From Shigella phage vB_SdyM_006: a stretch of DNA of 64,000 nt. Both the position numbers and the translations under genes were made by a program. The DNA is taken from the sequence record MK295204; one strand, written 5' to 3'. The notes under the pieces were generated by a model. That model did not search any database, was not told the origin of the DNA, and saw only the letters and a list, made by a program, of their open reading frames with translations. Each line of letters begins with the position of its first letter. Positions within the stretch are counted from its first letter, which is position 1. Shown here piece after piece: positions 1-64,000 of this stretch.

Positions 1-580
1 CAGCCATCAGTAACTTCATGTTATTCATGTTGATAACAAATTTAAATGTTTCTGAAGATTCCCATTCACCTACTTCGATGGAAAATAAAACTTTTTCTAA
101 ACTAGAATCCACAGCTTTATTATAACCGTTAATCACAATTTTATTGTCTAATGATTCAATAGCAATAGTATCAGCACCAACAGCACGAGTCATTTTAGTG
201 ATTTGCTGGAGATCTTCAGCTTTTAATTCAAAAATAACGTCAGCAACAGGAAAACCAATCGGATTTTTCGGAACAACAATCGTACTTAAATCTGCTGTAG
301 CAAAAAATACTTCAGTTCGATCATTTTTAATGACAGCCACACGTTCGCGTTCATTATGGGTAATTGTCGCATCTTCACCAACAAGACTCAAAATAGATAA
401 AAATCCAGGTAAATCATAAATAGGCATTTCTGAATCGATTTCATCAGCAATAGTTGCATCAGCATAAATTGTCTTGTTAATAGCTCGGGTCATGATAAAA
501 TTGCCTGGTTTTAAAACAATACCAGGATTAATAGAACTAAAGTTTTTAAGAACAGTTAAAGTGTCTTTACTAAATTTCAT
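1..580 (-). CDS. 45: Sliding clamp gp45, N-terminal part (C-terminus lies beyond window start)
   Basis: Minus-strand translation from ATG near 580 reads MKFSKDTLTVLKNFSSINPGIVLKPGNFIMTRA..., closely matching T4 gp45 N-terminus; synteny 47-46-45.2-rpbA-45. Confidence 0.85.
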   Translation of the reverse strand, partial: MKFSKDTLTVLKNFSSINPGIVLKPGNFIMTRAINKTIYADATIADEIDSEMPIYDLPGFLSILSLVGEDATITHNERERVAVIKNDRTEVFFATADLSTIVVPKNPIGFPVADVIFELKAEDLQQITKMTRAVGADTIAIESLDNKIVINGYNKAVDSSLEKVLFSIEVGEWESSETFKFVINMNNMKLLMA

Positions 581-589
581 TATATTACC

Positions 590-916
590 TTATTTCAAAT
601 TTTTAATTACTATTGAGGCTGCTTTTAATAATACATCAGAAGTATCGATTTGATATTTCTCTTCAAGAATATCAGTTCCTGGAATTAACTTTGCGCCGTT
701 AGCAATGGCTGTTGTTTTATAATCTTTTAACCATTGAACATATTCTTTAGATACTTTTGAATCAAGGTCTTTATATAAAGAAAACCGTTGTTCTTTTGGT
801 AAAGAGAGGAATTTTGTTTTATGTTTTTCCGGTAATTGTGATACCCATGCTTGACGAATTGCATTTTTAAAATCTTTATCTTTGAGTTTAGTTTCTTTAA
901 TCATATACATCCTCAA
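590..916 (-). CDS. rpbA: RNA polymerase-binding protein RpbA-like (by position)
   Basis: 108-aa ORF between 45 and 46 as in T4; assignment by synteny only. Confidence 0.5.
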   Translation of the reverse strand: MRMYMIKETKLKDKDFKNAIRQAWVSQLPEKHKTKFLSLPKEQRFSLYKDLDSKVSKEYVQWLKDYKTTAIANGAKLIPGTDILEEKYQIDTSDVLLKAASIVIKNLK

Positions 917-1079
917 CAGTCCAGTAATTGTGTCTGTTATTCATAATTTTAGGAAGTTCGTCTCCGAACTTCTCTTCAAGTTGTTGTTTTGTAACCAGTA
1001 TTATATCATCTGAGTATCTATTGCAAAGATAATATTTTTTTATTTCTGGATAAGTTTCTAAATCTGTAAATAATCTCAT
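897..1079 (-). CDS. Small hypothetical protein (45.2 position)
   Basis: 60-aa ORF between 46 and rpbA, overlapping start/stop with neighbours. Confidence 0.4.
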   Translation of the reverse strand: MRLFTDLETYPEIKKYYLCNRYSDDIILVTKQQLEEKFGDELPKIMNNRHNYWTVEDVYD

Positions 1080-2761
1080 TGTTCTTCTTTAACTGTAAAT
1101 CGGCCAACTTTATTCATTATAATATGTCTATCATAATCTTGTGGATTATGGTCACTATGAGAAATAATAAACACGTTATGATCTTCCATTGAATTAAGAA
1201 TTGACATGATTCCTTTAGAAGCCTCAGAATCCATACTACCATCAAAAACTTCATCTAAAAACAACGTTTTTATATTAACACCAGATATCATCGATGCAAT
1301 ATCATGCCATGTAAATAAAATTGCCGAATCAATTCTTGCCTTTTCACCTTCACTAAACGAAAAATAAGAAAATGTTTCTCGTCCACGAGAATTAATAGTT
1401 TCTACAAATTCTTCGTTTAAAGTGACTTGATAATCAGCACCTAATTTAGATAAATGTTTATTCAGTTGTTTATTAAACAAAGGAATATATTTAGAAATTA
1501 TGGCGCCTTTAATACCAGAATCTTTTAACATCTCTGTTAAAATACCTCTATGATATTTTTCCATAACCATATCGGTTTTAAGTTTAACAATTTTATCAAG
1601 ATCTTTTAGTAAAGCTTCGATTTTATCTGTGTTATCGATTTTTTCTTTTGATGCTTGCTCTATTGCTGAATTTAATTTATCAACATTGCTTGACGCCTTT
1701 AATATTGATTCTGTAATAGACCGGATTTCCATGTTCAGTTCAGAAACTTTTCGTTCTTGCTGTCTAAACATATCAAGTTTGTGTTCAACGTCTTTAGACA
1801 TATCAGAAAGCTTATTTAAGGCATTATCACACTTAGTAATAGATTCTTTAATGACTGGGACTTTAGACGTTCCTTGAAGTTCCTGCATACATGTAGGACA
1901 TGCACCACCTTTATCATATAATGATACAACTCGTGTGTAATTATCCTTTTCAGCCTTGACTTTAGAAATAGCTTGAACAATTTTAGTCATAGATAATTGT
2001 GGATTATCGCCTAAAACTATTTCTGATAATTGTTTTTGCAATTCTTCTATTTTAGCTTTACCTTCTTGTATTTCAGAAAGTTGTTTATCTTTTAATTCTT
2101 GGTACCGTTCAATATTAGCAGAAGACATTTTTTCTTGAGATTCTGCAAATTCTTTTTGGACCTTTAATTGGGCATCAATAGAATCTTTTTTAGTATCAAC
2201 AATAGCAAGCTTTTGATTTAATTCTCTGATGTAAGTTTTATTAAGTTTATCCATCACCCCTAATGTGTTTACATTTAAAAGGTCTTCTACTAACCTACGT
2301 CTTTCCGGGGTCTTTTGTTGCATAAAAGGAATAAAGCCTGCAGTACCAAGGACAATTGTATTTTTAAACGTTTCCATATTCATTCCAATCATTTGTTCAA
2401 ACTTTTCTTGGAAATCTTTTACAGAAGCATCTTCGTCTAAAGGTTGTCCATTAACTTGGATTTCAAATACAGTTGGCTTTTGTCCTCGTTTAACATAATA
2501 TTCATCAGAGCCGTATTTAAACCACAAGTCAACTAATAATTCTTTTTTATTAAATGTGTTAACTAATAAACCCTTTTTAATAGGTCTAAATGGTTTTCCG
2601 AATAATGCAAAACATACTGCTTCTAGCATAGTACTTTTACCAGCACCATTTTTACCTGTAATAAGTGTTTTATGGTGTTGGTCTAATGAAATATCAATAG
2701 GAGATTGTCCTACTGATAATATGTTTTTGTATTTTACTCTAATTAATTTAAATTCTTTCAT
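1076..2761 (-). CDS. 46: Recombination endonuclease subunit gp46 (SbcC/Rad50-like ATPase)
   Basis: 561 aa; N-terminal Walker A GKNGAGKST, long coiled-coil middle, C-terminal signature/D-loop region; adjacent to gp47. Confidence 0.9.
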   Translation of the reverse strand: MKEFKLIRVKYKNILSVGQSPIDISLDQHHKTLITGKNGAGKSTMLEAVCFALFGKPFRPIKKGLLVNTFNKKELLVDLWFKYGSDEYYVKRGQKPTVFEIQVNGQPLDEDASVKDFQEKFEQMIGMNMETFKNTIVLGTAGFIPFMQQKTPERRRLVEDLLNVNTLGVMDKLNKTYIRELNQKLAIVDTKKDSIDAQLKVQKEFAESQEKMSSANIERYQELKDKQLSEIQEGKAKIEELQKQLSEIVLGDNPQLSMTKIVQAISKVKAEKDNYTRVVSLYDKGGACPTCMQELQGTSKVPVIKESITKCDNALNKLSDMSKDVEHKLDMFRQQERKVSELNMEIRSITESILKASSNVDKLNSAIEQASKEKIDNTDKIEALLKDLDKIVKLKTDMVMEKYHRGILTEMLKDSGIKGAIISKYIPLFNKQLNKHLSKLGADYQVTLNEEFVETINSRGRETFSYFSFSEGEKARIDSAILFTWHDIASMISGVNIKTLFLDEVFDGSMDSEASKGIMSILNSMEDHNVFIISHSDHNPQDYDRHIIMNKVGRFTVKEEQ

Positions 2762-3810
2762 TATGAGTTAACCGATTCAACATGTAGGCTTAAGGCATAT
2801 TTAAATAATATTTCTTTTTCGTCTTCAGACAAGCCTTCTAATGCATTGATATATTCTCGAATGATAGTTTCTAAACTTTCAACAACAATATCATCAGAGT
2901 CATCAACTTCAGGTCCATCTGTAGCTACTTTAGAAACAACCTTTAATGAATGGACTACGGATTCTAATTTAGATTCAAATTCTGTAAATTTATCATCCAT
3001 TTTATTAACAATAACACGAACAGCGATATCTTTATAATCTTCAGGGTTAATATCTGAAGGATATTGAACACGTTGGTGCCACATTGTTTTATTTTGAACA
3101 AACTCTACACTAGAATCTTTAGGGTTAAATATCCATACACCTCTAGGGTCATCCTCATCGCCAGCAGTAATTGAATATGGAGTTCCAATATATAATACAT
3201 TACCAGCTTCAGAAATCGTATGGAAGTGGCCTGAATAGACTTTATCATATTTTTTAAGAAAGTCTGGTTCTAGTCCATGGGATTTCATTCCTTTATAAAA
3301 ATAAAATCCGTTTAATTCCCAATGTCCAATACATATTTTAGCATTAGACTTTTTAATATGGTCTAAAATCTCTTTAGTGTTTTCATCGCACATCCAAGGA
3401 ATTAAATCAATTAATGTTCCTTCTATTTCGACTGTTGTTGGTTTATCATAAATTGTTATATTATCATGTTTTGATAATAATTCCGAAACCGAGTTAGGAT
3501 GGATTTTATTTTTGAAATGTAAATCATGATTACCAATAATAACATGCAAGTTAATACCAGCTTCTTTAAGTAAATCCACATTTTCTCTACTAAATTCCAT
3601 TGTGACATGTGTAATGGCTTTACGTACATCGAACCAATCACCAAATTGAATAACTTCTGTGATTTTGTTTTGTTTACAAATTTCGATAATTTGTTTTATT
3701 GAATCTCTTTGGATATTTTGAATCCAAGGGTCGTCTTTAGCGACCCCATAATGTAAATCACCTACAAATAAAATCATCATAATATCCTTGTCAATTAAAA
3801 TTGATACCAC
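2761..3810 (-). CDS. 47: Recombination endonuclease subunit gp47 (SbcD/Mre11-like phosphoesterase)
   Basis: Calcineurin-like phosphoesterase motifs (GDLHYG, GDWFD, GNHD); true start probably internal Met (MILFVGDLHYG, near 3777). Confidence 0.9.
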   Translation of the reverse strand: MVSILIDKDIMMILFVGDLHYGVAKDDPWIQNIQRDSIKQIIEICKQNKITEVIQFGDWFDVRKAITHVTMEFSRENVDLLKEAGINLHVIIGNHDLHFKNKIHPNSVSELLSKHDNITIYDKPTTVEIEGTLIDLIPWMCDENTKEILDHIKKSNAKICIGHWELNGFYFYKGMKSHGLEPDFLKKYDKVYSGHFHTISEAGNVLYIGTPYSITAGDEDDPRGVWIFNPKDSSVEFVQNKTMWHQRVQYPSDINPEDYKDIAVRVIVNKMDDKFTEFESKLESVVHSLKVVSKVATDGPEVDDSDDIVVESLETIIREYINALEGLSEDEKEILFKYALSLHVESVNS

Positions 3811-3995
3811 TTTTTAATTCGTGCATTATCAGCAATAACTTCTTCTTTACCAGAGAAATTATAAGGAACCTGTGTAGATATCATCTTTGCACTTTTTTTA
3901 TTAAGCTTTACAAAATAATCATTGCCAAATTCAAATAAAGAATCAGGCTTAAGTTTTTTAAATGTCGTCTTTAGTATCATTTTTAGCATCTTCAA
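3795..3995 (-). CDS. Hypothetical protein
   Basis: 66-aa ORF in early-gene orientation between 55 and 47. Confidence 0.4.
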   Translation of the reverse strand: MKMLKMILKTTFKKLKPDSLFEFGNDYFVKLNKKSAKMISTQVPYNFSGKEEVIADNARIKKWYQF

Positions 3996-4308
3996 TTATT
4001 TTAAATAAGGCTTTTCTTGATGTTTCATAACAATAGTCAAGAACTGCTTTATCTGTTGATTGTTTATAAATTTTACGAAGTTTACCTAAAGCATAAACAA
4101 ATTGTTCTTTATTACCTTTAAGTAAAGAATCTTCATAAAGTCCTTTTAAACGTTTAATTTCTCGTCGTTCTTTACGAAGAATAACGTCGGCCCGTTTTTT
4201 AGCTTCTTCAAAAAGTTTTTCTTCATAGTCTTTAACTTCAGGGTCTAATTGAGATAAAGAATCAATTTTTATTTCTTGATTAGTCATTATATTTCCATTC
4301 AAAATCAA
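3958..4308 (-). CDS. Hypothetical protein
   Basis: 116-aa charged/helical ORF; no recognised motif. Confidence 0.45.
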   Translation of the reverse strand: MILNGNIMTNQEIKIDSLSQLDPEVKDYEEKLFEEAKKRADVILRKERREIKRLKGLYEDSLLKGNKEQFVYALGKLRKIYKQSTDKAVLDYCYETSRKALFKIIEDAKNDTKDDI

Positions 4309-4483
4309 AATAAATATTAAAATCCTCTATAGTATAGAAATAAGAAAACTCTCCCTGTTCAACAGAGATTGTCTCATCATATACATTAGTCGGATCAATT
4401 AAAACTGGTATATTGTACTTCTCTTTTAATAGAAGCTTAATAAGATATGGTAATGCATTTATATCGTTATATTCTTCAATCAT
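4280..4483 (-). CDS. Hypothetical protein (start trimmed to internal Met)
   Basis: ORF track gives 4280-4588, overlapping gp55 by 113 nt; internal Met gives a short overlap typical of this genome. Confidence 0.35.
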
Positions 4484-5027
4484 CGGGGTTAGATTGAGTT
4501 TCTGCTTTAAGTAATTCATAAAAATCATCCAATGTCGGTCCTGTATCATCAGCCTTTTTTGACCCGCTAGATTTAACAGAACTTTCATAAGAGTTTAATT
4601 TATCATATATGTCTTGTATAAACGTTTCGTCTGCAATTTGAGATAAATCTGTATCAAATTCATCATAAACGTTATGGACAAAGTAGCTATATTTTATTGC
4701 CATTTCTTTTCGTTCTTTTTTAATACGCTGAACAAATGCATTAAAACAAGCCTTAGTGATGTAAGCATGTGGATTATTATATTTCTTCTCATCAAAGCCA
4801 TATAAACCTTTTATAGTAGCTTCAATACCGTCCCAATACATTTCTTGTTTCCAATCAGGTGTATATCCAGAAAAGTTATAACGATAGGAAAGGCCTTCAG
4901 CTATAAGCATAATAGCGCGTCCAATAGAATCAGGGATTTTTACCTGATAACCAGCATCATAACAGTCTTGTTTCCACTTACAAATTTCTTTATATAATTC
5001 TTTATTGTTAATATAATTATTCATCAA
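4476..5027 (-). CDS. 55: Late-transcription sigma factor gp55
   Basis: 183 aa (T4 gp55 is 185 aa); sequence resembles T4 gp55; T4-like position. Confidence 0.85.
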
Positions 5028-5040
5028 GAACCTCCAAGTT

Positions 5041-5235
5041 AATTATATACAAAAATAATATTTTGCATTTGCAATCAAGGAGCTGCGCTCCTTGATATTT
5101 TTATTATTTTATTAAGTTCTTTATATATTATATATAACTATTAAGTAATAAATTAGTAACTCTAGTAAATTAATTTATTAAAAGTCTAGTATATTCTATA
5201 TAACTATTAAGTAATAAATTAATAACTCTATGTTA
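5041..5235. repeat. Intergenic repeat module copy A: GC-clamp stem-loop (GGAGC-TGC-GCTCC) plus two copies of an AT-rich promoter-like unit
   Basis: Core unit tatataactattaagtaataaatta occurs twice here and twice at 40474-40664; the stem-loop plus T-run is shared by both loci. Confidence 0.7.
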
Positions 5236-6657
5236 CTATTTTCTGGTATGTTCTATCCAGTCTTTTACTATTTTTTGATCTTCTATATTATCAGGGTCTA
5301 ATTTTCTACCTAGTTTTCTTAGAAGATACATATAACGATATTTTTCTTTAGTAGTCATTTCGTATTGTTTTTGAAATGATAATCGCTTTCTTGTTTGTTT
5401 TGCTTTAGGAACTTCTAACATGTAATCAGTACAGATAGTAGCATTTTTAAAATACTTATCTTTTATATACTTTGCTAATCTCATATCAGGAACAAATAAA
5501 TTAACTTTTTTATTGCTTTTATTGACCCGGATATTAGTTCTTGCACATAATTGAAAAGCCGGTTCAAGATATTTTGATACTATATAAGCGTTAACTAATT
5601 CATCTTCTTCTAACCCTGCTGATATAGCAAGTTCTTTTAGTATAGGAATTTGCCATGGTAATGGGTTAAAGCTAAACATGACTACAACGTTCCTATAATC
5701 CGTATAGGAGTTTAATCCATGTGGGTTATATGGAACTTCAAGTCCTTTATTAAAACGCGCCCTGTATGAATTCCTGGTGTATATAAATGGCTCATCTCCA
5801 ATTAACCCGTCAAGAATATTTTTGATTCTGGAATAATTGGTTAAACCATCAATTTCTTTATCAGCATTATGTTTAGACCAAGAATTTTCAAACATAACGT
5901 TTATTTGGATTCTTGAAGTATTAGAATATTCTTTAAATACGAGTTTATCTTCTAGAGGTGATTTAACAAAATCCCATTTGTTAAAATATTTTAGAATTTT
6001 ACCAGTAAAAGTGTCTTCTATATTTGCTGCAGAAATAGTTACTTTATCAAAAACTTCCCAATCTTTACTAGACACGTCATTAATAAAATAGCATGTTGCG
6101 CCAGATTCCGTTTTAGATATTTTTGTTGGAATACCTTGTAATAAAGCTTTGTATAAAGGGAGTAAACTCACACAGATATCATCTAATTGGTTAATACCCT
6201 GTAATGCAAGTTCTTCTATTTCTTCTTTATATTTTTCATCTAAAATAAGATCTGATAATCCATCACTTATAGGAAGACAATATTTAAGGATTTCTTCTAA
6301 ATTATGAGAAAACGTAAATTTATTAAATGACACTAATTCTGGGACTTCATCAATATATAGACTAAATCCTTTGAACTTACTAAAATCCGTAATTGATAAC
6401 AATGCAGAATGAGTTATAAACAAAACATCTGCTTGTGTTTCTTCAATAGCTTTATTAACAGACTTTGAGCCAAGTTTATTGTCAGAATCAATTAATACCC
6501 CTTGTCCGCCCAACGAGCAAAAATAATCAAAGGATTGCTTAGACAAAAGCCTCGATATCGAGGCTATAATTGATTTTTCTTTTTTATTGACAATATTTTC
6601 TACAATGGCTTTAGTCTTTCCAGCAGCTGGAATTGCTTTTAAGACTTCAATTTTCAT
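5236..6657 (-). CDS. P-loop NTPase of unknown function
   Basis: 473 aa; Walker A-like AIPAAGKTKA near N-terminus and Walker B-like LYIDEV about 90 aa later; large C-terminal region with no recognised motif. Confidence 0.6.
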   Translation of the reverse strand: MKIEVLKAIPAAGKTKAIVENIVNKKEKSIIASISRLLSKQSFDYFCSLGGQGVLIDSDNKLGSKSVNKAIEETQADVLFITHSALLSITDFSKFKGFSLYIDEVPELVSFNKFTFSHNLEEILKYCLPISDGLSDLILDEKYKEEIEELALQGINQLDDICVSLLPLYKALLQGIPTKISKTESGATCYFINDVSSKDWEVFDKVTISAANIEDTFTGKILKYFNKWDFVKSPLEDKLVFKEYSNTSRIQINVMFENSWSKHNADKEIDGLTNYSRIKNILDGLIGDEPFIYTRNSYRARFNKGLEVPYNPHGLNSYTDYRNVVVMFSFNPLPWQIPILKELAISAGLEEDELVNAYIVSKYLEPAFQLCARTNIRVNKSNKKVNLFVPDMRLAKYIKDKYFKNATICTDYMLEVPKAKQTRKRLSFQKQYEMTTKEKYRYMYLLRKLGRKLDPDNIEDQKIVKDWIEHTRK

Positions 6658-6974
6658 TATTTAAATCCATTTGCACGTAATTTTTTATATTTACGAATAC
6701 CTTTTGTAGTAATTTCTGTAGGACCTTGGATATTAGGCTCGACACCAAATGCCTGAATACCAAAGTTATTTAGAATAGACTCTACCATAATTTCTCTAAT
6801 ACCTGTTTTAGAAATTTGGTGATGGTCTTTGTTAAGAGAGGAATGAAGCTTTTGTTCATGTATATCTAAAAATCTTGGAGTTACAATTTTATCTTCACTT
6901 AATAATTCTTCAGCGATAGGAAAAATATAATTTTTAATTTCATTGCGAAGTAACTTACTCATAATCATCTCCAA
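6657..6974 (-). CDS. Hypothetical protein
   Basis: 105-aa ORF translationally coupled to neighbours. Confidence 0.45.
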   Translation of the reverse strand: MEMIMSKLLRNEIKNYIFPIAEELLSEDKIVTPRFLDIHEQKLHSSLNKDHHQISKTGIREIMVESILNNFGIQAFGVEPNIQGPTEITTKGIRKYKKLRANGFK

Positions 6975-7233
6975 TATATTTTTTTAATCCAGATAAACCA
7001 CCAACTGATTTATCATTAATGAATATTTGTGGGTATATAATACTAAGGTTTTGTTTATTAAGCATTTTTGCTAGAGAAATAATTGTTTCTCTGTGATAAT
7101 CAAATCCTTCTGGTGTATTATATAGAACCGGGATAAAAGTGTACTCTAATTTATGTTCTTCACATAATCTAACAGCTTCTTTACATGAATAACAACGACC
7201 AACTTCTTCAGGAATGCCATAAATTATTATCAT
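6955..7233 (-). CDS. nrdH: Glutaredoxin-like protein (NrdH-type)
   Basis: 92 aa with CYSC active-site motif near N-terminus and glutaredoxin-fold pattern; adjacent to nrdG/nrdD. Confidence 0.75.
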   Translation of the reverse strand: MIIIYGIPEEVGRCYSCKEAVRLCEEHKLEYTFIPVLYNTPEGFDYHRETIISLAKMLNKQNLSIIYPQIFINDKSVGGLSGLKKYIGDDYE

Positions 7234-7466
7234 AAAAATTTAGTAAGGCCAACATTCATATAAAATCTATGTTTGATATTAGGACCTTTAACTTCAATTG
7301 CCATTTTGTCATAAATTATCCAAATATACTGATAATCTACATCAGAAGGGAGATTGAACATATTATTGTCTTCTAATTTAGCATTTAAAAATTTAATGCT
7401 TAAAAAGCCTAATCCAAAGTCACATTCTTCCCAACTTCGGATTCCTAGTTGTTCTTCAATTGTCAT
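7230..7466 (-). CDS. Hypothetical protein, paralog of the 7468-7710 ORF
   Basis: 78 aa; shares N-terminal G-I-x-S-W-E motif with the adjacent ORF. Confidence 0.45.
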   Translation of the reverse strand: MTIEEQLGIRSWEECDFGLGFLSIKFLNAKLEDNNMFNLPSDVDYQYIWIIYDKMAIEVKGPNIKHRFYMNVGLTKFL

Positions 7467-7467
7467 A

Positions 7468-7710
7468 TTATTCTCTTTCTAAAATAAATTTTTTAATATT
7501 GTAATCTATACCATCAGATTCTTCAACGTCTTTAACATTGAAGCCATCGCCATAATAAGTTATAGAATAATAATTAGGCAAATTTTCTGGTTTAGGAGGC
7601 AATCCAAATATGTTATTTTCTTTTAGGACAACACCACAAAAACATTCTTGTTCTCTATCAAACCAATCAGATTCCCAGCTTTCAATACCATAAGCATCAT
7701 CTAAAATCAT
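7468..7710 (-). CDS. Hypothetical protein, paralog of the 7230-7466 ORF
   Basis: 80 aa; YGIESWESDWF motif. Confidence 0.45.
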   Translation of the reverse strand: MILDDAYGIESWESDWFDREQECFCGVVLKENNIFGLPPKPENLPNYYSITYYGDGFNVKDVEESDGIDYNIKKFILERE

Positions 7711-7718
7711 AATAACCC

Positions 7719-8195
7719 CTAGTTATAGTTAACCCATTTATTATTAATTTTTCTATACATTTTTTGATTATCTGAACCACGATAAGGCTTATCAGTTGGT
7801 TTAGTATAGTCATACTTTCCATCTATAATAACATCAACATACTCTAAAAGCTCTAAGGCTTCTTCTGGGATATCATTAAATTCATATCCGGTCCAAAGCC
7901 ATACATCTTTCCCTGTTTGTTCTTTAACTTTTTTACAGATATCAATAACGGATTTAATGTTAGAACGATACAAAGGGTCGCCGCCTGTGATTGTTAAACC
8001 TTTAATATATGATTTATTAACCATAGAGATTAAATCGTCTAGAGTTGATTCTGTGAACTCCTGTCCATTACGCTGGTTCCAAGTAGACTTGTTATAGCAT
8101 TGTTCACATTTATGAGAACATCCAGTAACAAAAAGGACCGTTCTAAATCCTTCGCCGTTTAAAGAATCACATGGGACAAGTGATGCATAATTCAT
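7719..8195 (-). CDS. nrdG: Anaerobic ribonucleotide reductase activating protein NrdG (radical SAM)
   Basis: GCSHKCEQCYNKSTW cluster typical of NrdG; start trimmed to MNYASLVPCDS so the 8216-8230 hairpin lies upstream. Confidence 0.85.
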   Translation of the reverse strand: MNYASLVPCDSLNGEGFRTVLFVTGCSHKCEQCYNKSTWNQRNGQEFTESTLDDLISMVNKSYIKGLTITGGDPLYRSNIKSVIDICKKVKEQTGKDVWLWTGYEFNDIPEEALELLEYVDVIIDGKYDYTKPTDKPYRGSDNQKMYRKINNKWVNYN

Positions 8196-8210
8196 TTTAT
8201 TCTCCATACC

Positions 8211-8232
8211 AAAAAGGACCCGAAGGTCCTTA
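8211..8232 (-). terminator. GC-clamp tetraloop hairpin (GGACC-CGAA-GGTCC) followed by U-run on minus strand
   Basis: Read directly; sits between the 8234-8566 ORF and nrdG. Confidence 0.45.
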
Positions 8233-8233
8233 A

Positions 8234-8566
8234 TTAACAATAAGCGTAGCATTCATTAGATTTTTTCTTATATACAGAATCACTATTTGTCCAGTCAACA
8301 TCTTCGGGGTCAAAATAACATTCTGCATCTTCATATGAACTTTCTAATCTAAGAGCTTTATGGGCAATTAGACGTTTGTCAGAACGAGATATTTTAGCTT
8401 GAACATTTTTAACTTCGGAAGAGATTCCTTTCCAACGTTTAGGTTTATCAGAGTGAAAAATATTATTTGATACTTCTGTTTGACAGATATTACCACGTGG
8501 TTTTCTTGAAGTAACATCATAATAACCATTATTTTTAACAGTTTTTCTTCTAATAGTTTTACCCAT
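8234..8566 (-). CDS. Hypothetical basic protein
   Basis: 110 aa, lysine/arginine-rich N-terminus; inserted between nrdD and nrdG. Confidence 0.45.
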   Translation of the reverse strand: MGKTIRRKTVKNNGYYDVTSRKPRGNICQTEVSNNIFHSDKPKRWKGISSEVKNVQAKISRSDKRLIAHKALRLESSYEDAECYFDPEDVDWTNSDSVYKKKSNECYAYC

Positions 8567-8575
8567 ATTAATTCC

Positions 8576-8839
8576 TTATGCTAAATGTCTACTCAAATGC
8601 GAAAACCCATTATCTTCTAACTTTTTAATATTTCTTTCTAAAGAATCTTTGTCGTATACAAAATACCCATCATCGGCTTTTATAATAGTACTTTGGCCAG
8701 TTTCAGGGTCTCTTGCAATAGCCAAACCAATATGATGAAGGACTGTTGTATTAATAAAATACAAAAGACCTAAATCCGACATATCATTCCAGTCTAATTC
8801 TGGTTTTTCTGGAATAATATTAATTCCTCTTTGTTGCAT
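8576..8839 (-). CDS. Hypothetical protein
   Basis: 87-aa ORF between nrdD and nrdG. Confidence 0.45.
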   Translation of the reverse strand: MQQRGINIIPEKPELDWNDMSDLGLLYFINTTVLHHIGLAIARDPETGQSTIIKADDGYFVYDKDSLERNIKKLEDNGFSHLSRHLA

Positions 8840-8849
8840 ATATTAATCC

Positions 8850-9041
8850 TTAAAACAATTGGATTCGTTCTTCTAAAATATTTTCATATTCTATCATAGT
8901 GTTTAATTGAACTGTTAATAAAGCTTGTTCTTTTTCACTTAAAGAGTTAAACATGTCGGTCGTTCTAAAAGATGATAATTTATAAATTTTATCACTTAAT
9001 TCGGTCTTTTCATCAATTACTCGTTGTTGATGTGGTTGCAT
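8850..9041 (-). CDS. Hypothetical protein
   Basis: 63-aa ORF immediately after nrdD. Confidence 0.4.
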   Translation of the reverse strand: MQPHQQRVIDEKTELSDKIYKLSSFRTTDMFNSLSEKEQALLTVQLNTMIEYENILEERIQLF

Positions 9042-9084
9042 ATATTAATCCTTTATCAAATCCAGTGGCAGGATGCCATGGTAA

Positions 9085-10956
9085 TTAGTCTAATTTATCA
9101 TTTAATATTGGTTTAGCAATATGTTTTGTTCTATGGATAACTTCTTTTTGTTTACCTTCGTTAAACCCACGAGAAGCAGGATTTCCAAGATATCCACAGG
9201 TACGACGGACAACAGACATTTTCTTTACATCCATTTCACCACATTTTGGACATTTAAACCCATTTTCTGTAGGAATAAATTCTCCATGGAATTCACATGT
9301 AAAGCATTGGTCAACAGGAGTATTTGTTCCAAAATAATCTAGATTTTCTACAGCATAATCCCAGACCTGTTCTAATGCATCAAGATTATCCTTCATATTA
9401 GGGAGCTCAACATAAGAAATATGACCACCAGATGCAATACGGTGATAATCCTTTTCAAATTCAATTTTCTCAAATGGATTAACTTTACGTTCAACATCAA
9501 GATGGAAACTATTTGTGTACCAACCTTTATCTGTAATTCCTTTAACAGAACCAAATTCTGCTTTATCTAATTTGCAGAATCTGTGACATAAACTTTCTGC
9601 GGGAGTAGAATAAAGACTAAATGCATATCCAGTTTCTTCTTTCCATTTAGAAAGATAATAATTTATTTCTTTAAGAATATGTTTACCAAATTCTTGGGCT
9701 TCTTTATTATCAAATGGTTCATCATTAAAAATCAGTTTTAATGTTTCGTGTAAACCAATATATCCTAGCGAAATAGAACTTCGTCCATTTTTAAATAATG
9801 ATAATATTTCGTCATTAGGGTTCATACGAACACCAAAAGCGCCACCACAATATAAAATTGGAGCTACAGAAGCTTTTGCACCACGTAAAGAATCAATTCT
9901 AGTCATAAGAGCAGTATAACAGAGGCCAAGACGATCTCTCAATGATTGGATATATGATTCTTTAGATAAATTGTCACTACCTAATTCCAGGGCTATTCTA
10001 GGAAGATTTAATGTGACTACACCTAGATTATTGCGTCCATCTAAAATTTCTTTGCCATTTTCTTTATAGACACTTAAAAAAGATCTACACCCCATAGGAG
10101 AAACTGGGACCGAACTACCGGTTATTTCTTTATTAATTTTAGACGAAATAATATCTGGGTACATTCTTTTAGCTGAACATTCTAATGCTAATTTTTTAAT
10201 AAAATAATTAGGGTCTTCAGGTTTAAGATTAATTCCTTCTTCAATAAAGAAGACTAATTTAGGAAATATCGCAGTTACTTCATCTTTGCCTAAGCCTTTA
10301 ATTCTATTTTTAAGAATAGCTTCTTGGATAACTGTGCCGGCCCATGAAGTAGAAGTTCCAAAAGAAATAGTCACAAATGGCGTTTGTCCATTAGAGCTAA
10401 AAAGCGTATTTATTTCATATTCATACGCTTGGAAAGCGTCATAAACATCTTTTTCTGTCTTCTTCATAGCATAATCTTCCCAATCAGGAATACGCCATTC
10501 AAAAGCTTCATTAAGATGTTTTTGGTATGTAGCTTCTACGTAAGGCTCAAGAACAACATCAACATTTGCAAATGTTGTTCCACCATATTGATGAGAAGCA
10601 ACTTGGGCTGTGACTTGGGCCATAATTGCACAAGCTACACCAATTGATTTAGGTGTTTCTATTTCCGCGTTACCAAGCTTAAATCCATTTTCAAACATGC
10701 CTTTTAAATCAACTAAACAACAATTTGTAAAAGGCAGTGATACACTATAATCTAAGTCATGATAATGAATAATACCTTTGTCGTGTGCTTCTACGACATT
10801 AGAAGGCAATCTACTACGAGCCACGTACTTGGAAGCAATTCCGGCCAGTAAGTCACGTTGAGTAGGAAAGACACCATAGGGCTTGTTTGCATTTTCTGTA
10901 GAAAGTTCATTTGATTCACGATTACATACCTCATTAATTTGAGAAATTAAGTTCAT
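9085..10956 (-). CDS. nrdD: Anaerobic ribonucleoside-triphosphate reductase NrdD (glycyl radical enzyme)
   Basis: 623 aa; C-terminal glycyl radical motif RTCGYLG and Zn-ribbon CxxC pairs; continuous ORF with no intron interruption. Confidence 0.95.
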   Translation of the reverse strand: MNLISQINEVCNRESNELSTENANKPYGVFPTQRDLLAGIASKYVARSRLPSNVVEAHDKGIIHYHDLDYSVSLPFTNCCLVDLKGMFENGFKLGNAEIETPKSIGVACAIMAQVTAQVASHQYGGTTFANVDVVLEPYVEATYQKHLNEAFEWRIPDWEDYAMKKTEKDVYDAFQAYEYEINTLFSSNGQTPFVTISFGTSTSWAGTVIQEAILKNRIKGLGKDEVTAIFPKLVFFIEEGINLKPEDPNYFIKKLALECSAKRMYPDIISSKINKEITGSSVPVSPMGCRSFLSVYKENGKEILDGRNNLGVVTLNLPRIALELGSDNLSKESYIQSLRDRLGLCYTALMTRIDSLRGAKASVAPILYCGGAFGVRMNPNDEILSLFKNGRSSISLGYIGLHETLKLIFNDEPFDNKEAQEFGKHILKEINYYLSKWKEETGYAFSLYSTPAESLCHRFCKLDKAEFGSVKGITDKGWYTNSFHLDVERKVNPFEKIEFEKDYHRIASGGHISYVELPNMKDNLDALEQVWDYAVENLDYFGTNTPVDQCFTCEFHGEFIPTENGFKCPKCGEMDVKKMSVVRRTCGYLGNPASRGFNEGKQKEVIHRTKHIAKPILNDKLD

Positions 10957-11423
10957 TTTAAAGATTTCCTTAAAGCTTTTTTGTATCTTTTAGTTAACTC
11001 GGTTTTTGTATCTGTTTCTAGATATTCAAATCCGTGTAATACCATTTCTTCTATCATTTCTTCTTTAGACAACCGAGAAAACTCTTTAGATTTGTCTATT
11101 ATATACTGTGGATGGATAGGATTTTCACTGCTGTCTTTTTTTAAGTAAAATAAAAGGTTCTCCATCCAATTAATATATTCTACTTTAGATTTTAGTCCTG
11201 AACGATTAAATTTATGCTTCAACTGTCCTTCTGCTGCATTACATAAAGGGCATAATAATCCACGAACTCTTCCAGCTTCAGGACCAGATAACGCATGGTC
11301 ATGGTCCAAATGATTTTTTTGAACATCTTTATCTAATTCTAAACGACAAATACAACAAAGGCCCTTTTGGGCCTTATATAATTTTTCTTTTTCTTGTTTA
11401 AATGATTTTCCGGATAATAACAT
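10953..11423 (-). CDS. 49: Endonuclease VII (Holliday junction resolvase) gp49
   Basis: 156 aa, near-colinear with T4 endo VII (CCICRLELDKDVQKNHLDHDH..GLLCPLCNAAEGQ). Confidence 0.9.
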   Translation of the reverse strand: MLLSGKSFKQEKEKLYKAQKGLCCICRLELDKDVQKNHLDHDHALSGPEAGRVRGLLCPLCNAAEGQLKHKFNRSGLKSKVEYINWMENLLFYLKKDSSENPIHPQYIIDKSKEFSRLSKEEMIEEMVLHGFEYLETDTKTELTKRYKKALRKSLK

Positions 11424-11462
11424 TATAACCCCTATAATTTATCATATAGAGGTATTTATTAA

Positions 11463-11717
11463 TCACCAAACCAAATATTGTGGAGTCAGCTTTTTAGTAT
11501 ACTTAATAAGATTTCTTATTTGTTTTCTTGTAGGTTTAACATCAAAAACATTTAAAGCCACACGTTCATGTGGATATTCACCCACTTTAACTTTTAATGT
11601 CCATCCTAAAACTATATGTGGAGCCATTTTACAATAAGAAATTTGTACCTTTACCGGATTTTTAGCATCATTACTTGAATACTGTATAATTGATGGTGTA
11701 TTAATTTCATAGCTCAT
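11463..11717 (-). CDS. Hypothetical protein
   Basis: 84-aa ORF between nrdC and 49. Confidence 0.45.
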   Translation of the reverse strand: MSYEINTPSIIQYSSNDAKNPVKVQISYCKMAPHIVLGWTLKVKVGEYPHERVALNVFDVKPTRKQIRNLIKYTKKLTPQYLVW

Positions 11718-11865
11718 AGCTCATAGTTCACCTGTCTCATACCATTTTTGTTCTTGCTCATCTGTATCAAAGAAACCTTCAAGTCCAGTAGGAAGAGCAC
11801 CCGAAATTCTACTTAGAAGGCTATATAATTTTTCGTTTTGGTCTTCTAAATAAGCAATACGATCT

Positions 11866-12138
11866 TTATCGTTCATTAATATATTCCTTAAATTTATCAA
11901 ATCCACCAATAGATTTATCATCAATAAAAATCTGTGGCATTGTTAATCCAACTTCTGAGCGTCGGTTTAAACGTTGTACTAATTCATCAATAACTTGTTT
12001 ATTAAGAACAGGTCCTTCAGATTCTGAAACAGGAATAAAAGTATATTCGAGTTTTTTAACATCTGCTAATCGTTTAGCGTTAATACATGGAACACATTTA
12101 AAGTGTTTAGGGTCAAATCCGTAAATTTCTATTTTCAT
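11866..12138 (-). CDS. nrdC: Thioredoxin/glutaredoxin NrdC
   Basis: 90 aa with CVPC active site; resembles T4 NrdC. Confidence 0.8.
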   Translation of the reverse strand: MKIEIYGFDPKHFKCVPCINAKRLADVKKLEYTFIPVSESEGPVLNKQVIDELVQRLNRRSEVGLTMPQIFIDDKSIGGFDKFKEYINER

Positions 12139-12404
12139 TTAGATACTGCCATTCTTGTTAATACTGCAGGTAAAGTGAATAATGTAATACTTGGGTGGTC
12201 GACCCAATCGATTTCTTCTACTTCGCCATCATCATCTACAATAGTTTCTTTAAAGAAATCGGCTTCACGAAAATATTGACCTGCAACAGAAGAAAATTGT
12301 TCGCGATTAAGGCCATATTTAGCTAGGGTTTCATCAGAAACTTCTTCATTAGTTAAAACATCAATAGAATGAAAATATTTAGATTTTGTTCTTGTTACTT
12401 GCAT
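12135..12404 (-). CDS. Hypothetical acidic protein
   Basis: 89-aa ORF coupled to nrdC. Confidence 0.45.
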   Translation of the reverse strand: MQVTRTKSKYFHSIDVLTNEEVSDETLAKYGLNREQFSSVAGQYFREADFFKETIVDDDGEVEEIDWVDHPSITLFTLPAVLTRMAVSK

Positions 12405-12414
12405 ATAAATGACC

Positions 12415-12639
12415 TTATTTAATTAAAAAATTGACATAACGTTTACACACGGTATGGATAAAAATAAACACATTTGAAATGATAGTGAGAGTAAAAATTA
12501 ATGGCCACAACAATAAAAGTATAACAAAAGCCTGTACAGGGCTCTCGATATCCATTGTTTTTAATCTAGAATCAAATTTAAAACAAGCAGAAGCTATAAC
12601 GAAAGATACTACAATATAACTAATAATATACAATAGCAT
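12415..12639 (-). CDS. Small membrane protein
   Basis: 74 aa with two hydrophobic segments. Confidence 0.45.
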   Translation of the reverse strand: MLLYIISYIVVSFVIASACFKFDSRLKTMDIESPVQAFVILLLLWPLIFTLTIISNVFIFIHTVCKRYVNFLIK

Positions 12640-12652
12640 TTTATTTCCTCAA

Positions 12653-12832
12653 TTAAAAAGTCATTTTGCAATGTCGACATTTATATTTTAAGTCTTTATA
12701 TTGCCATGATACTAATTGCACCTGGTTTGTCCCACACCCCGGACAGTGCGGAATATTTTTAGAAGCATCTTCACGACGCTTCACCATTTCTTCTACTTTT
12801 TCCCAATTAATAATATCTTTATGAAGAACCAT
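12653..12832 (-). CDS. Small zinc-ribbon protein (below ORF-track size cut-off)
   Basis: My own translation: about 59 aa with CPGC ... CRHC; fills the gap between flanking ORFs. Confidence 0.4.
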   Translation of the reverse strand: MVLHKDIINWEKVEEMVKRREDASKNIPHCPGCGTNQVQLVSWQYKDLKYKCRHCKMTF

Positions 12833-12834
12833 TA

Positions 12835-13830
12835 TTATTCCTTAAAATTGTAGTAGCTTTTTACTTCTTGTAAATAAACATCATGGATAAACTTATTCCA
12901 AAATTCTGTATCAACCTGTTTAGGCATACCATTTTTAGCAGCAATTATTGCTTTCTTTTCAACATCATCTACAATTGCTTCTAAATTCTGTTGAACGAGT
13001 TTAAAATCGATTTTACCTTGTTTGATATCTAATATTTGTCCTGACATTTTTAATGGCATAACTAAATCGCCAGTATCATAGATTTCGGCTAATTGTACAC
13101 CTGCTCTATATGCATGGCTTAAAGCTTTCCAATCAATACCTTCATTAGCTTCTGCTTTACGAGCTCGTTCGCCATAATTTTGTTCTAGTTTAACAAGAAC
13201 TTTGTTGAATTCAGCATTAGTGAGTGTATCTTGGAATTTTCGGTCTAATAGGCTATAAAATGTTTGTTTACCCGTTTTTTCATTTTCTGTGCTTGTCCAG
13301 AATGCAACACTTGATTTAGGAAGAGCACCTTTCATATGTTCTAAACGAATTGGTGCTCCATTATCAAACACAGGACCCCAGTCATTTGAAACTTTTAACG
13401 CAGCTCTTAACGCAGCTAATCTTGAACCTTTTACACCGTATTTCGATGCCTGTTTACGAACATATCCTAAATAGGCCTTCATATTAGTTGTATAAAATCT
13501 CGAACGATTATCTCTAATAAACCGCCATACTTCTGGTAAATCAGAATGAATGACCATTTGGTCTGGTGCATGGATTAAATCAAGCGCTACGGTTTCACCA
13601 GATGCCGCTAGGTTTAAAAAGTATTTTAACGAATATAATTCATGATCAACATCATCTGAAGTGTTCTTAGATGACCCAGGATTGGTATTCATGTTAAAAT
13701 GCTCTTTAACACGACATGAAATAATACTTTTGGCATCTGGAATATAAATTTCTTTATAATCTAAATCCGATTCTGGAGTACTAGTTCCATATAAATGAGA
13801 ACCAAATAAAATTTTTGCTACAGATTTCAT
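12835..13830 (-). CDS. Pol-beta-superfamily nucleotidyltransferase-like protein
   Basis: 331 aa; N-terminal FGSHLYGTSTPESDLDY fits the GS-x(9-13)-DxD NTase motif, with a later ALDLIH acidic motif. Confidence 0.65.
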   Translation of the reverse strand: MKSVAKILFGSHLYGTSTPESDLDYKEIYIPDAKSIISCRVKEHFNMNTNPGSSKNTSDDVDHELYSLKYFLNLAASGETVALDLIHAPDQMVIHSDLPEVWRFIRDNRSRFYTTNMKAYLGYVRKQASKYGVKGSRLAALRAALKVSNDWGPVFDNGAPIRLEHMKGALPKSSVAFWTSTENEKTGKQTFYSLLDRKFQDTLTNAEFNKVLVKLEQNYGERARKAEANEGIDWKALSHAYRAGVQLAEIYDTGDLVMPLKMSGQILDIKQGKIDFKLVQQNLEAIVDDVEKKAIIAAKNGMPKQVDTEFWNKFIHDVYLQEVKSYYNFKE

Positions 13831-13832
13831 TA

Positions 13833-14306
13833 TTATTCCTGTTCTTGTAAAGAATTAATAGTATCATTATAAATTCGTTTAGCTTTTTCTTTGTCCGAAA
13901 CGTATCCAAAAAGATAATCTAAAGCTTCTTTCGAAATATCTTGATACTTCACTTTCCACTCTTTGTAGTATTCGGTCAATTGCTGGTCTTTTTTAAACAA
14001 TTCATCTAATAAAGGAATGACTTTTTTATAATGGAAAATACAGGTTCCAATAACTTCCGAAATGTATTCATCTTTAACAGGAGTGCCAGACGTAATTAAA
14101 TTATCTGTGATTTGTAAATTAAAGAACGCTGTTTTGCAATCTGATAACACTGGATTGTTAAAAGCATACAAGTCTTCACATAATTCAGTTATTCGTTTTT
14201 CTGCTTTCTTTTGTTTTGCTGACGGGTTAACAAGCCCACCGAATAATTGGATTGGAGGATATTTTGCAATATTAGAAATAAAAGTTCTTTGTAATTGTAA
14301 AGACAT
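13833..14306 (-). CDS. Hypothetical protein
   Basis: 157-aa ORF coupled to the upstream NTase gene. Confidence 0.5.
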   Translation of the reverse strand: MSLQLQRTFISNIAKYPPIQLFGGLVNPSAKQKKAEKRITELCEDLYAFNNPVLSDCKTAFFNLQITDNLITSGTPVKDEYISEVIGTCIFHYKKVIPLLDELFKKDQQLTEYYKEWKVKYQDISKEALDYLFGYVSDKEKAKRIYNDTINSLQEQE

Positions 14307-14315
14307 ACTTTATCC

Positions 14316-14534
14316 TTATAATAAAACCCATTTGCCATTGTAGTTATTATCATCATTATCTGTAGACACAATAAGATGATCACCGTCAGTCCAAAGTTTA
14401 ATTTTGTAAAGATCATCGCATATACGCCTAGCGTAGTAAATTCTGTTTTCTTCAATGCCATTAACTAAGTTATTATGGTCATCTTTATTACTAATACAGC
14501 CTAATTTAACTAATTGTGTCATTCTTTCATCCAT
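14316..14534 (-). CDS. Hypothetical protein
   Basis: 72-aa ORF. Confidence 0.4.
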   Translation of the reverse strand: MDERMTQLVKLGCISNKDDHNNLVNGIEENRIYYARRICDDLYKIKLWTDGDHLIVSTDNDDNNYNGKWVLL

Positions 14535-14752
14535 CCATACACAGAATATTTAATTTTAAAATCCATTTCTTCAGAATATGTATATGACTGTGTCATTCTA
14601 TTATACTCAACAACTATATCTTTAGCGTTTGGATTTGAAAAAATAGCTACAGGATTTAATCCCATAGCAGAATAAACAACATCACTTTTAAATTTATAAT
14701 CTAAGCCATTAACTTTGTATACTTTATTTTCTTTTAACATTGTGGTTCCCAT
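14519..14752 (-). CDS. Hypothetical protein
   Basis: 77-aa ORF. Confidence 0.4.
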   Translation of the reverse strand: MGTTMLKENKVYKVNGLDYKFKSDVVYSAMGLNPVAIFSNPNAKDIVVEYNRMTQSYTYSEEMDFKIKYSVYGWMKE

Positions 14753-15312
14753 TTTAAATTAAAGGCGTCCATTGCTGTGTTATCGGAGCTGCGAATAAGA
14801 ATTGGTTCTTTATCGTCTTCTTGTATTAATACAGTCTTATCTGTTAAATACAAAACTTTAAATTGTTTGCCTTTATTCGAAGTGATAACATCATCTTCTT
14901 TAAGTTGTACCCAAGAATAGCCTTTAGTTTCTTTTGACCAGGTCATATCGGATAAATTAATCGGATTATTATTTTTATAAACTGTCAAAATCATATTTGC
15001 AGGAATTATAATAGACCCTGAAGAAATAAACTCATATAAATTGACACCTTTAAAAGATGACATGATGTTCCCAAGAACAGCACCAGAGCTAAATTGTTTA
15101 GAAATCACGCTTATTGTATCTCTTAAAGGACTTACATAAATTACTTTGGCCTTAAGACGAAATGGAAGAGCAGTGTTTTGATATAAAGGGGCCCACATAT
15201 CTATAGGGTCTTTAATTGGCTTTTCTGATAAAATAATTTCAATTTGATCATCTTCTTTTAAATGAACCGCTGTTTTAGTTGTAGTTCCGTATTTACTTTG
15301 TAAAATAGCCAT
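14734..15312 (-). CDS. Hypothetical protein
   Basis: 192-aa ORF. Confidence 0.5.
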   Translation of the reverse strand: MAILQSKYGTTTKTAVHLKEDDQIEIILSEKPIKDPIDMWAPLYQNTALPFRLKAKVIYVSPLRDTISVISKQFSSGAVLGNIMSSFKGVNLYEFISSGSIIIPANMILTVYKNNNPINLSDMTWSKETKGYSWVQLKEDDVITSNKGKQFKVLYLTDKTVLIQEDDKEPILIRSSDNTAMDAFNLKWEPQC

Positions 15313-15482
15313 TATGCACCTTGATATACTTGTTCAATAATTAATTTAAGTTTTAATGCATCTTCTTTAGATAAAACAACAAGGTCATCATCTTGTTCAA
15401 TAATAAAATTATCGGTTTTATCTGAAATGCCTGCTTTAAAATCATCACTAATAAATTTATTTCCAATCCACATAATTTCTCC

Positions 15483-15500
15483 AAAAAAGGCCTTTCGGCC
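15483..15500 (-). terminator. Hairpin GGCC-TTTC-GGCC plus U-run on minus strand
   Basis: Read directly; just after the stop of the 15506-16228 gene. Confidence 0.45.
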
Positions 15501-15505
15501 TTGTA

Positions 15506-16228
15506 TTATTTAAATTCGATAAAGTTACAATGTTTGCCTTTAAAAGATTCATGGATTTCTTCAGTTAAAGATTTCTCACGTAATTCAATATCTTTTTTGA
15601 TATTAGTATGTTCTAAACGAGCTTTAAGTTTTCTTTGTGCAATCTTTTTAGGGATATAATCACAGAATAGCCAAACACCGCCAACAATAATGACAAACAC
15701 AAGACAACATACAACTGCAAATAGAATAGCACCTAGAATATAAGCACCGATTGTTAATCCAGTTCCAAGAGTAATACCATAATAAGTAAGAATATTAATT
15801 AATGCTGTTCCACCTAAAGAACCAAAAGCACCACATAAAGCAGCAATAAGGAATGTAAAGAACAAACTTCGACCTAATAAATTCCAGAAATACCCACAGA
15901 TGCTTTTTGGCATACTAGCTTTAGGTGTAATTAATTTAGTTAATTTATAGTGCCAAGTATCTTTTTTAATTTCAATTTTCGGTGCAACAGAAGATAATCT
16001 GATGTCAACAATATCATTACCCCAGATATGATACTCATTATCAATAACTTTAAAATCTGTATTAACAATATAGCCATTTGAAAATACAAAGATATCGTGT
16101 TTATTAGATTTAGCGAGTTCAATTAAATTATTTGCAATTATAGATGCTTCTTCTTTAGTGGCCCATTCAGAATTAATACGGTGCCATTTAGGAGTTTCGG
16201 TATTAATTAAAAGTTCAATAGTATACAT
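15506..16228 (-). CDS. Membrane protein (soluble N-domain plus two TM helices plus charged C-tail)
   Basis: 240 aa; long hydrophobic stretches LFFTFLIAALCGAFGSLGG and GAILFAVVCCLVFVIIVGGVWLF. Confidence 0.55.
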   Translation of the reverse strand: MYTIELLINTETPKWHRINSEWATKEEASIIANNLIELAKSNKHDIFVFSNGYIVNTDFKVIDNEYHIWGNDIVDIRLSSVAPKIEIKKDTWHYKLTKLITPKASMPKSICGYFWNLLGRSLFFTFLIAALCGAFGSLGGTALINILTYYGITLGTGLTIGAYILGAILFAVVCCLVFVIIVGGVWLFCDYIPKKIAQRKLKARLEHTNIKKDIELREKSLTEEIHESFKGKHCNFIEFK

Positions 16229-16446
16229 TATATTTCCTTAAAAGAGTTTAGTAAAGCTTTAAATCTACGAAGTTCATCAATATCTGCACCAGAAGTTATA
16301 ACACCACTAAATTCAAAAGCATAGTCAAATTCGTCTTTATATTTGTGTTGAATTAAAACTGTTTGACGACGATTTAACGGTCCATAATTAATAATGCGTT
16401 TTGTTCTAACAGGAACACCTTCGGTAATTTCAGTTTTTATTTCCAT
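16228..16446 (-). CDS. Hypothetical protein
   Basis: 72-aa ORF. Confidence 0.4.
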   Translation of the reverse strand: MEIKTEITEGVPVRTKRIINYGPLNRRQTVLIQHKYKDEFDYAFEFSGVITSGADIDELRRFKALLNSFKEI

Positions 16447-16708
16447 CTCGGTTCTCTAGCTCTGTCTCTGGTAAACAAGAAATGCCAGAAGAAGCGTTTT
16501 GATATGAGGCCATGACCCAACATGTCACTTTATACTCAGAATCTTTAATTTTAAAAATAGTTGGCTCATACTCAAACTTGTACCAGCCGGATTTAGATTT
16601 AAGGCTGATTGATGTTGTCTTTACATCTAAGACATCTAATGTTTTTTGTTTATCTTCGGCATAAGCACTAACAGATAAAGCAACTAACAAAGCAATTAAG
16701 TACTTCAT
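16430..16708 (-). CDS. Secreted/periplasmic small protein
   Basis: 92 aa with N-terminal signal peptide MKYLIALLVALSVSAYA. Confidence 0.5.
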   Translation of the reverse strand: MKYLIALLVALSVSAYAEDKQKTLDVLDVKTTSISLKSKSGWYKFEYEPTIFKIKDSEYKVTCWVMASYQNASSGISCLPETELENRDGNKN

Positions 16709-16915
16709 TTAAAGCCCTTTATTCTTAATAAAATGAGTATTCCATGTATTTGAATTGAATGCCCAGATTAAAATAGCAAGCCATCCAAAAACAGTCCATC
16801 CAAAAACAAAGTTAGCAATAAAAATAGAAGTCTTTGCACAATGATCTCTGTACCATGCCACAAAGAATGGTAAAAAATAAACAACAACTAAAGCTATCAG
16901 AGTTAAAAGTTCCAT
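16709..16915 (-). CDS. Small membrane protein (two TM)
   Basis: 68 aa, two hydrophobic helices. Confidence 0.45.
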   Translation of the reverse strand: MELLTLIALVVVYFLPFFVAWYRDHCAKTSIFIANFVFGWTVFGWLAILIWAFNSNTWNTHFIKNKGL

Positions 16916-17109
16916 TACTGTTCCTTTTTAATTAAACGAGATGCATAAGGAATTTCGTCATTAAATTTAATAAAACGTTCTTTTTCAATGAGAAGTCCAA
17001 GACCATAAACAACTATACCAGTTAAACCAGTATACATAACAATATACTCCATAGATTCAACAATAATTGTATCACCTATGTTAATAAGACCTAATTCTGA
17101 TAGCTTCAT
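16915..17109 (-). CDS. Small membrane protein
   Basis: 64 aa with one hydrophobic segment. Confidence 0.4.
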   Translation of the reverse strand: MKLSELGLINIGDTIIVESMEYIVMYTGLTGIVVYGLGLLIEKERFIKFNDEIPYASRLIKKEQ

Positions 17110-17110
17110 T

Positions 17111-17296
17111 TTAACCTCTATCTTTTAAAGATTGACGACGTTGGTCGTATTGATATTCTTGAACAAGACGTTCTATTTGTGACTGTGACAGAACTACACA
17201 ATCATGACCTTGGTCTAGCATATACGAACCAGATTCGGTAGATGTTACTCTTACATCTAAGTTTCTGTTTTTATTATCAACCAAATAAAAATGCAT
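17111..17296 (-). CDS. Hypothetical protein
   Basis: 61-aa ORF. Confidence 0.35.
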   Translation of the reverse strand: MHFYLVDNKNRNLDVRVTSTESGSYMLDQGHDCVVLSQSQIERLVQEYQYDQRRQSLKDRG

Positions 17297-17422
17297 TAAT
17301 CCTCCAGAAACTGCTTTTTATGTTTTTGTTTACGATTTGAATCTTGTTCACATTTCTTTTTATCTTTGTGAACTGAAGCACGATTAAAGTCGTGTTTAGC
17401 TACAAAATTATTTTGTTTCATA

Positions 17423-17686
17423 TTACCTCAACTGTGAGTCTTTAGAACCACGTCTGTTGTAATAAGATGTGGTTATAATATCATGACTTTCTTGACAAGT
17501 ACAACAATAATTACAATTTTTTATTATTTGTCTACGACGTTCAGGGATCTCTTCACCACAATCAAGACAGTATATATCATTATTTGAAGAAGAATTGAGC
17601 AGGCTTAACCTGGCCCACTCAATAGCATCTTTTATGATAGCTTCTTTAGTTGCAAAACTATCATCTGAAGGACCCCATCCGTTCAT
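17423..17686 (-). CDS. TraR/DksA-family C4 zinc-finger protein
   Basis: 87 aa; CLDCGEEIPERRRQIIKNCNYCCTC matches the CxxC-x17-CxxC DksA/TraR finger. Confidence 0.55.
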   Translation of the reverse strand: MNGWGPSDDSFATKEAIIKDAIEWARLSLLNSSSNNDIYCLDCGEEIPERRRQIIKNCNYCCTCQESHDIITTSYYNRRGSKDSQLR

Positions 17687-18001
17687 TTAAGCACCTATAA
17701 AAACCATCATTGCAGCAATAAGAACATTTTCATGAGAAGCCGATAAATCAAAAGTAAATGTAGTAGGGCCTACATGTTTAAGATTTTTATACGCAGCTGG
17801 GTTAAGATGTTCTTCAAAATTAATAGAAATATTGTGTTTGCTCATAATAGGTAAAGCTTGTTCAACGTTAAAACACGGATTAAAAATAATCCAAGAATCA
17901 CGAAGACGGATTTCAAAATTGTGCTTAAAGCAAACCACTTCCAGGCCTAATTTTTCTGCTACTTTTTTATTAAGATAAAATACATTTTCTGCACTAATCA
18001 T
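17687..18001 (-). CDS. Hypothetical protein
   Basis: 104-aa ORF. Confidence 0.45.
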   Translation of the reverse strand: MISAENVFYLNKKVAEKLGLEVVCFKHNFEIRLRDSWIIFNPCFNVEQALPIMSKHNISINFEEHLNPAAYKNLKHVGPTTFTFDLSASHENVLIAAMMVFIGA

Positions 18002-18570
18002 TTCTGCACCATAAAATTGTAAATAAATCGATAAACATCATCAGGGTTTTTCTGTTCCCAGATATCTAATTTTGGCTCATGGGAGACAATCTTCTGATAA
18101 TGATTGTGCACATTTAAATGATTTTGATGAAGCCAATTAACAAATGCTTGGCCAATTCGCTGAGTACCCTTATCAGCTTCTTTATCCCAATACATGTACC
18201 AATCATGCATGTCACAGTAATTTAAAAGTTTAGGGATGTCTTTTTGAAGAGAATCAATAAATTTTTGTTTTTCATGCGCAGATAATGCTTCGTAATCATC
18301 AAGAGTCATTGTGGGCTCACATTTTGTATTGCTGAATTTTAAAGCATCTACATACATATTAAAGGCTTTAACATTTTTATTTCCATTAAAACCTAAATCA
18401 TCAATGCAGACGGTTTTGACTTGTAGGTTATTAGTCAGAACAGAAATACTTCTGTTAGATGGATTCCAATGACTAACAACTTCATATTCAATAACATTTT
18501 TATTTTGGCCTGAAACACCAACATAAAACTTTTTACCGATATTTAAATCAGTCAGTTTAATACTAGACAT
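17998..18570 (-). CDS. Hypothetical protein (N-terminus resembles the 19228-19839 ORF)
   Basis: 190 aa; N-terminal K-L-x-DL-x-G-x-x-FYVG motif shared with the 19228-19839 product. Confidence 0.5.
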   Translation of the reverse strand: MSSIKLTDLNIGKKFYVGVSGQNKNVIEYEVVSHWNPSNRSISVLTNNLQVKTVCIDDLGFNGNKNVKAFNMYVDALKFSNTKCEPTMTLDDYEALSAHEKQKFIDSLQKDIPKLLNYCDMHDWYMYWDKEADKGTQRIGQAFVNWLHQNHLNVHNHYQKIVSHEPKLDIWEQKNPDDVYRFIYNFMVQK

Positions 18571-18803
18571 AAATCACCGTTTAAAGTTTTTAGAATGATA
18601 AGATTTATCTTGAGCAACTGGTAAGTCAAGAACGTCAGAAATACCAATTTTAGCTGGGCGAGCTGTCAGCCTATCTTGGACATCAACTTTCTTTTCAAAC
18701 TGACCAGCTAACAGGTAATATAAACGATCATTAGACATAATTCTCTCCATTTGTTTTAATGAGGCTATACTATTACAAAATATAGCCTTTGTACACTTAT
18801 TTT

Positions 18804-19226
18804 TTAGATTTTTTCAAAACCTGATTCGTCGCAATCATTTTCATCATAAAACACGGTGTACCCAAGTTTTATCATAGCTTGTAGAGTAGCATTCATGATA
18901 TCAATATTTTCTTCAGAATGGTTCATATTTAAATAAACATAAGCAGAATCACCTGTATGCTCTTTATACTCGTCTTCATTAATTGTCACAACAAAAATAG
19001 ATTTTGGTGATTTGTTTCGTGTAAAATACAGTCGAAAGCACTCTAAATTGTAAGCAATAAGTTCACAAATGGAATTAGTTTTATTTCTCACATTTAAAGA
19101 TTCAAATGAATCTTTAAAAATAGATGAATTTAATTCTTTAGATTCTAAATTGATGCAATCAATAATATCGTTTACTGCTTTGATTTTATCATCACAAAGA
19201 ATCAAAGCTCTAGAACACATTCCCAT
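18804..19226 (-). CDS. Hypothetical protein
   Basis: 140-aa ORF. Confidence 0.5.
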   Translation of the reverse strand: MGMCSRALILCDDKIKAVNDIIDCINLESKELNSSIFKDSFESLNVRNKTNSICELIAYNLECFRLYFTRNKSPKSIFVVTINEDEYKEHTGDSAYVYLNMNHSEENIDIMNATLQAMIKLGYTVFYDENDCDESGFEKI

Positions 19227-19227
19227 T

Positions 19228-19839
19228 TTATTGTCCCTCTACTTTTTTAGTCATGGAATCAAAAACTAAACCAACACTTTCATTCAAAACAGATTTTAAA
19301 GAATTAAACATCTGTCCATCATTCATATGACTCAACCGATCATAAGCGACCCAACCTGCATCATTAGTAAATGTACCCCATTCAGATTCAAAAAATGCAC
19401 GAACTTTCTCGATTTCTTCTTTAGTTGGCACTTTTAATCCAACAAAAGTGTCTTCTAATTTTTGTTCCAAGTTACGAGACGTTTCTCTGTATACTGCTTC
19501 TAAAGAACCAATAAGAATTGACGGATCACGAGTATACGCTAAAGCTTCTTCATAAGTATAAAATGAAAAGTGATTATTGTAACGAGAACGATCAGGATTA
19601 GGCATAATGATGTTCATATCTTGTAAAGAACGCTTAACAATTTGGTCTGGGTCATAAGGCGATTTACAATCTACCCACCAGGCCCATGCCTCAGTATATC
19701 TGAATTTTTCATTGTATGGCAAAGAAACAACGGTCAATTTAACTGCATTATTAATATTAGAACCACTAATAGTTTGACCATACCCAACATAAAAAGTAAA
19801 TCCAGGAACAAGGTCTTCAAACTTAACATTCTTAATCAT
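19228..19839 (-). CDS. Hypothetical protein (N-terminus resembles the 17998-18570 ORF)
   Basis: 203 aa; FTFYVGYGQ N-terminal motif. Confidence 0.5.
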   Translation of the reverse strand: MIKNVKFEDLVPGFTFYVGYGQTISGSNINNAVKLTVVSLPYNEKFRYTEAWAWWVDCKSPYDPDQIVKRSLQDMNIIMPNPDRSRYNNHFSFYTYEEALAYTRDPSILIGSLEAVYRETSRNLEQKLEDTFVGLKVPTKEEIEKVRAFFESEWGTFTNDAGWVAYDRLSHMNDGQMFNSLKSVLNESVGLVFDSMTKKVEGQ

Positions 19840-19868
19840 GATAATTCTCCTTTGATTTGATAAAGCTT

Positions 19869-19897
19869 ATAATATCATAGACCAAGGCAAAGTAAAC
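19869..19897 (-). promoter_or_regulatory. T4-type early promoter (minus strand): -35 GTTTAC, 17-nt spacer, -10 TATTAT, A-rich upstream
   Basis: Minus-strand reading GTTTACtttgccttggtctatgaTATTAT, about 30 nt upstream of the 19839 start codon and just after a terminator hairpin. Confidence 0.5.
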
Positions 19898-19914
19898 AAT
19901 TATTTTCATTTAAA

Positions 19915-19940
19915 ACCAAAAAAGGAACCTTTTGGTTCCT
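19915..19940 (-). terminator. Hairpin GGAACC-AAAA-GGTTCC followed by U6 on minus strand
   Basis: Read directly; after the stop of the 19940-20314 gene. Confidence 0.5.
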
Positions 19941-20314
19941 TATGATAACGATAACAAATACTTAGTCTTTTTACAAAGTGTCATAATTTCATCTAATGCA
20001 GATTGTCCTGCACTACAAGTCGAGTCGTAGATTTCTTCTCCTAAAGAAATTATTTTATCTAATATTTCTGTAGATGATTCTATTTTTGTTGGGAAATTTC
20101 TAGTGTAAGCACCACCACTCCCTAGATATATCTCAACAAATGTGTCTATTAATTCTGGCATATCTTCATAGAAATCTTCATATACTTTATGATGCGCATA
20201 GCTTTTTGTTTCGAAGTGATATGAGTGCATGTAAGAAGAACTTATTAAACATAATCCAATAAATTCACTATGCCTTGTAGACTTGGGTTTTACAAACGTA
20301 GAAAAATCATTCAT
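19940..20314 (-). CDS. Hypothetical protein
   Basis: 124-aa ORF. Confidence 0.5.
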   Translation of the reverse strand: MNDFSTFVKPKSTRHSEFIGLCLISSSYMHSYHFETKSYAHHKVYEDFYEDMPELIDTFVEIYLGSGGAYTRNFPTKIESSTEILDKIISLGEEIYDSTCSAGQSALDEIMTLCKKTKYLLSLS

Positions 20315-20609
20315 CGTGTACTAATTCCTTTTTAAGATTGTATACGTATTCTTGTGCTGCTGTTTTGCCATCTTCACTACATTTGTTATTTTGACAGTTT
20401 GTTTCTTCCCATTTGGTTCTAATGAAAGCATAAAACTGCTCAGATTCTTCTTTAGAAGGTTCTTTCAATTTACTGTACACAGACATGGCACCTTCAGCGT
20501 ATACATTAAAATATTTATCGTCTGATGCATACGCGCTAGAAAACCCAATGCATAGTGTTAAAACACATGCAATTATGCCAGGTGAAAAGTAATTTTTGAA
20601 CTCGGCCAT
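20307..20609 (-). CDS. Secreted/periplasmic small protein
   Basis: 100 aa; hydrophobic N-terminal segment ending AYASD (signal-peptide-like). Confidence 0.45.
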   Translation of the reverse strand: MAEFKNYFSPGIIACVLTLCIGFSSAYASDDKYFNVYAEGAMSVYSKLKEPSKEESEQFYAFIRTKWEETNCQNNKCSEDGKTAAQEYVYNLKKELVHDE

Positions 20610-20636
20610 AAGGCCTCCATTATTCTAGTAAATCAT

Positions 20637-20849
20637 TTAATGACTTATAATCTTAAATTTATAAATCATCTTGACTTCAGAGAAATAGTTGAGTAGCTTT
20701 TTATACTGCAAATAATCAGCATGACTTTGGGTTTTATCAAACTCAAGCTCTGCCATTTTTAAACACGGCTTAAATTCTCTTATATGAATACCTAGTTCTA
20801 ATGCTGACATATTTCTTAAAGTTTTTTTAGAAAGCATATCAATAGTCAT
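20637..20849 (-). CDS. Hypothetical protein
   Basis: 70-aa ORF after tk. Confidence 0.4.
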   Translation of the reverse strand: MTIDMLSKKTLRNMSALELGIHIREFKPCLKMAELEFDKTQSHADYLQYKKLLNYFSEVKMIYKFKIISH

Positions 20850-20870
20850 AAAATCTCCAGTCAGTTTATA

Positions 20871-21437
20871 TTATTTATTAAATTCAAAATAATGCTTACG
20901 ACAAAATGATTTGTACTTATCATCACCTCCTATTTCAATTGTGTCTCCTTCTTTAACTGCTTTTCCTGAAGGGCTACACTTTGCTGTATGGGTTGCTTTT
21001 CTTCCACACCAACAAACTGCTTTTAGTTCTTCTAATTTATCAGCCCAGGCTAATAAAGCAGCTGAGCCTTCAAACAATTCACCTTTAAAATCAGTTTTTA
21101 ACCCAAAGCACATAACTGGGATCTGATGATTGTCGACAATTTTTGTCAATTGAAGAACCTGAGCCTTTGTTAAAAATTGACATTCATCAATAAGAATAGC
21201 TGCATTGTTTGTACCAATACTTAAATAAAGATTATACAAATCAGTTTCTTTAGAAAATAAAATACACTGTTCTTTTATCCCAACCCTACTAGAAATAACA
21301 CCTTTATCACGAGTATCAATATCGGGTTTAAGAAGTAAACAACTCATTTTTTGCTCTTTATAATTATTATTAACGGATAACAATTTTAAAGATTTACCAG
21401 CTGCCATAGAACCATATACAAAATACAATTGAGCCAT
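20871..21437 (-). CDS. tk: Thymidine kinase
   Basis: P-loop YGSMAAGKS and C-terminal Zn cluster CWCGRKA...CRKH; start trimmed to MAQLYFVYGSM by alignment to the T4 Tk N-terminus. Confidence 0.9.
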   Translation of the reverse strand: MAQLYFVYGSMAAGKSLKLLSVNNNYKEQKMSCLLLKPDIDTRDKGVISSRVGIKEQCILFSKETDLYNLYLSIGTNNAAILIDECQFLTKAQVLQLTKIVDNHQIPVMCFGLKTDFKGELFEGSAALLAWADKLEELKAVCWCGRKATHTAKCSPSGKAVKEGDTIEIGGDDKYKSFCRKHYFEFNK

Positions 21438-21438
21438 A

Positions 21439-21651
21439 TTATTCCTTAATCCATTTAACCCAAAGAACACATTCTGCTTCTTTAGGTTTACCTGTTTTTG
21501 TTTTATAAGTATATACTACTTTGTGTTCTAAAAATTTAATAGGGTCTGTTAAGCCTACCCATGTCTTAGTTTCTCTAATAGATTCATGATGACTCAGAGA
21601 AATAAGGCGTCCTTCTTTTTCCATTTTAAATGGATGCGGTAAATGTGTCAT
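21439..21651 (-). CDS. Hypothetical protein
   Basis: 70-aa ORF immediately upstream of tk. Confidence 0.45.
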   Translation of the reverse strand: MTHLPHPFKMEKEGRLISLSHHESIRETKTWVGLTDPIKFLEHKVVYTYKTKTGKPKEAECVLWVKWIKE

Positions 21652-21767
21652 TCAAATGTACCTCTAAAAGCAAAAAATATACAAATAGCCAAAACTGGAA
21701 AAAGAATAACAGAAACTAAGGTATTAATAAACAATTCGCTAAGTAAAAATTCCATATTTGTTCCAAA

Positions 21768-22208
21768 TTATTTTAATTCTTTAAATCTCATTTTATCATG
21801 ACCATCTATTCGATAAGTCCCGTATTGTCCAACATTATCCACTATATTAACAACAATTTCACCATTGCAAACTCTAAATAGTCTAGCAAGTTTAGTCACT
21901 TCATACTTATTGATAATAAACTGGGGACCAAGAATGTCCCCATGAACTGCTCGATTACACCCAGAAACAAAAAATTTACCATTAGGAATAGATATAGAAT
22001 CAGAATGGTCAATTAAAGAATAAAATGTTGCTCCAAAGACACGTTTTTTAGGTTGCCAAACAATTTCTATATTTGACTTTTTGAGACCTGCATTTTCTAT
22101 CAAAGACCCAGATATTCCGTATAATTTAGGATTTACATATCCTGGGACTTCATACCATGAGAAAGTGCAAGAACTAAAAAATATAAGACATGCTAATAAG
22201 TATTTCAT
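21768..22208 (-). CDS. Secreted protein/lipoprotein of unknown function
   Basis: 146 aa; signal peptide MKYLLACLIFFSSC. Confidence 0.5.
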   Translation of the reverse strand: MKYLLACLIFFSSCTFSWYEVPGYVNPKLYGISGSLIENAGLKKSNIEIVWQPKKRVFGATFYSLIDHSDSISIPNGKFFVSGCNRAVHGDILGPQFIINKYEVTKLARLFRVCNGEIVVNIVDNVGQYGTYRIDGHDKMRFKELK

Positions 22209-22519
22209 TGATTTATCCCTGCAATGTATTTGTCCATTAATGCTCCTCTATATGTTTCACATATTTCGCTATTAGGCGCCTTTTCGCATAAAGAAGATAG
22301 TGAATTTGCTTTATTTTTTAAAGCAGATATTTTGTACTCCGCATCTTTTTTTGATTGTAAAAATCCTTCATGAAAAGAAGTGCTCAATTCAACAGATAAA
22401 ATATTGATACATTCTATATCATCACCACAAAAGTATTTTGCTACATCTATAGATTCTGACATATTATTAGATGCAATCACCGGAAATGTTACTAAAAATA
22501 ACAATAAAAGTTTTTTCAT
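22205..22519 (-). CDS. Secreted cysteine-containing small protein
   Basis: 104 aa; signal peptide MKKLLLLFLVTFPVIAS. Confidence 0.5.
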   Translation of the reverse strand: MKKLLLLFLVTFPVIASNNMSESIDVAKYFCGDDIECINILSVELSTSFHEGFLQSKKDAEYKISALKNKANSLSSLCEKAPNSEICETYRGALMDKYIAGINQ

Positions 22520-22522
22520 AAC

Positions 22523-23083
22523 TTACTCCATTGTGTTTCCTACAATAGAATTAGATTTAAGATATTCTGCAATTGTTCGAACTTCATAAGAATATGTTTG
22601 TCCAGGTTTATATTTCCAATTATAGCCGGCATTGTAGCTTGCCAAAGCTTTATTGATATCTCCTTTATGGACTTTTAACCAACTTTTAAGTTCTACATGG
22701 CTCCAATATGCAGAATTTCCTCTATCTAATAGTTCTTTAATTATATCAGAATCTGGCTTAGGAGTTCCGGCTAATTTAAGACGGTTCCTAACAGTTTTAA
22801 TATAATTTTGGAACATACCATAAGCATGGTGGTTTTTCCGGTAAACTACCAAATTTGGGTTCTCGTACCCAGAACTTTCTTTAAATGCTATAGCAGCAAA
22901 TATATACCCAAGATGCTCTTCATCTTTTTCAAAGTCTCTTGGTTCTCCGTTTTTGTTAAATTGTTGTCCAAAATGGTATGCATAATTTAGATTATCATAT
23001 TGTTCGTATGATAAATTATTAGGCAAATAAACTGCACTACAAGAAACCGAGACAAATAATAAAGCGATTAATAAATATTTCAA
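22523..23083 (-). CDS. Secreted lytic transglycosylase-like protein (SLT domain)
   Basis: 186 aa; signal peptide, then E-S ... GMFQ ... SYNAG motifs resembling the SLT catalytic signature. Confidence 0.6.
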   Translation of the reverse strand: MKYLLIALLFVSVSCSAVYLPNNLSYEQYDNLNYAYHFGQQFNKNGEPRDFEKDEEHLGYIFAAIAFKESSGYENPNLVVYRKNHHAYGMFQNYIKTVRNRLKLAGTPKPDSDIIKELLDRGNSAYWSHVELKSWLKVHKGDINKALASYNAGYNWKYKPGQTYSYEVRTIAEYLKSNSIVGNTME

Positions 23084-23499
23084 AATTTAATTACCTTTGT
23101 TGAAATTTTAGATGATAAACGTGTTGGATTAACTATAGCCATACGACATGTTAATCCATATGTTCCCTGTGTTCCTTCAGATGAAGTGAATCCAATCCAT
23201 AGTTTCCCATCTGTAATTTCTAACCTAGTAGGTCTATATTCGATATTAGGGTCTGGATTTTCTATAGGCATATCAGGCAATTTACAGTAGTCTAAAATAG
23301 ATTCCTTTGCCTGATATAATTTATTTAATAGACTAAAAATATCACTTAACGGAATTCCACGTTCTAAAGTCCTGTCAATAATATGACTTTGGAATTTAAT
23401 ATGGAACCCAGCGTTTTCTTGATTTAATTTTGAGTTAATTTCTGAGAAAGCATCAGCGAACTTCCTACGTGCTTTGGCTCGTTCTACATGAATGTTCAT
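23080..23499 (-). CDS. regB: Endoribonuclease RegB
   Basis: 139 aa; YRPTRLEITDGKLWIGFT ... CRMAIVNPTRL matches T4 RegB. Confidence 0.85.
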   Translation of the reverse strand: MNIHVERAKARRKFADAFSEINSKLNQENAGFHIKFQSHIIDRTLERGIPLSDIFSLLNKLYQAKESILDYCKLPDMPIENPDPNIEYRPTRLEITDGKLWIGFTSSEGTQGTYGLTCRMAIVNPTRLSSKISTKVIKF

Positions 23500-23897
23500 T
23501 AAATAGTCTCCAATTTTTTACCATAAAACTTATACCAATCAGGTTTTTGAGCGATTTTTTCATCTAATCTTGATTTAGATAAAGATATATCGTCTTCAGA
23601 CGGTGTATAATCATTATACCATTCTTTAGGAAAAATGAAATCAATTTTTTCAAAAGAAATGTTAAAGCCACGTTTTTTACATTCTTGGACTATCTGTTGT
23701 TGGCGAATTTCTAAAAATTTGAGTTTGTTATAAAAGAATTTGACATGACCTGTACCAAGGACGTAGTTGGCAGGAATTTTGACTGGTTTACCAAAAGCTT
23801 TTAAAGCCAAAGTAAACACACGTGGAAGTTCGCGATATTCAGCGATGAGATGTTGATCGGTAAGAAGTGCTGGGTCTAAAAGATTAATACGTGTCAT
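23499..23897 (-). CDS. denV: Endonuclease V (pyrimidine-dimer DNA glycosylase) DenV
   Basis: 132 aa; MTRINL..DQHL.AEYRELPRVF ... RLDEKIAQ.P.WYK.YGK near-colinear with T4 endo V. Confidence 0.9.
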   Translation of the reverse strand: MTRINLLDPALLTDQHLIAEYRELPRVFTLALKAFGKPVKIPANYVLGTGHVKFFYNKLKFLEIRQQQIVQECKKRGFNISFEKIDFIFPKEWYNDYTPSEDDISLSKSRLDEKIAQKPDWYKFYGKKLETI

Positions 23898-23949
23898 ATA
23901 TCCTCCATTAATTTAAGAATATACTAACACGTATTTTTATTAAAGTAAA

Positions 23950-24318
23950 CTAAATTGTATCAGTAAATGTTCTGTTAATTACATCTTCTTTCTGTTCATC
24001 AGTTAAAGAATTAAATCTAACAGCGTATCCAGAAACTCGGATAGTTAACTGTGGGTATTTTTCTGGATTTTCTCTTGCGTCTAATAACATTTCTTTGTTC
24101 AATACATTAACATTTAGATGCTGGCCACCTTCGATTCGTGGAGCAAATTCTAAAGCTAAATCTTTTTGAGTAGAATTACCAAATGAAGTCATTGGAACAA
24201 CTTCATCTTCTTTAAAATATTTTGATGCTAAAATTCTACAATTATTTGTTTCTGTATCTACTAAAAAGATTGTTCCATAAAAAGGACCAGAAACAAGTTG
24301 TCTTGCTTGAATTGACAT
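23950..24318 (-). CDS. Autonomous glycyl radical cofactor (GrcA/YfiD-like)
   Basis: 122 aa; [11 protein letters not shown] ... [31 protein letters not shown] closely matches E. coli GrcA including the RVSGY glycyl-radical motif. Confidence 0.85.
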
Positions 24319-24484
24319 TATTTTACCTCGTACATGTATGGATTAGTATCGTTAATATCTTTAACAAATCCATAGAATTTTTTATTGACATATAATGCAA
24401 TAGCATTTTTATGTTGGACCCATGCTAAATTATATAACTTATCAGAATTACCAAACGCACCTTTAGCTTCATTTAAAATCATAA

Positions 24485-24973
24485 TCAACACCCAATAAAA
24501 TATATAATAGGATAATAGCCAGTAAAAGCTATTGTACTTGTTAAAGCATCAATAAAATCAAAAGTGTTAAGTCCCATAGGTTCTTCAATAATAAAAATTG
24601 GAGAATTTAAACAACGGCCTCTAAAACGATTATGCCAACTTGGATTGGATAATGCTCTTCTGGAAGCTTTAATAAACTCTACACTTTTAATAGGTTTAAT
24701 GCCTGTCTTTTCAACATGGCCATTATATTTTAGTTTTGTGTCTAAAGCAGTATGCCCGATAATAAAAATATCTCTATGTGGATTTCTTAGTTTTTGTTCT
24801 AAAGCAAATTCTGATATTTGAGTAGATTTGTAAGTTTGACGTCCAAAATCAAGTTTGCATTGACGATATTCATAAACTACACTAAATATTGAACGTGTTA
24901 CCGTCCTCATTTTATTAGTATCATTTGCTTCACATTTATCTAAAAATTGTGTCATTAAATCATAGTAGTTCAT
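24485..24973 (-). CDS. Hypothetical protein
   Basis: 162-aa ORF; no recognised motif. Confidence 0.5.
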   Translation of the reverse strand: MNYYDLMTQFLDKCEANDTNKMRTVTRSIFSVVYEYRQCKLDFGRQTYKSTQISEFALEQKLRNPHRDIFIIGHTALDTKLKYNGHVEKTGIKPIKSVEFIKASRRALSNPSWHNRFRGRCLNSPIFIIEEPMGLNTFDFIDALTSTIAFTGYYPIIYFIGC

Positions 24974-25164
24974 TTGTTTCTCCTAATGGCCTTACTAGAT
25001 GAAATAGTAAGGCGTAGTGATAATTTAAGTTAAAATAGCCTTTTCTAATATTTCTGCTTTGGTCCAAGTAATGCCAAAACATTCCATTGGCGTTTTATCG
25101 TTAGTAAATAAATTGTTTACTAGTTGTTTGCACTCAATTTCTATGAGTTTTAAATCGGTTTCTG

Positions 25165-25347
25165 TCATAGATTTACTTCTTTAATTACAATTTTTTCGCT
25201 ATACCCAGGATAATCACATTTAATATAACTATCTTGGGATAATTTACTTTCAAACATCCAATCTTCTAATTGTTGTTCACCAGAACATGACATAAAGGCC
25301 ATAAACGATTCGGCTAAATGGTCATCAATCTCTATAGTAATTTGCAT
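25165..25347 (-). CDS. Hypothetical acidic small protein
   Basis: 60-aa ORF coupled to the M15 peptidase gene. Confidence 0.35.
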   Translation of the reverse strand: MQITIEIDDHLAESFMAFMSCSGEQQLEDWMFESKLSQDSYIKCDYPGYSEKIVIKEVNL

Positions 25348-25348
25348 A

Positions 25349-25720
25349 TTATCTCTTTAATTGGAAATGAGGACCATCTTTAAATGTTTTCCAATCACCA
25401 CCCCATTCTATAGCAATACCAAGTTCATTTGCTGCTTGTTTCATTGCTTTGGCAACGAGTTCAAATTTAGACCAATCTTGCCATGGGATAGCTTTATTAA
25501 CTAATGGTCCTAAGTCTACGGCTTCACCTGTCAAATGATAAGAATTCATAGTTTTAGAAACGCCTTTTCGGACATTTTCTTTTTGCTGTTCTACCGAACG
25601 TAGGCCTTCAATAACCATAAAATCTATCTCGGTTATTTGAATTGCTCGCTCTACAACTTTAACAAGCTCAGGTTTAACGCCTTTTAATCTATCTTTTGAT
25701 CTTTGTGATAATACGTACAT
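25349..25720 (-). CDS. M15-family L-alanyl-D-glutamate peptidase (T5-type endolysin)
   Basis: 123 aa; VKPEL.KV..RA...DF.V.EG.R ... SxHLTGEAVD ... WGGDW ... DGPHFQL aligns with the T5 endolysin / M15 zinc-peptidase signature. Confidence 0.75.
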   Translation of the reverse strand: MYVLSQRSKDRLKGVKPELVKVVERAIQITEIDFMVIEGLRSVEQQKENVRKGVSKTMNSYHLTGEAVDLGPLVNKAIPWQDWSKFELVAKAMKQAANELGIAIEWGGDWKTFKDGPHFQLKR

Positions 25721-25759
25721 AAGTTTCTCCTTTGTTTGCTTATGTACGTATTTATTAAA

Positions 25760-26209
25760 TTAGAAATCCTTATATCCTGGTGATAATTCACTAAGCATGT
25801 CTAAAAAGTGTTTAGAATCTGCAGCTAGCTCATCTTTGTTAACAGCCAATAGAATTGGTTCATTAAGTAGATTATACTTTTTAACCATTGCTTTAAAATA
25901 TGCTAAAAGATGATTATCAGTTTTTACTGATACATGGATATCGTCATCATAAGAATCAAACCCGTCATCATAAGTAGTATATCCATAAATGGTAAATACA
26001 ACATTTTTTAATTCTTCTAAAGGATTTTCTACATCAGGGAAATGCTTAGTTAATAAAGGTTTTAGACTTTCGCCATAAGAAGCAAGCACTTTATCTGTTA
26101 GTTCTAAAGTAATCTCACATTCAACCATGTCGTGTTTAATTCGTCCACCTTCTTCAAAATCACCAACTTCAGCAATTAAATCAAATAGTTCTTTATCGTT
26201 AATAATCAT
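25760..26209 (-). CDS. Hypothetical highly acidic protein
   Basis: 149 aa, roughly a quarter Asp/Glu. Confidence 0.5.
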   Translation of the reverse strand: MIINDKELFDLIAEVGDFEEGGRIKHDMVECEITLELTDKVLASYGESLKPLLTKHFPDVENPLEELKNVVFTIYGYTTYDDGFDSYDDDIHVSVKTDNHLLAYFKAMVKKYNLLNEPILLAVNKDELAADSKHFLDMLSELSPGYKDF

Positions 26210-26450
26210 TTTGTTTCCTTAAAATAGATGTACCATAATTAATATAATAAACATCATCTTTGTCTAAGCAACAGGTTCCAATAAAAATCTTATGGGTACA
26301 AGATTGCAATGAAGCTAATGCTTCTTTAAATGTTATTGCATTAACTACAGCAAGTTCATTTGTTAAGATGGTATGATTGCCTACATAAGCAAAATCATAT
26401 TCACTATTATTGATGACCCTAATAATAGTTGTTGGATGTATTTCGGTCAT
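26199..26450 (-). CDS. Hypothetical protein
   Basis: 83-aa ORF. Confidence 0.4.
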   Translation of the reverse strand: MTEIHPTTIIRVINNSEYDFAYVGNHTILTNELAVVNAITFKEALASLQSCTHKIFIGTCCLDKDDVYYINYGTSILRKQNDY

Positions 26451-26740
26451 TGAATTTTATCCTTAAACCGTTCTTGTGTCCATTCGTCAAGTCGTATAAT
26501 AAAGTCGTTATCAGTAGGGCCTATATATTTTTCTACTGCTAAAATATGAAGTTCTACTACAGAAGACGTATCATTATAAACAGCTTGGGCCAATTCTTCT
26601 AGAGACCCTTTAAATGCTCTAGAATAACATTGACCTAAAACACCTGAACTAATAAAAACTGGCTCAGTTTGTCGTTTTACAGATAAATTAGGATAAAAAT
26701 ATTTTACAAGATTAATAAACTCTTCAGTTAAGTCTGTCAT
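26447..26740 (-). CDS. Hypothetical protein
   Basis: 97-aa ORF coupled to nudE. Confidence 0.45.
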   Translation of the reverse strand: MTDLTEEFINLVKYFYPNLSVKRQTEPVFISSGVLGQCYSRAFKGSLEELAQAVYNDTSSVVELHILAVEKYIGPTDNDFIIRLDEWTQERFKDKIQ

Positions 26741-27147
26741 AAATCTAGTACCTTAATTAACAATTTAGCCTGGGATTTTGAGCAATATTTAGAGATATCA
26801 TTCAAATCAACCCATTTAAATTGGTCGTTTTCTGGGAATGTTTTACCATATTTAGTATACATACTAGTACATACACAGGTCTCAGCATCAGGAAAGTGTT
26901 CACTATCATATAAAAACAAATGCATGTTTTTGCCTTTATAATAAAAGTGTTCGCCCAAATCAATTAGTTCTTCAGGGTCTTTAACATCAAAATTTGTTTC
27001 TTCTTTAACTTCTCTTAAAGCGGCTTCTAATGCTGTTTCACCTTCATCAATATGGCCTTTAGGAATACCCCAATAAGGAGTATTTGTTGCATGGCATAAA
27101 AGGATTTGTTCGTTTTTTATAAAAATAATTCCAGATGAGATTTCCAT
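26737..27147 (-). CDS. nudE: Nudix hydrolase (NudE/e.1-like)
   Basis: 136 aa; Nudix box GHIDEGETALEAALREVKEETN. Confidence 0.85.
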   Translation of the reverse strand: MEISSGIIFIKNEQILLCHATNTPYWGIPKGHIDEGETALEAALREVKEETNFDVKDPEELIDLGEHFYYKGKNMHLFLYDSEHFPDAETCVCTSMYTKYGKTFPENDQFKWVDLNDISKYCSKSQAKLLIKVLDL

Positions 27148-27155
27148 TTTTATCC

Positions 27156-27377
27156 TTAATATTCAGCGTTATATAATCGAGACATAAGGTCTCTTAACAT
27201 TTTTGCTTCTTCATTAGATAGACTTAATGATTCGCGATAATTAATGTCACTTGGGATATCTGAATTATTTTTTAAAGTGTCAAATAAAACATCCATGCCA
27301 TGTTCTGTAAATTCTACATCCTCACAGAACAAATAATGATCACTAGATTCGCTAGTGATATGAAAAGCTATATACAT
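27156..27377 (-). CDS. Hypothetical acidic protein
   Basis: 73-aa ORF. Confidence 0.4.
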   Translation of the reverse strand: MYIAFHITSESSDHYLFCEDVEFTEHGMDVLFDTLKNNSDIPSDINYRESLSLSNEEAKMLRDLMSRLYNAEY

Positions 27378-27637
27378 TTTATATCCTCTATAATTGAAAG
27401 AGTGTAATTAAGACTATATTTAAATTGTGTGGATTCACTCCATGAGACATCTCCTCGATATCCATACATAGTATCATAAACTATAAGAACACGGTCAGCA
27501 CCATTATCTAATAAAAAGCCATAATAAATTGTAAATTGACGGTCTTTAACACTATTATAGATATAGCAGTCTTTATATCCTAAAGTGGTTTTTATTTTTA
27601 AGGTGCTTCCAATTTCAATTACTAAATTAGGGTTCAT
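27368..27637 (-). CDS. Hypothetical protein
   Basis: 89-aa ORF. Confidence 0.4.
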   Translation of the reverse strand: MNPNLVIEIGSTLKIKTTLGYKDCYIYNSVKDRQFTIYYGFLLDNGADRVLIVYDTMYGYRGDVSWSESTQFKYSLNYTLSIIEDIKCI

Positions 27638-27897
27638 TTTCTTTTGGCCTTTATATAATCGTTTATATTTTCTATGCGTTCTAATTCTTTTTCTTTTTTA
27701 ATAGACCTGTAATTAAACACATATTTTATGCCTTCATAAATGAAAATCATAATAGGTATAACTACCATTACAGAACTACATAGTAAAAATATTTGTCCTT
27801 TATTAAAATCTTCTGATAAAGTCTCGTCAATTAGTCCGGATATTAAAACTGCTATGCATGACCACATAAGCCAGATTACTAAAATTGTCTCAACCAT
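27634..27897 (-). CDS. Small membrane protein (two TM)
   Basis: 87 aa, two hydrophobic helices plus a charged tail. Confidence 0.45.
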   Translation of the reverse strand: MVETILVIWLMWSCIAVLISGLIDETLSEDFNKGQIFLLCSSVMVVIPIMIFIYEGIKYVFNYRSIKKEKELERIENINDYIKAKRK

Positions 27898-28163
27898 TAT
27901 AAATGTCCTCGCTTAGAGTTAATGTATGTCTCGACTTCTCTTTTTGTACGGTCAAAAGCTTCTTTTTGCTCATATACTTCTTGAGATTTTTTATATTGCT
28001 TATTAGCATTGATTTCTTTATAATTAGCAGCATATACGTAAATATAAAAGGCCCAGACCATAGGACAAATCATGGATGTAAATTTAGTATAAAACGGTTT
28101 GTTTACAATAGGATATAAACACCAAAAGAAGAACGTAAATATAATATAATTAGCCCAAATCAT
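27897..28163 (-). CDS. Small membrane protein (two TM)
   Basis: 88 aa, aromatic-rich hydrophobic helices. Confidence 0.45.
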   Translation of the reverse strand: MIWANYIIFTFFFWCLYPIVNKPFYTKFTSMICPMVWAFYIYVYAANYKEINANKQYKKSQEVYEQKEAFDRTKREVETYINSKRGHL

Positions 28164-28639
28164 TTTGTGTCTCCTTTAATTTCATCAAGAAAGTCAAAAT
28201 AAGCGTTAGGATAAAACAATAGAATAAATGGTGTCATTGCTAGCCCAATAGAATACAATATCATACTCAATAAATCTGTAGAATAATGTATAAAGAAAGG
28301 CCAAACTATTAAAATATACATCATTATCATAAAAATAGTGTTCATCATATAAATATTGGACAATTTATGCGGTACACTGTAATACCCGTTTTGGTATCTA
28401 TTGTTATTATTACTTAATGAAATTACAATATCACCTACCGTCTCTTTATCGAAACCTAAATTTATTGTTTCAAACATGACAAAGAGTCCTAAAACTATAC
28501 AACTTATTAAAAATAATAATGAATATGCAAACCCTGCTCCTGTGTTTGCCCACATATCAAATGAGAACAATGTATTTCCAGATAACACAAGTAAAAATAT
28601 AAAGACAACTTTGTTGATTTGAGATAATAAATAATTCAT
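28160..28639 (-). CDS. Polytopic membrane protein (about four TM)
   Basis: 159 aa with four hydrophobic segments. Confidence 0.5.
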   Translation of the reverse strand: MNYLLSQINKVVFIFLLVLSGNTLFSFDMWANTGAGFAYSLLFLISCIVLGLFVMFETINLGFDKETVGDIVISLSNNNNRYQNGYYSVPHKLSNIYMMNTIFMIMMYILIVWPFFIHYSTDLLSMILYSIGLAMTPFILLFYPNAYFDFLDEIKGDTK

Positions 28640-29127
28640 AATTTTTTCCTACATTGCATAATATATTCTTCAAGAAAAGTTAATTTATTTTCCAGAACGT
28701 CTAAATATTCTTTTTCAAAATTAAAAACAAATTCAATAAGGTCAACATTAGTATTAAAGCATTTTCTATAAGATTCAAAAGATGAAAAATAATGTGCATT
28801 ATCTACGCCAACAAAAAAAGTAATGGCTATATCATCCTTTTTAAAACCAAATAACACATTTGATGATTTTAATGTATCTTCAATTTGGTCAAACTGTATA
28901 ATTGTTTTATTTTTGTCGTCTTTATAAGAAGTAGAATAACACCATATGGATTTAAATGGGTACACTATATCATTTAAAGAACAGTGATTCAACAAGATAT
29001 TTTTTATAGCATTAGCTTTAGCTTCAGGCATATTAAATAGTGGAATCACATAAGAAGTATCGCTTAGTTTTGAATATTTAGAAATAGGGTCTACTAATCT
29101 TAGTACTTCATTAAGCCATTGTTGCAT
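28636..29127 (-). CDS. Hypothetical protein
   Basis: 163-aa ORF. Confidence 0.5.
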   Translation of the reverse strand: MQQWLNEVLRLVDPISKYSKLSDTSYVIPLFNMPEAKANAIKNILLNHCSLNDIVYPFKSIWCYSTSYKDDKNKTIIQFDQIEDTLKSSNVLFGFKKDDIAITFFVGVDNAHYFSSFESYRKCFNTNVDLIEFVFNFEKEYLDVLENKLTFLEEYIMQCRKKL

Positions 29128-29177
29128 TATAACCTCCTAGTAAAATGGGCCTTTCGGCCCATTAATCAGTTTACTGA

Positions 29178-29774
29178 TTATTTGTTAAAAGTATCAACAT
29201 ATAATTCGAGTTCAGACATATTAACCGAAACATTAGAGCTTTCTGTAAATGTGTCAACTTCTGTAATAATAGTATCAACATCTACTAATACATGGTCTGT
29301 AGAAGCCATTACATCTTCAGGTAATTTGATACCTAATGCATCAGTTTCTTTGTTCAATTTAATAACTTCTAAATTAGCTTTAATTTCTTCTAATTTATCA
29401 GCAAGTTCAACAACTTTTTCTGCGATCGTAATAATAGATTTTTTACGATTTTCAACTTCGGTTTCTAAAGCTTCACCCAATTTTTTATATTGCAAAGCAG
29501 CGATAAAATATGCTTTTGGCACGGCTTGTTCTTTGCTTTTTAAGAGACGAATATGGTCTTCTTTTAGTTTACTGTTTTTAAAGTGGTCTTGAGCCTTGGC
29601 TTTTAAGTGCTCAATGCTTTGAGTTGCAGTAATTTCAGCATGACGTAAACTGTCAATTTTATTGATGATTAACGTCGCAGCTTGGGTATAACGTTCTTCA
29701 GCAGATAAATTGCTTTTGAAGAAAGAAGTTAATTTAGTAGATACGAAGTTTTTAGCAGTTTTTAATAAGCTCAT
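29178..29774 (-). CDS. Coiled-coil protein
   Basis: 198 aa, heptad-rich helical N-terminal two-thirds and acidic C-terminus; the plus-strand 29119-29592 ORF is its low-complexity antisense. Confidence 0.5.
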   Translation of the reverse strand: MSLLKTAKNFVSTKLTSFFKSNLSAEERYTQAATLIINKIDSLRHAEITATQSIEHLKAKAQDHFKNSKLKEDHIRLLKSKEQAVPKAYFIAALQYKKLGEALETEVENRKKSIITIAEKVVELADKLEEIKANLEVIKLNKETDALGIKLPEDVMASTDHVLVDVDTIITEVDTFTESSNVSVNMSELELYVDTFNK

Positions 29775-30025
29775 TTTATTTCCTTACATGTATTAGTTTC
29801 AAAATCAACAATAATATTTTTACGTTCAATGCCAAGATTAATTAATTTAGAAATACATTGACCTTGGATTTTTTGGTCTTCTAAACCTTTAGAAACACTT
29901 TTAGATAATGCACTCCATGAAAAACAAATAACTATTAAAATAACACATCCAATTAAATATTTCATGATATACTCCATTTGTTTTGATGTGTCTATAGTAT
30001 TATAGATTTTTTGTGTTGTAAACAT
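29771..30025 (-). CDS. Small secreted protein
   Basis: 84 aa; internal Met followed by signal-peptide-like MKYLIGCVILIVICFSWSALS. Confidence 0.4.
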   Translation of the reverse strand: MFTTQKIYNTIDTSKQMEYIMKYLIGCVILIVICFSWSALSKSVSKGLEDQKIQGQCISKLINLGIERKNIIVDFETNTCKEIK

Positions 30026-30031
30026 TTATTT

Positions 30032-30487
30032 TTAATTTTTTGAAATTAATTTTCGACATTGGTTTATGTATGCTTTGCGCTGGTTGTCCTCTAATTTTTC
30101 TAGATACGCAGCTTTTTGATCTTTAAAATTAACTAATCTTTCACTTATCTTATTAAATGTATCAGATTTAAGATAAAATACAGATCTTTTAGATTTAAAT
30201 TCAAAATAAGCTATAACAGTTCTTGACACATTTTCTCCTGGCTTCACTTGTGTCCTAGTACTTAATGGAAAATTCAAGTACATTGCAGCTGTGTATTCAG
30301 CCAAGAAGAAAGTCACTTTATCGACGTTATATAAGAGCCAGGACAATATATCATCTTCATTGATATATCTAAATTCAGATTCAATTAAAAGCCTATACCG
30401 AAGATCTGAGACTTGACATTTGCCAGCTTCATAAGAAGGCTCAAAACTTTCTGTGATGACAGAAAGTTCATCTAAATTATAATTCAT
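30032..30487 (-). CDS. Paralog family member 3 of 3
   Basis: 151 aa; shares the Y-x-A-x-Y-L-NFPL core, F-Y-L-x-x-D and a C-terminal Y-I-x-x-C-R-K/N-x-I motif with the two upstream ORFs. Confidence 0.5.
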   Translation of the reverse strand: MNYNLDELSVITESFEPSYEAGKCQVSDLRYRLLIESEFRYINEDDILSWLLYNVDKVTFFLAEYTAAMYLNFPLSTRTQVKPGENVSRTVIAYFEFKSKRSVFYLKSDTFNKISERLVNFKDQKAAYLEKLEDNQRKAYINQCRKLISKN

Positions 30488-30950
30488 TTAGAGATTCCTT
30501 TATTTTATTTCTACATGATTCAATATAAGCTAAACGTTCAGAAGTTTTGATGGCTTCAATAAATTTGGTTCTTTTATTTTTAAAATCGTCAAACTCAGAA
30601 TATACACTATTGAAAAAATCAGCATCTAAATATACTACGTATTTTTTGTCGTCAAGCATAAATTCAGCTATAACCATACTAGTATATTTTGGGGCTTTTG
30701 AGCCAAGATATATTTTATTTAAACCTTTTAATGGAAAATTCCCGTATGTAGCATACTCGTAGTCAGCGCAATAAAATCTAACAGAACTTACATTATGGTA
30801 CATCCAATTGACAAAGTACTTAGTATACTGTTTATTTTTTCTACGTAAATCAGCAACTAAATATCCTGCTTCTTCTTCATCAAATAATGCAATAAAGTCA
30901 AAATTATTTTTCATGGGTATGACCTTTAATTTTACGACGACATTTTTCAA
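30477..30950 (-). CDS. Paralog family member 2 of 3
   Basis: 157 aa; same motifs (NFPL, YVVYLDAD, YIESCRNKIK). Confidence 0.5.
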   Translation of the reverse strand: MKNVVVKLKVIPMKNNFDFIALFDEEEAGYLVADLRRKNKQYTKYFVNWMYHNVSSVRFYCADYEYATYGNFPLKGLNKIYLGSKAPKYTSMVIAEFMLDDKKYVVYLDADFFNSVYSEFDDFKNKRTKFIEAIKTSERLAYIESCRNKIKESLNEL

Positions 30951-31374
30951 TATAGAAGTCTAATTCATTGGTATACTTAGAATTTACATAAATTTGTTTA
31001 TTTTTACTAAAACCTGAAATACCTTTTAAAACACCTTTGGCTTGATTATAGTCTATAAAGAACACATGTTCTTTATTATCGTACATAAATCTTAAAGCAA
31101 AAGTATCTTTATAGATATTAGATTCTTTTGTAACGATAGAATTAGTAGATTTATCAAGTGGCAAATTACATGCAAGAGCACAAGTATACTCACACTCATA
31201 TAATGTCACATAATTTGTATTAGTATACAAAAAATCTAGAATCTCATCAGAGGTCCAAGCTTTCTCAATATCATTTCCTAGAACACGTAGTTTCCAAAAA
31301 GTGGATTGACGTATATCAGCCCAGATAACATTATTATCTTTGCCTGCTTCAGGTCCTTTAAAAATATCAATCAT
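30904..31374 (-). CDS. Paralog family member 1 of 3
   Basis: 156 aa; same family (CNLPL, VFFIDYN, YIEKCRRKIK). Confidence 0.5.
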   Translation of the reverse strand: MIDIFKGPEAGKDNNVIWADIRQSTFWKLRVLGNDIEKAWTSDEILDFLYTNTNYVTLYECEYTCALACNLPLDKSTNSIVTKESNIYKDTFALRFMYDNKEHVFFIDYNQAKGVLKGISGFSKNKQIYVNSKYTNELDFYIEKCRRKIKGHTHEK

Positions 31375-31664
31375 TATATCCTCTCACAAAAAGCCCAATT
31401 AGCATGATAAACTGAAGCGCCTTTAGTATCATTCATGCACACTAAGTCTACAGGAGACACCACTCTATATAAAACAGGTTCTCCACCTAATGAACGCGCA
31501 GCTCTTCCGGCATAAATTTTAGCCAAACCTAAATCTTCAGTAAAGAAAACTCGGTCTAAATTTTTCTTACGTCCTTTTTCAGAAATAGTCTCAGTTGTTT
31601 CTGGTGGAAGTAACATATGTTCAATACCACATACAGAAGAAGAACCATGATAAAAAGTTTTCAT
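31374..31664 (-). CDS. Possible Arr/Tpt1-like mini ADP-ribosyltransferase
   Basis: 96 aa; N-terminal FYHGSS and downstream R-V-F-F-T ... YRVV-P resemble the rifampin ADP-ribosyltransferase (Arr) core as I remember it; not verified. Confidence 0.4.
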   Translation of the reverse strand: MKTFYHGSSSVCGIEHMLLPPETTETISEKGRKKNLDRVFFTEDLGLAKIYAGRAARSLGGEPVLYRVVSPVDLVCMNDTKGASVYHANWAFCERI

Positions 31665-31732
31665 TATAGACTCCGTTTTTAAATTATGTAGCTATTATAC
31701 ACACAATTTTTAATTTGTACATACTATAAACG

Positions 31733-31754
31733 AAAAAAGGAACCAAAAGGTTCC
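31733..31754 (-). terminator. Hairpin GGAACC-UUUU-GGUUCC plus U6 on minus strand
   Basis: Read directly; after the stop of the 31762-32178 ORF. Confidence 0.45.
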
Positions 31755-31761
31755 TTTAATT

Positions 31762-32178
31762 TTAGATACATCCACCACAAGAACTATGTCGCCAATCTTC
31801 TTCGTTAATATGTGGATAAAGAGCATATAAGATTTTTTCGATATCTTTAAATCCATGTCTTTTTAAAGACGAAACTAATGAGTTAGTATCGTGTTTCAAC
31901 ATTAATTGGACCCAACTTTCTGGACTTAACCCTGCTGTATAAGAATCCCATTCTTCAGACCAATTATCGTCAAAACGCCAGGTGTCATAAGATTTACGTG
32001 TATCAAATTCTTCATTACCTAAACCAGTTAGGCTAATTCCATCGATACTAATATTCCATTGTCCAAAGCATAGCGTTGGATAAGACCCAGTCCACTCTAC
32101 AAAAATTTTCATGTAATTCCTTATAAACATACCACAATTGCAGTTAAAAATATAAAAACCATAACAGGAACATACCAA
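31762..32178 (-). CDS. Hypothetical cysteine-rich protein
   Basis: 138-aa ORF (real start may be the internal MKIFVEW); Trp/acidic-rich with C-terminal SSCGGCI. Confidence 0.4.
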   Translation of the reverse strand: MVCSCYGFYIFNCNCGMFIRNYMKIFVEWTGSYPTLCFGQWNISIDGISLTGLGNEEFDTRKSYDTWRFDDNWSEEWDSYTAGLSPESWVQLMLKHDTNSLVSSLKRHGFKDIEKILYALYPHINEEDWRHSSCGGCI

Positions 32179-32230
32179 ATGGTTTTTATAGCATCATTAG
32201 GTTTTTCTGAGTCAAACATGATAATCTCGA

Positions 32231-32584
32231 TTAATAATAAATAGTATTCCCAACATAAATTTTGTTTGGATTTGTAATATTATTTAAAATTTGTAAATAT
32301 TCAACAGACACGCCAAGGTTCATAGCAATTTCGCTCAGTGTGTCATTAAATCGTACTGTATATGAAAATAAATTTGAATCACGATTAATTGACGCAGTTA
32401 AAAAATCAACAGAATTCAGAACTTCAAAAGTCATCGCTTTGTCGTTGCCACTATTAAAGCCAATACCACGCTTAAGAATAGAAACGATAGTTGTACCTTC
32501 ACCTGTTTCAGAAGCACCGATGATGTTACGTGTATCAACCATAAAACGTGATAAATCATCTGCAGAAGTTAAAATAATTTTCAT
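32231..32584 (-). CDS. LysM-domain protein
   Basis: 117 aa; C-terminal YTVRFNDTLSEIAMNLGVSVEYLQILNNITNPNKIYVGNTIYY fits the LysM consensus. Confidence 0.55.
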   Translation of the reverse strand: MKIILTSADDLSRFMVDTRNIIGASETGEGTTIVSILKRGIGFNSGNDKAMTFEVLNSVDFLTASINRDSNLFSYTVRFNDTLSEIAMNLGVSVEYLQILNNITNPNKIYVGNTIYY

Positions 32585-32593
32585 AGTATTTCC

Positions 32594-32986
32594 TTACCAA
32601 GAATAAGCAAAACCTGCACCAAGAGTAGAATTAGATTTGTTATCAAATGCACCAGACATTTTTAATGTTACATTTGTGTTTTCTGGATGAGCACCAAAAG
32701 CGACAGCTACAGCTGAACCAGATTTATAACCACCAACACCTAAGCCTAAAGAAATGGTTTTAGAAAAATCTAATGGAACATTATTCATAGCAGAAGCAGA
32801 AGCAAATCCAGCTTTTACTTGGTCCATTTTTCCGTCAACATCTTTAATATATCTATTCCAGGATTCATTTACAGTTCCTTCGTGAAAAGTATGATTAAGA
32901 TTTGGACTAATCCAATTATTATCTGATGCAATTGAACCAGAACTCAAAACTAATAATGAAGCCATAAAAATAAATTTTAAATTCAT
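32594..32986 (-). CDS. Small outer-membrane protein with YadA-like (trimeric autotransporter) C-terminal anchor
   Basis: 130 aa; signal peptide MNLKFIFMASLLVLSSGSIA, then GLGVGGYKSGSAVAVAFG ... NVTLKMSGAF ... GAGFAYSW ending in a C-terminal aromatic, resembling the YadA anchor beta-strand pattern. Confidence 0.55.
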   Translation of the reverse strand: MNLKFIFMASLLVLSSGSIASDNNWISPNLNHTFHEGTVNESWNRYIKDVDGKMDQVKAGFASASAMNNVPLDFSKTISLGLGVGGYKSGSAVAVAFGAHPENTNVTLKMSGAFDNKSNSTLGAGFAYSW

Positions 32987-33127
32987 AATTTTTTCCTTGT
33001 TTGTTTAAAGTAGAAACACTATATCATAGATTATATAAAAGCTAAATTTCTTTTATTTTAAAAACAAAAAAGGTCCAACATTTCTGTGGACCTTAAAAGC
33101 AACTTCTTTTATTATTTATTTTAAATT

Positions 33128-33204
33128 TGGTACACCTACGGGAATTCGAATCCCGGTTACACGCTCGAAAGGCGTGGGTCCTAGACCACTAGACGATAGG
33201 TGCA
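33128..33204 (-). tRNA. tRNA-Glu (anticodon UUC)
   Basis: Manual fold: acceptor GCACCUA/UAGGUGU, anticodon stem CACGC with loop CUUUCGA, T-loop UUCGAAU, encoded CCA. Confidence 0.7.
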
Positions 33205-33210
33205 TTAAAA

Positions 33211-33302
33211 TGGAGGAGAGTATGGGATTCGAACCCATGGAACAGCGTAACTGTCCAACGGTTTTCAAGACCGTCTCAATAATCCATCTCTGACAACTCT
33301 CC
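33211..33302 (-). tRNA. tRNA-Ser (anticodon UGA), class II
   Basis: Perfect acceptor GGAGAGU/ACUCUCC, anticodon loop CUUGAAA, long variable arm, T-loop UUCGAAU, CCA. Confidence 0.8.
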
Positions 33303-33309
33303 AATATAA

Positions 33310-33627
33310 TTAAAACAGTAGACTATAAACAGTACCTTTACAATCTATAGGTTGTGTTTTTGAATATTCTTTAAATAGATTTAAATAACCAATTTCTTCA
33401 GGTTCCCATTGTCCTTCTAAACCATAACATGAACAATGTGAGCCGTTAACTTCCCAAAATATATCATTACTATCTTTGAAGATTACAGTAGCATACCCAG
33501 AATAATCTTCATAATCGTAATATGCTAAAATGATTTCTTTGTCATTAAGTGAATCCATAGGGATTTGGAATTCATGACAGATGTCTTCTTTTGAAGTAAA
33601 CAGTTCCATAAACACATTAGTTTTCAT
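33310..33627 (-). CDS. Hypothetical protein between tRNA genes
   Basis: ORF track gives 33310-33720, but the N-terminal part overlaps tRNA-Asp; trimmed to internal Met (about 105 aa). Confidence 0.4.
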   Translation of the reverse strand: MKTNVFMELFTSKEDICHEFQIPMDSLNDKEIILAYYDYEDYSGYATVIFKDSNDIFWEVNGSHCSCYGLEGQWEPEEIGYLNLFKEYSKTQPIDCKGTVYSLLF

Positions 33628-33650
33628 ATCAATATCCTCAAAATTAATTT

Positions 33651-33726
33651 TGGCGGTCTTACCGAGAATCGAACTCGGTGCTGTTCCGTGACAGGGAACT
33701 ATGTTAACCAGGTACACCATAAGACC
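33651..33726 (-). tRNA. tRNA-Asp (anticodon GUC)
   Basis: Acceptor GGUCUUA/UAAGACC, anticodon stem GUUCC with loop CUGUCAC, T-loop UUCGAUU, CCA. Confidence 0.8.
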
Positions 33727-33756
33727 TTAAAAATGTACCCATCCGGCTTTCCAGTC

Positions 33757-33857
33757 TGGTGAAGGGTTGTCACCTCTAGTTTAAACCTGCTAGTCAAGTA
33801 ATAATTGCATATCGTCCAATTATCAAAACCGTCTAGGTTATATTACACCACTTCCTA
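33757..33857 (-). ncRNA. Possible small stable RNA in the tRNA cluster (not foldable as a canonical tRNA)
   Basis: About 100 nt between tRNA-Asp and tRNA-Gly, begins with tgg (CCA-like 3' end on minus) and contains local hairpins; T4 carries small stable RNAs in the equivalent position. Confidence 0.2.
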
Positions 33858-33919
33858 GAATACCGTCTAAGCGGACTTGATCGACGTAGATTACACCATA
33901 TACGTCTGATTGTGGAATT

Positions 33920-33993
33920 TGGAGCGATCTACGGGTATCGAACCCGTATCTTCTGGGTGGAAACCAGAAATAATAGCCATTATACTAAGATCG
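33920..33993 (-). tRNA. tRNA-Gly (anticodon UCC)
   Basis: Perfect acceptor GCGAUCU/AGAUCGC, anticodon stem UCUGG with loop UUUCCAC, T-loop UUCGAUA, CCA. Confidence 0.8.
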
Positions 33994-34615
33994 CATATTT
34001 ATTAATAAATCTTCTTGCTTGGGTATGACTTAATCCTATATGTTTAGCAAATTTATTTAAGTTACCTCTTATTGAAATATCAAATGATTTTAATATTTCT
34101 AATCTATAATTAATTTCGTCTTTTGACAATGTAGAGGCATTATTAATAGAAATTTTGTTTTTAGATATATCCGAATGTCTCTTATTTTTAAAACCAAACG
34201 AATTTTTCTTTTTGCTAAAATCATATAATCCGAGTCTAAGTCTTTTCTTAAATGTATTAACTTGTTTACTTATAGTTAATTTAGATTTTGGCAATGAATT
34301 TATATAATCCCAACCACCTTCACCACCAACTTTTAAATTATATGTATTTTTGCTTTTAACAAATTTTTCTGTAACTATTTTGGCTTCATGTATAAACATG
34401 TCATACTTATTTTTATGAAATTTTAAAATAGTTTTTTCAAAATTTTCTTTGCCATATTTTTCTATGGCTTTTTTCAAAATCTTACCTGAACCAAAATATC
34501 CATCTTCTAAATCTTTGGTTTTATGAACACCTATATAAATTTTATTATTTATTTTATTTTTAATTTTGTATGTATAATAAAACATTATAGCCTTATTTAT
34601 CTTTTGGTACTCCAT
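33980..34615 (-). CDS. GIY-YIG homing endonuclease (seg-like) inside the tRNA cluster
   Basis: 211 aa; N-terminal YTYKIKNKINNKIYIGVHKT ... GYFGSG is a GIY-YIG motif; lysine-rich C-terminal DNA-binding region. Confidence 0.75.
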   Translation of the reverse strand: MEYQKINKAIMFYYTYKIKNKINNKIYIGVHKTKDLEDGYFGSGKILKKAIEKYGKENFEKTILKFHKNKYDMFIHEAKIVTEKFVKSKNTYNLKVGGEGGWDYINSLPKSKLTISKQVNTFKKRLRLGLYDFSKKKNSFGFKNKRHSDISKNKISINNASTLSKDEINYRLEILKSFDISIRGNLNKFAKHIGLSHTQARRFINKYAILV

Positions 34616-34779
34616 TCTTTATTAGTTGCTTTATTAACAGCAGTAGAATAAGAATTTTTAATATCTTCTGTAACAGAATAGCCAGTTAACATAGTAGAAA
34701 TTAAAATAACATATCCAAGCATTAATAAAATACAAGATAAAAATCCTGCAATAATAAGAATTGTACCTAAAGTAGTCAT
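34597..34779 (-). CDS. Small membrane protein (trimmed from the 34597-34890 ORF, which overlaps a tRNA)
   Basis: Internal Met yields about 60 aa with one long hydrophobic helix. Confidence 0.35.
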   Translation of the reverse strand: MTTLGTILIIAGFLSCILLMLGYVILISTMLTGYSVTEDIKNSYSTAVNKATNKEWSTKR

Positions 34780-34798
34780 ATTGTTCTCACAAATTATT

Positions 34799-34875
34799 TG
34801 GTGACCCACCATGGAATCGAACCATGCTCCAACGCTTATGAGGCGTTCGCTTTCAACCAGTAAGCTAGAGGGCCT
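34799..34875 (-). tRNA. tRNA with anticodon CAU (Met or Ile2-type)
   Basis: Anticodon stem AACGC/GCGUU with loop CUCAUAA, T-arm CAUGG-UUCGAUU-CCAUG, CCA; acceptor has one mismatch. Confidence 0.65.
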
Positions 34876-34882
34876 TGCAATT

Positions 34883-34966
34883 GGTGGCACCGGGTAGACT
34901 CGAACTACCGAAGGCCGAAGCCTGGAGATTTACAGTCTCCTGTCATTGCCGCTAGACTACGATGCC
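34883..34966 (-). tRNA. tRNA-Tyr (anticodon GUA), class II
   Basis: Anticodon stem GGAGA/UCUCC with loop CUGUAAA, long variable arm, acceptor GGCAUCG/CGGUGCC, CCA. Confidence 0.7.
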
Positions 34967-35011
34967 TTTTCTTATCAATAACGACTAAAAATAATCGTTA
35001 TTAATCAGAAT

Positions 35012-35088
35012 TGGTACACACTACTGGATTCGAACCAGTGACCTACGGTTTAGAAGACCGTTGCTCTATCCATCTGAGCTAAGCATGC
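35012..35088 (-). tRNA. tRNA-Arg (anticodon UCU)
   Basis: Anticodon stem ACGGU/ACCGU with loop CUUCUAA, T-loop UUCGAAU, CCA; acceptor stem has three G-U pairs. Confidence 0.6.
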
Positions 35089-35089
35089 A

Positions 35090-35380
35090 TTATAAGTACT
35101 GTTTAATCAGTTCTTCGTTATTTTTAAAAAGAATAAAAATATTATCACGAACTTCAGTATCTGAGATATGCCATTTCATAGCATCAATTAAAATGTCTTT
35201 TGGGATCATATTATATAAATTATTTAGTAAAGCAATATTATTTATATCAATATCAACTTCAAATAATTCAAAAATACAACACGAAATAGAATCATAAAAA
35301 TCTTTAATGTCTATTTCATACTTAGACAAATTATTTATAAATTCTGTTTTAGCTTGTTCTGGATTATGTGCTTTAAACAT
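35090..35380 (-). CDS. Hypothetical protein
   Basis: 96-aa ORF between tRNA-Arg and tRNA-Trp. Confidence 0.45.
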   Translation of the reverse strand: MFKAHNPEQAKTEFINNLSKYEIDIKDFYDSISCCIFELFEVDIDINNIALLNNLYNMIPKDILIDAMKWHISDTEVRDNIFILFKNNEELIKQYL

Positions 35381-35402
35381 TTTTATTCCTATTATTCTAA
35401 AA

Positions 35403-35477
35403 TGGCAGGCTCTGTAGGAATCGAACCCACGTCTTCGGATTTGGAATCCGGTATTCTACCGACTGAACTAAGAACCT
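35403..35477 (-). tRNA. tRNA-Trp (anticodon CCA)
   Basis: Anticodon loop UUCCAAA, D-arm UAGUUCAGUCGGUAGAAU, T-loop UUCGAUU, CCA. Confidence 0.7.
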
Positions 35478-35478
35478 T

Positions 35479-35562
35479 TGGCGGGCAGTGTAGGATTCGA
35501 ACCTACGTCGTCAAATGACACGGATTAACAGTCCGCTGCTTAATCCACTCAGCCAACTACCC
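35479..35562 (-). tRNA. tRNA-Asn-like (anticodon GUU) with an unusually long variable arm
   Basis: Anticodon arm CGGACUGUUAAUCCG is nearly identical to E. coli tRNA-Asn, but the variable region is about 13 nt (GUCAUUUGACGAC), giving 84 nt. Confidence 0.55.
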
Positions 35563-35859
35563 AATAATTTTTGCATCTTCTGAATAACTAGAAATACTAC
35601 CCCATTCTGAAGTATTAAATGAAACTTTATTTCCGTTTTTGAACTCTATAACTATATTTATATTGTCAACAGAAATCTCATTATCAGATGATTCTCTTTC
35701 TGAGGTTTTTAAATATGTATCCATAGTTTCAATAGTCACTTCTTCTGTTTGAAGAAGAGGTGAATAGTACTCAGCTAAATAAACTTTATTTACAATATCA
35801 CCAAAAATAGTTTTAGCAATATCAGTTAATTTAGTTGTTTCTTTTAATAAATGTTTCAT
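35557..35859 (-). CDS. Hypothetical protein (start trimmed to internal Met)
   Basis: ORF track gives 35557-35898; about 100 aa from MKHLLKETT. Confidence 0.4.
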   Translation of the reverse strand: MKHLLKETTKLTDIAKTIFGDIVNKVYLAEYYSPLLQTEEVTIETMDTYLKTSERESSDNEISVDNINIVIEFKNGNKVSFNTSEWGSISSYSEDAKIIG

Positions 35860-35922
35860 AATATGTCCTTCACATGGAGTAGAAATTAATAATAACACAA
35901 ATAATATGAAAGCATTTCTGTT

Positions 35923-36276
35923 TTAATATTTGTGTTTTGTTTTTCTAACTAATGTAACCTGAAAAGGTGTTTCCATACAATATGTATGGACAACAGAATC
36001 TTTGTCACGATTATGATAATATGGATAATAAGCTACACGATAACCTTCACGCGTAAATCCTAATAGAACGCCAACACTTAGTCCTTTACCGCCACCTATA
36101 GATGAGTAAGAGACAATATCACCAGGACTAATATGATTACCGATCATATCGTGTTTAGGTGTCCCTTGCGTCAACTTGTGGTGCATTTCGTATAGTTCAG
36201 GGTCTGTCTTTAAAATTTCAGAAAAACCTAATTGGTTCTCTGCCTTAAACAGAGAAAAAGCTTCTTGAATTGTCAT
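35923..36276 (-). CDS. Hypothetical protein
   Basis: About 117 aa; the ORF-track start is a GTG one codon upstream. Confidence 0.45.
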   Translation of the reverse strand: MTIQEAFSLFKAENQLGFSEILKTDPELYEMHHKLTQGTPKHDMIGNHISPGDIVSYSSIGGGKGLSVGVLLGFTREGYRVAYYPYYHNRDKDSVVHTYCMETPFQVTLVRKTKHKY

Positions 36277-36416
36277 CACCAGCCCTCGTCTTCGCGTTCT
36301 TGATAATTATAATAAGTATCACGTTCTTCGCCGTTAGATTCTTTTTTGGATTGATTTTCAAAAAAACGTTGTAGTTCTCTTGCTTCTCGGATTTCTTTTT
36401 CTGTCATAGTATATCC

Positions 36417-36791
36417 TTACTCTATCTCTTTATGATCGCCCACTTTATATTTTTCTAAAGCTTCATCTTTAGATTTAGCTTCAATTTCGTATAAAATAGG
36501 AGTGTACCATTCGCCACAAAAAACCGAATCGTTTGAGTCTATTAAATCAGCATGTTTATCAATATACTCTTTGATATCGTCTGGGCTATCTAAAAATTCT
36601 AGACACTCTTCTTCGTATCCAACCAATTCAATAAAATGTTCTAATACTGCAATATAGTATTTTTTATTAAGGTGACTAGTATTTAATCTAAATACTCTTC
36701 CTGTTGGAGGAACAACAGGTCGTATTTCCATAAGACCTTTATCAATCATTTCTTTAATGATTGGAAGATCTTGGATTTCTGGCCGTTGCAT
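36417..36791 (-). CDS. Hypothetical protein
   Basis: 124-aa ORF. Confidence 0.5.
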   Translation of the reverse strand: MQRPEIQDLPIIKEMIDKGLMEIRPVVPPTGRVFRLNTSHLNKKYYIAVLEHFIELVGYEEECLEFLDSPDDIKEYIDKHADLIDSNDSVFCGEWYTPILYEIEAKSKDEALEKYKVGDHKEIE

Positions 36792-36809
36792 AATATTCCT
36801 TAAATTTAA

Positions 36810-37097
36810 TCACGAAATTGATTTTACAAAATTCGGAAAAAGATTTTTAATAATAAAAATATGGATTATTGCAGAAATACCTGCACCCATAATTAGCACT
36901 ACAAATCCTAAAATAAGCCCAGCCATCATAGCATATTGCATATCTTCAGGAACACTCATAGCCCGTTCGTATTCAGAAAAGAATTTCTTTTGGACTAACC
37001 AATCATAAATAAACCAAAAATATAACCCGCATGAGCTTCCTACTAAAGTCAGCCAATAAATAAACCCAACAAAATTTTTAGTGCTCTCATTTTTCAT
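36810..37097 (-). CDS. Membrane protein (two TM)
   Basis: 95 aa with two hydrophobic helices. Confidence 0.45.
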   Translation of the reverse strand: MKNESTKNFVGFIYWLTLVGSSCGLYFWFIYDWLVQKKFFSEYERAMSVPEDMQYAMMAGLILGFVVLIMGAGISAIIHIFIIKNLFPNFVKSIS

Positions 37098-37129
37098 AAT
37101 CTATTTCTCACAATTTTTGTTAACGAAAC

Positions 37130-37342
37130 TTAATAACCAAGTTCTTCAATAAAACCATCTAAGGACCAATTGTATTTCATTTCTGATTTACTGTAAACAA
37201 ATATTTTAGAGTTTTCAATTTTATCATAATCTTCTGGATTAACGTTGTTTGATAATGGGCACACTAATTTTAAGCATTCAATATTAGATGCAAATCCAAC
37301 AAATAAAAAATCAAGGTCTTTTAAAGAATAGATTTTAATCAT
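37130..37342 (-). CDS. Hypothetical protein
   Basis: 70-aa ORF. Confidence 0.4.
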   Translation of the reverse strand: MIKIYSLKDLDFLFVGFASNIECLKLVCPLSNNVNPEDYDKIENSKIFVYSKSEMKYNWSLDGFIEELGY

Positions 37343-37774
37343 TTAACTAATCTGCTTCAAAGGTTGAGTGATAATAGGTTTATCAACAAAATACACTTTC
37401 ATTTCATCGAAAACACGAATAAAATCATAATCATATTGTACAGGCTCACCAAGAATAGTTTGTAAAGCTTTTAATAAATTACTACTTGGAAAATATTTGT
37501 CTACAAATTCTTGAGAAATTTTTGATTCTGAAAGTAATTTATCTAAATTTGTTCTAATACCATCTTCAATGTCATAAAAATCTTCATTACAAAGATCTTC
37601 GCCACCATGATAACTTGGCTTAAAGATCATAAGAACATTTGAGAACATAGTCACTTCTTCTAGAGTGAGGCCATCAAAATACTGGGTAGAAAAATCATCT
37701 GCGTCATTTTCCCAAGTAGTAACAGAAATTAAATATCCTGATTTAACATTTAAGCCATTAATTAATTCTTTCAT
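37343..37774 (-). CDS. Hypothetical acidic protein
   Basis: 143-aa ORF. Confidence 0.5.
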   Translation of the reverse strand: MKELINGLNVKSGYLISVTTWENDADDFSTQYFDGLTLEEVTMFSNVLMIFKPSYHGGEDLCNEDFYDIEDGIRTNLDKLLSESKISQEFVDKYFPSSNLLKALQTILGEPVQYDYDFIRVFDEMKVYFVDKPIITQPLKQIS

Positions 37775-37846
37775 TTTATATACCGTGTTGTTTAAAAGAA
37801 TTTAATCATATACAAGAATATTTTTATGCGATTAAAAACCAAAAAA

Positions 37847-37865
37847 GAGACCGAAGTCTCTTTTT
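37847..37865 (-). terminator. Hairpin GAGAC-CGAA-GUCUC flanked by A/T runs (terminator-like in both orientations)
   Basis: Read directly; between the 37883-38161 and 37343-37774 ORFs. Confidence 0.4.
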
Positions 37866-37882
37866 AATTAGTTAGTATGGTT

Positions 37883-38161
37883 TTATAAAGTGCTCTTTAA
37901 AGCCTTTTCTATATCTTTTGAATTAAGATTAACTTCTGTTTTGGCCACTATAGCTTTAGAAATATTAAATTTCTTAAATTTTGAAGAATTTAAAATAGTT
38001 TTTAAATCTTTAGCTTCTATGACATCTACAACGTCATTTTCGTTTTTACTTCCAATAATTACAGCACGATAGCCTTCAATTTCATCATATTTAGAAAATC
38101 TATATTGGAATTCTACACTAAAATCTTTAGATTCATTCAAAAATTCATCAAATGTTTTCAT
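37883..38161 (-). CDS. Internal-protein-like (capsid-targeted) protein
   Basis: 92 aa; N-terminus MKTFDEFLNE matches the T4 internal-protein capsid-targeting sequence MKTYQEFIAE. Confidence 0.55.
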   Translation of the reverse strand: MKTFDEFLNESKDFSVEFQYRFSKYDEIEGYRAVIIGSKNENDVVDVIEAKDLKTILNSSKFKKFNISKAIVAKTEVNLNSKDIEKALKSTL

Positions 38162-38222
38162 TTTTAATCTCTGGTGTTTAAATTTATAAGTATTATATCA
38201 CAATTTTTATGATTGTAAACTG

Positions 38223-38495
38223 TTATTTTAAATATTGGACCATTTTATCTACCATATCATCATCTCTGACATTAAACAAATAATCTACTTCTTTGCTATT
38301 TTTCAGTATTTGCCATTCACCTGCACGATGTCGAACAAAAGTATATGCTCCTGATTTGAATGAATCACTACTAATTTTTTTGACATGTTTTATCTTAAGG
38401 CCTTCAACCTCGGCCCATGCCACAATTTGTTGGGCTGGGGTTAATCCATAATTTTTACGCTTAACTTCTGTTATGAATTCATTAAATGTTTTCAT
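38223..38495 (-). CDS. Internal-protein-like (capsid-targeted) protein, IPI position next to 57B
   Basis: 90 aa; N-terminus MKTFNEFITE matches the capsid-targeting sequence; same position as T4 ipI. Confidence 0.6.
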   Translation of the reverse strand: MKTFNEFITEVKRKNYGLTPAQQIVAWAEVEGLKIKHVKKISSDSFKSGAYTFVRHRAGEWQILKNSKEVDYLFNVRDDDMVDKMVQYLK

Positions 38496-38555
38496 TTTTC
38501 AATTATTCCTCTTTAGTGGTTTAAACATACTATCGTCTTAAATTACGTATGTAAA

Positions 38556-39232
<677 letters not shown>

Positions 39233-39252
<20 letters not shown>

Positions 39253-39892
39253 GTTTTACCTTTTTTTGAAAAATTTCTAAAGAATCATTATTTTCAATAA
39301 CAATATCACCTTCTAAAATAGGGAGGTCTTGTTCAGTGATATGGTCATCATTTGTAATTGTATTTTTTTTAATATGGATAATTTTACCTTTATTGTTTCG
39401 AACAGTATCAATTTCATGTACTTGTCGACAATCAGTAATAATAACAACATGACTTCTAGGGATTAATTTATCAATGTAATTGAAAACCATATCTACCCAG
39501 TACATTTTATCCATGCTTACAACAATATCAGTTCCAAGGGTCTGTAGGAACTTTCGAATTGTAAATTCATTATTATTTATAATAGGGATTTCTGGTATAT
39601 CACCTTTAAGACCATGACTTTTTAAATATCGAATACAGCGAATCATATAATCTTCGAATTGTTCTTGTGTCATATTTAATTTATATTCGCGATCAATGCC
39701 ATGTCCGTCAAAGTCATCATAGGTCAATTCAAACCCATTATAGTTTTGCCAATTTATAGACAAAGTGAATTTTAGATAATCGGCAAAAGCCATAGTGTGT
39801 GAAGTAATATTATTTTCTTCACAAATATCTTCAATAAATTTAGCACATGTATCTTTTCCGGAACGTTTTTTACCGGTCAAACCAATAATCAT
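39233..39892 (-). CDS. 1: Deoxynucleoside monophosphate kinase gp1
   Basis: 219 aa; P-loop GLTGKKRSGKDT and overall resemblance to T4 gp1. Confidence 0.85.
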
Positions 39893-39894
39893 AA

Positions 39895-40473
39895 TTACCT
39901 CATAGAAGGATGTAAGTTTCTACCTATTGAAATAGCGGAGTCTTGAATAGACGGACGAGATACTATAATTTTATTATTTTTCTCTATTTCGAAATATTTA
40001 AAGTTAAATACAACAGTCATATAAACCGCTGGGTCACCTTCGTTATCATAACCATATTCTATATCAGATATAGAAGAAGGCCAAGCGCCATAATAGTTAA
40101 ATGATATTAAGGATTCTTTTTTATCATTATCTAATATATGTAATATCAGTCCTTCAGGTTGTCCAGATGGGTCCCAGGCGGTATTATTATGGGTGATATA
40201 GTTATTAATTGATAACATCCATTTGTATATCTCTACGTAAGAGAGGAGTTCCTCGTCTAATAAAACTTTAGCTACTAATTCTCCATGTTCAAGTGTAGAA
40301 CCTGGTAAATTAGATCTACCAAGTCCTTTTGTTCCTAAAGGAACTTCAGTAATAGGTATTCTAACATCAGGAAGTGTAAAGCTTTGGACATTTAATGTAA
40401 ACGCTTCAGTTAATTTACTATCTGGTATATCAATTCTAAAATTTGTAGAATTTGTTTGATTAAAAAAACTCAT
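39895..40473 (-). CDS. 3: Tail completion / tube terminator protein gp3
   Basis: 192 aa; assigned by synteny (1-3-2-4). Confidence 0.65.
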   Translation of the reverse strand: MSFFNQTNSTNFRIDIPDSKLTEAFTLNVQSFTLPDVRIPITEVPLGTKGLGRSNLPGSTLEHGELVAKVLLDEELLSYVEIYKWMLSINNYITHNNTAWDPSGQPEGLILHILDNDKKESLISFNYYGAWPSSISDIEYGYDNEGDPAVYMTVVFNFKYFEIEKNNKIIVSRPSIQDSAISIGRNLHPSMR

Positions 40474-40664
40474 ATTAGTTTCCTTGTTTTATTAATTTAT
40501 TAAAAGTATAGTATATTCTATATAACTATTAAGTAATAAATTAATAACTATATGTTACTATTTCTAAAGAAATCTGGAGCTGCGCTCCAGAATTTTTATT
40601 ATTTTATTAAGTTCTTTATATATTATATATAACTATTAAGTAATAAATTAATAACTGTACGTTA
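40474..40664. repeat. Intergenic repeat module copy B: promoter-like unit, stem-loop (GGAGC-TGC-GCTCC) plus T-run, second promoter-like unit
   Basis: Same building blocks as 5041-5235 but in a different order. Confidence 0.7.
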
Positions 40665-41483
40665 TTATCTTTTCCAAACTTTAGAAGCTGCAAATCTTGA
40701 ACCTTGAGACATAAATTGCTGAGTAGGCATAAAAATAATATTAGACCAATCTTGTGGTTTAACTTCTATTATAGGGCCTTTAATATGTCCAGGTAAATAA
40801 GCTTTTATCATCTGATCAGAACCATGCATTCCTCTAACACTACTCCAATTAATTTTTAATTTAGTTTTAGAAGAAATGTTACTTGTAGAAGAAAATCTTT
40901 TTAATAGTTCTTCTAAAAATGCTTGTCTGGCTTTAGGTGGTATATAATGAAGATTTAATCCATATAATAATTGATTTCCGTTTCCAGCAGTTTTAGCACC
41001 TAAGAAAATGATCAATGGAAACTTATCCCAATACGGGAGAGTATCTTTATTTTTGGCATCATAAACATAAGTATAAATTTTACCGATTTCTGGTACTTTA
41101 GTTGTTTTTGTTCTTACACCAGTTTTTATAGTTTCTTTAAACCATTTTATAGATTTATTATTAACAGCTGCGCCTTCATTTCTTATTTTTTTCTTTAAAG
41201 TACTTCTAAAGTCATTTACAATTGCAAGTTCACGTTCTCTACGTGATAATTTATGTTTAGATTTACCTTTAATAGCTTCGACTTCTAATGCTTCTTTTAT
41301 TTTATCAGAATACCGACTCATTGCTGATGTGAATGTGCTATATTTTATTCCTTTATATTCAGCAAACTTTTTAGAAGACACAGTTCTTCTAACTTTAGCA
41401 AATTCAACACCTAATTTAATCCAATCTTGTGCTGTTTTAGGTAAAGACATTTCTTCTTCAATTTCAAATATCATCCTTTCCAC
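40665..41483 (-). CDS. 2: DNA end-protector protein gp2
   Basis: 272 aa (T4 gp2 is 274 aa); synteny. Confidence 0.7.
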   Translation of the reverse strand: MERMIFEIEEEMSLPKTAQDWIKLGVEFAKVRRTVSSKKFAEYKGIKYSTFTSAMSRYSDKIKEALEVEAIKGKSKHKLSRRERELAIVNDFRSTLKKKIRNEGAAVNNKSIKWFKETIKTGVRTKTTKVPEIGKIYTYVYDAKNKDTLPYWDKFPLIIFLGAKTAGNGNQLLYGLNLHYIPPKARQAFLEELLKRFSSTSNISSKTKLKINWSSVRGMHGSDQMIKAYLPGHIKGPIIEVKPQDWSNIIFMPTQQFMSQGSRFAASKVWKR

Positions 41484-41920
41484 CCCATGGTCTTTAAAGA
41501 CCTTTCTGTCACTATTTTAAATTTGATATTCATTTTATCCGCTAATTTTTGGGCCGCTTTCCATTTATCACTATTAACCTGGAATGTGTATATTTCTTCC
41601 ATAAATCTTTTTTTAGCCTTAACAGTAATATTAGCAGGTGGTCTAGGTTGTTGGGTTTCTTTAAATGGTTTTACTTCAAATAGAAATTCTTGTCCACTTT
41701 TGAATTTAGCCCAAAAATCCATAAAATATCTTCTTTTTTTGCCATCTGCATTACTAAAGTATGGAATTACGACTTCTTCAGAATTCCACCTAATACAATC
41801 TGGGTTATTATCAAGCCACTTCATAAAAAAGTGTTCCCAAGATGACCTATATGTAATTTTTCTCCAATCACCTTTATATTTGTCTTTATGAACTGGCAAG
41901 TATTTTCCTTTATAAGCCAT
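41471..41920 (-). CDS. 4: Head completion protein gp4
   Basis: 149 aa (T4 gp4 is 150 aa); divergent from gene 53 as in T4. Confidence 0.7.
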   Translation of the reverse strand: MAYKGKYLPVHKDKYKGDWRKITYRSSWEHFFMKWLDNNPDCIRWNSEEVVIPYFSNADGKKRRYFMDFWAKFKSGQEFLFEVKPFKETQQPRPPANITVKAKKRFMEEIYTFQVNSDKWKAAQKLADKMNIKFKIVTERSLKTMGWKG

Positions 41921-41933
41921 AAGTCCACTCCTT

Positions 41934-41941
41934 TATAAATA
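41934..41941 (+). promoter_or_regulatory. Late promoter TATAAATA for gene 53
   Basis: Exact TATAAATA about 30 nt upstream of the gene 53 ATG. Confidence 0.6.
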
Positions 41942-41951
41942 CATATAATAA

Positions 41952-41959
41952 TATTTATA
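41952..41959 (-). promoter_or_regulatory. Late promoter TATAAATA (minus strand) for gene 4
   Basis: Plus-strand tatttata is TATAAATA on minus, about 30 nt upstream of the gene 4 start. Confidence 0.5.
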
Positions 41960-41971
41960 ATAGGGGGTTTT

Positions 41972-42523
41972 ATGATTTTTTCCTTTTTTGATCCTGTAGA
42001 ATATAGAGGAAAACTAACAACCAATATATTCAGAAACTATAAAGTTTATATAAAAAGAGTTTTATCTAATTATAAACTTAAAACATACTATATTTCTGGC
42101 TCACCGAGACCAGAAGAACTTGCTAATGCATTATATGGTAATCCACAACTATATTGGGTCTTATTAATGATCAATGACAATTATGACCCATTCCATGGCT
42201 GGATTAAAGGACAAGAAGCCTCATATCAGAGCGCTATACAACGCTATGAGAACGCAGGAGGACAACAAGTACTATACCATATAGATAATAATGGTGAACG
42301 TTATTATAACCTAGTAGAAGATCCTGATAACCCAGGCCTTTGGTACGATAAAGGCGATAAAGATATGGAACACTTGCAATATAATGGGCCTTTAGCTGCT
42401 ATAGATATTCTTGAAGATTCAATTCTTAAAAACGAAGAACGACGAGAAATAAAAATAATTGACCCTAAAGAAATTCAATCTTTTATTAGTGCAATTATTA
42501 GAGAGATGGAAAAAACACTATGA
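41972..42523 (+). CDS. 53: Baseplate wedge protein gp53
   Basis: 183 aa; MIFSFFDPVEY ... YYISGSPRPEELANALYGNPQLYWVLLMINDNYDP near-colinear with T4 gp53. Confidence 0.85.
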   Translation: MIFSFFDPVEYRGKLTTNIFRNYKVYIKRVLSNYKLKTYYISGSPRPEELANALYGNPQLYWVLLMINDNYDPFHGWIKGQEASYQSAIQRYENAGGQQVLYHIDNNGERYYNLVEDPDNPGLWYDKGDKDMEHLQYNGPLAAIDILEDSILKNEERREIKIIDPKEIQSFISAIIREMEKTL

Positions 42524-44250
42524 ATATCCAAAATTCTTATATCCAACCATTTTTTGGTGTTGTTGAAGATCGAATGGACCCTAAGAAATTAGGACGTGTC
42601 AGAGTTAGAATATATGGAGATCACCCTTTTTCTAAAACTAAAGGTGACGTGGCTGGTTTAGAAACTGAAGATTTATTATGGTTCCAAGTATTATTACCAG
42701 CAACATCTGCTACTGAATCCGGTGTTGGTAATTCTCCAACTGGTATATTAGAAGGCTCTTCAGTTTTTGGCCTATATTTAGACAAATATAAAACTTCAGG
42801 AATTGTTTTAGGGACTTGGGCTGGGATAAGAACAGAAATGCCTAACTACACAGAAGGTTTTTCCGACCCAAATCAACAGTACCCTACTAAACTTGGGAAT
42901 GATTTAAATGATTTATCTCTAGGTGGAAGAATAGGTAAAGAATCTATTGTTAACGTAATTCAAAATGATAATAGAGAAACTGCACCGAACCCATCAAATA
43001 TACCTGCAGGCGAAGAACCTGAAAATAACAGCCCAGAATTGACAATAGAAAAAATGTTACAACGTGACGAAGGCTTACGTTTACGTTGGTACCCAGATAA
43101 TGGATATGCATCTATTGGTATAGGACATTTAATTAAAGCCCAGAAAACATCAGACCCAGATTTAATTAATAAATGGATTTCAGAACTTGTCGGAAGAAAA
43201 GTAACAAACGGAACCATAACAATGGATGAATGTATGTCCATTTTTAAATCTGATATTAAAAAAGTTAAAGATGGAATAGTTAAGCACCCTACTATTGGTC
43301 CGATCTACAAAAAATGTAATGCTTCTAGGAAAATGGCTTTAGAGAACATGGCATATCAAATGGGACTAGGTGGATTAGCTAAATTTAAAAAAACTTTGAG
43401 ATACATGGAAGAAGAAAAATGGGAAGACGCTTATATAAATCTCCAACAATCACTTTGGTTTAGACAAACTAAAGGACGAGCATCAAGGGTTTCTTTGATT
43501 ATTCGTAATGGTAATTTAGAATCATACGGCGAAAAGACCCCTAGTGCCGCTAGGGCGTTCTCTTTACAAAAGAATATAAACATAGAACCTGAAGATCCTT
43601 TTGTCCCTAGCGACTCTAGGGTTATGTTTGAAGAACCTAAAACAGATTATAATAGCCAATACCCATATAATAAAACCTTTGGAACAGAATCAGGTATGAT
43701 TCAAGAATTTGACGATACACCTGGTGCCGAACGTTATAGACTAACACATACTTCAGGAACATACCAAGAAATTTCTCCAGATGGAAGAAATGTACAAAAA
43801 ATAATTGGGGACAATTATAAAATAGTCCAACAAGACGACCATATATTAGTCCAAGGCGATGTTAAACTTGTTATTGGCGGTAATTCTAATGTTTACATTA
43901 TGGGGTCATTAAACCAAACAATTGATGGAAGTATAAATCAAACTGTTAGAGGAAATGTTGTTCAACATGTAGAAGGTAATGTTAAAGCGACAATAGACCA
44001 AACGGCCGATATTCTTGTTAAAGAAGAAGCTATGATAACAGTTGAAAAAGATTTAACAGTTAATGCAAATCAAAATGCGGAAATTAATGTTAAAGAAAAA
44101 GCCACGGTTAATGCAGAAAATATTTCTGTTAACGCAGAGAAGACTATGAAGTTTAAAGCTGAAGATGTTGATTTTAGTGCAGTTAAAACATTTTCTGTTG
44201 ATTCTGGTGTTCTTACTAAAATTACAGGTGCTAATGTACAGGTGGGATAA
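42520..44250 (+). CDS. 5: Baseplate hub / cell-puncturing device with lysozyme domain gp5
   Basis: 576 aa; N-terminal OB domain (FFGVVEDRMDPKKLGRVRVRIYG), lysozyme domain (LQRDEGLRLRWYPDNGYASIGIGHLI) and C-terminal beta-helix repeats. Confidence 0.9.
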   Translation: MNIQNSYIQPFFGVVEDRMDPKKLGRVRVRIYGDHPFSKTKGDVAGLETEDLLWFQVLLPATSATESGVGNSPTGILEGSSVFGLYLDKYKTSGIVLGTWAGIRTEMPNYTEGFSDPNQQYPTKLGNDLNDLSLGGRIGKESIVNVIQNDNRETAPNPSNIPAGEEPENNSPELTIEKMLQRDEGLRLRWYPDNGYASIGIGHLIKAQKTSDPDLINKWISELVGRKVTNGTITMDECMSIFKSDIKKVKDGIVKHPTIGPIYKKCNASRKMALENMAYQMGLGGLAKFKKTLRYMEEEKWEDAYINLQQSLWFRQTKGRASRVSLIIRNGNLESYGEKTPSAARAFSLQKNINIEPEDPFVPSDSRVMFEEPKTDYNSQYPYNKTFGTESGMIQEFDDTPGAERYRLTHTSGTYQEISPDGRNVQKIIGDNYKIVQQDDHILVQGDVKLVIGGNSNVYIMGSLNQTIDGSINQTVRGNVVQHVEGNVKATIDQTADILVKEEAMITVEKDLTVNANQNAEINVKEKATVNAENISVNAEKTMKFKAEDVDFSAVKTFSVDSGVLTKITGANVQVG

Positions 44251-46313
44251 TGAATTATTACGATAAAATAGATGAAGTTGTCTCAAACTTCGCCCATCCA
44301 TGTGAAGGTGAAGTGCCAGATGGGTTCTATAGACGTGTTAAGTGGGAACTGTATAATCCATCAAAAGAAAATAAAGGCCCAGGAAATGGCGAAGAGTGGG
44401 ACACAGAGATAATTAAAATAGGGACTAGATTATACGATCAAAACCCTTTTGGGCATAAATCTGAAGAATTTCCAGAACCGCCAGTAGAAGGTGAAGGAGA
44501 AAAATGTAAATTCTGGTCTAAAAAAATAGGTGTTTGTTTTACAACTCAAAAAGAATTATCTGATTATGTAGAATCTATTGGGTCCAAACTTTTACCTGGT
44601 AATGATTGGTATGGTGCGGATTTATCAAAATCACATTTATTTAAAACAGCAAATGAATATAACATGTATCGTATAGAAAATGCCGGCGGGACTTGGACTA
44701 AATTAGGTCCTTCTATAGATAAACGAACTATGTTAATGGTTGATAAAGATTATAATATTTTAATTAATTATGATGGGGTTGAAGGGTCTAGGTCTGCTTA
44801 CTTAAAACACTATGAAGATAAACCTTGTACTTATGTTGGTATTCGCTTAAATCTTGATATTGATTTAAGTGTCCCGGGTATACCAGAATCAGAACCACCT
44901 ACAATAGGAAGTTTACCACCAGAATTACCAGCATTAATATTTGCTGCTAGAAGTTTACCCGCAATAGGTTGTATTCCATTTAAGGCTAAATTTCCTTATA
45001 ATGGGTTATCACAAGCAATAGTTGAAGCATGGAATGAATCAAGGCGTTCATTTAAATTAATGTGGGCCAATATTCCAGGACTACCTGAAGGTGAAGGTTC
45101 AATTTGGAGTACAATGTATTCTGGCGTGTCTATTGCTATGGAAGAACTTGGTAATGCGGCTTTAAGTATGTGCCAATACGTGCAACAAATGGCATGGAAC
45201 GCATTTAAAGAAATTATTTCGCAGGCTCTTAATATAGTTGGTGCTGGTTGGGATTTATTAAAATCATTTATCCCTAAAGTTACTATTCTTGGAATAACTT
45301 TTGATATTGAAGATATTTGTACTTCTGGTGATGGTTTACAAAAATTAAAAGATGCTTTTTCTAATTTTGATACAGAAAAAATAATAGAAAGTATATATGC
45401 ATTTATTGGAAGTGCTTACGAATATTCTGTAGAATATGTAAAAGTATTTTCTCGTGACTTAATAGATGCGTTAACAGATTTATATGATTATTTGTGGTAT
45501 GTGTTGATGACAGCAGGTGTTGCTTTATGTAAGACCCTTGTTAATTTAGCAGAAATCTGGTCTATCCCACCATGGATTCCAAACCCTTTATGGAATGTAG
45601 TTATTGCTGTAAAAGAGTTAATGAAACAAATAGAACCTTTAGATATGATTCTTAAAGGTGGATTTCCTGGTTTTACGGCATCAGATTTGTATTATATGGT
45701 TGAACGAGAAGTTAAAAAAGTTATAGACGAAACTTATGCAAAAATAGAATCATTTAAAAACCAAGCCATAGCTTTATGGGAACAAGTAAAAGAAGCTAAA
45801 GATAATTGGCAGCGAGAATCAATAGGATTTAAACAATATCTTAAAGGCATGTATGGTGCTGTAACTGAAGAGCTCACAAAACAAAAAGAAGCCTTAGTTA
45901 AACAGGCTAAAGATATATACGAATCATTATTGGCAAAATATGAAGCATTAAATATAAATATAGATACACTCAAAGCTTCTGTTTCTAATGTCTTAGAACT
46001 TGCATTAAATGAATTAAGACAGCTTCCTTTAGTGGCTCAAATAGAACAACTTTTATCATTAATAGGTTCATCTCTAGATGAAATGATAACAACTATTAAA
46101 AATGGTATAACTGGCGCACAAACGTTATACAAAAATTTTACAGATGGAAGCAGATCATTAAAAGATATATGTAAGTACATATTCAGCCAAATATCTACAT
46201 TATCATTGAGTAAAGTAACACAATGGATTAATAAATTATTGAGCATATTTGGATTAGAAATAAAGTTTCCTGAACTAGAATTGTGTATACCATACGTAAA
46301 ATACGAGGAATAA
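44250..46313 (+). CDS. Large protein of unknown function between gene 5 and gene 6
   Basis: 687-aa uninterrupted ORF, start overlaps gp5 stop (TAATG); cysteine-containing N-terminal region, hydrophobic central segments, coiled-coil C-terminus; no PAAR-like motif seen. Confidence 0.7.
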   Translation: MNYYDKIDEVVSNFAHPCEGEVPDGFYRRVKWELYNPSKENKGPGNGEEWDTEIIKIGTRLYDQNPFGHKSEEFPEPPVEGEGEKCKFWSKKIGVCFTTQKELSDYVESIGSKLLPGNDWYGADLSKSHLFKTANEYNMYRIENAGGTWTKLGPSIDKRTMLMVDKDYNILINYDGVEGSRSAYLKHYEDKPCTYVGIRLNLDIDLSVPGIPESEPPTIGSLPPELPALIFAARSLPAIGCIPFKAKFPYNGLSQAIVEAWNESRRSFKLMWANIPGLPEGEGSIWSTMYSGVSIAMEELGNAALSMCQYVQQMAWNAFKEIISQALNIVGAGWDLLKSFIPKVTILGITFDIEDICTSGDGLQKLKDAFSNFDTEKIIESIYAFIGSAYEYSVEYVKVFSRDLIDALTDLYDYLWYVLMTAGVALCKTLVNLAEIWSIPPWIPNPLWNVVIAVKELMKQIEPLDMILKGGFPGFTASDLYYMVEREVKKVIDETYAKIESFKNQAIALWEQVKEAKDNWQRESIGFKQYLKGMYGAVTEELTKQKEALVKQAKDIYESLLAKYEALNINIDTLKASVSNVLELALNELRQLPLVAQIEQLLSLIGSSLDEMITTIKNGITGAQTLYKNFTDGSRSLKDICKYIFSQISTLSLSKVTQWINKLLSIFGLEIKFPELELCIPYVKYEE

Positions 46314-46314
46314 A

Positions 46315-48234
46315 ATGGATTTAATTAAGAAACAAATAAACAGTATTCCTGAAGTATACACTTCAGCTACTTTTGACGAAATAAAAAATGATTGGATTAA
46401 CTGGTTAAGAGGGCAAGATGAATTTAAAGACTATGATTTTAAAGGTTCTAGATTAAATGTTCTTTTAGATTTATTATCTTATAATGTCCTTTATATCCAA
46501 CAATTTAGTAATTCTGCTTTATATGAATCGTTTATAAGAACAGCTTCTTTAAGGTCTTCAGTTGTTCAGGCTGCACAAGACATGGGATATTTTCCATCTT
46601 CTATGACTGCCGCTGAATGTTCTATAATGTTAGAATGTACGCATAAATTAAAACCACAAAGTATTAAAATCCCAAGAGGTACTAAATTTTTAGCTTCATC
46701 TAAAGATGGCCCAACTCAGCCTTATAACTTTGTGGTAAAAGAAGACGTTAACGTTGTAAAAAGTAAAGACGACAAATATTACCCTATAATTAACTTAGTC
46801 CAAGGGCGTGTTGTTAGAACTGAATTAGAATACGACCCAAATCAACAGATTTTGATTCGTGATAAATTTATGGATAGACACACAGTTAGGGTTATGGTTA
46901 ATGGTGTTAAATGGGAAGACTGGACAGAAAAATCAATTGTTAATATCTCCGGAACAAGCCATGTGTTTTATATGAGAGAAACAATTGACGAATACACCGA
47001 ACTATTTTTTGGTGAAGGCCAAGCAGATTATTCTATTGTTGATGGAAGTTTACAAAGTAATTATATTGGTGGGTTAAAACCTGTTGCTGGAAGTAATATT
47101 GTAATTGAATATATTAGAACAGATGGCGGCAAAGCTAATGGGTCTATTAACTTTAGCTATGCTGATACATTGCAATACGTTTCTGTTGTTAATATAATAG
47201 AAAATTATGATGAAACAGAAGATTATATTGGCGCTTTTGGTGGCGGTGATCCTGAAGATATCGAAAGAATTCGTGAACTTGGCCCTATAAAACGAGAATC
47301 TCAACGCCGTTGTGTAACAGCAACAGATTATGAGTCATTCGTTTCAGAAAGATTTGGGCCTATTGTCCAGGCTGTTCAATGTTTTACAGATAGAGATAAA
47401 CCTGGTTATGCATTTATTGCTATAAAGCCAAAAGAAGGTTTAAGATTATCATCTGTGCAAAGAGAAGATATTCAGAATTACCTTAAAGAATACAATATTT
47501 CTACCATAACACCTAGTATTATGTCTCCTAATTATATGTTCTTAAAACATAAAGTTAAAGTTACATATTCTATGAACAAACTTTCTGAATCTGAGCAATG
47601 GTTAAAAGGTAAAATCATTGACCAAATTGACACATATTATAAAGATGAAGTAGAAATATTTAACAAAAGTTTTCATAAATCTAAAATGTTAACTTATGTT
47701 GATGATGCTGATATTTCTATATTAGGTTCTTCTGCCGAAATAACAATGGTTAGAGAACTAGAAAATTTCTTTAAAACTCCTATGTCTGGTGTAAAATATA
47801 ATAATAAAATATTACCACGTGGTCTTATTAGTAATGTATTTGAATACACAGTTAATGATGAGCTATCGTATGGTGTTAGATTAGCTTCAACTGAGCCTAA
47901 AGGCGATTTAAAAGAAGGTAAAATTGTTATAGGTCCATTTAGACAAGGAGATATTAAAATAAGTCCTTATTTGGGAACTGATTTTGAAAAATTAAAAACA
48001 ACAGATACAAGAAATAGTTATTTTGTTGTTGGTAAAATAATCCATGAAGAGGATTATATCTATTGGGACCTTGGACAATTAAATGTGACAAGTGATAAAT
48101 TTTTAGTCCCGAGTATAGAATTATACGGAACTCCAGGAGATTCTAATATCTTTACAAAAGATGGGTCATTAATTGTATTTGAAAATAATTTAAGACCCGA
48201 ATACACAGAAATTATTATGGAGCCTATAGCTTAA
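46315..48234 (+). CDS. 6: Baseplate wedge protein gp6
   Basis: 639 aa (T4 gp6 is 660 aa); synteny. Confidence 0.8.
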   Translation: MDLIKKQINSIPEVYTSATFDEIKNDWINWLRGQDEFKDYDFKGSRLNVLLDLLSYNVLYIQQFSNSALYESFIRTASLRSSVVQAAQDMGYFPSSMTAAECSIMLECTHKLKPQSIKIPRGTKFLASSKDGPTQPYNFVVKEDVNVVKSKDDKYYPIINLVQGRVVRTELEYDPNQQILIRDKFMDRHTVRVMVNGVKWEDWTEKSIVNISGTSHVFYMRETIDEYTELFFGEGQADYSIVDGSLQSNYIGGLKPVAGSNIVIEYIRTDGGKANGSINFSYADTLQYVSVVNIIENYDETEDYIGAFGGGDPEDIERIRELGPIKRESQRRCVTATDYESFVSERFGPIVQAVQCFTDRDKPGYAFIAIKPKEGLRLSSVQREDIQNYLKEYNISTITPSIMSPNYMFLKHKVKVTYSMNKLSESEQWLKGKIIDQIDTYYKDEVEIFNKSFHKSKMLTYVDDADISILGSSAEITMVRELENFFKTPMSGVKYNNKILPRGLISNVFEYTVNDELSYGVRLASTEPKGDLKEGKIVIGPFRQGDIKISPYLGTDFEKLKTTDTRNSYFVVGKIIHEEDYIYWDLGQLNVTSDKFLVPSIELYGTPGDSNIFTKDGSLIVFENNLRPEYTEIIMEPIA

Positions 48235-51200
48235 TGAAAGCACCTAAAGTTACTAGTCTAAGAATAATAAAATTATCAGCAAACCAGGTTCATGTTAAAT
48301 GGGACCCAGTAGGAAGTAATTTTTATTATTTTGTCGAACTAGCAGAAACAAGAAATAACGGAACTCAGGTTCCGTTAGACAAATTACAATGGCAAAGCCT
48401 GAATTATAGCTCAGATAATGACCGATTTATTAGTATTGGAATAACTCCTAATACCCATTATATGATTAGAGTTTCAGTAAGGGCTAAAGGGTTTGAACAA
48501 TCTGACTGGGCTTATACAGAAGAATTTTTAACATTTAAAACTAATGCGTATTCTTTTGATCATATGAAGGAGTTTACACTATCTGAGAAATTTATTAGTG
48601 AAAAGTTTATTAATAACAACGTGAATTATGTGAATTTTAATACAGATCAGTTATTGGCTTCATTGATGTCTGAAGATTTCCAGTTTACAGCAAAATATAG
48701 CGATGTGTCTCAGGTTTCTAATAAAATTTTAAAAGAAGCTAATTTCCATGAAATACAAGGAACACCTGAAGGCATAACAAGGGTATGTTCTGATATAAAC
48801 CGGGTTATGCCTGCTGAAATGGATGGCGTTTTATATCTGTTTGAGAGATTCCAAAATGTTGTTAAGGTGTCTAATGATAAAGGCCAAACATGGAAGTATT
48901 ATAAAGCTTTAGATGACCGTGTAGGCAATCCAGTTTCTAAGACATGTATTTACCAATCAGATACAACATCGTACGTACTAGGATATGATAGAGTGTTTTA
49001 TGGACGTAGAAGTTCTGATGTTAGATGGTCTGATGACCAACACAGATTCTCAGAAACTGATTTAACATTTGCTAAAATCGGTGATACTTTAAATTTAGGA
49101 TTTGATGTTGAAGTATTCGGAACATTATCGTTTTTGCCTGGTAACGTAACAAGGTTTGCAGAAGCTATTGCAGCAAGCAATGGTTTTTTATACATCGCAG
49201 GTAAAAACAATCTTAGATTTTTAGATTTACAAAATGCTAAAGTTGATATGGACGAAGGGTCTATATCATACGGTAAAAAAATGTTTGATGAGAAAACCAT
49301 TAAAATAACAAGTAATGAAAATATTGTTGTTAAAAAGATGGATATCCTTAATGGCGAATTATATGTTTTGGTGACAGGCGAAGTTAAAAAATATTTTGAT
49401 GACCCTACTAATCCTAAAAATGTTATAGATTCTAAAGACAAAGGTGTCTACAAATTAGTTGATGGTTCATTTGTTAGAGTTTTTGGCAATAATAAAGAAG
49501 AACTTAGAAAAATAGAACATGAATATACTAATATGTCTACAGATGGTAAAGAACTCTTTATTAGTTATGCCAATTTTAAATACACTGAATACACTAAAGA
49601 CGATAATCTAGAAAATGGTATAAAGTATATAAAAACTGAAAGTGGATTATCTGATAAACACTATCATATGGGTTCTATTAGAACATCTGACGGCGATAAT
49701 TGGAAAGCATATTATATGAGTTATTATGCAGAACCTTGGTTTACATGGATGAATAGAACTAAAACCAGGGTGTGGATTAATAATGATAATAGACCTGTTG
49801 TTATATACCCATCAAAAACATACACAAAAATAATCGATACCGTTGGTCCAACAGGTGAAGACCGGGTTGTCAAAGAAGTTTGGGATAAAGGCCATGGCAC
49901 ATTTTATTGCAAGAATGTATTCTTTGAAGGGTTTAAACAATATTCTGGTGGGGTTTTAATTCATAAAAGTTCTGGCGAAATAGTTGGTTATTATGAATAC
50001 AATTATCGTGTTCGTGATAACGCTCAGATTATATGGATACCTAAACTTATTTGTCTAGAAGCAACTTTGCAAAATCAAGTTCACCCAGAAATATGGGAAC
50101 CAAAACATAATGAAGGTGAAAAAGACCCAGATTTAAGGCCTTTATTAAACACAATGATTCCAGATAGTTATCTATTACAAAATAGTAATTTTGAAAAATT
50201 CTGTGAGTATTATCTCCAATTTTTATCAGATGGTAAAAATACACATTACAATAAATTACTAAATTTAATACGTAATAAGTACCCAAGAGAAACTGATTCT
50301 GTTGAATACTTGTGGTCTGAAATAAATAAGCGAAACATTTATTTAGACAAAGAAAAAAGAGATCAAGTTATTAGATTTTTTGAATCAAGAAAATCAGACT
50401 TCTATAGTACAAAAGGGACTGAGGCAAGTTATAAATTCCTGTTTAAATTATTATATAATGAAGACGTTGAAATAGAAATAGAATCTAATTCTGGGTTAGA
50501 ATACGACATCGTTGTTTATTCCGATAATATTAACGAAGACATAGTTGGAAGAACAATATACACCCCAACTGGTCGATGTAATGTTACATATATCGAAAGA
50601 GAATACTCTGAAGGTAAATTACAATGGCGTATGACGATTCATAATATGATAGGACGCTTTTTGGTTGGCCAGAATGTTTTAGGCGAACGTAGTGATTTTA
50701 AAGGTCAAATAATCCAAGGTATAAAAGGAAAGGAAATATTATCTAATAAAGAAGACCTAGCTAATAGATCAAGAAGCTATTATGTTATGAAAATAAAATC
50801 TAAACTACCAACTTCTAGATATTCTTCTGATGTTTTGAGATTTGTTCATCCTGTTGGATTTGGATTTATTGGAATAACTCTATTAACAATGTTTATTAAT
50901 TCTGGGTTATCATTAAAACATTCTGAAACTATAATTAATAAATTAATAACATATAGATATGATTCTGGATATCCTTTAGTTTGGCCTGATAGAGTAGCAA
51001 TATTAAAAAATGATATCATAGAGCGAGACCCTGTAACAGGTGATGCATTATATACTTTGCATCCTAAAGCTGGTGAAGATTTTGATATCCCGGATGATTA
51101 TGATAAAAATGAAGGATTCATTGGTCCAGAAAAACCGTATACAAATATGGCTGAGTATTTAAAAAATGTTCCTCCTTCTAAAAGGAGAAATCATTATAGT

Positions 51201-51341
51201 CCTTTATTTGACCAATCTGGATTAACTTATTCTATATTCAGAGATATGACTACGTTGCTTATTCAAAGAGATAAATATAGATATAAAGATAATATTAATA
51301 ATCCAAGAGACCCTGAAAATCCTACACAGGAGAAAGTATAA
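48234..51341 (+). CDS. 7: Baseplate wedge protein gp7
   Basis: 1035 aa (T4 gp7 is 1032 aa); synteny. Confidence 0.85.
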   Translation: MKAPKVTSLRIIKLSANQVHVKWDPVGSNFYYFVELAETRNNGTQVPLDKLQWQSLNYSSDNDRFISIGITPNTHYMIRVSVRAKGFEQSDWAYTEEFLTFKTNAYSFDHMKEFTLSEKFISEKFINNNVNYVNFNTDQLLASLMSEDFQFTAKYSDVSQVSNKILKEANFHEIQGTPEGITRVCSDINRVMPAEMDGVLYLFERFQNVVKVSNDKGQTWKYYKALDDRVGNPVSKTCIYQSDTTSYVLGYDRVFYGRRSSDVRWSDDQHRFSETDLTFAKIGDTLNLGFDVEVFGTLSFLPGNVTRFAEAIAASNGFLYIAGKNNLRFLDLQNAKVDMDEGSISYGKKMFDEKTIKITSNENIVVKKMDILNGELYVLVTGEVKKYFDDPTNPKNVIDSKDKGVYKLVDGSFVRVFGNNKEELRKIEHEYTNMSTDGKELFISYANFKYTEYTKDDNLENGIKYIKTESGLSDKHYHMGSIRTSDGDNWKAYYMSYYAEPWFTWMNRTKTRVWINNDNRPVVIYPSKTYTKIIDTVGPTGEDRVVKEVWDKGHGTFYCKNVFFEGFKQYSGGVLIHKSSGEIVGYYEYNYRVRDNAQIIWIPKLICLEATLQNQVHPEIWEPKHNEGEKDPDLRPLLNTMIPDSYLLQNSNFEKFCEYYLQFLSDGKNTHYNKLLNLIRNKYPRETDSVEYLWSEINKRNIYLDKEKRDQVIRFFESRKSDFYSTKGTEASYKFLFKLLYNEDVEIEIESNSGLEYDIVVYSDNINEDIVGRTIYTPTGRCNVTYIEREYSEGKLQWRMTIHNMIGRFLVGQNVLGERSDFKGQIIQGIKGKEILSNKEDLANRSRSYYVMKIKSKLPTSRYSSDVLRFVHPVGFGFIGITLLTMFINSGLSLKHSETIINKLITYRYDSGYPLVWPDRVAILKNDIIERDPVTGDALYTLHPKAGEDFDIPDDYDKNEGFIGPEKPYTNMAEYLKNVPPSKRRNHYSPLFDQSGLTYSIFRDMTTLLIQRDKYRYKDNINNPRDPENPTQEKV

Positions 51342-52348
51342 TGGATTCAGTAGAATTATATAGATCGGTTGTTACATCAAAGTTTAGAACCGGTAAATTA
51401 TTAAGTTTTTATGATGCAATAGGTGATTCAGAGGCCAAAACTACAATTTATGTTGGTTTTGGCCGACAGGAACCTTGGGCTGATAACGAAAAAGATATTG
51501 GATTCGCTCCACCTTATCCAATAGATGATGTATCAGGTGTTTCTGATATGTGGACACATATGATAGGTTTAATGAAGGTTGATAAAAGTTTAGTTGACGC
51601 TTTAATTCCTAGACGTGATTGGGGAGATTCAAGATATCCTAACCCAAGAACATTTAATATTGGTGATATTGTAGTTACAAATAGTGCGCCATATAATCAG
51701 ACTGATATAGGCGATGGGTGGAAAGTTTACCGAGTTATTGATATCCCAAAAACTGGTGTGTGTTCGATAAGCAATATTAAAGATAAAGAAGAATGCATTA
51801 AATTAGGTGGAACTTGGACACCATCTTACGAATCTGTGTTTCCACCAAAAGGACGTGGTGATGCTGAAAAAGGTGGATTAGTGGATATGGAAGATGGATA
51901 TCTATGGGAATATCTTTATACTATTCCACCTGATGTATCTATTAATAGATGTACAAACGAATATATTGTTGTTCCAACTCCAGATGAATTAGGACAAGAC
52001 CTAGAGCGCTGGGGATATGAAGACAATTTATCGTGGCAACAAAACGATAATAATCTTGTTTACAGACTTAAAGTTGTCACATTACGTTTTAGAGCGTTTA
52101 TGGATTCTGTATATTTTCCAGAAGCTTCATGGCCAGGGAATAATGGGTTCAGACAAATATGTGTTGTTATTAATCCATTAGAAAAGAAACAATTTCCAAA
52201 TGATAAAAATGTTAAAGCAACTAAAAACTATTATCGAGTATCTCAAGTAGAACGACACTCAGGTGAAATGATTTATTTAGAAAACAGGCCTCCTATAACA
52301 AGGTCAATAGATCAAACAGAACTTATTGATTTAGTTTTCAGTTTTTAA
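51341..52348 (+). CDS. 8: Baseplate wedge protein gp8
   Basis: 335 aa (T4 gp8 is 334 aa); synteny. Confidence 0.85.
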   Translation: MDSVELYRSVVTSKFRTGKLLSFYDAIGDSEAKTTIYVGFGRQEPWADNEKDIGFAPPYPIDDVSGVSDMWTHMIGLMKVDKSLVDALIPRRDWGDSRYPNPRTFNIGDIVVTNSAPYNQTDIGDGWKVYRVIDIPKTGVCSISNIKDKEECIKLGGTWTPSYESVFPPKGRGDAEKGGLVDMEDGYLWEYLYTIPPDVSINRCTNEYIVVPTPDELGQDLERWGYEDNLSWQQNDNNLVYRLKVVTLRFRAFMDSVYFPEASWPGNNGFRQICVVINPLEKKQFPNDKNVKATKNYYRVSQVERHSGEMIYLENRPPITRSIDQTELIDLVFSF

Positions 52349-52352
52349 ATTA

Positions 52353-52374
52353 GGAGACTTCGGTCTCCTTTTTT
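52353..52374 (+). terminator. Rho-independent terminator: GGAGAC-UUCG-GUCUCC plus U6
   Basis: Read directly, immediately after the gp8 stop and before the gene 9 late promoter. Confidence 0.6.
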
Positions 52375-52375
52375 G

Positions 52376-52383
52376 TATAAATA
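52376..52383 (+). promoter_or_regulatory. Late promoter TATAAATA for gene 9
   Basis: Exact TATAAATA about 24 nt upstream of the gene 9 ATG. Confidence 0.6.
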
Positions 52384-52406
52384 AGGATATATAACGAGGA
52401 CTCAAT

Positions 52407-53258
52407 ATGCAAGAATTCAAAACACTTATTGACACCGGTATTAAAGGAAATTCTTCAACTGGGGATATTTTATACGACGGTGGCGAAAAACTAAATATCA
52501 ATATGAACAATATCTATAATACTTTTGGTGATTATAGATTATTTGATGAAACACTTCAAGGCCAAGGAAAACAGAAACTTCATGCCACTGGGTATTACCA
52601 AAAACATACAAGAATGTATTATTTAGATACTCCTGAAGGCATAGAAATGGGTTCACTTCATGATGTTGATACAAGTTCAGGTAAATTAGATATTAAACTT
52701 CCAGCTGCTAAATTGGGCGAAGGAATTGTCATTATCAATAGTAATGGGTCTTTAAGTAAAGACACCCCTGTAATATTATCTGCTTTTGGTTCTGATACTA
52801 TTTTAGGTCATGGTGCAAGATTATCACTTGAAATGCCTAAAACAAAAACTACACTATGGTGCACACGTCAAGACCAAGGTATTGGTGTATGGGAATACAG
52901 AATAGAATCTATGTTTGGCAATCATCAACTTGCTGTAGATTCTGACTTATTACTAGATACATCCGAAAAAACCATAGAACTTGGAAACGTTGACCACTAC
53001 AATACAATAAAACTACTTCTACATGGTGTATCTCAAAACCAAAAGTCGTTTAAAAGCTCAGAAATGTTGATATCTATTTTACATTCTTCAGGCGAAGTTT
53101 ATAAAACAGAATACGCAGTTTTAAAAAATAATGGAGATTTGTTTTCAATAGATTTTGTTATAGATTCTGGAATTTTAAAGGCTAAAGTAAAATCATTATC
53201 AGGAAACGTAGCTTTTTCTATTAAATCTATTGGAACTATTAAGGTAGGAGCCGTATGA
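52407..53258 (+). CDS. 9: Baseplate protein gp9 (long tail fibre socket)
   Basis: 283 aa (T4 gp9 is 288 aa); synteny. Confidence 0.8.
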   Translation: MQEFKTLIDTGIKGNSSTGDILYDGGEKLNINMNNIYNTFGDYRLFDETLQGQGKQKLHATGYYQKHTRMYYLDTPEGIEMGSLHDVDTSSGKLDIKLPAAKLGEGIVIINSNGSLSKDTPVILSAFGSDTILGHGARLSLEMPKTKTTLWCTRQDQGIGVWEYRIESMFGNHQLAVDSDLLLDTSEKTIELGNVDHYNTIKLLLHGVSQNQKSFKSSEMLISILHSSGEVYKTEYAVLKNNGDLFSIDFVIDSGILKAKVKSLSGNVAFSIKSIGTIKVGAV

Positions 53259-54991
53259 TACAAGTAATTAATATTGGTAATACTGTCGATGACGGGACTG
53301 GCGACTATTTACGTAAAGGTGGCCAAAAAACAAACGCAAACTTTAAAGAAATATATCATGAATTAGGCGATGATAAAATCCTACATTCTGCCGGAGCATG
53401 GAAAACATTTACTGCCAAATCTGGTGCTTTAACACCGTCTTTTGGACAATCTTTGGCTCTAAATACATTAGAAGGCCCAATAAACATAACTTTACCTAAA
53501 GGAACTGCATCTGATTATAATAAAGTTATTAGAATTAGAGATGTGTGGAATTCTTGGGAAAAGTCTCCTGTTAACGTGATTGCATCTAAAGGCGATACAA
53601 TAAAAGGTTCTTCGGGTTCTAAGAAATTTGACAAGAACTTAATGGACTTAGAATTAGTATATTGTGCTCCTGGGCGTTGGGAATATGTAGAAAATAAACG
53701 TGTTGATAGATTAACAAATCCTAATATGTCAACTGTTATTAAAAGAAGTATTATTGCTAAGCAAGGTCAAAAAGATTTTTTAGATATTTTCAATGGCAAT
53801 TTATATAATACACGTAATTTTGATGTTTATCGTCGTGGTAACATTTTGTACTATGGTGATAATTCATTTGATAAAGCAAATGCTGATTACGGATCTCCAG
53901 ACGGAGCTTCTAATATTAAAGCACTTGATGGCAAAAATGTTAGATTAAAAGATGCGTGTGAAGCAGGTGACGTAATTACTTTTATTTCGTTTTTAGACGG
54001 AATTGATTCCTGGAAAAGTTCTTATAATAGAAAAATTGTGGCTTTAGTTGATAAGGCTTTAAGTTCAGAAAAAACAATCCCAGGTCGATTAATATCGGTC
54101 GATTTTACAAAATGGCCACTTGAGATATCAATGAATGATTTTGGGTTCTTTGACGGTGAATCTGCGAATCCATATGCATTAGAAGTTCTTGTGAATGGTG
54201 TTCAGTATACTCAATTAAACGATGCAAACACTGCGACAATGACCGGTGATTATGAATTTAAAATGGTTAACGGTAAAATAGAATCTATTGTCTTCCATAC
54301 AAGATTGGCTCATAATGATAATATTGTTCTACGCTGGTTCAATAATGACATAGGAACAACTCTTCCTATTGAAGAAATAACAGCTATAACAGACCAAATG
54401 TACGTTGCTTCAGAAACTGTAAGGGTTTCAAATAGAATAGCGTATACTGATACTGATAATCCTTCTCAGAAAACTAAAATTTCTATTGATGACGATGGCG
54501 ATTATAAAGTAAATAATGTGTCTAAAATGTTTGACTTATTTTATCCTATTGGGACAATTTATGAAAATGCTCATAATGCAGCGAATCCGGCTACATATAT
54601 GGGTATAGGAACATGGGTAAGATATGCAGAAGGTATGACAACGGTTGGTTGGAACTCTGATTCAAATGATAAAAATTTCCATTATAATAATTCGGATTTA
54701 AATGCCCAAGGTATTCCATCTAAAACAGCTGGTGGTAAAGTTGGTAAAGCATTTATTGCTTTAGAAAAAGCAAATCTTCCTGGAACCGAAACTAATGAAG
54801 AAGTTCTTATTAAAGACAAGAATGGGACTATTATTATTGGTGGGTGTCAATTTGACCCTGATGATGAAGGTCCTGGATATGATAAGTATAGAGAAGATAA
54901 AGCAACAATTGGGGTTAAATCAGATTATGGACGAGAATTTAGTTTAATTCAACCGTCTATTACTACGTATAAATGGATAAGGGTAGCATAA
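53255..54991 (+). CDS. 10: Baseplate wedge protein gp10
   Basis: 578 aa (T4 gp10 is 602 aa); synteny. Confidence 0.8.
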   Translation: MIQVINIGNTVDDGTGDYLRKGGQKTNANFKEIYHELGDDKILHSAGAWKTFTAKSGALTPSFGQSLALNTLEGPINITLPKGTASDYNKVIRIRDVWNSWEKSPVNVIASKGDTIKGSSGSKKFDKNLMDLELVYCAPGRWEYVENKRVDRLTNPNMSTVIKRSIIAKQGQKDFLDIFNGNLYNTRNFDVYRRGNILYYGDNSFDKANADYGSPDGASNIKALDGKNVRLKDACEAGDVITFISFLDGIDSWKSSYNRKIVALVDKALSSEKTIPGRLISVDFTKWPLEISMNDFGFFDGESANPYALEVLVNGVQYTQLNDANTATMTGDYEFKMVNGKIESIVFHTRLAHNDNIVLRWFNNDIGTTLPIEEITAITDQMYVASETVRVSNRIAYTDTDNPSQKTKISIDDDGDYKVNNVSKMFDLFYPIGTIYENAHNAANPATYMGIGTWVRYAEGMTTVGWNSDSNDKNFHYNNSDLNAQGIPSKTAGGKVGKAFIALEKANLPGTETNEEVLIKDKNGTIIIGGCQFDPDDEGPGYDKYREDKATIGVKSDYGREFSLIQPSITTYKWIRVA

Positions 54992-55611
54992 TGAAGAACA
55001 ATAACGTATCACATTCGTCTCCTAATTCTAGTGAAATATATTATGAAGTTCATAATGATACATTAGCAGGTAATAGGGTTCCACTAGGAACCCAAGATAC
55101 AAGACAGTCAAGTTTAAACACATACCAACCTAATGTGCAGGCTGCTATAGACGATCTTAAGGGATCGTTTTTACCTTTAAACACATTAATCTATAACTCT
55201 GATGGAGAAAACCCACAGGGAGCTTCTCAAGTGGATTTTATAGATTTTAGTGGGACCGTTGAAGGAACTGGACCTACTATTGTCCAAGTTTTTGGCCTGC
55301 CCGTAACAGTTAATGGTGGTGATACCGCATCTGAAGTTACAGCAGCGTTCGAAAAACTTGCACAAGACTTGGTTTCTAAAAATCAGTATTTTTCTTTTGT
55401 ACAAAAAGAAACTGAGACTAGACTGACAATCAAATATATCGATTATAGAGACCATGATGCTATAAATATGTATAGTAATGGTATTAATGTATCAACAGAA
55501 CTTCAATCTCCAGCTAAATATGGATATGGGACTTGGGTTAAATTAGGTGTTAAAAATGAAACCTTAGGAGATACAGAATTACCAGTCCATATATTCAAAA
55601 GGATAGCATGA
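54973..55611 (+). CDS. 11: Baseplate wedge protein gp11 (short-tail-fibre attachment)
   Basis: 212 aa; VFGLPV ... GYGTW motifs shared with T4 gp11; an alternative start at 54991 overlaps the gp10 stop. Confidence 0.85.
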   Translation: MDKGSIMKNNNVSHSSPNSSEIYYEVHNDTLAGNRVPLGTQDTRQSSLNTYQPNVQAAIDDLKGSFLPLNTLIYNSDGENPQGASQVDFIDFSGTVEGTGPTIVQVFGLPVTVNGGDTASEVTAAFEKLAQDLVSKNQYFSFVQKETETRLTIKYIDYRDHDAINMYSNGINVSTELQSPAKYGYGTWVKLGVKNETLGDTELPVHIFKRIA

Positions 55612-56954
55612 TGCAAAATACATATAAACATATAAGTGACAGTTCGTCTTTTGTCACTTTTAATCCAGCCAATACACAGTGGGACCAATCTATTAAAGAT
55701 GTCCAGACTGCTTTATCAAAAATTGGTTCATGGGCTATGATAGGTAAAGGATTACCTATCTCAACAGAAACATTAAACGGGATAATTAGAACTGCAACTC
55801 GTGATGAAGTTCTAAAAGGTTTAGGTTCAGGAGCGGTGACACCTAAATATTTAGAAGAACGTCTAGCTCATCCTCAAGCAACAGAATCCGTTTTAGGATT
55901 AACTAAATATGCTAATAATTCTGAAACACTAGCTGGGTCCATTAATAATAAGGCTGTTGTTCCTACTGGATTAAAACATACATTAGATTCTAGAACTTCT
56001 ACTGAAGGAAGAACTGGGTTAATTAAGATATCTTCTTTAGCCGCAGCGGCACAAGGTATTGATGACACAACGGCTATGACTCCTAAAAAAGTCAAACATG
56101 CTATAAACCAATTATCCCCGTCTTATGGTGTTGCAACAGAAAAAAATAGTGGGACCGTTAATATTGCGTCTATAGGGCAAGTTGCCCAAGGTCAAGCACA
56201 TGACGGTATTGCAGTTTCTCCTAAAGGTTTTATTTCAACTAGGGCCACAGAAACACAAGTTGGTACAACTAAAATAGCTAATGTTGCTCAAACTAAAGCC
56301 ATGACTGATGGGACTGTTGTTATTTCCCCTAAAAATTTGGCTCAACTTAAAGCATCAGATTCTGAATTTGGATTAGTTAAAACCACAACAACTATAGGCA
56401 ATTCTGGTGCCAATCTTGCACTAAGTCCTATGGCTCCAGTTGTCCCTAATACAAGAACCGTAAACAATAAGCCTTTAACAGGCAATATTGTTTTAAGCGC
56501 TGATGACGTAGGTGCATACTCTAAATCACAAGTATGGACTAAAACAGAATCCGATGCAAGGTATATGCCTAAAACAGATATTCCAAAACAGTCATTTTAT
56601 ACTTATTTTGATGCATGGGATTTAGGTGGTAAATATCCGATTGGGCGTGGCGGTTATTGGGCAGATATAGGCCAAACTAGATTACCATTTGGTGAATATA
56701 CACGACTACAATTTAATCTGACATTAAAAAATACATCAGATCTTAGACCGTTTGTGTTAAGAATATGGCAAAATGGAACATTAATAAAAGAACATTCTAG
56801 ATTTATAGGTTACCCAAACAATTATGATTTTACAGATAGATTATTAATTAATGGCAAATTTAAAGCTGGGGATATTATTAGGGCAGAAGCCACAGCCAAT
56901 GGTGGTCCTAATTACAGATATAATTTAAGTACATGGTACCTATTATTCACATAA
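55608..56954 (+). CDS. 12: Short tail fibre protein gp12 with divergent C-terminal domain
   Basis: 448 aa; N-terminus MMQNTYKHISD ... KISSL ... DDTTAMTP matches T4 gp12; C-terminal 130 aa or so do not resemble the T4 receptor-binding tip. Confidence 0.85.
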   Translation: MMQNTYKHISDSSSFVTFNPANTQWDQSIKDVQTALSKIGSWAMIGKGLPISTETLNGIIRTATRDEVLKGLGSGAVTPKYLEERLAHPQATESVLGLTKYANNSETLAGSINNKAVVPTGLKHTLDSRTSTEGRTGLIKISSLAAAAQGIDDTTAMTPKKVKHAINQLSPSYGVATEKNSGTVNIASIGQVAQGQAHDGIAVSPKGFISTRATETQVGTTKIANVAQTKAMTDGTVVISPKNLAQLKASDSEFGLVKTTTTIGNSGANLALSPMAPVVPNTRTVNNKPLTGNIVLSADDVGAYSKSQVWTKTESDARYMPKTDIPKQSFYTYFDAWDLGGKYPIGRGGYWADIGQTRLPFGEYTRLQFNLTLKNTSDLRPFVLRIWQNGTLIKEHSRFIGYPNNYDFTDRLLINGKFKAGDIIRAEATANGGPNYRYNLSTWYLLFT

Positions 56955-56963
56955 GGAAATATA

Positions 56964-58700
56964 ATGGATAAAATAGAATTACTTCCACTGCCATTTGTTG
57001 ATGGCCCAATTAAAGACCAAACACAGATAGAATGGATTTTAAATAAAAAAGAATGTTTAACCGGAGCATCTAAATACGGTAAATCGGACGGGGTCCTTAA
57101 TAGGGTCCCAGCACAATTATATGAAAATATCAAAACGCTTGAAGAAAATGACTCATTATTACATGGGCAAGTAAATGAATTGATTGATTCTGTAGATACT
57201 ATTAATGAATCATTAGAAATTGGTAACAATAAAGATTTAATAAAAACAATTATTGAAACCAAAGAACGAGCTGATATATTTGAAAGCGTTATACAAAGCA
57301 ATTCTGATGACATTTTTAGCTTAGACGAAGATATTGTAGATCTGAAGGGAGAAGTTGGTATTCATAATCCTATTGATACTGTAAAAAGAACACTTCGTGA
57401 TGACACATTATGGATTAAACGTGAAATGGGTTCTTATCCAGGCCAAGACATTAATGGACAGTCTTCTCAAGAATCTTTAGGAAGCGGTATGAAAAGACGT
57501 ATTATCGATACTGCAACACAAACAGTTGATAATACTAAAAGAATATCTGCGTTAGAAAAAACATGGAGCGATTCTGATGTTGGTAGTTTAACTATTGAAG
57601 TTGGTAAATTAAGAACTGAACTTGGTAATTCTTCTGATCAAGAATATTTGTCTGTATATAAACGACTTTCTGTTATTGAAGATAACGTAGATAAAGGTAG
57701 TGAAGTCATTAGTGATATTATGACTAAAATAGGTTCTGGTAACATTTCTGAAGCTGTTAATGAAAATAGTTCAGAAATAACTAAACTTAATGAGGAAGTT
57801 CTAGGCACGTCTGGAGTAAAAACTAGAGTATCACGTATAGAAACTAAAATTGGAAATGACACTACACCGTTTACTATTCTTTATGATATAAGTAAAAACA
57901 CAGAAGGATTAAAAGATTTAAATACGACAGTCGGTGCTGACACAAGTTCAGGTCTTCGTGGACAAGTTGCATGGATTCAAACACAAGTTGGCCTTGGAGA
58001 CGAACCACCTGCTCCAGGAACGGTTTTGTCTAAAATAGACTTGTTAACAAATAGCACTAATGAACTTAGTATAGATGTCCAAAATCTCCAATCTGAAGTA
58101 GGTAATAATAAAACTGGTATTAAGGGAACCGTTATTCAATTAGTTAAGGCTATTGAAGGAACTGATCCTGAAGGCACAACGGTTAAAGAAATAGGAATTC
58201 AAAAAGCTACTGAAGATATGTATGAAGTTTATGACAAAGGCATGCCTTTACCTCCAGAAGATGGTAAAGCTTATATATGCCGTTATAAAACTTGGTATGC
58301 TATTCCTACTTCTCTTGGTGTGTTTACAGCAAATTATAATAAAACTGTTGAAGAAGGTCTTAATGATGTTGCAATAACTGATACAGTGATAACTAAGCTA
58401 TGTGAACTCACTGATGGCAAAATCTCTATATTTGATACAGGATATTATGAGATAGATTTTGAATCACTTATCCCTAAAGAGTTTTCCGAAAGAAAAATTA
58501 AATTTAGTTTATTTAAAAATGAAGAAGCTTTTTTTGAAACAAGCGATTTAATTTCTACTAATAATTCTAATGTGTTTAAAGAATCAACTATAGTAGAAAT
58601 AGCGGAAAACGATAATATTTCTATTAAAGTAGAATCACTTGATTCAGATTTTTCTGAAATAACGTTTGGAATTAAAATACAAGTAAAACCACTTATATAA
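56964..58700 (+). CDS. wac: Fibritin (whisker antigen control, Wac) with extra C-terminal domain
   Basis: 578 aa; N-terminus LPLPFVDGP ... matches T4 fibritin; coiled-coil body; foldon-like motif PEDGKAYICRYKTWYAIP followed by about 125 extra residues. Confidence 0.85.
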   Translation: MDKIELLPLPFVDGPIKDQTQIEWILNKKECLTGASKYGKSDGVLNRVPAQLYENIKTLEENDSLLHGQVNELIDSVDTINESLEIGNNKDLIKTIIETKERADIFESVIQSNSDDIFSLDEDIVDLKGEVGIHNPIDTVKRTLRDDTLWIKREMGSYPGQDINGQSSQESLGSGMKRRIIDTATQTVDNTKRISALEKTWSDSDVGSLTIEVGKLRTELGNSSDQEYLSVYKRLSVIEDNVDKGSEVISDIMTKIGSGNISEAVNENSSEITKLNEEVLGTSGVKTRVSRIETKIGNDTTPFTILYDISKNTEGLKDLNTTVGADTSSGLRGQVAWIQTQVGLGDEPPAPGTVLSKIDLLTNSTNELSIDVQNLQSEVGNNKTGIKGTVIQLVKAIEGTDPEGTTVKEIGIQKATEDMYEVYDKGMPLPPEDGKAYICRYKTWYAIPTSLGVFTANYNKTVEEGLNDVAITDTVITKLCELTDGKISIFDTGYYEIDFESLIPKEFSERKIKFSLFKNEEAFFETSDLISTNNSNVFKESTIVEIAENDNISIKVESLDSDFSEITFGIKIQVKPLI

Positions 58701-58705
58701 TTTAA

Positions 58706-58727
58706 GGACCTTCGGGTCCTTTTTTTG
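58706..58727 (+). terminator. Rho-independent terminator: GGACC-UUCG-GGUCC plus U7
   Basis: Read directly, immediately after the wac stop. Confidence 0.6.
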
Positions 58728-58736
58728 GAGTAAATT

Positions 58737-59663
58737 ATGGCTGGATATAACGCATATAATCCTAAAGAATTAAAAGATGTTATCTTAAGACGTTTAGGAG
58801 CACCAATTATTAACGTAGAAGTAACAGAAGATCAAATCTATGACTGTATTCAAAGGGCTTTAGAACTATACGGAGAATACCACTTTGATGGGCTTAATAA
58901 AACATACCAAACATTTTACGTTGGAGAAGACGAAACCTATACAAAAGGAGTTTTTGATTTACACCCATCGGTTTTTGCTGTTACACAAATAGTTCGAACT
59001 AATGTTGGTTCTATAACATCAATGGATGGCAATGCAACTTATCCCTGGTTTACAGATTTTTTAATGGGTATGGCTGGCATAAATGGTGGGATGGGTTCTT
59101 CTTGTAATAAATTTTATGGTCCTAATGCCTTTGGAGCAGACCTTGGATATTTTACACAGTTAATGCAATACAGAAGTATGATGCAAGACATGTTATCTCC
59201 ACTTCCAGATTATTGGCAAAACTCTGATACAAACCAATTAAAAGTCATGGGTAATTTTAAACCAGGCGATATTATTATATGTGAAGTTTATGTTAAATCG
59301 TATATCGATGTTCCTGATAATATGGGTGCAACATCTGGGTACGCTTGGGCTGGCGGTTGTGAAGATGAAGGAAGTGCTTCGGATATATATGATAATCCAT
59401 ATAAGAAGTTGACAGGATATACTGCTGGCGACGATTCACAAGTCCATCAAGGTTCATATAACAATAGATGGGTCAAAGATTATTCGACAACATTAGTTAA
59501 AGAATTAAATGGACAAATCTTAGCTAAACATCAAGGCATGCAATTAGCTGGTGGTGTTACCGTTGATGGTATTCGTTTAATAGAAGAAGCTAGAGAAGAA
59601 AAAAGACTTCTAAGAGAAGAACTAGAATTATTAGACGGGCCAGTTGGAATACTAATAGGATAA
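58737..59663 (+). CDS. 13: Neck protein gp13
   Basis: 308 aa (T4 gp13 is 309 aa); synteny. Confidence 0.8.
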
Positions 59664-59666
59664 ATT

Positions 59667-60410
59667 ATGTATGATAGTAGCTTATTTGCAAAATTAGAAA
59701 ATGATTCTGGTTATCATAAAACAAATGAGAGTCAGATACTGAACCCTTATGTCAATTTTATGAAGCACGGAAACACACAAGAATTAGCTGATGTTTTAGT
59801 TCAAGAAACAATACAAATGAGAGGTTTAGAATTATATTATATTCCTAGAGAATACGCTAATTTAGACCTTTTATTTGGAGAAGATCCAAATTCTAAATTT
59901 ACTAAAGCTTGGAAATTTGCAGCATATTTAGATTCATATGAAGGGTATTCCGGTGACAACTCTTTTATTTCGTCTTTTGGGTATCAAGTTAATGACCAAG
60001 TTAAATTCATTATAAATCCATCTTTGTTCAAGCATCAAGTTAATGGTAAAGAACCTATTGAAGGCGATTTAATTTATTTTCCTATGGACAATTCATTATT
60101 CGAAATAAATTGGGTCGAACCGTATACACCGTTTTATCAAGTTGGAAAAAATGCACAACGCCAAATCGTAGCAGAGAAATTCATTTATTCTGGTGAAGAA
60201 CTGAATCCTGAATTACAAAGAAATGAAGGAATAGAAATAGATGAGTTTAGTGTTTTAGACTTAGAACCAGTTAAAAACTTAGATGGCTTAGCTGACATTA
60301 CATCAGACGAATACTCAGAAGTTAAGCAGATTAATAGTGAAGCCAAAGAATTCGTTCAACCATATTATGTTGGGACTGGGCGAGGAACGCCGTTTGATGA
60401 CTTTGAATAA
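59667..60410 (+). CDS. 14: Neck protein gp14
   Basis: 247 aa (T4 gp14 is 256 aa); synteny. Confidence 0.8.
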
Positions 60411-60495
60411 ATAAGTATATAAACAAATTAAATGATGGGGGTGGGTTATTTTTGGACACTGGTACAATAGCTCGTTAAGAAGGTACATAGTATTA

Positions 60496-61281
60496 ATGGG
60501 AGATTTATTCTCTCATGTTTCTGTTGCCAGGATACGAGATGATAAAATAAAATATATAAGAGTTCCTATTACATATAAATCTAAAGAAAGATTTGTTCAA
60601 GTATTAAATAAATATACAAACCCTTCTAGTCAAGAAAATATTGCTAAAGTCGAAACAGTTTTACCACGAATGAATTTAAACCTTGTTGATATGATGTATA
60701 ATTCTGGGTATAAAACTTCTCAAGCTAATAGAACCATGTCTAGAGAAAATGGGTTAAGAACATATTCTCAATACGCGCCAACGGCTTTTAAGATGATATT
60801 TGAATTAGGAATATACACTAGAAATCAGGACGATATGTTTCAAATTGTTGAGCAGATTCTTCCTTATTTCCAGCCACATTTTAATACAACAATTACAGAA
60901 ATGCATACAAATCCTATTAAAAAATTTGATAGAGATATAAGAATAGCGTTCCAAAGTGTTGCTATTGATGAAACACCAGATGGTGATGTTAATACAAGAA
61001 GACATATAGAATGGTCTATTATGTTTGAAGTTAATGGATGGATTTATCCACCTGTTGCTGACATTAAAGGCGAAATTAAAACAGTATATGTTAATTTCTT
61101 TAATGAGAAAGTAGAACTTACTCCTGAAGGAGAATTTGAAGAATTCGAAGAATTTGAATCAGTAGATCACCAGGTAGTCCCAGATGACGTTCAGGAAGCG
61201 GATTGGGATGGAGAAAGTGTTACTACATATTCTAGAAATAAGCCTATTCCTGTTGATCCTGATAAGCCTAAACCGAGGTAA
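60496..61281 (+). CDS. 15: Tail sheath stabiliser / tail terminator gp15
   Basis: 261 aa (T4 gp15 is 272 aa); synteny. Confidence 0.8.
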
Positions 61282-61283
61282 TT

Positions 61284-63534
<2,251 letters not shown>

Positions 63535-63564
63535 TAAATACTATAAACAAATGAGGATAAATCA

Positions 63565-64000
63565 ATGGCATCGACATTACTTTCACCTGGAGTTGAATCT
63601 AGGGAAACTAGCGTACAATCTACGATTGTCAGAAACGCTACAGGAAGAGCGGCTCTTGCAGGTAAATTTGCATGGGGTCCAGCGTTCCAAGTTGTACAAA
63701 TTACAAATGAAGTAGAATTAGTTGACACTTTTGGTGGCCCTAATAATGATACAGCAGATTATTTTATTAGTGCTATGAACTTTTTACAGTACGGTAATGA
63801 TTTACGTGTTGTAAGGGCTGTTGACACAAAAAATGCTAAAAATGCTTCACCATTATTTGGACAAATTAAATCTAAAATCGTTTCAGGTGGTTCTAACTAC
63901 ACTGTAGGCGATAAAGTTGTTGTAAAATACAATAATAAAACTATTGAAGAAGACGGTATTGTTACACAAGTTGCTAGTGATACTAAAAAAATTGAGAAGA
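63565..64000 (+). CDS. 18: Tail sheath protein gp18, N-terminal part (continues beyond window end)
   Basis: My translation MASTLLSPGVESRETSVQSTIVRNATGRAALAGKFAWGPAFQ ... AMNFLQYGNDLRVVRAVD matches the T4 gp18 N-terminus; GAGGA RBS upstream. Confidence 0.9.
   Translation, partial: MASTLLSPGVESRETSVQSTIVRNATGRAALAGKFAWGPAFQVVQITNEVELVDTFGGPNNDTADYFISAMNFLQYGNDLRVVRAVDTKNAKNASPLFGQIKSKIVSGGSNYTVGDKVVVKYNNKTIEEDGIVTQVASDTKKIEK

Follow-up and report, generated by a model that had tools for sequence, protein, structure and literature searches.

Three ancient tandem paralogs of Bragavirus phages end in a C-terminal tail common to unrelated proteins of the T4 e cluster

The DNA analyzed here (the window) is a stretch of 64,000 nucleotides from Shigella phage vB_SdyM_006 (MK295204), whose isolation host is Shigella dysenteriae (PMC7925395). 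The window has a G+C content of 30%, and its minus strand codes for nearly all of the first ~42 kb. Three consecutive genes that GenBank labels as hypothetical proteins, referred to below as copies A, B, and C, lie between nudE and the tRNA genes in a hyperplastic accessory region that corresponds to the e-to-tRNA region of T4, which bears out the placing of tandem paralogs in an accessory region by a preliminary description of this DNA. Proteus phage phiP4-3 (Straboviridae, Bragavirus) is 95.9% identical to the region. The genes and signals at the locus are as follows, in the order in which the minus strand is read.

31736..31757, minus strand: terminator-like hairpin (9-bp stem with 4 GC pairs, then a T run) that closes the upstream transcription unit
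31694..31721, minus strand: early-type sigma-70 promoter-like site 5' of the operon, TGTACA-16-TATAAT, matching 10/12 consensus positions (a consensus match only)
31374..31664, minus strand: g96, 96 aa, phrog_2110, highly conserved; its stop codon overlaps the start of copy A (TAATG)
30904..31374, minus strand: copy A, 156 aa (AZV01250.1, vBSdyM006_113), with a GAGG Shine-Dalgarno sequence
30937..30954, minus strand: CR-tail motif YIEKCR, copy A residues 141-146, followed by 10 residues and the C terminus
30477..30914, minus strand: copy B, 145 aa from the ATG at 30914 (AZV01249.1, vBSdyM006_112)
30510..30527, minus strand: CR-tail motif YIESCR, copy B residues 130-135, followed by 10 residues and the C terminus
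30032..30487, minus strand: copy C, 151 aa (AZV01248.1, vBSdyM006_111)
30053..30070, minus strand: CR-tail motif YINQCR, copy C residues 140-145, followed by 6 residues and the C terminus
29771..30025, minus strand: g84, predicted to be a small membrane protein and part of the operon of A, B, and C, with the hydrophobic segment YLIGCVILIVICFSWSAL
29178..29774, minus strand: g198, a long helical protein homologous to T4/RB69 e.6 (phrog_1203), last gene of the operon
29147..29160, minus strand: GC-rich hairpin GGGCCGAAAGGCCC followed by ATTTT, a terminator-like operon end read from the sequence
28636..29127, minus strand: g163, a soluble protein of 163 aa in the e.5 position, ending in ...EEYIMQCRKKL; the tail module is all that it has in common with A, B, and C
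27634..28639, minus strand: g159, g88, and g87, small membrane proteins with variant tails, counterparts of T4 e.4, e.3, and e.2

The three overlapping reading frames of 156, 157, and 151 aa given in the preliminary description are present on the minus strand, with one correction. The copy B frame is open upstream to a TTG at 30950 (30477-30950, 157 aa), but its start is most likely the ATG at 30914, because an AAGG Shine-Dalgarno-like sequence precedes this ATG and none is found at the TTG. The resulting 145-aa protein is the one annotated in GenBank for both AZV01249.1 and its phiP4-3 counterpart, gp262. Copies A and B overlap by 11 nt (ATGAAAAATAA), and the junction between B and C has the same form, again with an 11-nt overlap (ATGAATTATAA). 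A scan of positions 28000-33500 for terminators did not return the hairpin at 29147..29160; a terminator is annotated at the equivalent place in phage Pm5461. With a promoter-like site at one end and terminator-like hairpins on both flanks, the transcription unit is therefore g96-A-B-C-g84-g198, in which PHROG matches for g84 were weak only. We found no T4 late promoter (TATAAATA) on the minus strand within positions 28000-32300. A, B, and C are real genes that are co-transcribed and translationally coupled, the promoter-like site on their unit is of the early type, and their expression is apparently early.

Pairwise BLASTP comparisons connect A with B (4e-11), B with C (3e-20), and A with C (2e-12) over ~105 residues at 26-34% identity, and the phrog_16787 HMM matches all three over nearly the whole profile (9.6e-55, 1.3e-51, and 2.7e-46 for A, B, and C, respectively). 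The shared blocks named in the preliminary description hold up in a proper alignment of 8 to 10 family members. In the block (E/D)Y..A...N(F/L/I)P(L/F), the A, N, and P are invariant in these 8 to 10 sequences; the strand block V(F/V)(F/Y)(I/L) is kept; and the Y, C, and R of the block YI..CR.K(I/L) are also invariant. The N termini, which had been called divergent, are so only in part, since they contain a (W/V)xD(I/L)R motif with an invariant D and R. The ten family members keep the same invariant residues at 22-35% identity. At the DNA level, similarity between copies is limited to stretches of 29-40 nt with 73-76% identity, and the duplications must be ancient because no longer repeat is left; recent duplication or gene conversion was ruled out by the absence of long DNA repeats.

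The three products are soluble, near-neutral proteins of ~17 kDa with a pI of ~5-8.4 and a net charge of ~0, values that rule out DNA-mimic or anti-restriction proteins. Secreted or membrane proteins were likewise ruled out, as A, B, and C have no signal peptide or transmembrane (TM) segment. The AlphaFold2 (AF2) model of copy B, built from an alignment of 8 sequences, is confident and places a helix at residues 111-144. Each of the three proteins consists of an alpha/beta body with no recognizable relatives, followed by a long C-terminal helix ending in (F/Y)(I/V)xxCR. The family is also not a known conserved structural protein, an identity that the preliminary description had named as one that would overturn its reading.

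Sequence searches of Pfam, NCBIfam, PADLOC, and the PDB gave no match for A, B, or C. Searched with a family profile, 1.84 billion representative proteins yielded five matches, all of them Bragavirus copies: the three phiP4-3 orthologs, one protein identical to SJ_190 of phage SJ_PmiM, and one identical to gp112 of Pm5461. By tblastn against 50,697 phage records, the family was found only in phiP4-3 (3 copies), Pm5461 (2 copies), and SJ_PmiM (2 copies). The homologous-protein search returned the phiP4-3 ortholog only, and IMG/VR returned phiP4-3 itself only, with two 44-residue matches discarded as spurious. The family is thus restricted to Bragavirus phages. In the survey of relatives that had been proposed, vB_SdyM_006 and phiP4-3 had 3 copies each and Pm5461 and SJ_PmiM had 2 each; Morganella phage MP1 has the same flanking genes and lacks the array (0 copies). 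An identity matrix separates two clades, one holding A, Pm5461 gp113/SJ_190, and Pm5461 gp112/SJ_191 and the other holding B and C. The two-copy and three-copy phages therefore hold different combinations of clades, which is a birth-and-death pattern.

We also compared rates of change between orthologs. Between vB_SdyM_006 and the Proteus penneri phage phiP4-3, A and B lie in a patch that is among the two most diverged in the region, with DNA identities of 87.7% and 91.6%, respectively, compared to 98-99.5% for the flanking genes. The dS values are 0.42 for A and 0.32 for B, compared to no more than 0.07 in the flanks, while dN/dS is 0.20 for A and 0.14 for B. Since dS is itself high (0.32-0.42), this divergence reflects mosaic allele exchange and not accelerated positive selection: the patch consists of imported alleles and is under purifying selection. 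Pm5461 and SJ_PmiM differ by a similar dS throughout the region. In this comparison, dN is 0.16-0.18 and dN/dS is 0.37-0.39 for the two family members, while four of six neighbors have dN values of 0.004-0.035 and dN/dS values of 0.02-0.12; of the others, gp111 has a dN of 0.093 at a saturated dS of 1.17, and gp110 has a dN/dS of 0.47 on only 64 codons. The copies had been described as diversifying, and this holds in that their protein sequences change several-fold faster than those of most neighbors, but gene-wide dN/dS, from 2 to 4 orthologs per slot, is 0.14-0.39 and below 1 in every ortholog pair. A dN/dS comparison across the three copies, as the preliminary description had proposed, is uninformative, because paralogs with 22-35% protein identity are saturated at synonymous sites. 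Thus, the family is fast-evolving yet under purifying selection, and it turns over by birth and death (two clades, 2 to 3 copies) together with mosaic exchange of alleles.

The C-terminal end of these proteins is not confined to the family. A strict search for [YFW][IVLM]xxCR in the 41,158 residues of the six-frame open reading frames of the window returned four sites, which are the tails of A, B, C, and g163. With a background of ~1 match per 90,000 residues, ~0.02 tail matches are expected among the window genes, so the 4 observed are far beyond chance. The tails of g159 (...FLDEIKGDTK), g88 (...TYINSKRGHL), and g87 (...DYIKAKRK) are variants without the Cys, which is therefore not essential in every context. 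In MP1, six of seven consecutive genes, coding for both membrane and soluble proteins, end in the motif (...DYVKHCRGK, ...DFVDECRRR..., ...SFVEKCRGKK, ...SYIKQCRGKK, and ...NYIKHCRGE). The tail is also found in RB69 e.2, e.3, e.5, and ORF133c; in T4, where e.3 and e.5 have it, e.4 has a variant, and a short open reading frame holds a stranded e.2 tail; in genes 114, 118, and 120 of Klebsiella phage JD18; and in ORF055c of Aeromonas phage 44RR, while gene 259 of Cronobacter phage leE has the variant FIHSCKK. Outside the e cluster, 50 kb of the RB69 early region contain a single match, which is internal and lies in DexA. That the tail is shared came to light through a weak Foldseek match to a Morganella phage protein; the preliminary description had missed that the C-terminal motif is common to unrelated neighbors and to T4 e.2/e.3/e.5.

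A census of 26 tails from eight phages showed that the Cys and Arg are invariant in all 26. The motif lies 1-14 residues from the C terminus and is mostly followed by K/R residues, and hydrophobic residues at positions -3, 0/+1, +4, and +8 form one face of an amphipathic helix. The Arg is encoded by AGA/AGG in 17 tails and by CGN in 9, and the Cys is encoded by both TGT and TGC. These mixed codons, together with a distance to the stop that varies from 1 to 14 codons, rule out a DNA-level cause such as a recombination linker or ribosome-binding site, and the constraint therefore acts on the protein and not on the DNA. In profile-profile comparisons among the tail-bearing families, only the tail aligns (11-29 columns), so the tail is a separable module on unrelated bodies. 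It could also be a relic of common ancestry that is packed into each fold and is not a docking element. We refer to proteins with (F/Y/W)(I/V)xxCR within ~14 residues of the C terminus, on a predicted helix, and encoded at an e.6-adjoining locus as CR-tail e-cluster proteins, a class defined in this analysis and not a published family; A, B, and C have both the tail and the location. The neighboring g163 was rejected as a fourth full paralog, since its last ~29 residues alone align with the family (BLASTP, 0.025; family HMM, 0.043; hhalign, 29 columns with E 4.9e-4 and a probability of 32%).

The closest known counterpart is T4/RB69 e.5 (phrog_2607, with relatives in PF26876 according to a precomputed table). 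Like A, B, and C, e.5 is a soluble e-cluster protein with a C-terminal helix that ends in F(I/V)xECR and a short basic extension (T4 e.5 ...EKFVKECREYVKAITIPSK; copy A ...FYIEKCRRKIKGHTHEK). In contrast, the bodies have no detectable similarity: BLASTP and hhalign aligned 10-19 columns with a probability of <2%, hhalign of the family against e.5 gave 16-19 columns with E values of 0.026-0.035, and A, B, and C had no match to phrog_2607. In addition, e.5 is a single-copy gene of ~200 aa directly downstream of e.6, whereas A, B, and C are tandem genes of ~150 aa that lie upstream of e.6 and occur in Bragavirus only. T4/RB69 e.2, e.3, and e.4 (phrog_2203, 2330, and 2604) are predicted small membrane proteins of the same gene cluster with the same tail (e.3 ...EFVIDCRKIK; RB69 e.2 ...RFITECRNLR; e.4 variant ...FVKESRCK). 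They differ from A, B, and C in being membrane anchored, with 1 to 3 TM segments, and in lacking the alpha/beta body; their counterparts in the window are g87, g88, and g159. A third parallel is gp108/gp109 of Morganella and Providencia phages (phrog_32882), a tandem pair of soluble ~160-aa proteins in the same region that end in ...DFVDECRRR(L). The weak Foldseek match to the copy B model is an MP1 protein whose length of 158 aa suggests that it is gp109 (probability very high by the program's own score; TM 0.46). This pair nevertheless forms a separate sequence family (hhalign aligned 12 tail columns only), lies downstream of e.6, and belongs to a different genus.

The most widespread gene of the cluster is e.6, present in 1201 phage records; g198 and T4/RB69 e.6 both match phrog_1203. 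The genes for the tail-bearing e-cluster proteins all adjoin this conserved gene. The gene directly 3' of e.6 is tail-bearing in T4, RB69, JD18, vB_SdyM_006, and 44RR, with a variant in leE, and in 44RR and leE the pair formed by e.6 and the tail-bearing gene is relocated beside the nrd genes. In vB_SdyM_006, this downstream slot is occupied by g163, and A, B, and C lie upstream of g198. A six-sequence e.6 profile aligned collinearly over ~141 residues (1-141 against 1-142) with several PspA/Vipp1 structures, with E values of 0.025-0.08 that are below threshold in significance and subject to strong compositional bias, and e.6 had no match in Pfam, including PspA_IM30. These profile alignments are a hint that e.6 may resemble PspA/Vipp1. 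A search of the open-access literature found no work on T4 e.2-e.6 or on phage PspA.

Our tentative reading is that the tail is the means by which variable "heads" dock onto a single conserved partner, for which e.6 at the inner membrane would be the best candidate, and that the triplication diversifies the repertoire of heads. The tail would present one face of an amphipathic helix as a docking site for all tail-bearing proteins, and their partner, conserved and common to them all, would sit on the cytoplasmic side of the inner membrane. This partner would most likely be g198, the e.6 homolog of the same transcription unit, which may be a scaffold of the PspA/IM30 type, with a conserved host protein as the alternative. 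The variable bodies may then carry lineage-specific, host-directed activities, for which counter-defense, control of envelope or membrane stress, and exclusion are candidates, and the triplication would give a single platform a choice of three heads, whose retention and exchange would follow from differences between hosts. Against docking on e.6 is the position of A, B, and C, which are upstream of e.6 and not in the conserved downstream position; against a PspA-like e.6 are the sub-threshold similarity and the lack of a PspA_IM30 match; and against docking that depends on the Cys is its loss from the membrane members g87, g88, and g159.

By themselves, orphan genes arrayed in tandem are nothing unusual for a hyperplastic region of the T4 type; what adds value here is the tail common to e.2, e.3, e.4, and e.5, which also ties the array to e.6, a gene of ~1200 sequenced phages. 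No function has been assigned to T4 e.2-e.5 in the time since annotation of the genome. A C-terminal motif that is short, invariant, and present on such dissimilar proteins offers a concrete and inexpensive entry point for experiments, which could be run in T4 itself. Should the tail prove to serve in docking, the cluster would exemplify modular recruitment of effectors in a model phage, and the Bragavirus triplication would show a repertoire diversifying between phages of different reported hosts (Shigella dysenteriae versus Proteus). A bolder version, which we regard as unlikely, is that the (F/Y)(I/V)xxCR tail is a docking peptide that recruits interchangeable effectors (T4 e.2-e.5 and A, B, and C) to a PspA/ESCRT-III-like membrane scaffold formed by e.6. 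In that case, the T4 e cluster, found in >1000 phages, would be a modular system for membrane remodeling or protection whose effectors were multiplied by tandem duplication in Bragavirus.

Stand-alone counter-defense is a serious but doubtful alternative, in which each paralog would by itself bind and block a different variant of a host immunity or toxin protein, as Dmd, TifA, and AdfA do, and the tail would be a structural remnant. The support for such a role is circumstantial. It would suit genes that have early-type signals, encode small soluble proteins, evolve fast, vary in copy number, and are restricted to one lineage, and it would also suit the location of A and B in one of the most diverged patches relative to phiP4-3. 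Further, g96 heads the published dmd-tifA-adfA "anti-TA island" of RB69 and Mosigvirus, where its ortholog is directly upstream of dmd, and tandem amplification of anti-defense genes arises readily in T4 (Srikant, Guegler and Laub 2022, PMC9391042). The dmd-tifA amplification resembles the array in that small early accessory genes of a T4-type phage are multiplied in tandem by recombination, and g96 also heads the unit of A, B, and C. However, the tifA amplifications are recent, identical, laboratory-selected repeats (PMC9391042), whereas A, B, and C are ancient copies with 22-34% identity. No homology connects them to Dmd, TifA, or AdfA. When RB69-type dmd, 61.2, and neighboring proteins were searched against the window, the only matches were g96 and imm, so the analogy lacks an anchor here in the form of a dmd, tifA, or adfA homolog. 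More broadly, no homology to known defense or anti-defense proteins (Pfam, NCBIfam, PHROG-annotated, PADLOC, or PDB) backs the anti-defense role raised in the preliminary description. Gene-wide dN/dS below 1 also speaks against this account, which would leave unexplained why membrane proteins and unrelated soluble proteins alike keep the same tail in phages that range from those of Aeromonas to coliphages.

It is improbable, in our judgment, that the tail is instead a sorting or turnover signal, either a basic ClpX-type degron or a membrane-targeting amphipathic helix, that would give its bearers a common fate or location and not a common partner. The MuA-type ClpX signal and the membrane-targeting helices of MinD and FtsA are likewise C-terminal and basic, and the position of the motif 1-14 residues from the C terminus, the K/R residues that mostly follow it, and the amphipathic helix are all consistent with a signal of this kind. 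The motif, however, matches no known degron, membrane-anchored members need no membrane-targeting helix, and the invariant Cys-Arg in a fixed register suggests specific recognition over generic amphipathicity.

The position of the array next to g96 could mean that the paralogs work with g96 as its substrates (with the invariant Cys or Arg as acceptor), regulators, or immunity proteins, a partnership that we consider very improbable. Each of the four Bragavirus genomes has the array directly 3' of g96, and in vB_SdyM_006 the stop and start codons overlap by 1 nt; tandem paralog arrays 3' of toxin-like genes are typical of immunity genes. In contrast, g96 is found in 609 phage records at ~70-78% identity, nearly all of them without the family; in RB69, ~46 kb separate it from the e cluster with its tail-bearing genes; and in MP1, other genes come after it. 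A functional link is unlikely because g96 is so widespread without the family and so distant from the e cluster in RB69. Some depositors call g96 an ADP-ribosyltransferase (ART), and an Arr-like ART was considered for it; no sequence method confirmed this putative assignment, and g96 is absent from the Aravind-lab survey. The g96 protein had no match in Pfam, NCBIfam, or PADLOC, and a 28-sequence g96 profile had no match to any solved structure.

Finally, it is scarcely credible that the array is made up of duplicates that decay or have no function, as neutral ORFans of a hyperplastic region, as the tiny size of the family, its absence from close relatives such as MP1, and its relatively high dN/dS might suggest, since every copy in the four genomes is intact, Shine-Dalgarno sequences and coupled junctions are present, dN/dS is well below 1, and the ten members retain their invariant residues despite low identity and yield a confident AF2 model.

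Although published as a phage of Shigella dysenteriae (PMC7925395), vB_SdyM_006 is ~96% identical across the window to the Proteus penneri phage phiP4-3 and, like it, is a member of Bragavirus, a genus whose other members were all isolated on Proteus. We found that the accessory genes most diverged between these two phages are A and B, from the set of three tandem paralogs (A, B, and C), together with the genes from g87 to g159, and all of these are candidates for host-specific functions. The latter genes form a second mosaic patch:

27634-28639, minus strand, g87, g88, and g159, three membrane-protein genes (counterparts of T4 e.2, e.3, and e.4)

When this patch was compared with phiP4-3, DNA identity was only 88-92%, with dS values of 0.21 to 0.32; the genes flanking it on either side are 98-99.6% identical. 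The Cys of the (F/Y)(I/V)xxCR tail with which A, B, and C end is replaced by Lys in g87 (...DYIKAKRK) and g88 (...TYINSKRGHL) and by Ile in g159 (...FLDEIKGDTK).

We also found this tail in T4 and in Morganella phage MP1:

T4 (AF158101), locus 6773-6934, unannotated 53-codon ORF between e.2 and nudE, C-terminus ...NLNNFITECRKLK
MP1, locus 2120-3096, gp108 and gp109, tandem pair of soluble proteins of ~160 aa each (phrog_32882)

The C-terminus of the T4 ORF matches the tail of the full-length RB69 e.2 protein (163 aa). Since an e.2-type tail sits on this separate ORF and T4 e.2 as annotated (102 aa) lacks one, the T4 gene looks split or frameshifted. The MP1 proteins end in the same tail as A, B, and C (...DFVDECRRR), and their family is also found in Providencia phages; with this pair, a tail-bearing family has expanded in tandem independently, in a sister genus.

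Within and around the A-to-C genes, the predicted operon contains the following:

31374-31664, minus strand, g96, 96-aa gene (phrog_2110)
~31101, minus strand, T4 middle-promoter-like site within A, MotA box TTTGCTTTA, 12 nt, then GATAAT (consensus match only)
29178-29774, minus strand, g198, T4 e.6 homolog (phrog_1203, 1201 phage records)

The promoter-like site could allow separate transcription of B, C, and the downstream genes. Few small genes of T4-like phages are as conserved as g96: its 609 phage records, at ~70-78% identity, include phages of Escherichia and extend to those of Aeromonas and Acinetobacter, and its genome position varies between them. In RB69 and Mosigvirus, its counterpart (ORF040c) overlaps the start of dmd and heads the anti-TA island published for RB69-type phages (PMC9391042). 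Some depositors label g96 an ADP-ribosyl transferase, a label for which we found no supporting match in Pfam, NCBIfam, PADLOC, or PDB sequences. Residues 1 to 141 of the e.6 family profile are collinear with PspA/Vipp1 structures at sub-threshold E values (0.025-0.08), and so g198 may be a phage-encoded PspA/ESCRT-III-like protein.

A LysM domain, a YadA-like anchor domain, and a tRNA cluster were also detected:

32231-32584, minus strand, 117-aa protein, C-terminal LysM domain (PF01476, E 1.2e-10), catalytic domain absent
32594-32986, minus strand, 130-aa protein, YadA-like membrane anchor domain (PF03895, E 2e-12, passing the Pfam cut-off)
33128-35562, minus strand, nine tRNA genes (Glu, Ser, Asp, Gly, Met, Tyr, Arg, Trp, and Asn)
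33980-34615, minus strand, SegE-type GIY-YIG homing-endonuclease gene between tRNA-Gly and tRNA-Met

The 130-aa protein is 100% conserved in phiP4-3, has an N-terminus resembling a signal peptide, and looks like a minimal trimeric-autotransporter anchor from a T4-like phage. In phiP4-3, the site of the SegE-type gene is occupied by a small ORF, tRNA-Pro, and a gene for a membrane protein; the difference is probably the outcome of a homing event in which tRNA-Pro was replaced.

Follow-up and report, generated by a model that had tools for sequence, protein, structure and literature searches.

What does the small open reading frame (ORF) at the head of a gene cluster in Shigella phage vB_SdyM_006 encode, and does its product work with the genes that follow it? 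The 96-residue product begins with MKTFYHGSSS, and the original prediction saw in it a minimal ADP-ribosyltransferase (ART) of the Arr/Tpt1 type leading an operon of paralogs. We call the protein mini-ART here. ADP-ribosylation is central to the conflict between phages and bacteria, with DarT, CmdT, Alt/Mod, AcrIF11, and NAD-depleting defences and their counter-measures as examples. The acceptor of the mini-ART, once found, would add a new phage effector activity and would also define the minimal size of an ART and the residues that are really needed. As a genomic feature the gene is ordinary; it is a good candidate for biochemistry. The 64,000-nt stretch of phage DNA that was analysed is referred to as the window.

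The gene and its transcription unit

The ORF is present as described at 31374-31664 on the minus strand. Its translation, MKTFYHGSSSVCGIEHMLLPPETTETISEKGRKKNLDRVFFTEDLGLAKIYAGRAARSLGGEPVLYRVVSPVDLVCMNDTKGASVYHANWAFCERI, holds all three of the stretches that had drawn attention to it, MKTFYHGSSS, R38-V-F-F-T42, and Y66-R-V-V-S-P71. Judged by its conservation, the gene is real, far beyond chance, because tblastn finds homologs in 609 phage records (60-99% identity, nearly all 60-80%) and the product matches phrog_2110 with an E value of 2e-54. The features of the locus, in the direction of transcription, are the following.

31736-31757, minus strand: intrinsic terminator closing the upstream unit, AAAGGAACC-TTTT-GGTTCCTTT followed by a T-run, 9-bp stem (terminator scan)
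31694-31721, minus strand: candidate sigma-70/T4-early-like promoter, TGTACA-16-TATAAT (10/12 matches and position)
31671-31674, minus strand: GGAG ribosome-binding site, 6 nt before the mini-ART ATG (sequence)
31374-31664, minus strand: mini-ART ORF, 96 aa, ATG start, phrog_2110, very probably p0068-like (ORF list and homology)
30904-31374, minus strand: paralog 1, 156 aa, phrog_16787; its ATG overlaps the mini-ART stop by 1 nt
30477-30914, minus strand: paralog 2, 145 aa from the ATG at 30914 (the longest ORF starts at TTG 30950), phrog_16787
30032-30487, minus strand: paralog 3, 151 aa, phrog_16787
29771-30025, minus strand: 84-aa ORF with a hydrophobic segment, part of the six-gene unit, homolog phiP43_153
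29178-29774, minus strand: 198-aa ORF, phrog_1203, last of the six-gene unit
29142-29161, minus strand: terminator-like hairpin TGGGCC-GAAA-GGCCCA followed by TTTT, at the end of the six-gene unit (sequence)

The mini-ART gene heads a six-gene transcription unit of about 2.5 kb, since a terminator, a promoter-like site, and a GGAG lie upstream of it and the genes run on downstream to the hairpin. The candidate promoter is the best minus-strand promoter-like site within 29000-32300 and sits in the sole intergenic gap, between the terminator and the mini-ART start. The count of promoter-like sites in this AT-rich region is not above that of shuffled sequence, so the assignment of the promoter is positional only. 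The closing hairpin was missed by the terminator scan because its T-run consists of only four T; the annotation of Proteus phage Pm5461 includes a terminator there.

The mini-ART had been described as translationally coupled to the first of three tandem paralogs, and both statements stand. The TAA stop (31376-31374) has base 31374 in common with the ATG of paralog 1, giving TAATG. The three downstream proteins are 26-30% identical in pairs (BLASTP, E values of 9e-13 to 8e-21), and all of them match phrog_16787 (E ≤ 3e-46). The term paralog operon is apt in so far as the mini-ART leads the unit; the paralogs, however, are restricted to Proteus phages of the genus Bragavirus and are no conserved partner. 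Their copy number is three here and in Proteus phage phiP4-3 and two in Pm5461, which also carries an additional 81-aa ORF between the promoter and the mini-ART gene.

Fold, homology, and family of the protein

The mini-ART sequence alone gave no match in Pfam (E ≤ 1), NCBIfam, PADLOC, or the sequences of the PDB. An AlphaFold2 model made with 33 homologs (pLDDT 91.8, pTM 0.83) has the split β-sheet fold of ARTs. A structure comparison with the model lists many ART toxins, PARPs, DarT, and RES toxins below the top matches. Foldseek, as an independent search, retrieves Arr first (probability 1.00, TMq 0.62) and KptA second (0.98). In Tpt1/KptA, it is the NAD-binding lobe that is structurally similar to the model.

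Two family profiles were compared with known proteins, A1 from the close T4-like homologs and A2 from a more divergent set. Aligned with Arr-2 and the pEC-IMP Arr in hhalign, A2 reached 94.2% probability (E 1.1e-7, 73 columns). Its best match among the PDB sequences is Arr-ms (E 0.0096), in an alignment that pairs H6 with H19, F40 with Y49, and T42 with T51. The divergent set was needed because A1 reached just 32% probability against Arr; the sole match of A1 in the PDB, periostin, was dismissed as a chance match. The Pfam model Arr-ms (PF12120) is matched by 12 of 35 family members on their own, with a best E value of 1.2e-7, and relatives, including domains inside larger proteins, score 25.6-31.5 bits where its cutoff is 25. 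As the single-sequence searches gave no match, linking the protein to Arr takes a family profile or a structure model. Structure, transitive sequence homology, and profile comparison agree as three independent lines. The mini-ART is shown to be homologous to the N-terminal two-thirds of Arr, and its predicted structure comes closest to Arr and the NAD lobe of Tpt1/KptA. We hold the ART fold and the family assignment with high confidence. The Arr/Tpt1 likeness that had been suggested from a few residues is therefore borne out, a relationship to the ART/Tpt1 folds having been found by Foldseek, hhalign, and Pfam Arr-ms, but the protein is neither a true Arr nor a Tpt1.

As compared with Arr (PF12120; PDB 2HW2, 9IAF, and 9IBA), the mini-ART is smaller by about 45 residues (the examined Arr proteins have 137-150 aa, the mini-ART has 96) and lacks the C-terminal third with its helices. 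Arr is the closest family by sequence, and true Arr-family ARTs are found in some actinophages (Iyer et al., PMC9503650), as would suit a phage enzyme that inactivates rifamycin-type antibiotics and so protects the host RNA polymerase that the phage uses. Such a genuine Arr is nevertheless extremely improbable here. The alignment is limited to residues 15-89 of Arr-2 and to positions 1-67 of the 99 of the Pfam model; the vB_SdyM_006 protein itself stays below the Pfam threshold and fails the Arr-ms model entirely. The invariant Arr segment EDDPNLT.KKFPGNPT has no counterpart in the mini-ART, and the invariant loop of the mini-ART family is in turn absent from Arr.

The second relative, Tpt1/KptA (PDB 9LD3, 7KW9, and 8TFI), differs by an N-terminal RNA-binding lobe, which the single 96-aa domain does not have. 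This lobe of Tpt1 carries three of the four essential Arg-His-Arg-Arg residues. Profile similarity is likewise not significant: hhalign of A2 against E. coli KptA gave just 6% probability over residues 97-156 of 184, in a topologically congruent alignment. That the mini-ART serves phage RNA repair as an RNA 2'-phosphotransferase of the Tpt1/KptA type is highly improbable on this evidence. In phage RB16 the gene lies near srd and rnlB, but the proximity of rnlB reflects shared T4-like synteny. An Rnl2-type ligase is also encoded together with a mini-ART on contig NZ_JBHSCL010000010.1 of 'Flagellimonas marina' (178,077 bp, as large as a T4-like genome). This neighbour was rejected as independent evidence of RNA repair because the 178-kb contig shares the genes flanking the ART with two T4-like phage contigs; the contig probably represents a phage genome that was assembled along with that of the isolate.

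Among other ARTs of phages, AcrIF11, an anti-CRISPR mono-ART (PDB 6KYF) that modifies the protein Cas8f, has no detectable sequence relationship to the mini-ART. T4 Alt, ModA, and ModB are roughly two to seven times larger, are separate genes, and are unrelated to it in sequence. They resemble it by analogy, as phage-encoded NAD-dependent ARTs of T4-like phages that act early, which is what we propose for the mini-ART. All three belong to the R-S-E clade (PMC9503650).

The stretch 29000-34000 is 96.7% identical to phiP4-3 (Bragavirus, Straboviridae), in which the mini-ART orthologue is annotated 'hypothetical protein'. Some homolog records in GenBank and UniRef are already labelled 'ADP-ribosyl transferase'. 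The phages with homologs infect Escherichia, Klebsiella, Acinetobacter, Aeromonas, Enterobacter, Vibrio, Proteus, and other hosts. With ZZ1p0068 of Acinetobacter phage ZZ1 the identity is 75%, and because of this and of the published ART-Dmd arrangement, which is seen in phages HX01 and WG01, the mini-ART very probably belongs to the p0068-like family, of which ZZ1p0068 is apparently the namesake. The proteins have the same size, and their homologs have the same distribution in T4-like myoviruses. The p0068-like proteins are among the most frequent viral ART families and were placed in the H-Y-[EDQ] clade (Iyer et al. 2022, PMC9503650). The protein studied here is an ordinary orthologue of this family, which was already named and is computationally predicted.

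An exhaustive HMMER search of 1.84 billion representatives yielded 223 relatives, many of which match Pfam Arr-ms over the corresponding region with scores that reach or exceed its gathering cutoff. The domain is rare in cellular genomes, where one peptide pattern located 5 loci in 185,579 species genomes; at least three of these are apparently phage contigs. For a small accessory gene, the mini-ART is unusually well conserved. A search of the literature found no experimental study or biochemistry of any family member, and the papers on NARP3, DarTG1/AdfN, HIDEN-SEQ, and Klebsiella phage anti-defence genes that were considered proved unrelated to it. New here are a quantification of the link to Arr, from both sequence and structure, the observation that E29 and R32 are conserved and the classical third catalytic residue is not, and the evidence that the proposed partnership with Dmd does not generalise.

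Neighbouring genes in other phages

The mini-ART ORF was located in 58 loci. An abutting downstream ORF was found in 54 of them, with a gap that is usually -4 to +12 nt. For enterophages, the p0068-like ART and Dmd have been predicted to form a toxin-antitoxin pair (PMC9503650). The ART indeed adjoins Dmd in the Mosigvirus HX01, with a 4-nt overlap, and in the Dhakavirus WG01, with no gap, whereas the mini-ART of vB_SdyM_006 heads a triplet of paralogs specific to Proteus phages. Carried over to the present locus, the idea would make the mini-ART the toxin of a phage type II pair and the paralogs its antitoxin or immunity proteins, in keeping with the overlap of the mini-ART stop and the paralog 1 start and with the small ORF that tightly abuts the ART downstream in most loci.

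The occupants of the downstream slot speak against such a pair. In the 54 loci they belong to at least 16 unrelated protein families. A hydrophobic transmembrane peptide of 55-76 aa is found in 12 loci and Dmd in 11, the Proteus paralogs and a 79-81-aa protein are found in 4 loci each, and Cys-rich peptides, a 124-aa protein, a GIY-YIG-like protein, and several singletons also occur. The mini-ART itself stays 62-78% identical across genera, although an antitoxin that binds it should co-vary with it. A conserved enzyme whose neighbour keeps changing is evidence against a cognate antitoxin or immunity protein and, because at least 16 unrelated families occupy the slot, the published ART-Dmd idea does not generalise. 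No Dmd homolog is present in the 64,000-nt window; the paralogs and the other downstream peptides have no similarity to Dmd, and no recognisable family or fold was found for the paralogs, which occur in Proteus phages only. Dmd moreover has an independent known target, RnlA/LsoA. A toxin-antitoxin role is thus distinctly unlikely.

The place of the gene also changes from phage to phage. In HX01 and WG01 it lies between genes 41 and 61; in ZZ1 (Zedzedvirus), the primase gene 61 follows a few genes downstream. Aeromonas and Serratia phages have it near inh, hoc, and gene 24, and vB_SdyM_006 has it between a tRNA cluster and the nudix/lysozyme region. A stand-alone gene in hyperplastic regions fits this context better. 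Leaving the class of the acceptor aside, we give about an even chance to the reading that the protein is a stand-alone 96-aa mini-ART of the p0068-like family and an early-expressed, NAD-dependent effector. Transcription would start early, at the gene's own promoter, with the mini-ART gene first of the six. The product would work by itself, as an NAD+-dependent mono-ADP-ribosyltransferase whose target is conserved among very different hosts, and the modification would favour infection through host takeover or counter-defence.

Several features of the surrounding region were observed in passing. Nine tRNA genes (Glu, Ser, Asp, Gly, Met, Tyr, Arg, Trp, and Asn) lie among small ORFs at 33128-35562 on the minus strand. 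The tRNA sets differ between close relatives, since in the same region of phiP4-3 a Pro tRNA is annotated and those for Trp and Asn are absent. A 211-aa GIY-YIG (Seg/I-TevI-like) homing endonuclease ORF (33980-34615, minus strand) is located in the cluster, its 3' end overlapping tRNA-Gly (33920-33994). It matches the I-TevI catalytic domain (1mk0) with an E value of 0.003, and similar phage ORFs, at most 48% identical over most of the length, are annotated as homing endonucleases. The nucleotide match to phiP4-3 stops at about 33727; compared with this closest sequenced relative, the ORF appears to be an insertion. Closer to the mini-ART, at 32594-32986 on the minus strand, an unusually small phage-encoded outer-membrane anchor is found, a 130-aa protein with a signal-peptide-like N-terminus and a YadA-type trimeric-autotransporter membrane-anchor domain (Pfam E 2e-12). 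A 117-aa LysM-domain protein (32231-32584) is encoded directly downstream of it.

Proposed active-site residues and possible acceptors

Conservation was computed over 118 near-full-length representatives, each less than 50% identical to the others. H6, G7, and S/T8 are conserved in 100% of them, F40 in 96% (Y in 4%), and T42, Y51, E29, and R32 in 97% each. P20, V39, A48, A52, G60, and G61 are also universal or near-universal, and K34 and N35 of a family-specific loop are near-universally conserved. After residue 62, on the C-terminal strands, no acidic or amide residue is conserved in the 118 representatives; D79 is present in 28% and E94 in 13%, the latter being invariant among the T4-like members, and position 78 is N, S, or Q in 78%.

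From the alignment, we propose that H6-G7-S8, F40-x-T42, and Y51 form the NAD pocket. In diphtheria toxin, the two tyrosines of the Y-X10-Y motif stack on the nicotinamide; by analogy, F40 and Y51, about 11 residues apart, may do the same. The catalytic residues of Arr-ms are H19, Y49, and D84. Of this triad the mini-ART keeps the His and has Phe in place of the Tyr. The alignments stop before the Asp, and the nearby N78 and D79 are not conserved. The resemblance to the conserved core of Arr that had been pointed out thus extends to the HG[ST] motif and the aromatic pair, both of which are conserved, but not to the Arr Tyr, and no equivalent of the Arr Asp or of the classical Glu is conserved.

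Because the C-terminal strands carry no conserved acidic or amide residue, the pattern of the family, as read from the alignment, is H-[F/Y]-hydrophobic, more like Tpt1 than the H-Y-[EDQ] clade. The Glu, Asp, or Gln conserved on the fifth strand of that clade is not conserved in the mini-ART family, and the published placement of the p0068-like proteins fits poorly with the family-wide alignment. Only E29 and R32 are both charged and universal. Both belong to the family-specific loop E29-x-G31-R32-x-K34-N35 (consensus SEKGRKKNLD), which joins the first two strands and has the lowest confidence in the model (pLDDT 74-82), as a substrate-binding loop might. The protein is probably catalytically active, although its activity could be weak, unusual, or lost, since Phe replaces the Arr Tyr and the family conserves no third catalytic residue.

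A protein with a cleft for binding only, a sponge for NAD+ or for immune signals derived from ADP-ribose, would have no need of the catalytic acid that is not conserved on the C-terminal strands. The mini-ART is very small and abundant in phages, as might suit a sponge, and sponges for ADP-ribose-derived signals are an established phage strategy. We nevertheless consider a non-catalytic binder very unlikely. The full signature of the nicotinamide pocket is kept at 96-100%, more than the binding of ADP-ribose derivatives would call for. Arr and Tpt1 also lack the classical Glu and are active enzymes, and the mini-ART domain sits among enzymatic domains in polyvalent proteins.

The same residues bear on the acceptor of an active enzyme. 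Mono-ADP-ribosylation of a conserved host protein (RNA polymerase or the translation apparatus) or of a defence protein, comparable to the modifications by T4 Alt/ModA and AcrIF11, is possible but unlikely. The C-terminal strands, where protein-modifying ARTs have their catalytic residue, carry no conserved Glu, Asp, or Gln, and the best relatives by sequence and structure, Arr and Tpt1, do not modify proteins.

Larger proteins that contain the domain give a further view of its function. The mini-ART domain is fused with ART-PolyVal in large proteins. It is combined with NUDIX in two proteins, with a lambda-type portal and a 2H/Acb1-like phosphoesterase, with a DNA primase in jumbo-phage contigs and, in a related architecture, with GNAT and Toprim, and also with DUF7178. 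Such combinations are of the phage/plasmid polyvalent-protein type, which has been described for effectors that travel in the phage head and are passed into the host (Iyer et al., PMC9503650). These architectures mark the mini-ART domain, as far as domain composition tells, as an effector. The fusion partners hint weakly at nucleotide or nucleic-acid chemistry; such contexts are typical of polyvalent proteins generally and do not identify the substrate.

Returning to the stand-alone enzyme that we prefer, we lean tentatively, and with somewhat less than even confidence, towards a non-protein acceptor. It is favoured because the nearest relatives, Arr and Tpt1, modify a hydroxyl or a phosphate and not a protein side chain, because the family lacks the catalytic Glu/Asp of protein ARTs and has a conserved basic loop, and because primase, 2H, and NUDIX domains are among the fusion partners. 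The acceptor would be a phosphate or hydroxyl of a nucleotide, of RNA, or of DNA (an end), positioned by E29 and R32. The pI of 7.7 and the net charge of about +1 of the mini-ART do not suggest a strong nucleic-acid binder.

One larger protein was seen in two IMG/VR contigs of 460 kb and 230 kb. At 3498-5306, these encode a 602-aa jumbo-phage protein with a DNA-primase (Toprim) region and a C-terminal mini-ART, and the mini-ART of this fusion passes the Pfam Arr-ms cutoff.

Follow-up and report, generated by a model that had tools for sequence, protein, structure and literature searches.

The species 1 and species 2 RNAs of bacteriophage T4, encoded by rnaC and rnaD, are presumed to be freed by tRNA-processing enzymes. 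In Escherichia coli, by-products of tRNA-operon processing act in trans: the 3'ETS-leuZ and metZ-metW spacer RNAs are 'sponges', which are short and weakly structured and base-pair with Hfq-dependent sRNAs. The GOLLD and ROOL RNAs often adjoin tRNA genes. Cryo-EM work on such RNAs has appeared (10.1101/2024.12.08.627333). Furthermore, a preprint on the T5 family locates Rad, an anti-retron protein, together with a tRNA-Tyr that rescues, within the tRNA-rich region and treats this region as an anti-defence island (10.1101/2023.03.15.532788).

In this study, a tRNA cluster was analyzed within a window of 64,000 nucleotides from record MK295204 (Shigella phage vB_SdyM_006), the window being the whole stretch of DNA and position 1 its first letter. 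The region is a tRNA operon, with small ORFs, of a T4-type (Bragavirus-like) Proteus phage. Its nine tRNAs and homing endonuclease are ordinary for a T4-like phage, and its sole non-routine item is an unannotated 181-nt element between tRNA-Gly and tRNA-Asp which, as judged from comparative sequence analysis, is a gene in its own right and encodes a non-coding RNA whose family is absent from Rfam.

The nine tRNAs lie on the minus strand within 33128-35562 (Table 1). A sequence-only reading had placed them at the same coordinates, as a set different from and larger than the eight of T4 and interleaved with small ORFs and a GIY-YIG endonuclease; ARAGORN, run on the region, and the Rfam tRNA model (RF00005) agree on all nine, the T4 annotation gives eight tRNAs of another set and the description of the interleaving is correct. 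Every one of the nine passes RF00005 (50.1-66.7 bits, with a gathering score of 29 bits) and encodes its 3' CCA, so that by bit score, ARAGORN call and CCA all of the called genes belong to the RF00005 cloverleaf family. The CAU-anticodon tRNA has an acceptor stem beginning GGCCCU with the pairs C4-G69 and C5-G68, like that of T4 tRNA-Ile(CAU) and presumably also that of E. coli ileX; it is probably an AUA-reading Ile2 (lysidine) tRNA. The 96-aa ORF has no family in a Pfam search, and DNA of weak similarity stands at the same place in Bragavirus relatives. The terminator-like hairpin that follows the cluster is missing from the list of the terminator scan because its loop exceeds the limit of that scan, which takes loops of up to 8 nt.

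Table 1. Features of the tRNA cluster, with positions in the window.
Feature	Position	Strand	Basis
Terminator-like hairpin AAGGUCCA-(9 nt)-UGGACCUU, then UUUUGUUUUU; directly after last tRNA	33060-33094	-	Read from sequence
tRNA-Glu (UUC)	33128-33203	-	ARAGORN; 56.6 bits
tRNA-Ser (UGA), long variable arm	33211-33302	-	ARAGORN; 50.1 bits
Small ORF, 103 aa; hypothetical protein, conserved among Bragavirus relatives	33310-33621	-	ORF list, relatives' gene maps
tRNA-Asp (GUC)	33651-33726	-	ARAGORN; 54.5 bits
Structured non-coding RNA gene, 181 nt	33737-33917	-	Covariance model R1, 206 bits
P6 hairpin GGUGA/UCACC	33758-33774	-	
P5a hairpin ACUUG/CAGGU	33776-33799	-	
P4 hairpin, invariant loop motif GACGAUA	33800-33824	-	
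P3 hairpin UCUAGG/CCUAGA, loop with PK1 3' strand	33832-33859	-	
P2 hairpin CCG/CGG here, hypervariable loop	33863-33874	-	
P1 hairpin core ACGUA/UACGU, conserved loop motif A-N-G-R-Y-G-Y-A	33884-33905	-	
PK1 5' strand CCAC, pairs with P3 loop GUGG (33848-33851)	33912-33915	-	
tRNA-Gly (UCC)	33920-33994	-	ARAGORN; 60.6 bits
SegB-like GIY-YIG homing endonuclease ORF	33980-34615	-	Pfam, T4 SegB match
Small hydrophobic ORF, 60 aa; counterpart in relatives annotated membrane protein	34597-34779	-	
CAU-anticodon tRNA	34799-34874	-	ARAGORN; 54 bits
tRNA-Tyr (GUA), long variable arm	34882-34966	-	ARAGORN; 55.1 bits
tRNA-Arg (UCU)	35012-35088	-	ARAGORN; 66.7 bits
Small ORF, 96 aa	35090-35380	-	ORF list, Pfam search
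tRNA-Trp (CCA)	35403-35477	-	ARAGORN; 64.3 bits
tRNA-Asn (GUU), G73	35479-35562	-	ARAGORN; 59.2 bits

A covariance-model scan could have rejected the Asn-like and Arg tRNAs and rejected neither (59.2 and 66.7 bits, respectively, the latter being the top score of the nine). The three G.U pairs reported earlier for the acceptor stem of tRNA-Arg are indeed present, as G1.U72, U4.G69 and G5.U68, and it is a good tRNA despite them. Only two of the three are specific to this phage: G1.U72 is common to the relatives and T4, and the relatives have C4-G69 and A5-U68 with the 3' strand unchanged.

The tRNA-Asn had been described as atypical, with a canonical anticodon arm and a 13-nt variable arm. Both traits hold, the anticodon stem-loop being E. 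coli-like, but the peculiarity does not, since the long-arm form is covered to at least 80% in 623 phage records, and hundreds of T5-like and T4-like phage genomes list it as a tRNA-Asn. Its 13-nt variable region GUCAUUUGACGAC, in which alignment to the Rfam tRNA model places a 10-nt insertion, folds as a GUC-AUUU-GAC mini-hairpin with a GUC/GAC stem. When long forms (CHI14, Stitch and PR1) were aligned with short forms (PM2 and 121Q), essentially the sole difference of the short tRNA-Asn of PM2 was the absence of the ~10-nt insertion, and the stem of the extra arm had 3 bp here and 4 bp in PR1, with a loop of 4 nt. With its long variable arm and stem, tRNA-Asn shares one trait with the class II tRNAs (Leu, Ser and Tyr), whose stem-loops it resembles there; however, the arm is only a stem of 3-4 bp with a 4-nt loop, and in its body, anticodon loop and G73 the molecule matches the usual tRNA-Asn of phages and E. 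coli. It is not a Ser, Leu or Tyr tRNA that has been recoded, given the anticodon GUU, G73 and a body that aligns with short phage tRNA-Asn. On this alignment, it is a class I tRNA with an inserted hairpin of ~10 nt, real but common among phages.

The homing endonuclease of the cluster is borne out by Pfam PF19835 (SegE_GIY-YIG), although marginally at 26.5 bits with a cut-off of 25, and by homology to T4 SegB, with 56% identity over the N-terminal 119 aa (E 2e-42) and its YYTY..KIYIG motif aligned to that of SegB; its tblastn matches carry homing endonuclease annotation. The last 15 nt of the ORF overlap tRNA-Gly, and translation probably begins at the second ATG (34585). Both enzymes share the start MFYYTYKI and are encoded by free-standing genes inside a tRNA cluster, adjoining tRNA genes. 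However, the C-terminal (DNA-binding) halves do not align, so that the target site is probably different from that of T4 SegB. In gene maps, the endonuclease stands where phiP4-3, Pm5461 and PM2 have tRNA-Pro and an 86-aa ORF; it has replaced this tRNA and small ORF of the relatives, which sets it further apart from T4 SegB and is consistent with homing.

Between tRNA-Gly and tRNA-Asp, the sequence-only reading had marked 33757-33857 as an unassigned structured segment that does not fold as a tRNA and ends in CCA-like sequence. The segment is structured, and the scan, which could have named it a standard tRNA, gave no tRNA or other Rfam match at E<=10; however, its boundaries were wrong and it was under-called, being only the middle of the conserved 181-nt element, which starts 2-3 nt past the tRNA-Gly CCA and stops 10 nt short of tRNA-Asp. 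The CCA-like sequence (..UUCACCAG) is not an end of the RNA and belongs to the 3' strand of the internal hairpin P6. Five divergent copies of the element matched nothing in Rfam 15 at E<=10 in a search that covered riboswitches, ribozymes, group I introns, RNase P, 6S, Y RNA, tmRNA, GOLLD/ROOL and others. No tRNA was found in the window copy and four others by ARAGORN or RF00005 (E<=10), and almost every copy has stops in all six frames, with no conserved frame.

Covariation among the copies gives a fold of six hairpins (P1-P6) and three pseudoknots (PK1-PK3). For the nested helices, counted from the alignment fitted to the covariance model, 97.2% of cells are paired compared with 82.7% in shuffles (reached by 0 of 500), and both sides have changed in 25 of 41 pairs; slid controls give 24-41%. 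With the pseudoknots added, 97.5% of cells are paired compared with 84.0% in shuffles (again 0 of 500), and both sides have changed in 29 of 50 pairs; slid controls give 23-38%. The number of independent compensatory events is modest, as the sequences form only three clades with a few sub-variants. PK3 and PK1, both of which lie outside the structure to which the model was fitted, are paired in 100% and 97.2% of cells, and hand-curated helix tables give further support. Helices are kept by compensatory substitutions beyond the controls, as in a structured non-coding RNA. The single-sequence fold is unremarkable (z = -1.69), and the minimum-free-energy structures differ from the comparative structure.

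Among the individual helices, compensatory changes occur in five of five pairs of P1, four of six of P3 (in which 100% of cells are paired) and five of six of P4, and one position of P6 has four pair types. PK1 is CCAC/GUGG, GCAC/GUGC or CUAC/GUAG according to the clade. PK3 joins the P6 loop ACCC (33764-33767) to the 3' end GGGU (33737-33740) and occurs as ACCC/GGGU, GCCC/GGGC, AUCC/GGAU, GUCC/GGAC and GUCC/GGAU; all 72 cells are canonical. The 5' end of the RNA is tied to the P3 loop by PK1 and the 3' end to the P6 loop by PK3. PK2 can form between CUAG in the P5a loop and the downstream CUAG at 33776-33779, in H-type geometry with an A-rich 5-nt connector. The CUAG of PK2 can alternatively pair with CUG at 33752-33754, and the 3' strand of P2, a hairpin that carries a UUCG-capped extension in the metagenomic copy described below, has an alternative partner in the 3' linker CCGG (33743-33746). 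As modelled, these two pairs of mutually exclusive helices suggest conformational switching.

Matches at 82-90% identity were found in 49 phage records, 44 of them nearly full length. These copies span four unrelated enterobacterial phage groups, their carriers being Bragavirus, Morganella Mm5, Novosibvirus (Demerecviridae) and the jumbo Asteriusvirus and Alcyoneusvirus, and in phages of other groups the match is confined to the element, the adjacent tRNAs and flanks having none. A diverged copy is present in 20 more records, of Aeromonas phages (reciprocal BLAST E 7e-7), and the third clade is one IMG/VR metagenomic contig (L049); covariance model R1, built from enteric copies only, retrieves the copies of the Aeromonas phages and L049 over their full length, with scores of 72-79 bits (E ~1e-22 to 1e-24). 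All copies are located within or next to tRNA clusters and are encoded on the same strand as the tRNAs. In four contexts the start falls 1-4 nt past a tRNA CCA, the upstream tRNA being Gly here, Leu in Proteus phage 1 and Pro in AP1, ZPAH1, AS-yj and CC2. The downstream side varies by lineage (tRNA-Asp, Ser, Glu or Thr, or unrelated ORFs 90-200 nt away), and no conserved neighbouring protein gene was found across the loci. No bacterial copy was found in 5,426 E. coli genomes, plasmids and GTDB species genomes; the element is not host-derived. It is absent from phiP4-3, a 97.8% relative, and only 36 nt of it are left in Asteriusviruses of the G17 type; the RNA is therefore not essential. From this distribution, the gene behaves as an independent module: near-identical copies occupy varying positions among the tRNA genes of phage families that are unrelated, and closely related phages have none.

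The explanation towards which we lean, by a little, is that of a tRNA operon holding a separately encoded 181-nt non-coding RNA that is processed together with the tRNAs and serves as a trans-acting accessory. The biogenesis and the trans-acting role are what we infer: the RNA would be transcribed together with the tRNAs and freed by tRNA-processing nucleases, its 5' end arising from an RNase E-type cut in the A/U-rich bases past the upstream CCA and its 3' end from RNase P cleavage at the downstream tRNA, followed by trimming to PK3. The mature product would build up as a compact RNA that is protected from exonucleases and acts in trans. We would guess that it is a dispensable accessory factor binding a host or phage protein linked to tRNA/translation or host defence, and an anti-defence or decoy role is likewise a guess; the tRNA region, where accessory and anti-defence genes are known to gather, would be a fitting place for such a factor. 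A wider reading, possible although doubtful, makes the element the founding case of a novel class of phage RNA genes that move horizontally: a self-contained RNA of several pseudoknots with a strand-exchange switch built in, which would be a ribozyme or would inhibit, or serve as a decoy for, a host protein of defence or tRNA metabolism, and which virulent phages of unrelated kinds would exchange via their tRNA clusters.

The two exclusive folds might instead belong to a cis-acting, riboswitch-like or processing control, governing read-through or maturation downstream. Each of the competing pairings (P2 against its 3' strand with the linker, and PK2 against s2:s3) fits 18 of 18 distinct copies, a U-rich run follows many enteric copies, and in Asteriusvirus the element lies just 3' of a strong promoter-like site, as a 5' leader would; in 121Q, only 3 nt separate it from the end of a sigma-70 promoter close to consensus. 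The usual start distance from this promoter would take away part of PK1, so that either the promoter is not the source of the RNA or the 5' end differs there. This reading is nevertheless unlikely: the downstream gene differs in every lineage, the Mm5 and Aeromonas copies have no U-run and no terminator is conserved, Rfam riboswitches give no match, and the location of both RNA ends in pseudoknots is a better fit to a free-standing RNA than to a leader. The conserved terminator/anti-terminator and constant downstream gene of an intrinsic-terminator riboswitch were not found in the element. The same compact multi-pseudoknot fold, with its sharp conservation boundaries, ends held beside conserved loops and many invariant unpaired nucleotides (GACGAUA, ACUAG, CAG, GAGGU and A-N-G-R-Y-G-Y-A), could be that of a ribozyme, for example one which excises itself from the polycistronic tRNA transcript or processes another RNA. 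We regard this as improbable, as no self-cleaving ribozyme, group I intron or RNase P of Rfam matches at E<=10, 181 nt is far longer than the small self-cleaving classes, and the flanking tRNAs already supply processing sites.

Presence and absence among close relatives, varied insertion contexts, homing endonucleases in the same clusters and an identity of 82-90% across unrelated families whose adjacent tRNAs and flanks do not match would also be expected of selfish or neutral mobile DNA (a recombination hotspot, an endonuclease target or a MITE-like sequence) spread among co-infecting phages with no function at the RNA level. However, compensatory changes keep at least nine helices and indicate selection on RNA pairing on one strand, the tRNA strand is used in every case, and the filled and empty sites show neither terminal inverted repeats nor a target-site duplication, which makes this very unlikely. 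That the element is one or two decayed tRNA genes, or encodes a short protein, is hardly credible at all. 121Q and several other records annotate a 'hypothetical protein' across part of the element, and UAUGGUGUA is common to the P1 loop and the 5' part of the neighbouring tRNA-Asp; however, ARAGORN and the Rfam tRNA model are empty there, even at E<=10, stops interrupt all six frames in almost every copy, no frame being conserved, and the substitutions are compensatory rather than three-periodic, so that such an origin is effectively refuted.

The co-processed, trans-acting RNA that we favour may be set beside the known RNAs in turn. GOLLD and ROOL are likewise structured RNAs associated with phages and prophages, although they are three to four times larger and occur mainly in Firmicutes and environmental phages, and their Rfam families do not match the element at E<=10. 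The E. coli sponges share the proposed origin of the 5' end, from the cut that matures the 3' end of the upstream tRNA; in contrast to them, the present RNA is long, has extensive structure and keeps both of its ends buried. T4 rnaC and rnaD are likewise non-tRNA RNA genes in a tRNA cluster, on the tRNA strand and abutting tRNAs, with lengths of 119-139 nt in the T4 annotation compared with 181 nt here. BLAST gave no T4 match, model R1 found nothing in the T4 locus at E<=1 and the sequences are dissimilar by eye; furthermore, rnaC ends in a tRNA-like T-arm and acceptor, whereas the 181-nt RNA is a multi-pseudoknot without a tRNA-like part. By analogy, our best guess is a stable trans-acting RNA cut from a tRNA precursor, which would be analogous, and not homologous, to rnaC and rnaD.

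The segment at window 33757-33857, which the sequence-only reading had left unassigned, is the find of this region. It lies inside a 181-nt RNA gene (the RNA element) between tRNA-Gly and tRNA-Asp, and comparison of its homologues shows this gene to be discrete, conserved, non-coding and highly structured. The earlier description of the segment as ending in a CCA-like sequence without folding as a tRNA was half right: it is not a tRNA, as no Rfam match to the element was found at E ≤ 10 using five divergent copies, whereas its CCA-like end forms the 3′ strand of P6, one of the hairpins P1–P6 of the element.

When the whole region was used as a query, only the tRNA-Gly/tRNA-Asp spacer was matched in dozens of jumbo phages (121Q, PBECO4, RaK2, K64-1 and others), over 193 nt at ~85–88% identity. 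A search specific to the element returned 49 phage records at 82–90% identity, 44 of them nearly full length. These close homologues, termed enteric copies, are carried by four unrelated groups: Bragavirus (Pm5461 and PM2) together with Morganella phage Mm5, both Straboviridae; Novosibvirus of the Demerecviridae, with genomes of ~102 kb; Asteriusvirus (~350 kb); and Alcyoneusvirus (~350 kb). In the carrier records the element is without annotation or lies under a short 'hypothetical protein'. A weak BLAST match (E = 0.05) led to a copy in Aeromonas phage 65, which as a query retrieved 20 Aeromonas phage records (Emmerichvirinae) and matched Pm5461 back at E = 7e-7. A third clade was found by a degenerate-pattern search on a 120-kb IMG/VR contig (L049), the copy of which matches the other two clades only, with E down to 9e-12. 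Other pattern matches were discarded: the 27 matches to a 17-mer pattern were mostly due to chance, as were those at two further loci (L048 and L054), which fall in coding DNA. The IMG/VR and metagenome collection yielded a mere handful of further copies. A host origin was rejected, as the element is absent from 5,426 complete E. coli genomes, the PLSDB plasmids and one genome per GTDB species.

All loci have the element within or next to a tRNA cluster and on the tRNA strand, and in four different contexts it begins 1–4 nt past the CCA of the upstream tRNA, which is Gly in the window, Leu in Proteus phage 1 and Pro in AP1, ZPAH1, AS-yj and CC2. The conserved block is sharp-edged, running from AUUCCAC to GGAUGGRY between unrelated flanks. 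In phiP4-3 the element is entirely missing and the Gly and Asp tRNAs are a few bases apart, while the G17-type Asteriusviruses (G17, phAPEC6, Sharanji and others) retain only the first 36 nt, comprising the 5′ tail and most of P1; these stretches are natural deletion remnants and can serve as null controls. The position of the element relative to a conserved ORF also varies within Asteriusvirus: gp130 of 121Q lies downstream of the element and its homologue in EJP2, gp379 (60% identity), lies upstream, and therefore the RNA gene has moved within the genus. Together, the loci show a dispensable module that passes from one tRNA cluster to another among virulent Enterobacterales and Aeromonas phages. 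In 121Q, a near-consensus promoter-like site stops 3 nt short of the element; the site is also conserved in EJP2, PBECO4 and G17, and the G17-type remnants directly follow it. Transcription that started from the 121Q site at the usual spacing would clip the pseudoknot PK1.

Several annotations around these loci deserve comment. The 'hypothetical protein' CDSs that overlie part of the RNA gene in several Asteriusvirus and Salmonella jumbo-phage records show no conservation of reading frame and are probably spurious. The GenBank strand of the tRNAs in Morganella phage vB_Mm5 (PP397179) is wrong, being opposite to that called by ARAGORN, according to which they run in the same direction as the CDSs and the RNA element. 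Furthermore, an unannotated stretch between tRNA-Asn and tRNA-Lys of Aeromonas phage 65 scores 47.7 bits against the Rfam tRNA-Sec model (gathering score 47) and could be an unusual long-arm tRNA; the annotated 93-nt 'tRNA-Tyr' of AP1 is a weaker match to the same model (26.2 bits).

The structure of the element was analyzed with a covariance model, R1, built from eleven enteric copies only with a hand-drawn structure. R1 recovers both the Aeromonas copies and the L049 copy over their full length (72–79 bits, E about 1e-22 to 1e-24), and its search of the T4 tRNA locus returned nothing. In an alignment fitted to R1, from which the following two counts come, 97.2% of the cells of the nested helices pair, a share that shuffling lowers to 82.7% (none of 500 shuffles attains the observed value), and both sides have changed in 25 of the 41 pairs; sliding the 3′ partners by 1–3 columns leaves only 24–41%. 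As this alignment is fitted to the model, all 18 distinct copies were also segmented by hand, the segments were verified against the sequences and the pairs were counted. Essentially all cells of these helices are canonical, and compensatory changes occur in each of them (see the table). PK1 and PK3 are outside the structure of R1, and the alignment was not fitted towards them; they pair in 97.2% and 100% of cells, respectively, PK3 being canonical in 72 of 72 with several changes inside the enteric clade. PK2 has the geometry of a classical H-type pseudoknot with an A-rich connector. Over the full 50-pair structure, 97.5% of cells are paired against 84.0% after shuffling.

Features of the tRNA region, of related loci and of the RNA element. 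Positions are in the window unless a locus (L) is named.
Feature	Position	Strand	Description
tRNA genes		minus	Glu-UUC, Ser-UGA, Asp-GUC, Gly-UCC, CAU, Tyr-GUA, Arg-UCU, Trp-CCA, Asn-GUU (ARAGORN)
Terminator-like hairpin	33060-33094	minus	8-bp stem, 9-nt loop, then U-run
RNA element	33737-33917	minus	Single R1 match, 206 bits
Overlap	33980-33994		Last five codons of the SegB-like ORF, with its stop codon, over the first 15 nt of tRNA-Gly
Endonuclease ORF	33980-34615	minus	211 aa; SegB-type GIY-YIG homing endonuclease
Second ATG of ORF	34585		Probable genuine start
tRNA-Asn	35479-35562	minus	Mini-hairpin GUC-AUUU-GAC in 13-nt variable region
121Q promoter-like site	L005:1471-1499		sigma-70, 11/12; TTGACT-17-TATAAT with TG extension
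121Q CDS over RNA gene	L005:1498-1581		'Hypothetical protein'
G17 remnant	L011:1503-1536		Truncated element
Aeromonas phage 65 stretch	L043:144-233		NC_015251, about 113465-113554
P1			Compensatory change in 5/5 pairs; GACGUA/UACGUC, GGGAUA/UAUCCC, AUGCAU/AUGCAU
P2			Compensatory change in 2/5 pairs
P3			Compensatory change in 4/6 pairs
P4			Compensatory change in 5/6 pairs
P5a			Compensatory change in 2/5 pairs
P6			Compensatory change in 2/5 pairs; four pair types at one position
PK1	5′ end with P3 loop		CCAC/GUGG, GCAC/GUGC, CUAC/GUAG across the three clades
PK2	P5a loop CUAG with CUAG five bases downstream		CAAG/CUUG in the AP1 group
PK3	P6 loop with 3′ end		ACCC/GGGU, GCCC/GGGC, AUCC/GGAU, GUCC/GGAC, GUCC/GGAU

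Single-sequence folding of the spacer gave unremarkable, uninformative z-scores (−1.69 sense, −0.75 antisense) and did not recover the comparative structure. RNAalifold, given the ten enteric copies and no others, predicted a long-range closing helix (UCCA..UGGA with CUGG..CCGG). Its UCCA:UGGA part was discarded, since 6 of 72 cells in it are non-canonical and its 3′ bases instead show perfect covariation with the P6 loop. A local hairpin P7 (CUGG-AAAA-CCGG) was likewise discarded, as neither the Aeromonas copies nor the L049 copy has it. Inspection by eye for a kissing interaction of the P4 loop with the P6 loop, and for partners of the P1 loop, turned up none that held across the clades.

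What surrounds the element, namely the tRNA cluster with its peculiar tRNAs and the endonuclease, is genuine yet ordinary. ARAGORN places nine tRNA genes in the entire 64-kb window, all on the minus strand and where the sequence-only reading had folded them; all nine pass the Rfam tRNA covariance model at 50.1–66.7 bits (threshold 29 bits), a 3′ CCA is encoded in every one, and beyond them no Rfam gathering score is reached anywhere in the window. As had been claimed, the set differs from the eight tRNAs of T4, which are annotated as Arg, Ile, Thr, Ser, Pro, Gly, Leu and Gln. Phage tRNA clusters are customarily viewed as codon-usage helpers and lately also as counter-measures to tRNA-cleaving defence systems. 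The region matches Bragavirus phages of Proteus (Straboviridae, T4-like); phiP4-3 is the closest relative, with 97.8% identity across the shared parts, and the gene order in the relatives is Arg-Tyr-Met(CAU)-[61-aa membrane ORF]-Pro-[86-aa ORF]-Gly-(spacer)-Asp-[ORF]-Ser-Glu. Directly past tRNA-Glu lies a strong terminator-like hairpin, probably the end of the tRNA operon, which the terminator scan missed as its loop is above the size limit of the scan.

In the window, the endonuclease ORF stands where the relatives have tRNA-Pro and the 86-aa ORF. The earlier assignment to the GIY-YIG homing endonucleases is borne out by a match to Pfam PF19835 (SegE_GIY-YIG; 26.5 bits against a cut-off of 25) and by homology to T4 SegB, with 56% identity across 119 residues (E = 2e-42) from a common MFYYTYKI motif. 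The second ATG is probably the genuine start because the similarity to SegB begins at this motif. T4 segB is likewise situated among tRNA genes; by homology, the ORF encodes a SegB-type homing endonuclease and lies where such genes usually reside, and the exchange of tRNA-Pro and the 86-aa ORF for an endonuclease gene is what homing would be expected to yield.

The tRNA-Asn has the canonical anticodon arm and 13-nt variable arm that had been reported (anticodon stem-loop GCGGA-CUGUUAA-UCCGU, discriminator G73), and the arm folds as a mini-hairpin. This long form occurs in 649 phage records (at least 80% covered in 623), among them T5-like Demerecviridae and Serratia and Erwinia T4-like phages, and is mostly annotated as tRNA-Asn among the matches listed. 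The loop of the arm is AUUU in the window, whereas the form widespread in T5-like phages has a GNRA-type GAAA cap (GUC-GAAA-GAC; GUUC-GAAA-GGAC in PR1). In Proteus phage PM2 the tRNA-Asn has the same body without the hairpin. Alignment thus places the tRNA in a normal phage lineage into which a mini-hairpin has been inserted, and the form is not restricted to this phage. Descent from a Ser, Leu or Tyr tRNA through mutation of the anticodon, which if true would mean mistranslation, was rejected because the short tRNA-Asn of PM2 shares the body. No discussion of the extra arm was found in the literature searched, which mostly excluded subscription journals, a weak negative. The three G-U pairs noted in the tRNA-Arg acceptor stem are also present (G1.U72, U4.G69 and G5.U68). 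Its 3′ strand and G1.U72 are common to the relatives, T4 and RaK2, but the relatives have C4-G69 and A5-U68; two transitions have turned Watson–Crick pairs into wobbles with the stem unbroken, and this tRNA has the top Rfam score among the nine. The CAU tRNA has a GGCCCU acceptor with C4-G69 and C5-G68, as in T4 tRNA-Ile(CAU) and E. coli ileX, and is therefore probably an AUA-reading Ile2 tRNA.

The setting of the RNA element suggests how it might be made. It would be co-transcribed with the tRNAs and released by tRNA-maturing enzymes: the A/U-rich bases past the upstream CCA resemble an RNase E site, RNase P would cleave at the downstream tRNA, and the RNA may survive since both of its ends sit in pseudoknots in the model. 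As a guess, it would act in trans on a host or phage protein tied to tRNA, translation or defence; a search for a conserved neighbouring protein, which might have pointed to such a partner, found none. A tRNA-rich region of the T5 family that encodes the anti-retron protein Rad and a rescuing tRNA-Tyr has been treated as an anti-defence island (preprint, 10.1101/2023.03.15.532788).

Alternatives to a trans-acting RNA were also weighed. Two mutually exclusive helix pairs each fit every copy: the P2 3′ strand (CUGG, CGG or UUGG) can pair with the P2 5′ strand or with a similar sequence of the 3′ linker (CCGG, CAG or CCGA), and the partner of the downstream CUAG can be either the P5a loop (PK2) or CUG, CUA, CAA or UUA past P6. 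In each case three sites changed jointly in one lineage, and the helices may form a conformational switch, as judged from single evolutionary events. That the element is a cis-acting switch is unlikely. A ribozyme is a somewhat poorer candidate, and it is very improbable that this mobile, dispensable module is selfish DNA. In almost every copy, stops occur in all six frames; the element is therefore not coding, and a decayed tRNA or small ORF is effectively excluded.

What the non-tRNA RNAs of phage tRNA operons do becomes directly testable, given a covariation-backed model, natural knock-outs (phiP4-3 and the G17-type phages) and tractable hosts, with carriers including 121Q and PBECO4 of E. 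coli, RaK2 of Klebsiella, and Proteus and Aeromonas phages. The copies also indicate that an RNA module can pass between phage families more readily than the surrounding tRNAs, and that probably spurious 'hypothetical proteins' are being annotated on top of a conserved RNA gene. The literature searched, again mostly outside subscription journals, yielded no description of the element, a weak negative. The closest precedents in kind are the stable RNAs rnaC and rnaD of T4, similarly located among tRNAs; homology to them was rejected by sequence comparison and by the blank R1 result in T4. To our knowledge, the function of the small stable RNAs of T4 has not been known for fifty years. The phage RNAs GOLLD and ROOL, which are often adjacent to tRNAs and have no known function, are far larger, and the element has no Rfam match to either. 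The element represents a second non-tRNA RNA family in phage tRNA clusters, unrelated to that of T4 and much more elaborate in fold; its family is therefore a non-tRNA RNA of phage tRNA operons with a new fold.

What the first reader, a model, noticed from the sequence alone, without database searches (positions are those of the whole stretch)
37883..38495. Two internal-protein genes carrying capsid-targeting sequences
Both ORFs start with MKTF(D/N)EF(L/I)(N/T)E, a close match to the T4 internal-protein capsid-targeting sequence that directs packaging and is cleaved by the prohead protease. The bodies of both proteins are unlike T4 IPI as I recall it. T4 IPI is injected with the DNA and inhibits a modification-dependent restriction system, and the IP locus is known to be hypervariable, so these are likely injected anti-defence effectors of unknown specificity.
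Basis: partly seen in the sequence, partly recalled or inferred. Interest (0 to 1): 0.55.

Follow-up and report, generated by a model that had tools for sequence, protein, structure and literature searches.

The report
Two T4-type internal (injected) protein genes
Two small neighbouring genes of a T4-like phage carry the short leader peptide that T4 uses to load proteins into its head for injection with the DNA; this is a known kind of gene cassette, but what these two proteins do after injection is unknown.

Summary
Two minus-strand ORFs start with a T4-type capsid-targeting sequence (CTS): IP-A at 38223-38495 (90 aa, MKTFNEFITE) and IP-B at 37883-38161 (92 aa, MKTFDEFLNE). They are the only two matches in the 64 kb window, against 7e-5 expected by chance.

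They lie at the T4 ipI locus, in the order gp3, gp1, 57A, 57B/Acb1, IP-A, IP-B, terminator. Each has its own T4-type early promoter.

The window is a Bragavirus. Both proteins are 100% identical to Shigella phage vB_SdyM_006 gp129 and gp128.

The mature bodies resemble neither each other nor T4 IPI or IPII. IP-A belongs to PHROG 8765, already labelled "internal virion protein" and found in phages of 10 host genera, usually at the other IP locus (e-denV). IP-B belongs to the unannotated PHROG 31819, found at the same locus in some Klebsiella, Enterobacter and Kosakonia phages.

Among related phages the cassettes are present, absent or swapped. The junctions fall at the promoter -35 (AGTTTACA) and just after the CTS, as in the published cassette-shuffling model.

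Packaging, cleavage after Glu10 and injection are strongly inferred. An anti-defence role rests only on analogy with T4 Ip1-3, which inhibit GmrSD enzymes.

Verdict: a new member of a known kind, of modest interest.

The parts
38223..38495 (-). IP-A gene (90 aa). Codons 1-10 (38466-38495) encode the capsid-targeting sequence MKTFNEFITE. The predicted mature protein is 80 aa, 9.35 kDa, pI 9.6.
   Evidence: PHROG 8765 'internal virion protein', E 4.6e-39. 100% identical to vB_SdyM_006 gp129. AF2 model pLDDT 83.9, alpha-beta5-alpha.
37883..38161 (-). IP-B gene (92 aa). Codons 1-10 (38132-38161) encode the capsid-targeting sequence MKTFDEFLNE. The predicted mature protein is 82 aa, 9.35 kDa, pI 8.8.
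   Evidence: PHROG 31819 (unknown function), E 1.6e-46. 100% identical to vB_SdyM_006 gp128. AF2 model pLDDT 81.1. Full-length homologues at 44-45% identity sit at the same locus in Klebsiella phage Marfa and Enterobacter phage Q7622.
38527..38557 (-). T4-type early promoter of the IP-A cassette: AGTTTACA, 17 nt spacer, TAGTAT. It starts directly at the end of 57B.
   Evidence: It aligns with the promoter upstream of T4 ipI. No stable stem-loop here (z -0.05).
38192..38221 (-). T4-type early promoter of the IP-B cassette: AGTTTACA, 16 nt spacer with TG, then TATAAT (11 of 12 to consensus). A near-late-promoter motif TATAAATT follows it.
   Evidence: AGTTTACA-N15-18-TANNAT occurs only at these two places in the 64 kb window. 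Cassette junctions in relatives fall on this -35.
37842..37865 (-). Intrinsic terminator closing the IP unit: AAAAAGAGAC-TTCG-GTCTCTTTTT followed by a T-run.
   Evidence: Folding energy -15.3 kcal/mol, z -4.75, 0 of 200 shuffles as stable. In phage SJ_PmiM the same hairpin sits directly upstream of the IP-B promoter.
38556..39017 (-). Upstream neighbour, the 57B homologue (Acb1 anti-CBASS phosphodiesterase family). It is the conserved anchor of the locus.
   Evidence: Pfam PF23474 Acb1, E 1.2e-52. Same gene order as T4 57B-ipI.
39574..39581 (-). TATAAATA late-promoter motif inside gene 1. It is a candidate source of late read-through transcripts covering 57A, 57B, IP-A and IP-B. This is an inference.
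   Evidence: No terminator-like site was found on the minus strand between 39300 and the one at 37865-37842 (which scanned 37700-39300 only).

Best explanation
These are two independent internal-protein (IP) cassettes at the ipI locus of a T4-like Bragavirus.

Each cassette consists of a T4-type early promoter, a ribosome-binding site, a 10-residue capsid-targeting sequence and an unrelated body of about 80 residues.

Inferred mechanism:
1. The precursor binds the gp22/gp67/gp68 scaffolding core of the assembling prohead through its leader. The aromatic residue at position 4 and Phe at 7 are the targeting determinants.
2. The gp21-type prohead protease cuts after Glu10 (I-T-E|V in IP-A, L-N-E|S in IP-B).
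3. The basic mature proteins of about 9.35 kDa stay in the head, probably in tens to hundreds of copies.
4. They are injected with the DNA, and so are present in the cell before any phage gene is expressed.
5. There they most likely neutralise a host defence that attacks incoming DNA. By analogy with T4 Ip1-3, the target would be a nuclease aimed at modified DNA, such as a GmrSD-type type IV enzyme.

The cassettes are gained, lost and swapped by recombination at the conserved -35 element and within or just after the leader-coding sequence.

Shown here: the motif, locus, promoters, terminator, polymorphism and lack of similarity of the bodies. Inferred: packaging, cleavage, injection and the target.
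For: Motif and chance level.

Functional positions of the CTS: PMC9026906.

Synteny with T4 (3, 1, 57A, 57B, ipI).

Promoter and leader align with T4 ipI.

Mature size and pI fall within the range of T4 IPI*, IPII* and IPIII*.

The closest sequenced relative, phiP4-3, encodes gp21 protease, gp22, gp67 and gp68. Its gp23 and gp24 keep the T4 cleavage contexts FLTE|AEVGG and LLRE|S.

The leader is conserved as a peptide across homologues only 35-45% identical in the body, for both families.

Locus polymorphism in relatives:
- phiP4-3 has IP-A and IP-B.
- Proteus PM2 has IP-A with a nonsense codon plus a 173-aa CTS protein.
- Pm5461 has the 173-aa protein only.
- SJ_PmiM has IP-B only.
- PSTCR6 has an IP-A-like, an IPII-like and an IP-B-like cassette.

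T4 Ip1, Ip2 and Ip3 each inhibit a distinct GmrSD: PMC12373910.

Early-promoter/stem-loop cassettes at IP loci and more than 30 IP variants are published: PMC2839356, PMC4122927.

The lineage is predicted to make hmC-derived modified DNA (PMC8056088), and vB_SdyM_006 DNA resisted EcoRI.
Against: No direct evidence of virion presence, processing or injection exists for either family. One Jiaodavirus virion dataset held as text showed only IPII-type peptides.

The protease and scaffold genes lie outside the window, so they were checked only in a relative.

The two promoters are of the early type. Late expression, which packaging needs, is inferred from T4 and from upstream late motifs.

In the published work, ip4-ip10 of T-even phages showed no reproducible activity against 15 GmrSD groups, so not every IP need be a GmrSD inhibitor.

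IP-A's family is conserved across many genera at 35-42% identity. That fits a general role at least as well as a strain-specific arms-race role.
Confidence: 0.6

Rival explanations
1. The proteins are packaged, processed internal proteins, but their main role is physical or morphogenetic. They would neutralise DNA charge or assist core and head assembly, as reported for T4 IPIII, and have no specific host-defence target.
For: Both mature proteins are basic, pI 9.6 and 8.8. T4 IPIII mutants assemble heads more slowly and give smaller bursts (PMC9026906). The IP-A family is conserved across phages of 10 host genera, mostly in a fixed position overlapping the end of the lysozyme gene. These appear to be the only two CTS genes across both canonical IP loci of this phage.
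Against: All three T4 IPs, including IPIII, now have a specific GmrSD target. IP-A is inactivated by a nonsense codon in Proteus phage PM2 and absent from Pm5461 and SJ_PmiM. IP-B is absent from PM2 and Pm5461. Neither is therefore needed for head assembly in this genus.
Confidence: 0.2
2. The leader is only a recombination scar shared by cassettes. The proteins would be ordinary early cytoplasmic proteins that are not loaded into the head.
For: Both genes have early-type promoters and no perfect late promoter directly upstream. The leader-coding DNA is a 39-nt direct repeat (79% identity) that clearly serves as a recombination site.
Against: The leader is conserved as a peptide, at exactly the residues needed for targeting and cleavage, across homologues with diverged DNA and bodies. 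T4 ipI has the same early-promoter arrangement and its product is packaged. In T4, ten residues of this leader suffice to load foreign proteins (PMC9026906).
Confidence: 0.07
3. One or both ORFs are not expressed genes.
For: They are short ORFs in AT-rich DNA (31% G+C). The IP-B family is annotated only as hypothetical.
Against: Both ORFs are conserved with intact frames in several phages. Both give confident AF2 folds from very shallow alignments. Both have promoters, and a terminator frames the pair.
Confidence: 0.02

Closest known systems
T4 internal protein I (ipI, Ip1/IPI*; PHROG 4363), inhibitor of GmrSD of E. coli CT596
   Same: Same locus, immediately downstream of 57B. Same early-promoter plus leader architecture. 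N-terminus MKTF-EF. Product of similar size and charge (76 aa, pI 9.0). A dispensable, polymorphic gene.
T4 internal proteins II and III (PHROGs 7857 and 5341), inhibitors of GmrSD of ECOR21 and ECOR17
   Same: A 10-residue leader MKTYQEFIAE|A that is 6-7 of 10 identical to these two, with the same cleavage geometry. Basic mature proteins.
   Different: They lie at the other IP locus (e-denV), which in this window holds no CTS gene. The bodies are unrelated.
PHROG 8765 'internal virion protein' (for example phiP4-3 gp132, Dhakavirus UP19 CAI9865922, PEi20 gp127, CHI14 gp125)
   Same: IP-A is a member: E 4.6e-39, 35-99% identity, aligned over its full length.
   Different: In most genera the gene overlaps the 3' end of the lysozyme gene at the e-denV locus. 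In Bragavirus and PSTCR6 it is a promoter-equipped cassette at the ipI locus. Some members carry a different 17-residue propeptide or a fused second domain.
PeSL (promoter-early stem-loop) mobile regulatory cassettes of T4-like phages, and the PeSL-like elements at IP loci (Arbiol 2010; Comeau 2014; Repoila 1994)
   Same: The consensus TTTACW-N17-TAYWAT is present before each cassette. Junctions of cassette gain and loss lie at the -35. A terminator hairpin is fused to the promoter in SJ_PmiM.
   Different: In this window the two promoter-associated stem-loops are not more stable than shuffled sequence (z about 0). Those of T4 ipI and of the PM2 173-aa cassette are stable (z -3.4 and -3.6).

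Membership tests
T4-type CTS-bearing internal proteins | N-terminal capsid-targeting sequence with an aromatic residue at position 4 and Phe at position 7 | tested here: met
   MKTFNEFITE and MKTFDEFLNE have F4 and F7. The determinants are taken from PMC9026906.
T4-type CTS-bearing internal proteins | gp21 cleavage motif (L/I)-x-E at positions 8-10, with Glu and not Asp at position 10 | tested here: met
   I-T-E and L-N-E at positions 8-10. There is no other (L/I)xE site in either protein.
T4-type CTS-bearing internal proteins | Location in one of the two IP loci (downstream of 57B, or between e and denV) | tested here: met
   The gene order gp3, gp1, 57A, 57B, IP-A, IP-B matches T4.
T4-type CTS-bearing internal proteins | Small, basic mature product | tested here: met
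   80 aa with pI 9.56 and 82 aa with pI 8.83, against T4 IPI* 9.02, IPII* 9.56 and IPIII* 9.65.
T4-type CTS-bearing internal proteins | Cognate gp21-type prohead protease and gp22/67/68 core in the same genome | tested here: inconclusive
   The window ends in the terminase gene, so these genes are not in it. The 92.8%-identical relative phiP4-3 encodes all of them, with conserved gp23 and gp24 cleavage sites.
T4-type CTS-bearing internal proteins | Present in the virion in processed form and injected with the DNA | not testable with these tools
   No proteomic data were found for either family.
T4 IPI / IPII sequence families (PHROGs 4363, 7857; IPIII = 5341 by PHROG assignment only) | Sequence similarity of the mature body | tested here: not met
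   hhalign probability below 1% against IPI* and IPII*. The PHROG assignments are 8765 and 31819, not 4363, 7857 or 5341. IPIII was not compared by hhalign. No PDB sequence match.
PHROG 8765 internal virion protein (IP-A only) | Full-length profile match | tested here: met
   E 4.6e-39, residues 1-90 matched to profile positions 1-91 of 92. 41 phage records hold a homologue.
GmrSD (type IV restriction) inhibitors | Demonstrated inhibition of, or binding to, a GmrSD enzyme | not testable with these tools
   This rests only on analogy with T4 Ip1-3.
PeSL-type mobile cassette | Early promoter joined to a stable stem-loop, flanking a variable ORF | tested here: inconclusive
   Promoters are present and the junctions lie at the -35. 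The stem-loops upstream of both genes are not stable. A strong hairpin lies only at the 3' end of the pair.

The most novel reading that the evidence does not exclude
IP-A and/or IP-B are injected inhibitors of a defence system not so far linked to internal proteins. That would be something other than GmrSD, for instance a Morganellaceae- or Shigella-specific nuclease aimed at the arabinosyl- or other hmC-derived DNA that this lineage is predicted to make, or a non-nuclease system. With Acb1 next door, the 57B-IP segment would then be a compact early-acting anti-defence island. IP-B's family (PHROG 31819) would become a newly recognised internal-protein family.
Probability: 0.2. Interest if true: 0.6.

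Novelty: new member of a known kind. Interest (0 to 1): 0.3.

Why it matters
Internal proteins reach the cell together with the phage DNA, so they can disarm defences that act before any phage gene is expressed. Since 2025 all three T4 internal proteins have been known to be specific inhibitors of distinct GmrSD type IV restriction enzymes, while the many other IP variants have no known target.

These two proteins add two sequence-unrelated, confidently folded candidates from a Proteus/Providencia/Shigella phage lineage. One of them (IP-B) is not annotated as an internal protein anywhere I looked. They are reasonable entries for an anti-defence screen, and their 10-residue leader could be used to load cargo into this phage group.

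Nothing here changes the current picture of how such cassettes work or evolve.

Tried and rejected
1. Sequence searches for function found nothing informative.
- Pfam and NCBIfam gave no match to either protein.
- PDB by sequence gave nothing significant.

2. Deepening the alignments largely failed.
- The search for homologous proteins gave only 4 clusters for IP-A and 3 for IP-B, all from phages.
- I spent the last search on an alignment of artificial IP-A+IP-B concatenations, hoping to hit both families at once. It returned only two natural two-domain proteins. This wasted the search but revealed the fused variants.
- IMG/VR scans with both family alignments returned almost only phiP4-3 and Marfa-like contigs.
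- The exhaustive representative search with the IP-B profile found only its own cluster.

3. Fold searches were uninformative.
- The BFVD library gave only the Klebsiella F48 homologue.
- I rejected reading function from any of these.

4. Proteomic support was sought in a Jiaodavirus virion dataset. Only IPII-type peptides were retrievable, and the file was truncated when stored.

5. I first took the IP-A copy in Proteus phage PM2 to be intact but unannotated. Translation showed a TGG to TGA change at codon 27.

6. I considered that the promoter regions were canonical PeSLs. Folding showed no stable stem-loop upstream of either gene in this window.

Full report
**What is there**

The window carries two adjacent minus-strand ORFs.
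- IP-A lies at 38223-38495 and encodes 90 aa starting MKTFNEFITE.
- IP-B lies at 37883-38161 and encodes 92 aa starting MKTFDEFLNE.

I took the T4 sequences from the T4 record itself.
- IPII and IPIII begin MKTYQEFIAE|A.
- IPI begins MKTFKEFTSTTTPVSTITE|A.

The two window leaders match the IPII/III leader at 7 and 6 of 10 positions and share MKTF-EF with IPI. A review of the experimental work (PMC9026906) states three things:
- The first ten residues of IPIII suffice for incorporation into the head.
- Residues 4 and 7 carry the targeting, and residues 8 and 10 the processing.
- Asp at position 10 blocks cleavage.

Both window proteins have Phe4, Phe7, Ile/Leu8 and Glu10.

A regular expression for the motif hits only these two ORFs in all six frames of the 64 kb. 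The expectation from composition is 7e-5, and none of 300 shuffles gave a match.

**Where it is**

The window is part of a T4-like phage of the genus Bragavirus.
- The DNA of the region is 92.8% identical to Proteus phage phiP4-3.
- Both proteins are 100% identical to gp129 and gp128 of Shigella phage vB_SdyM_006, a phage described in PMC7925395.

Family searches on the flanking genes gave the following.

| Coordinates | Assignment |
|---|---|
| 39895-40473 | gp3 tail-tube terminator |
| 39233-39892 | gp1 dNMP kinase |
| 38992-39252 | gp57A |
| 38556-39017 | gp57B, which matches Pfam Acb1 (anti-CBASS) at E 1.2e-52 |

This is exactly the T4 order 3, 1, 57A, 57B, ipI, so the two genes occupy the ipI locus.

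The window also contains the second classical IP locus, between the endolysin gene and denV (about 23900-25350). It holds no CTS-bearing ORF here. The head protease and scaffold genes lie just beyond the window's end.

In phiP4-3, the gp21 protease, gp22, gp67 and gp68 are all present. Its gp23 and gp24 keep the T4 cleavage contexts FLTE|AEVGG and LLRE|S.

**Cassette anatomy**

Each gene has its own T4-type early promoter.
- IP-A: AGTTTACA, 17 nt spacer, TAGTAT, at 38527-38557.
- IP-B: AGTTTACA, 16 nt spacer with TG, TATAAT, at 38192-38221.

The pattern AGTTTACA-N15-18-TANNAT occurs nowhere else in the window.

Promoter, ribosome-binding site and leader align with the region upstream of T4 ipI. 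The leader-coding DNA forms a 39-nt direct repeat of 79% identity, 334 nt apart.

A strong intrinsic terminator closes the pair at 37842-37865 (-15.3 kcal/mol, z -4.75).

A TATAAATA late-promoter motif lies within gene 1 at 39574-39581 on the same strand. The scan of 37700-39300 found no minus-strand terminator-like site between 39300 and the one at 37865-37842. Late read-through is therefore possible, but it is inferred.

**Polymorphism**

The locus differs among relatives.

| Phage | Cassettes downstream of 57B |
|---|---|
| phiP4-3 | IP-A, IP-B |
| Proteus PM2 | IP-A with a TGG to TGA nonsense change at codon 27, then an unrelated 173-aa protein whose first 12 residues equal those of IP-B |
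| Pm5461 | the 173-aa protein only |
| SJ_PmiM | IP-B only |
| Providencia PSTCR6 | IP-A-like, a 124-aa protein of the IPII family (PHROG 7857), IP-B-like |

Alignments of the junctions show that similarity switches exactly at AGTTTACA and again just after the leader.

This matches the published model. Early-promoter/stem-loop cassettes (PeSLs) mediate modular shuffling, PeSL-like elements were seen at the two IP loci by Repoila et al. in 1994, and more than 30 IP variants are known (PMC2839356, PMC4122927).

One difference was found. The stem-loops associated with the two promoters in this window are no more stable than shuffled sequence, whereas those of T4 ipI and of the PM2 173-aa cassette are.

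**The proteins**

The predicted mature forms are 80 aa (9.35 kDa, pI 9.6) and 82 aa (9.35 kDa, pI 8.8). This is the range of T4 IPI*, IPII* and IPIII*.

The bodies show no similarity to each other, to IPI* or to IPII* (hhalign probability below 1%).

IP-A:
- It belongs to PHROG 8765, already labelled "internal virion protein". RefSeq annotates the phiP4-3 orthologue that way.
- tblastn finds homologues of 35-42% identity in 41 phage records from 10 host genera.
- Those inspected lie between the lysozyme gene and denV, often overlapping the lysozyme gene's 3' end.
- So IP-A is a broadly conserved internal protein that in Bragavirus sits at the other IP locus as a promoter-equipped cassette.

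IP-B:
- It belongs to the unannotated PHROG 31819.
- Full-length homologues of 44-45% identity, all with a CTS, sit directly downstream of 57B in Marfa-like Klebsiella phages and in Kanagawavirus.
- An exhaustive profile search of 1.8 billion representatives found nothing beyond its own cluster.

Structure predictions:
- AlphaFold models from very shallow alignments were confident.
- IP-A had pLDDT 83.9 with an alpha-beta5-alpha fold. IP-B had pLDDT 81.1 with a beta3-alpha-beta2-alpha fold.
- I draw no functional conclusion from them.

**How it most likely works**

The sequence and synteny evidence make it very likely, about 0.85 in my estimate, that both proteins follow the T4 route:
1. They are loaded into the prohead core by their leader.
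2. They are cut after Glu10 by the gp21-type protease.
3. They are kept in the head and injected with the DNA.

What they do next is not shown. The best-supported guess is inhibition of a host defence that acts on incoming DNA, for four reasons.
- T4 Ip1, Ip2 and Ip3 each specifically block a different GmrSD type IV enzyme (PMC12373910).
- The genes are dispensable and polymorphic within the genus.
- They sit next to another anti-defence gene, Acb1.
- This lineage is predicted to make hmC-derived modified DNA (PMC8056088), and the phage's DNA resisted EcoRI.

Three points weigh against too confident a reading.
- ip4-10 of T-even phages had no reproducible target among 15 GmrSD groups.
- IP-A's wide conservation would also fit a general role.
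- No virion proteomics exists for either family.

**Verdict**

The functional claim is a reasonable analogy and nothing more.

This is a new member of a well-known kind. One gene is already annotated as such in RefSeq. The other could be re-annotated as a putative internal protein. Interest is modest (0.3).

Noticed in passing
window 38556-39017 (-): The 57B homologue matches Pfam Acb1 (anti-CBASS phosphodiesterase) at E 1.2e-52. PHROGs and the RefSeq records of related phages call it 'RNA ligase'. With the two IP genes it forms a run of likely counter-defence genes.
   Followed up: partly
L002 3098-3370 (Proteus phage PM2, NC_055727.1 about 52608-52880): An unannotated copy of IP-A, 97.8% identical, with a single TGG to TGA change at codon 27. 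It is either a fresh pseudogene or a sequencing error.
   Followed up: yes
P0008 (Pectobacterium phage PM2 gp132, 167 aa) and P0009 (159 aa, metagenomic): An IP-A-family domain is fused to an unrelated second domain through a vestigial leader that keeps the cleavage motif (KKMNESFLNE|ASD and KEDSLNE|AKE). This looks like two IP cassettes merged into one precursor, which the prohead protease could cut into two proteins.
   Followed up: partly
L019 1480-1767 and L020 1480-1767 (phages EcS1 and CHI14): IP-A homologues here start with a different 17-residue N-terminus, MTLLESYL(E/Q)TYTQPLTE|SEMDD, which still ends in L-T-E. This may be an alternative propeptide.
   Followed up: no
window 23900-25720: The second classical IP locus (endolysin to denV) holds no CTS-bearing ORF in this phage. 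The endolysin (25349-25720) matches PHROG 465 (annotated only as 'endolysin'), and PHROGs gave no lysozyme label.
   Followed up: partly
L004 about 3267-3346 (phage SJ_PmiM); window 37842-37865 (-) and 52352-52369 (+): In SJ_PmiM the hairpin AAAGAGAC-TTTG-GTCTCTTT lies directly upstream of the IP-B promoter -35, forming a terminator-plus-promoter unit like a PeSL. Nearly the same hairpin ends the IP pair in the window. A third similar one sits at 52352-52369, just before a TATAAATA motif at 52376.
   Followed up: partly
L005 2649-3023 (Providencia phage PSTCR6): The middle cassette (124 aa) belongs to the T4 IPII family (PHROG 7857, E 2.3e-7). Its leader reads MKTFEEFLNK, with Lys instead of Glu at position 10. 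The next possible cleavage motif is I-T-E at residues 13-15.
   Followed up: no
L021-L111 (IMG/VR contigs found with the leader DNA pattern): One narrow DNA pattern for MKTFxEFxxE found 97 ORFs of 30-363 aa. After removing the leader they fall into 43 clusters, including the 6 reference sequences I added. Cargo includes a HEAT/LRV-repeat protein (L033) and, below Pfam thresholds, a zeta-toxin-like P-loop protein (L049) and a HAD-like protein (L077). I did not check whether these contigs are all T4-like.
   Followed up: partly
window 33128-35562 (-): A cluster of nine tRNA genes (Glu, Ser, Asp, Gly, Met, Tyr, Arg, Trp, Asn) lies downstream of the IP locus, as in T4.
   Followed up: no
window 37883-38495: The two predicted mature proteins have almost the same mass (9,347 and 9,351 Da). 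They would co-migrate on gels and need high-resolution MS to be told apart.
   Followed up: no
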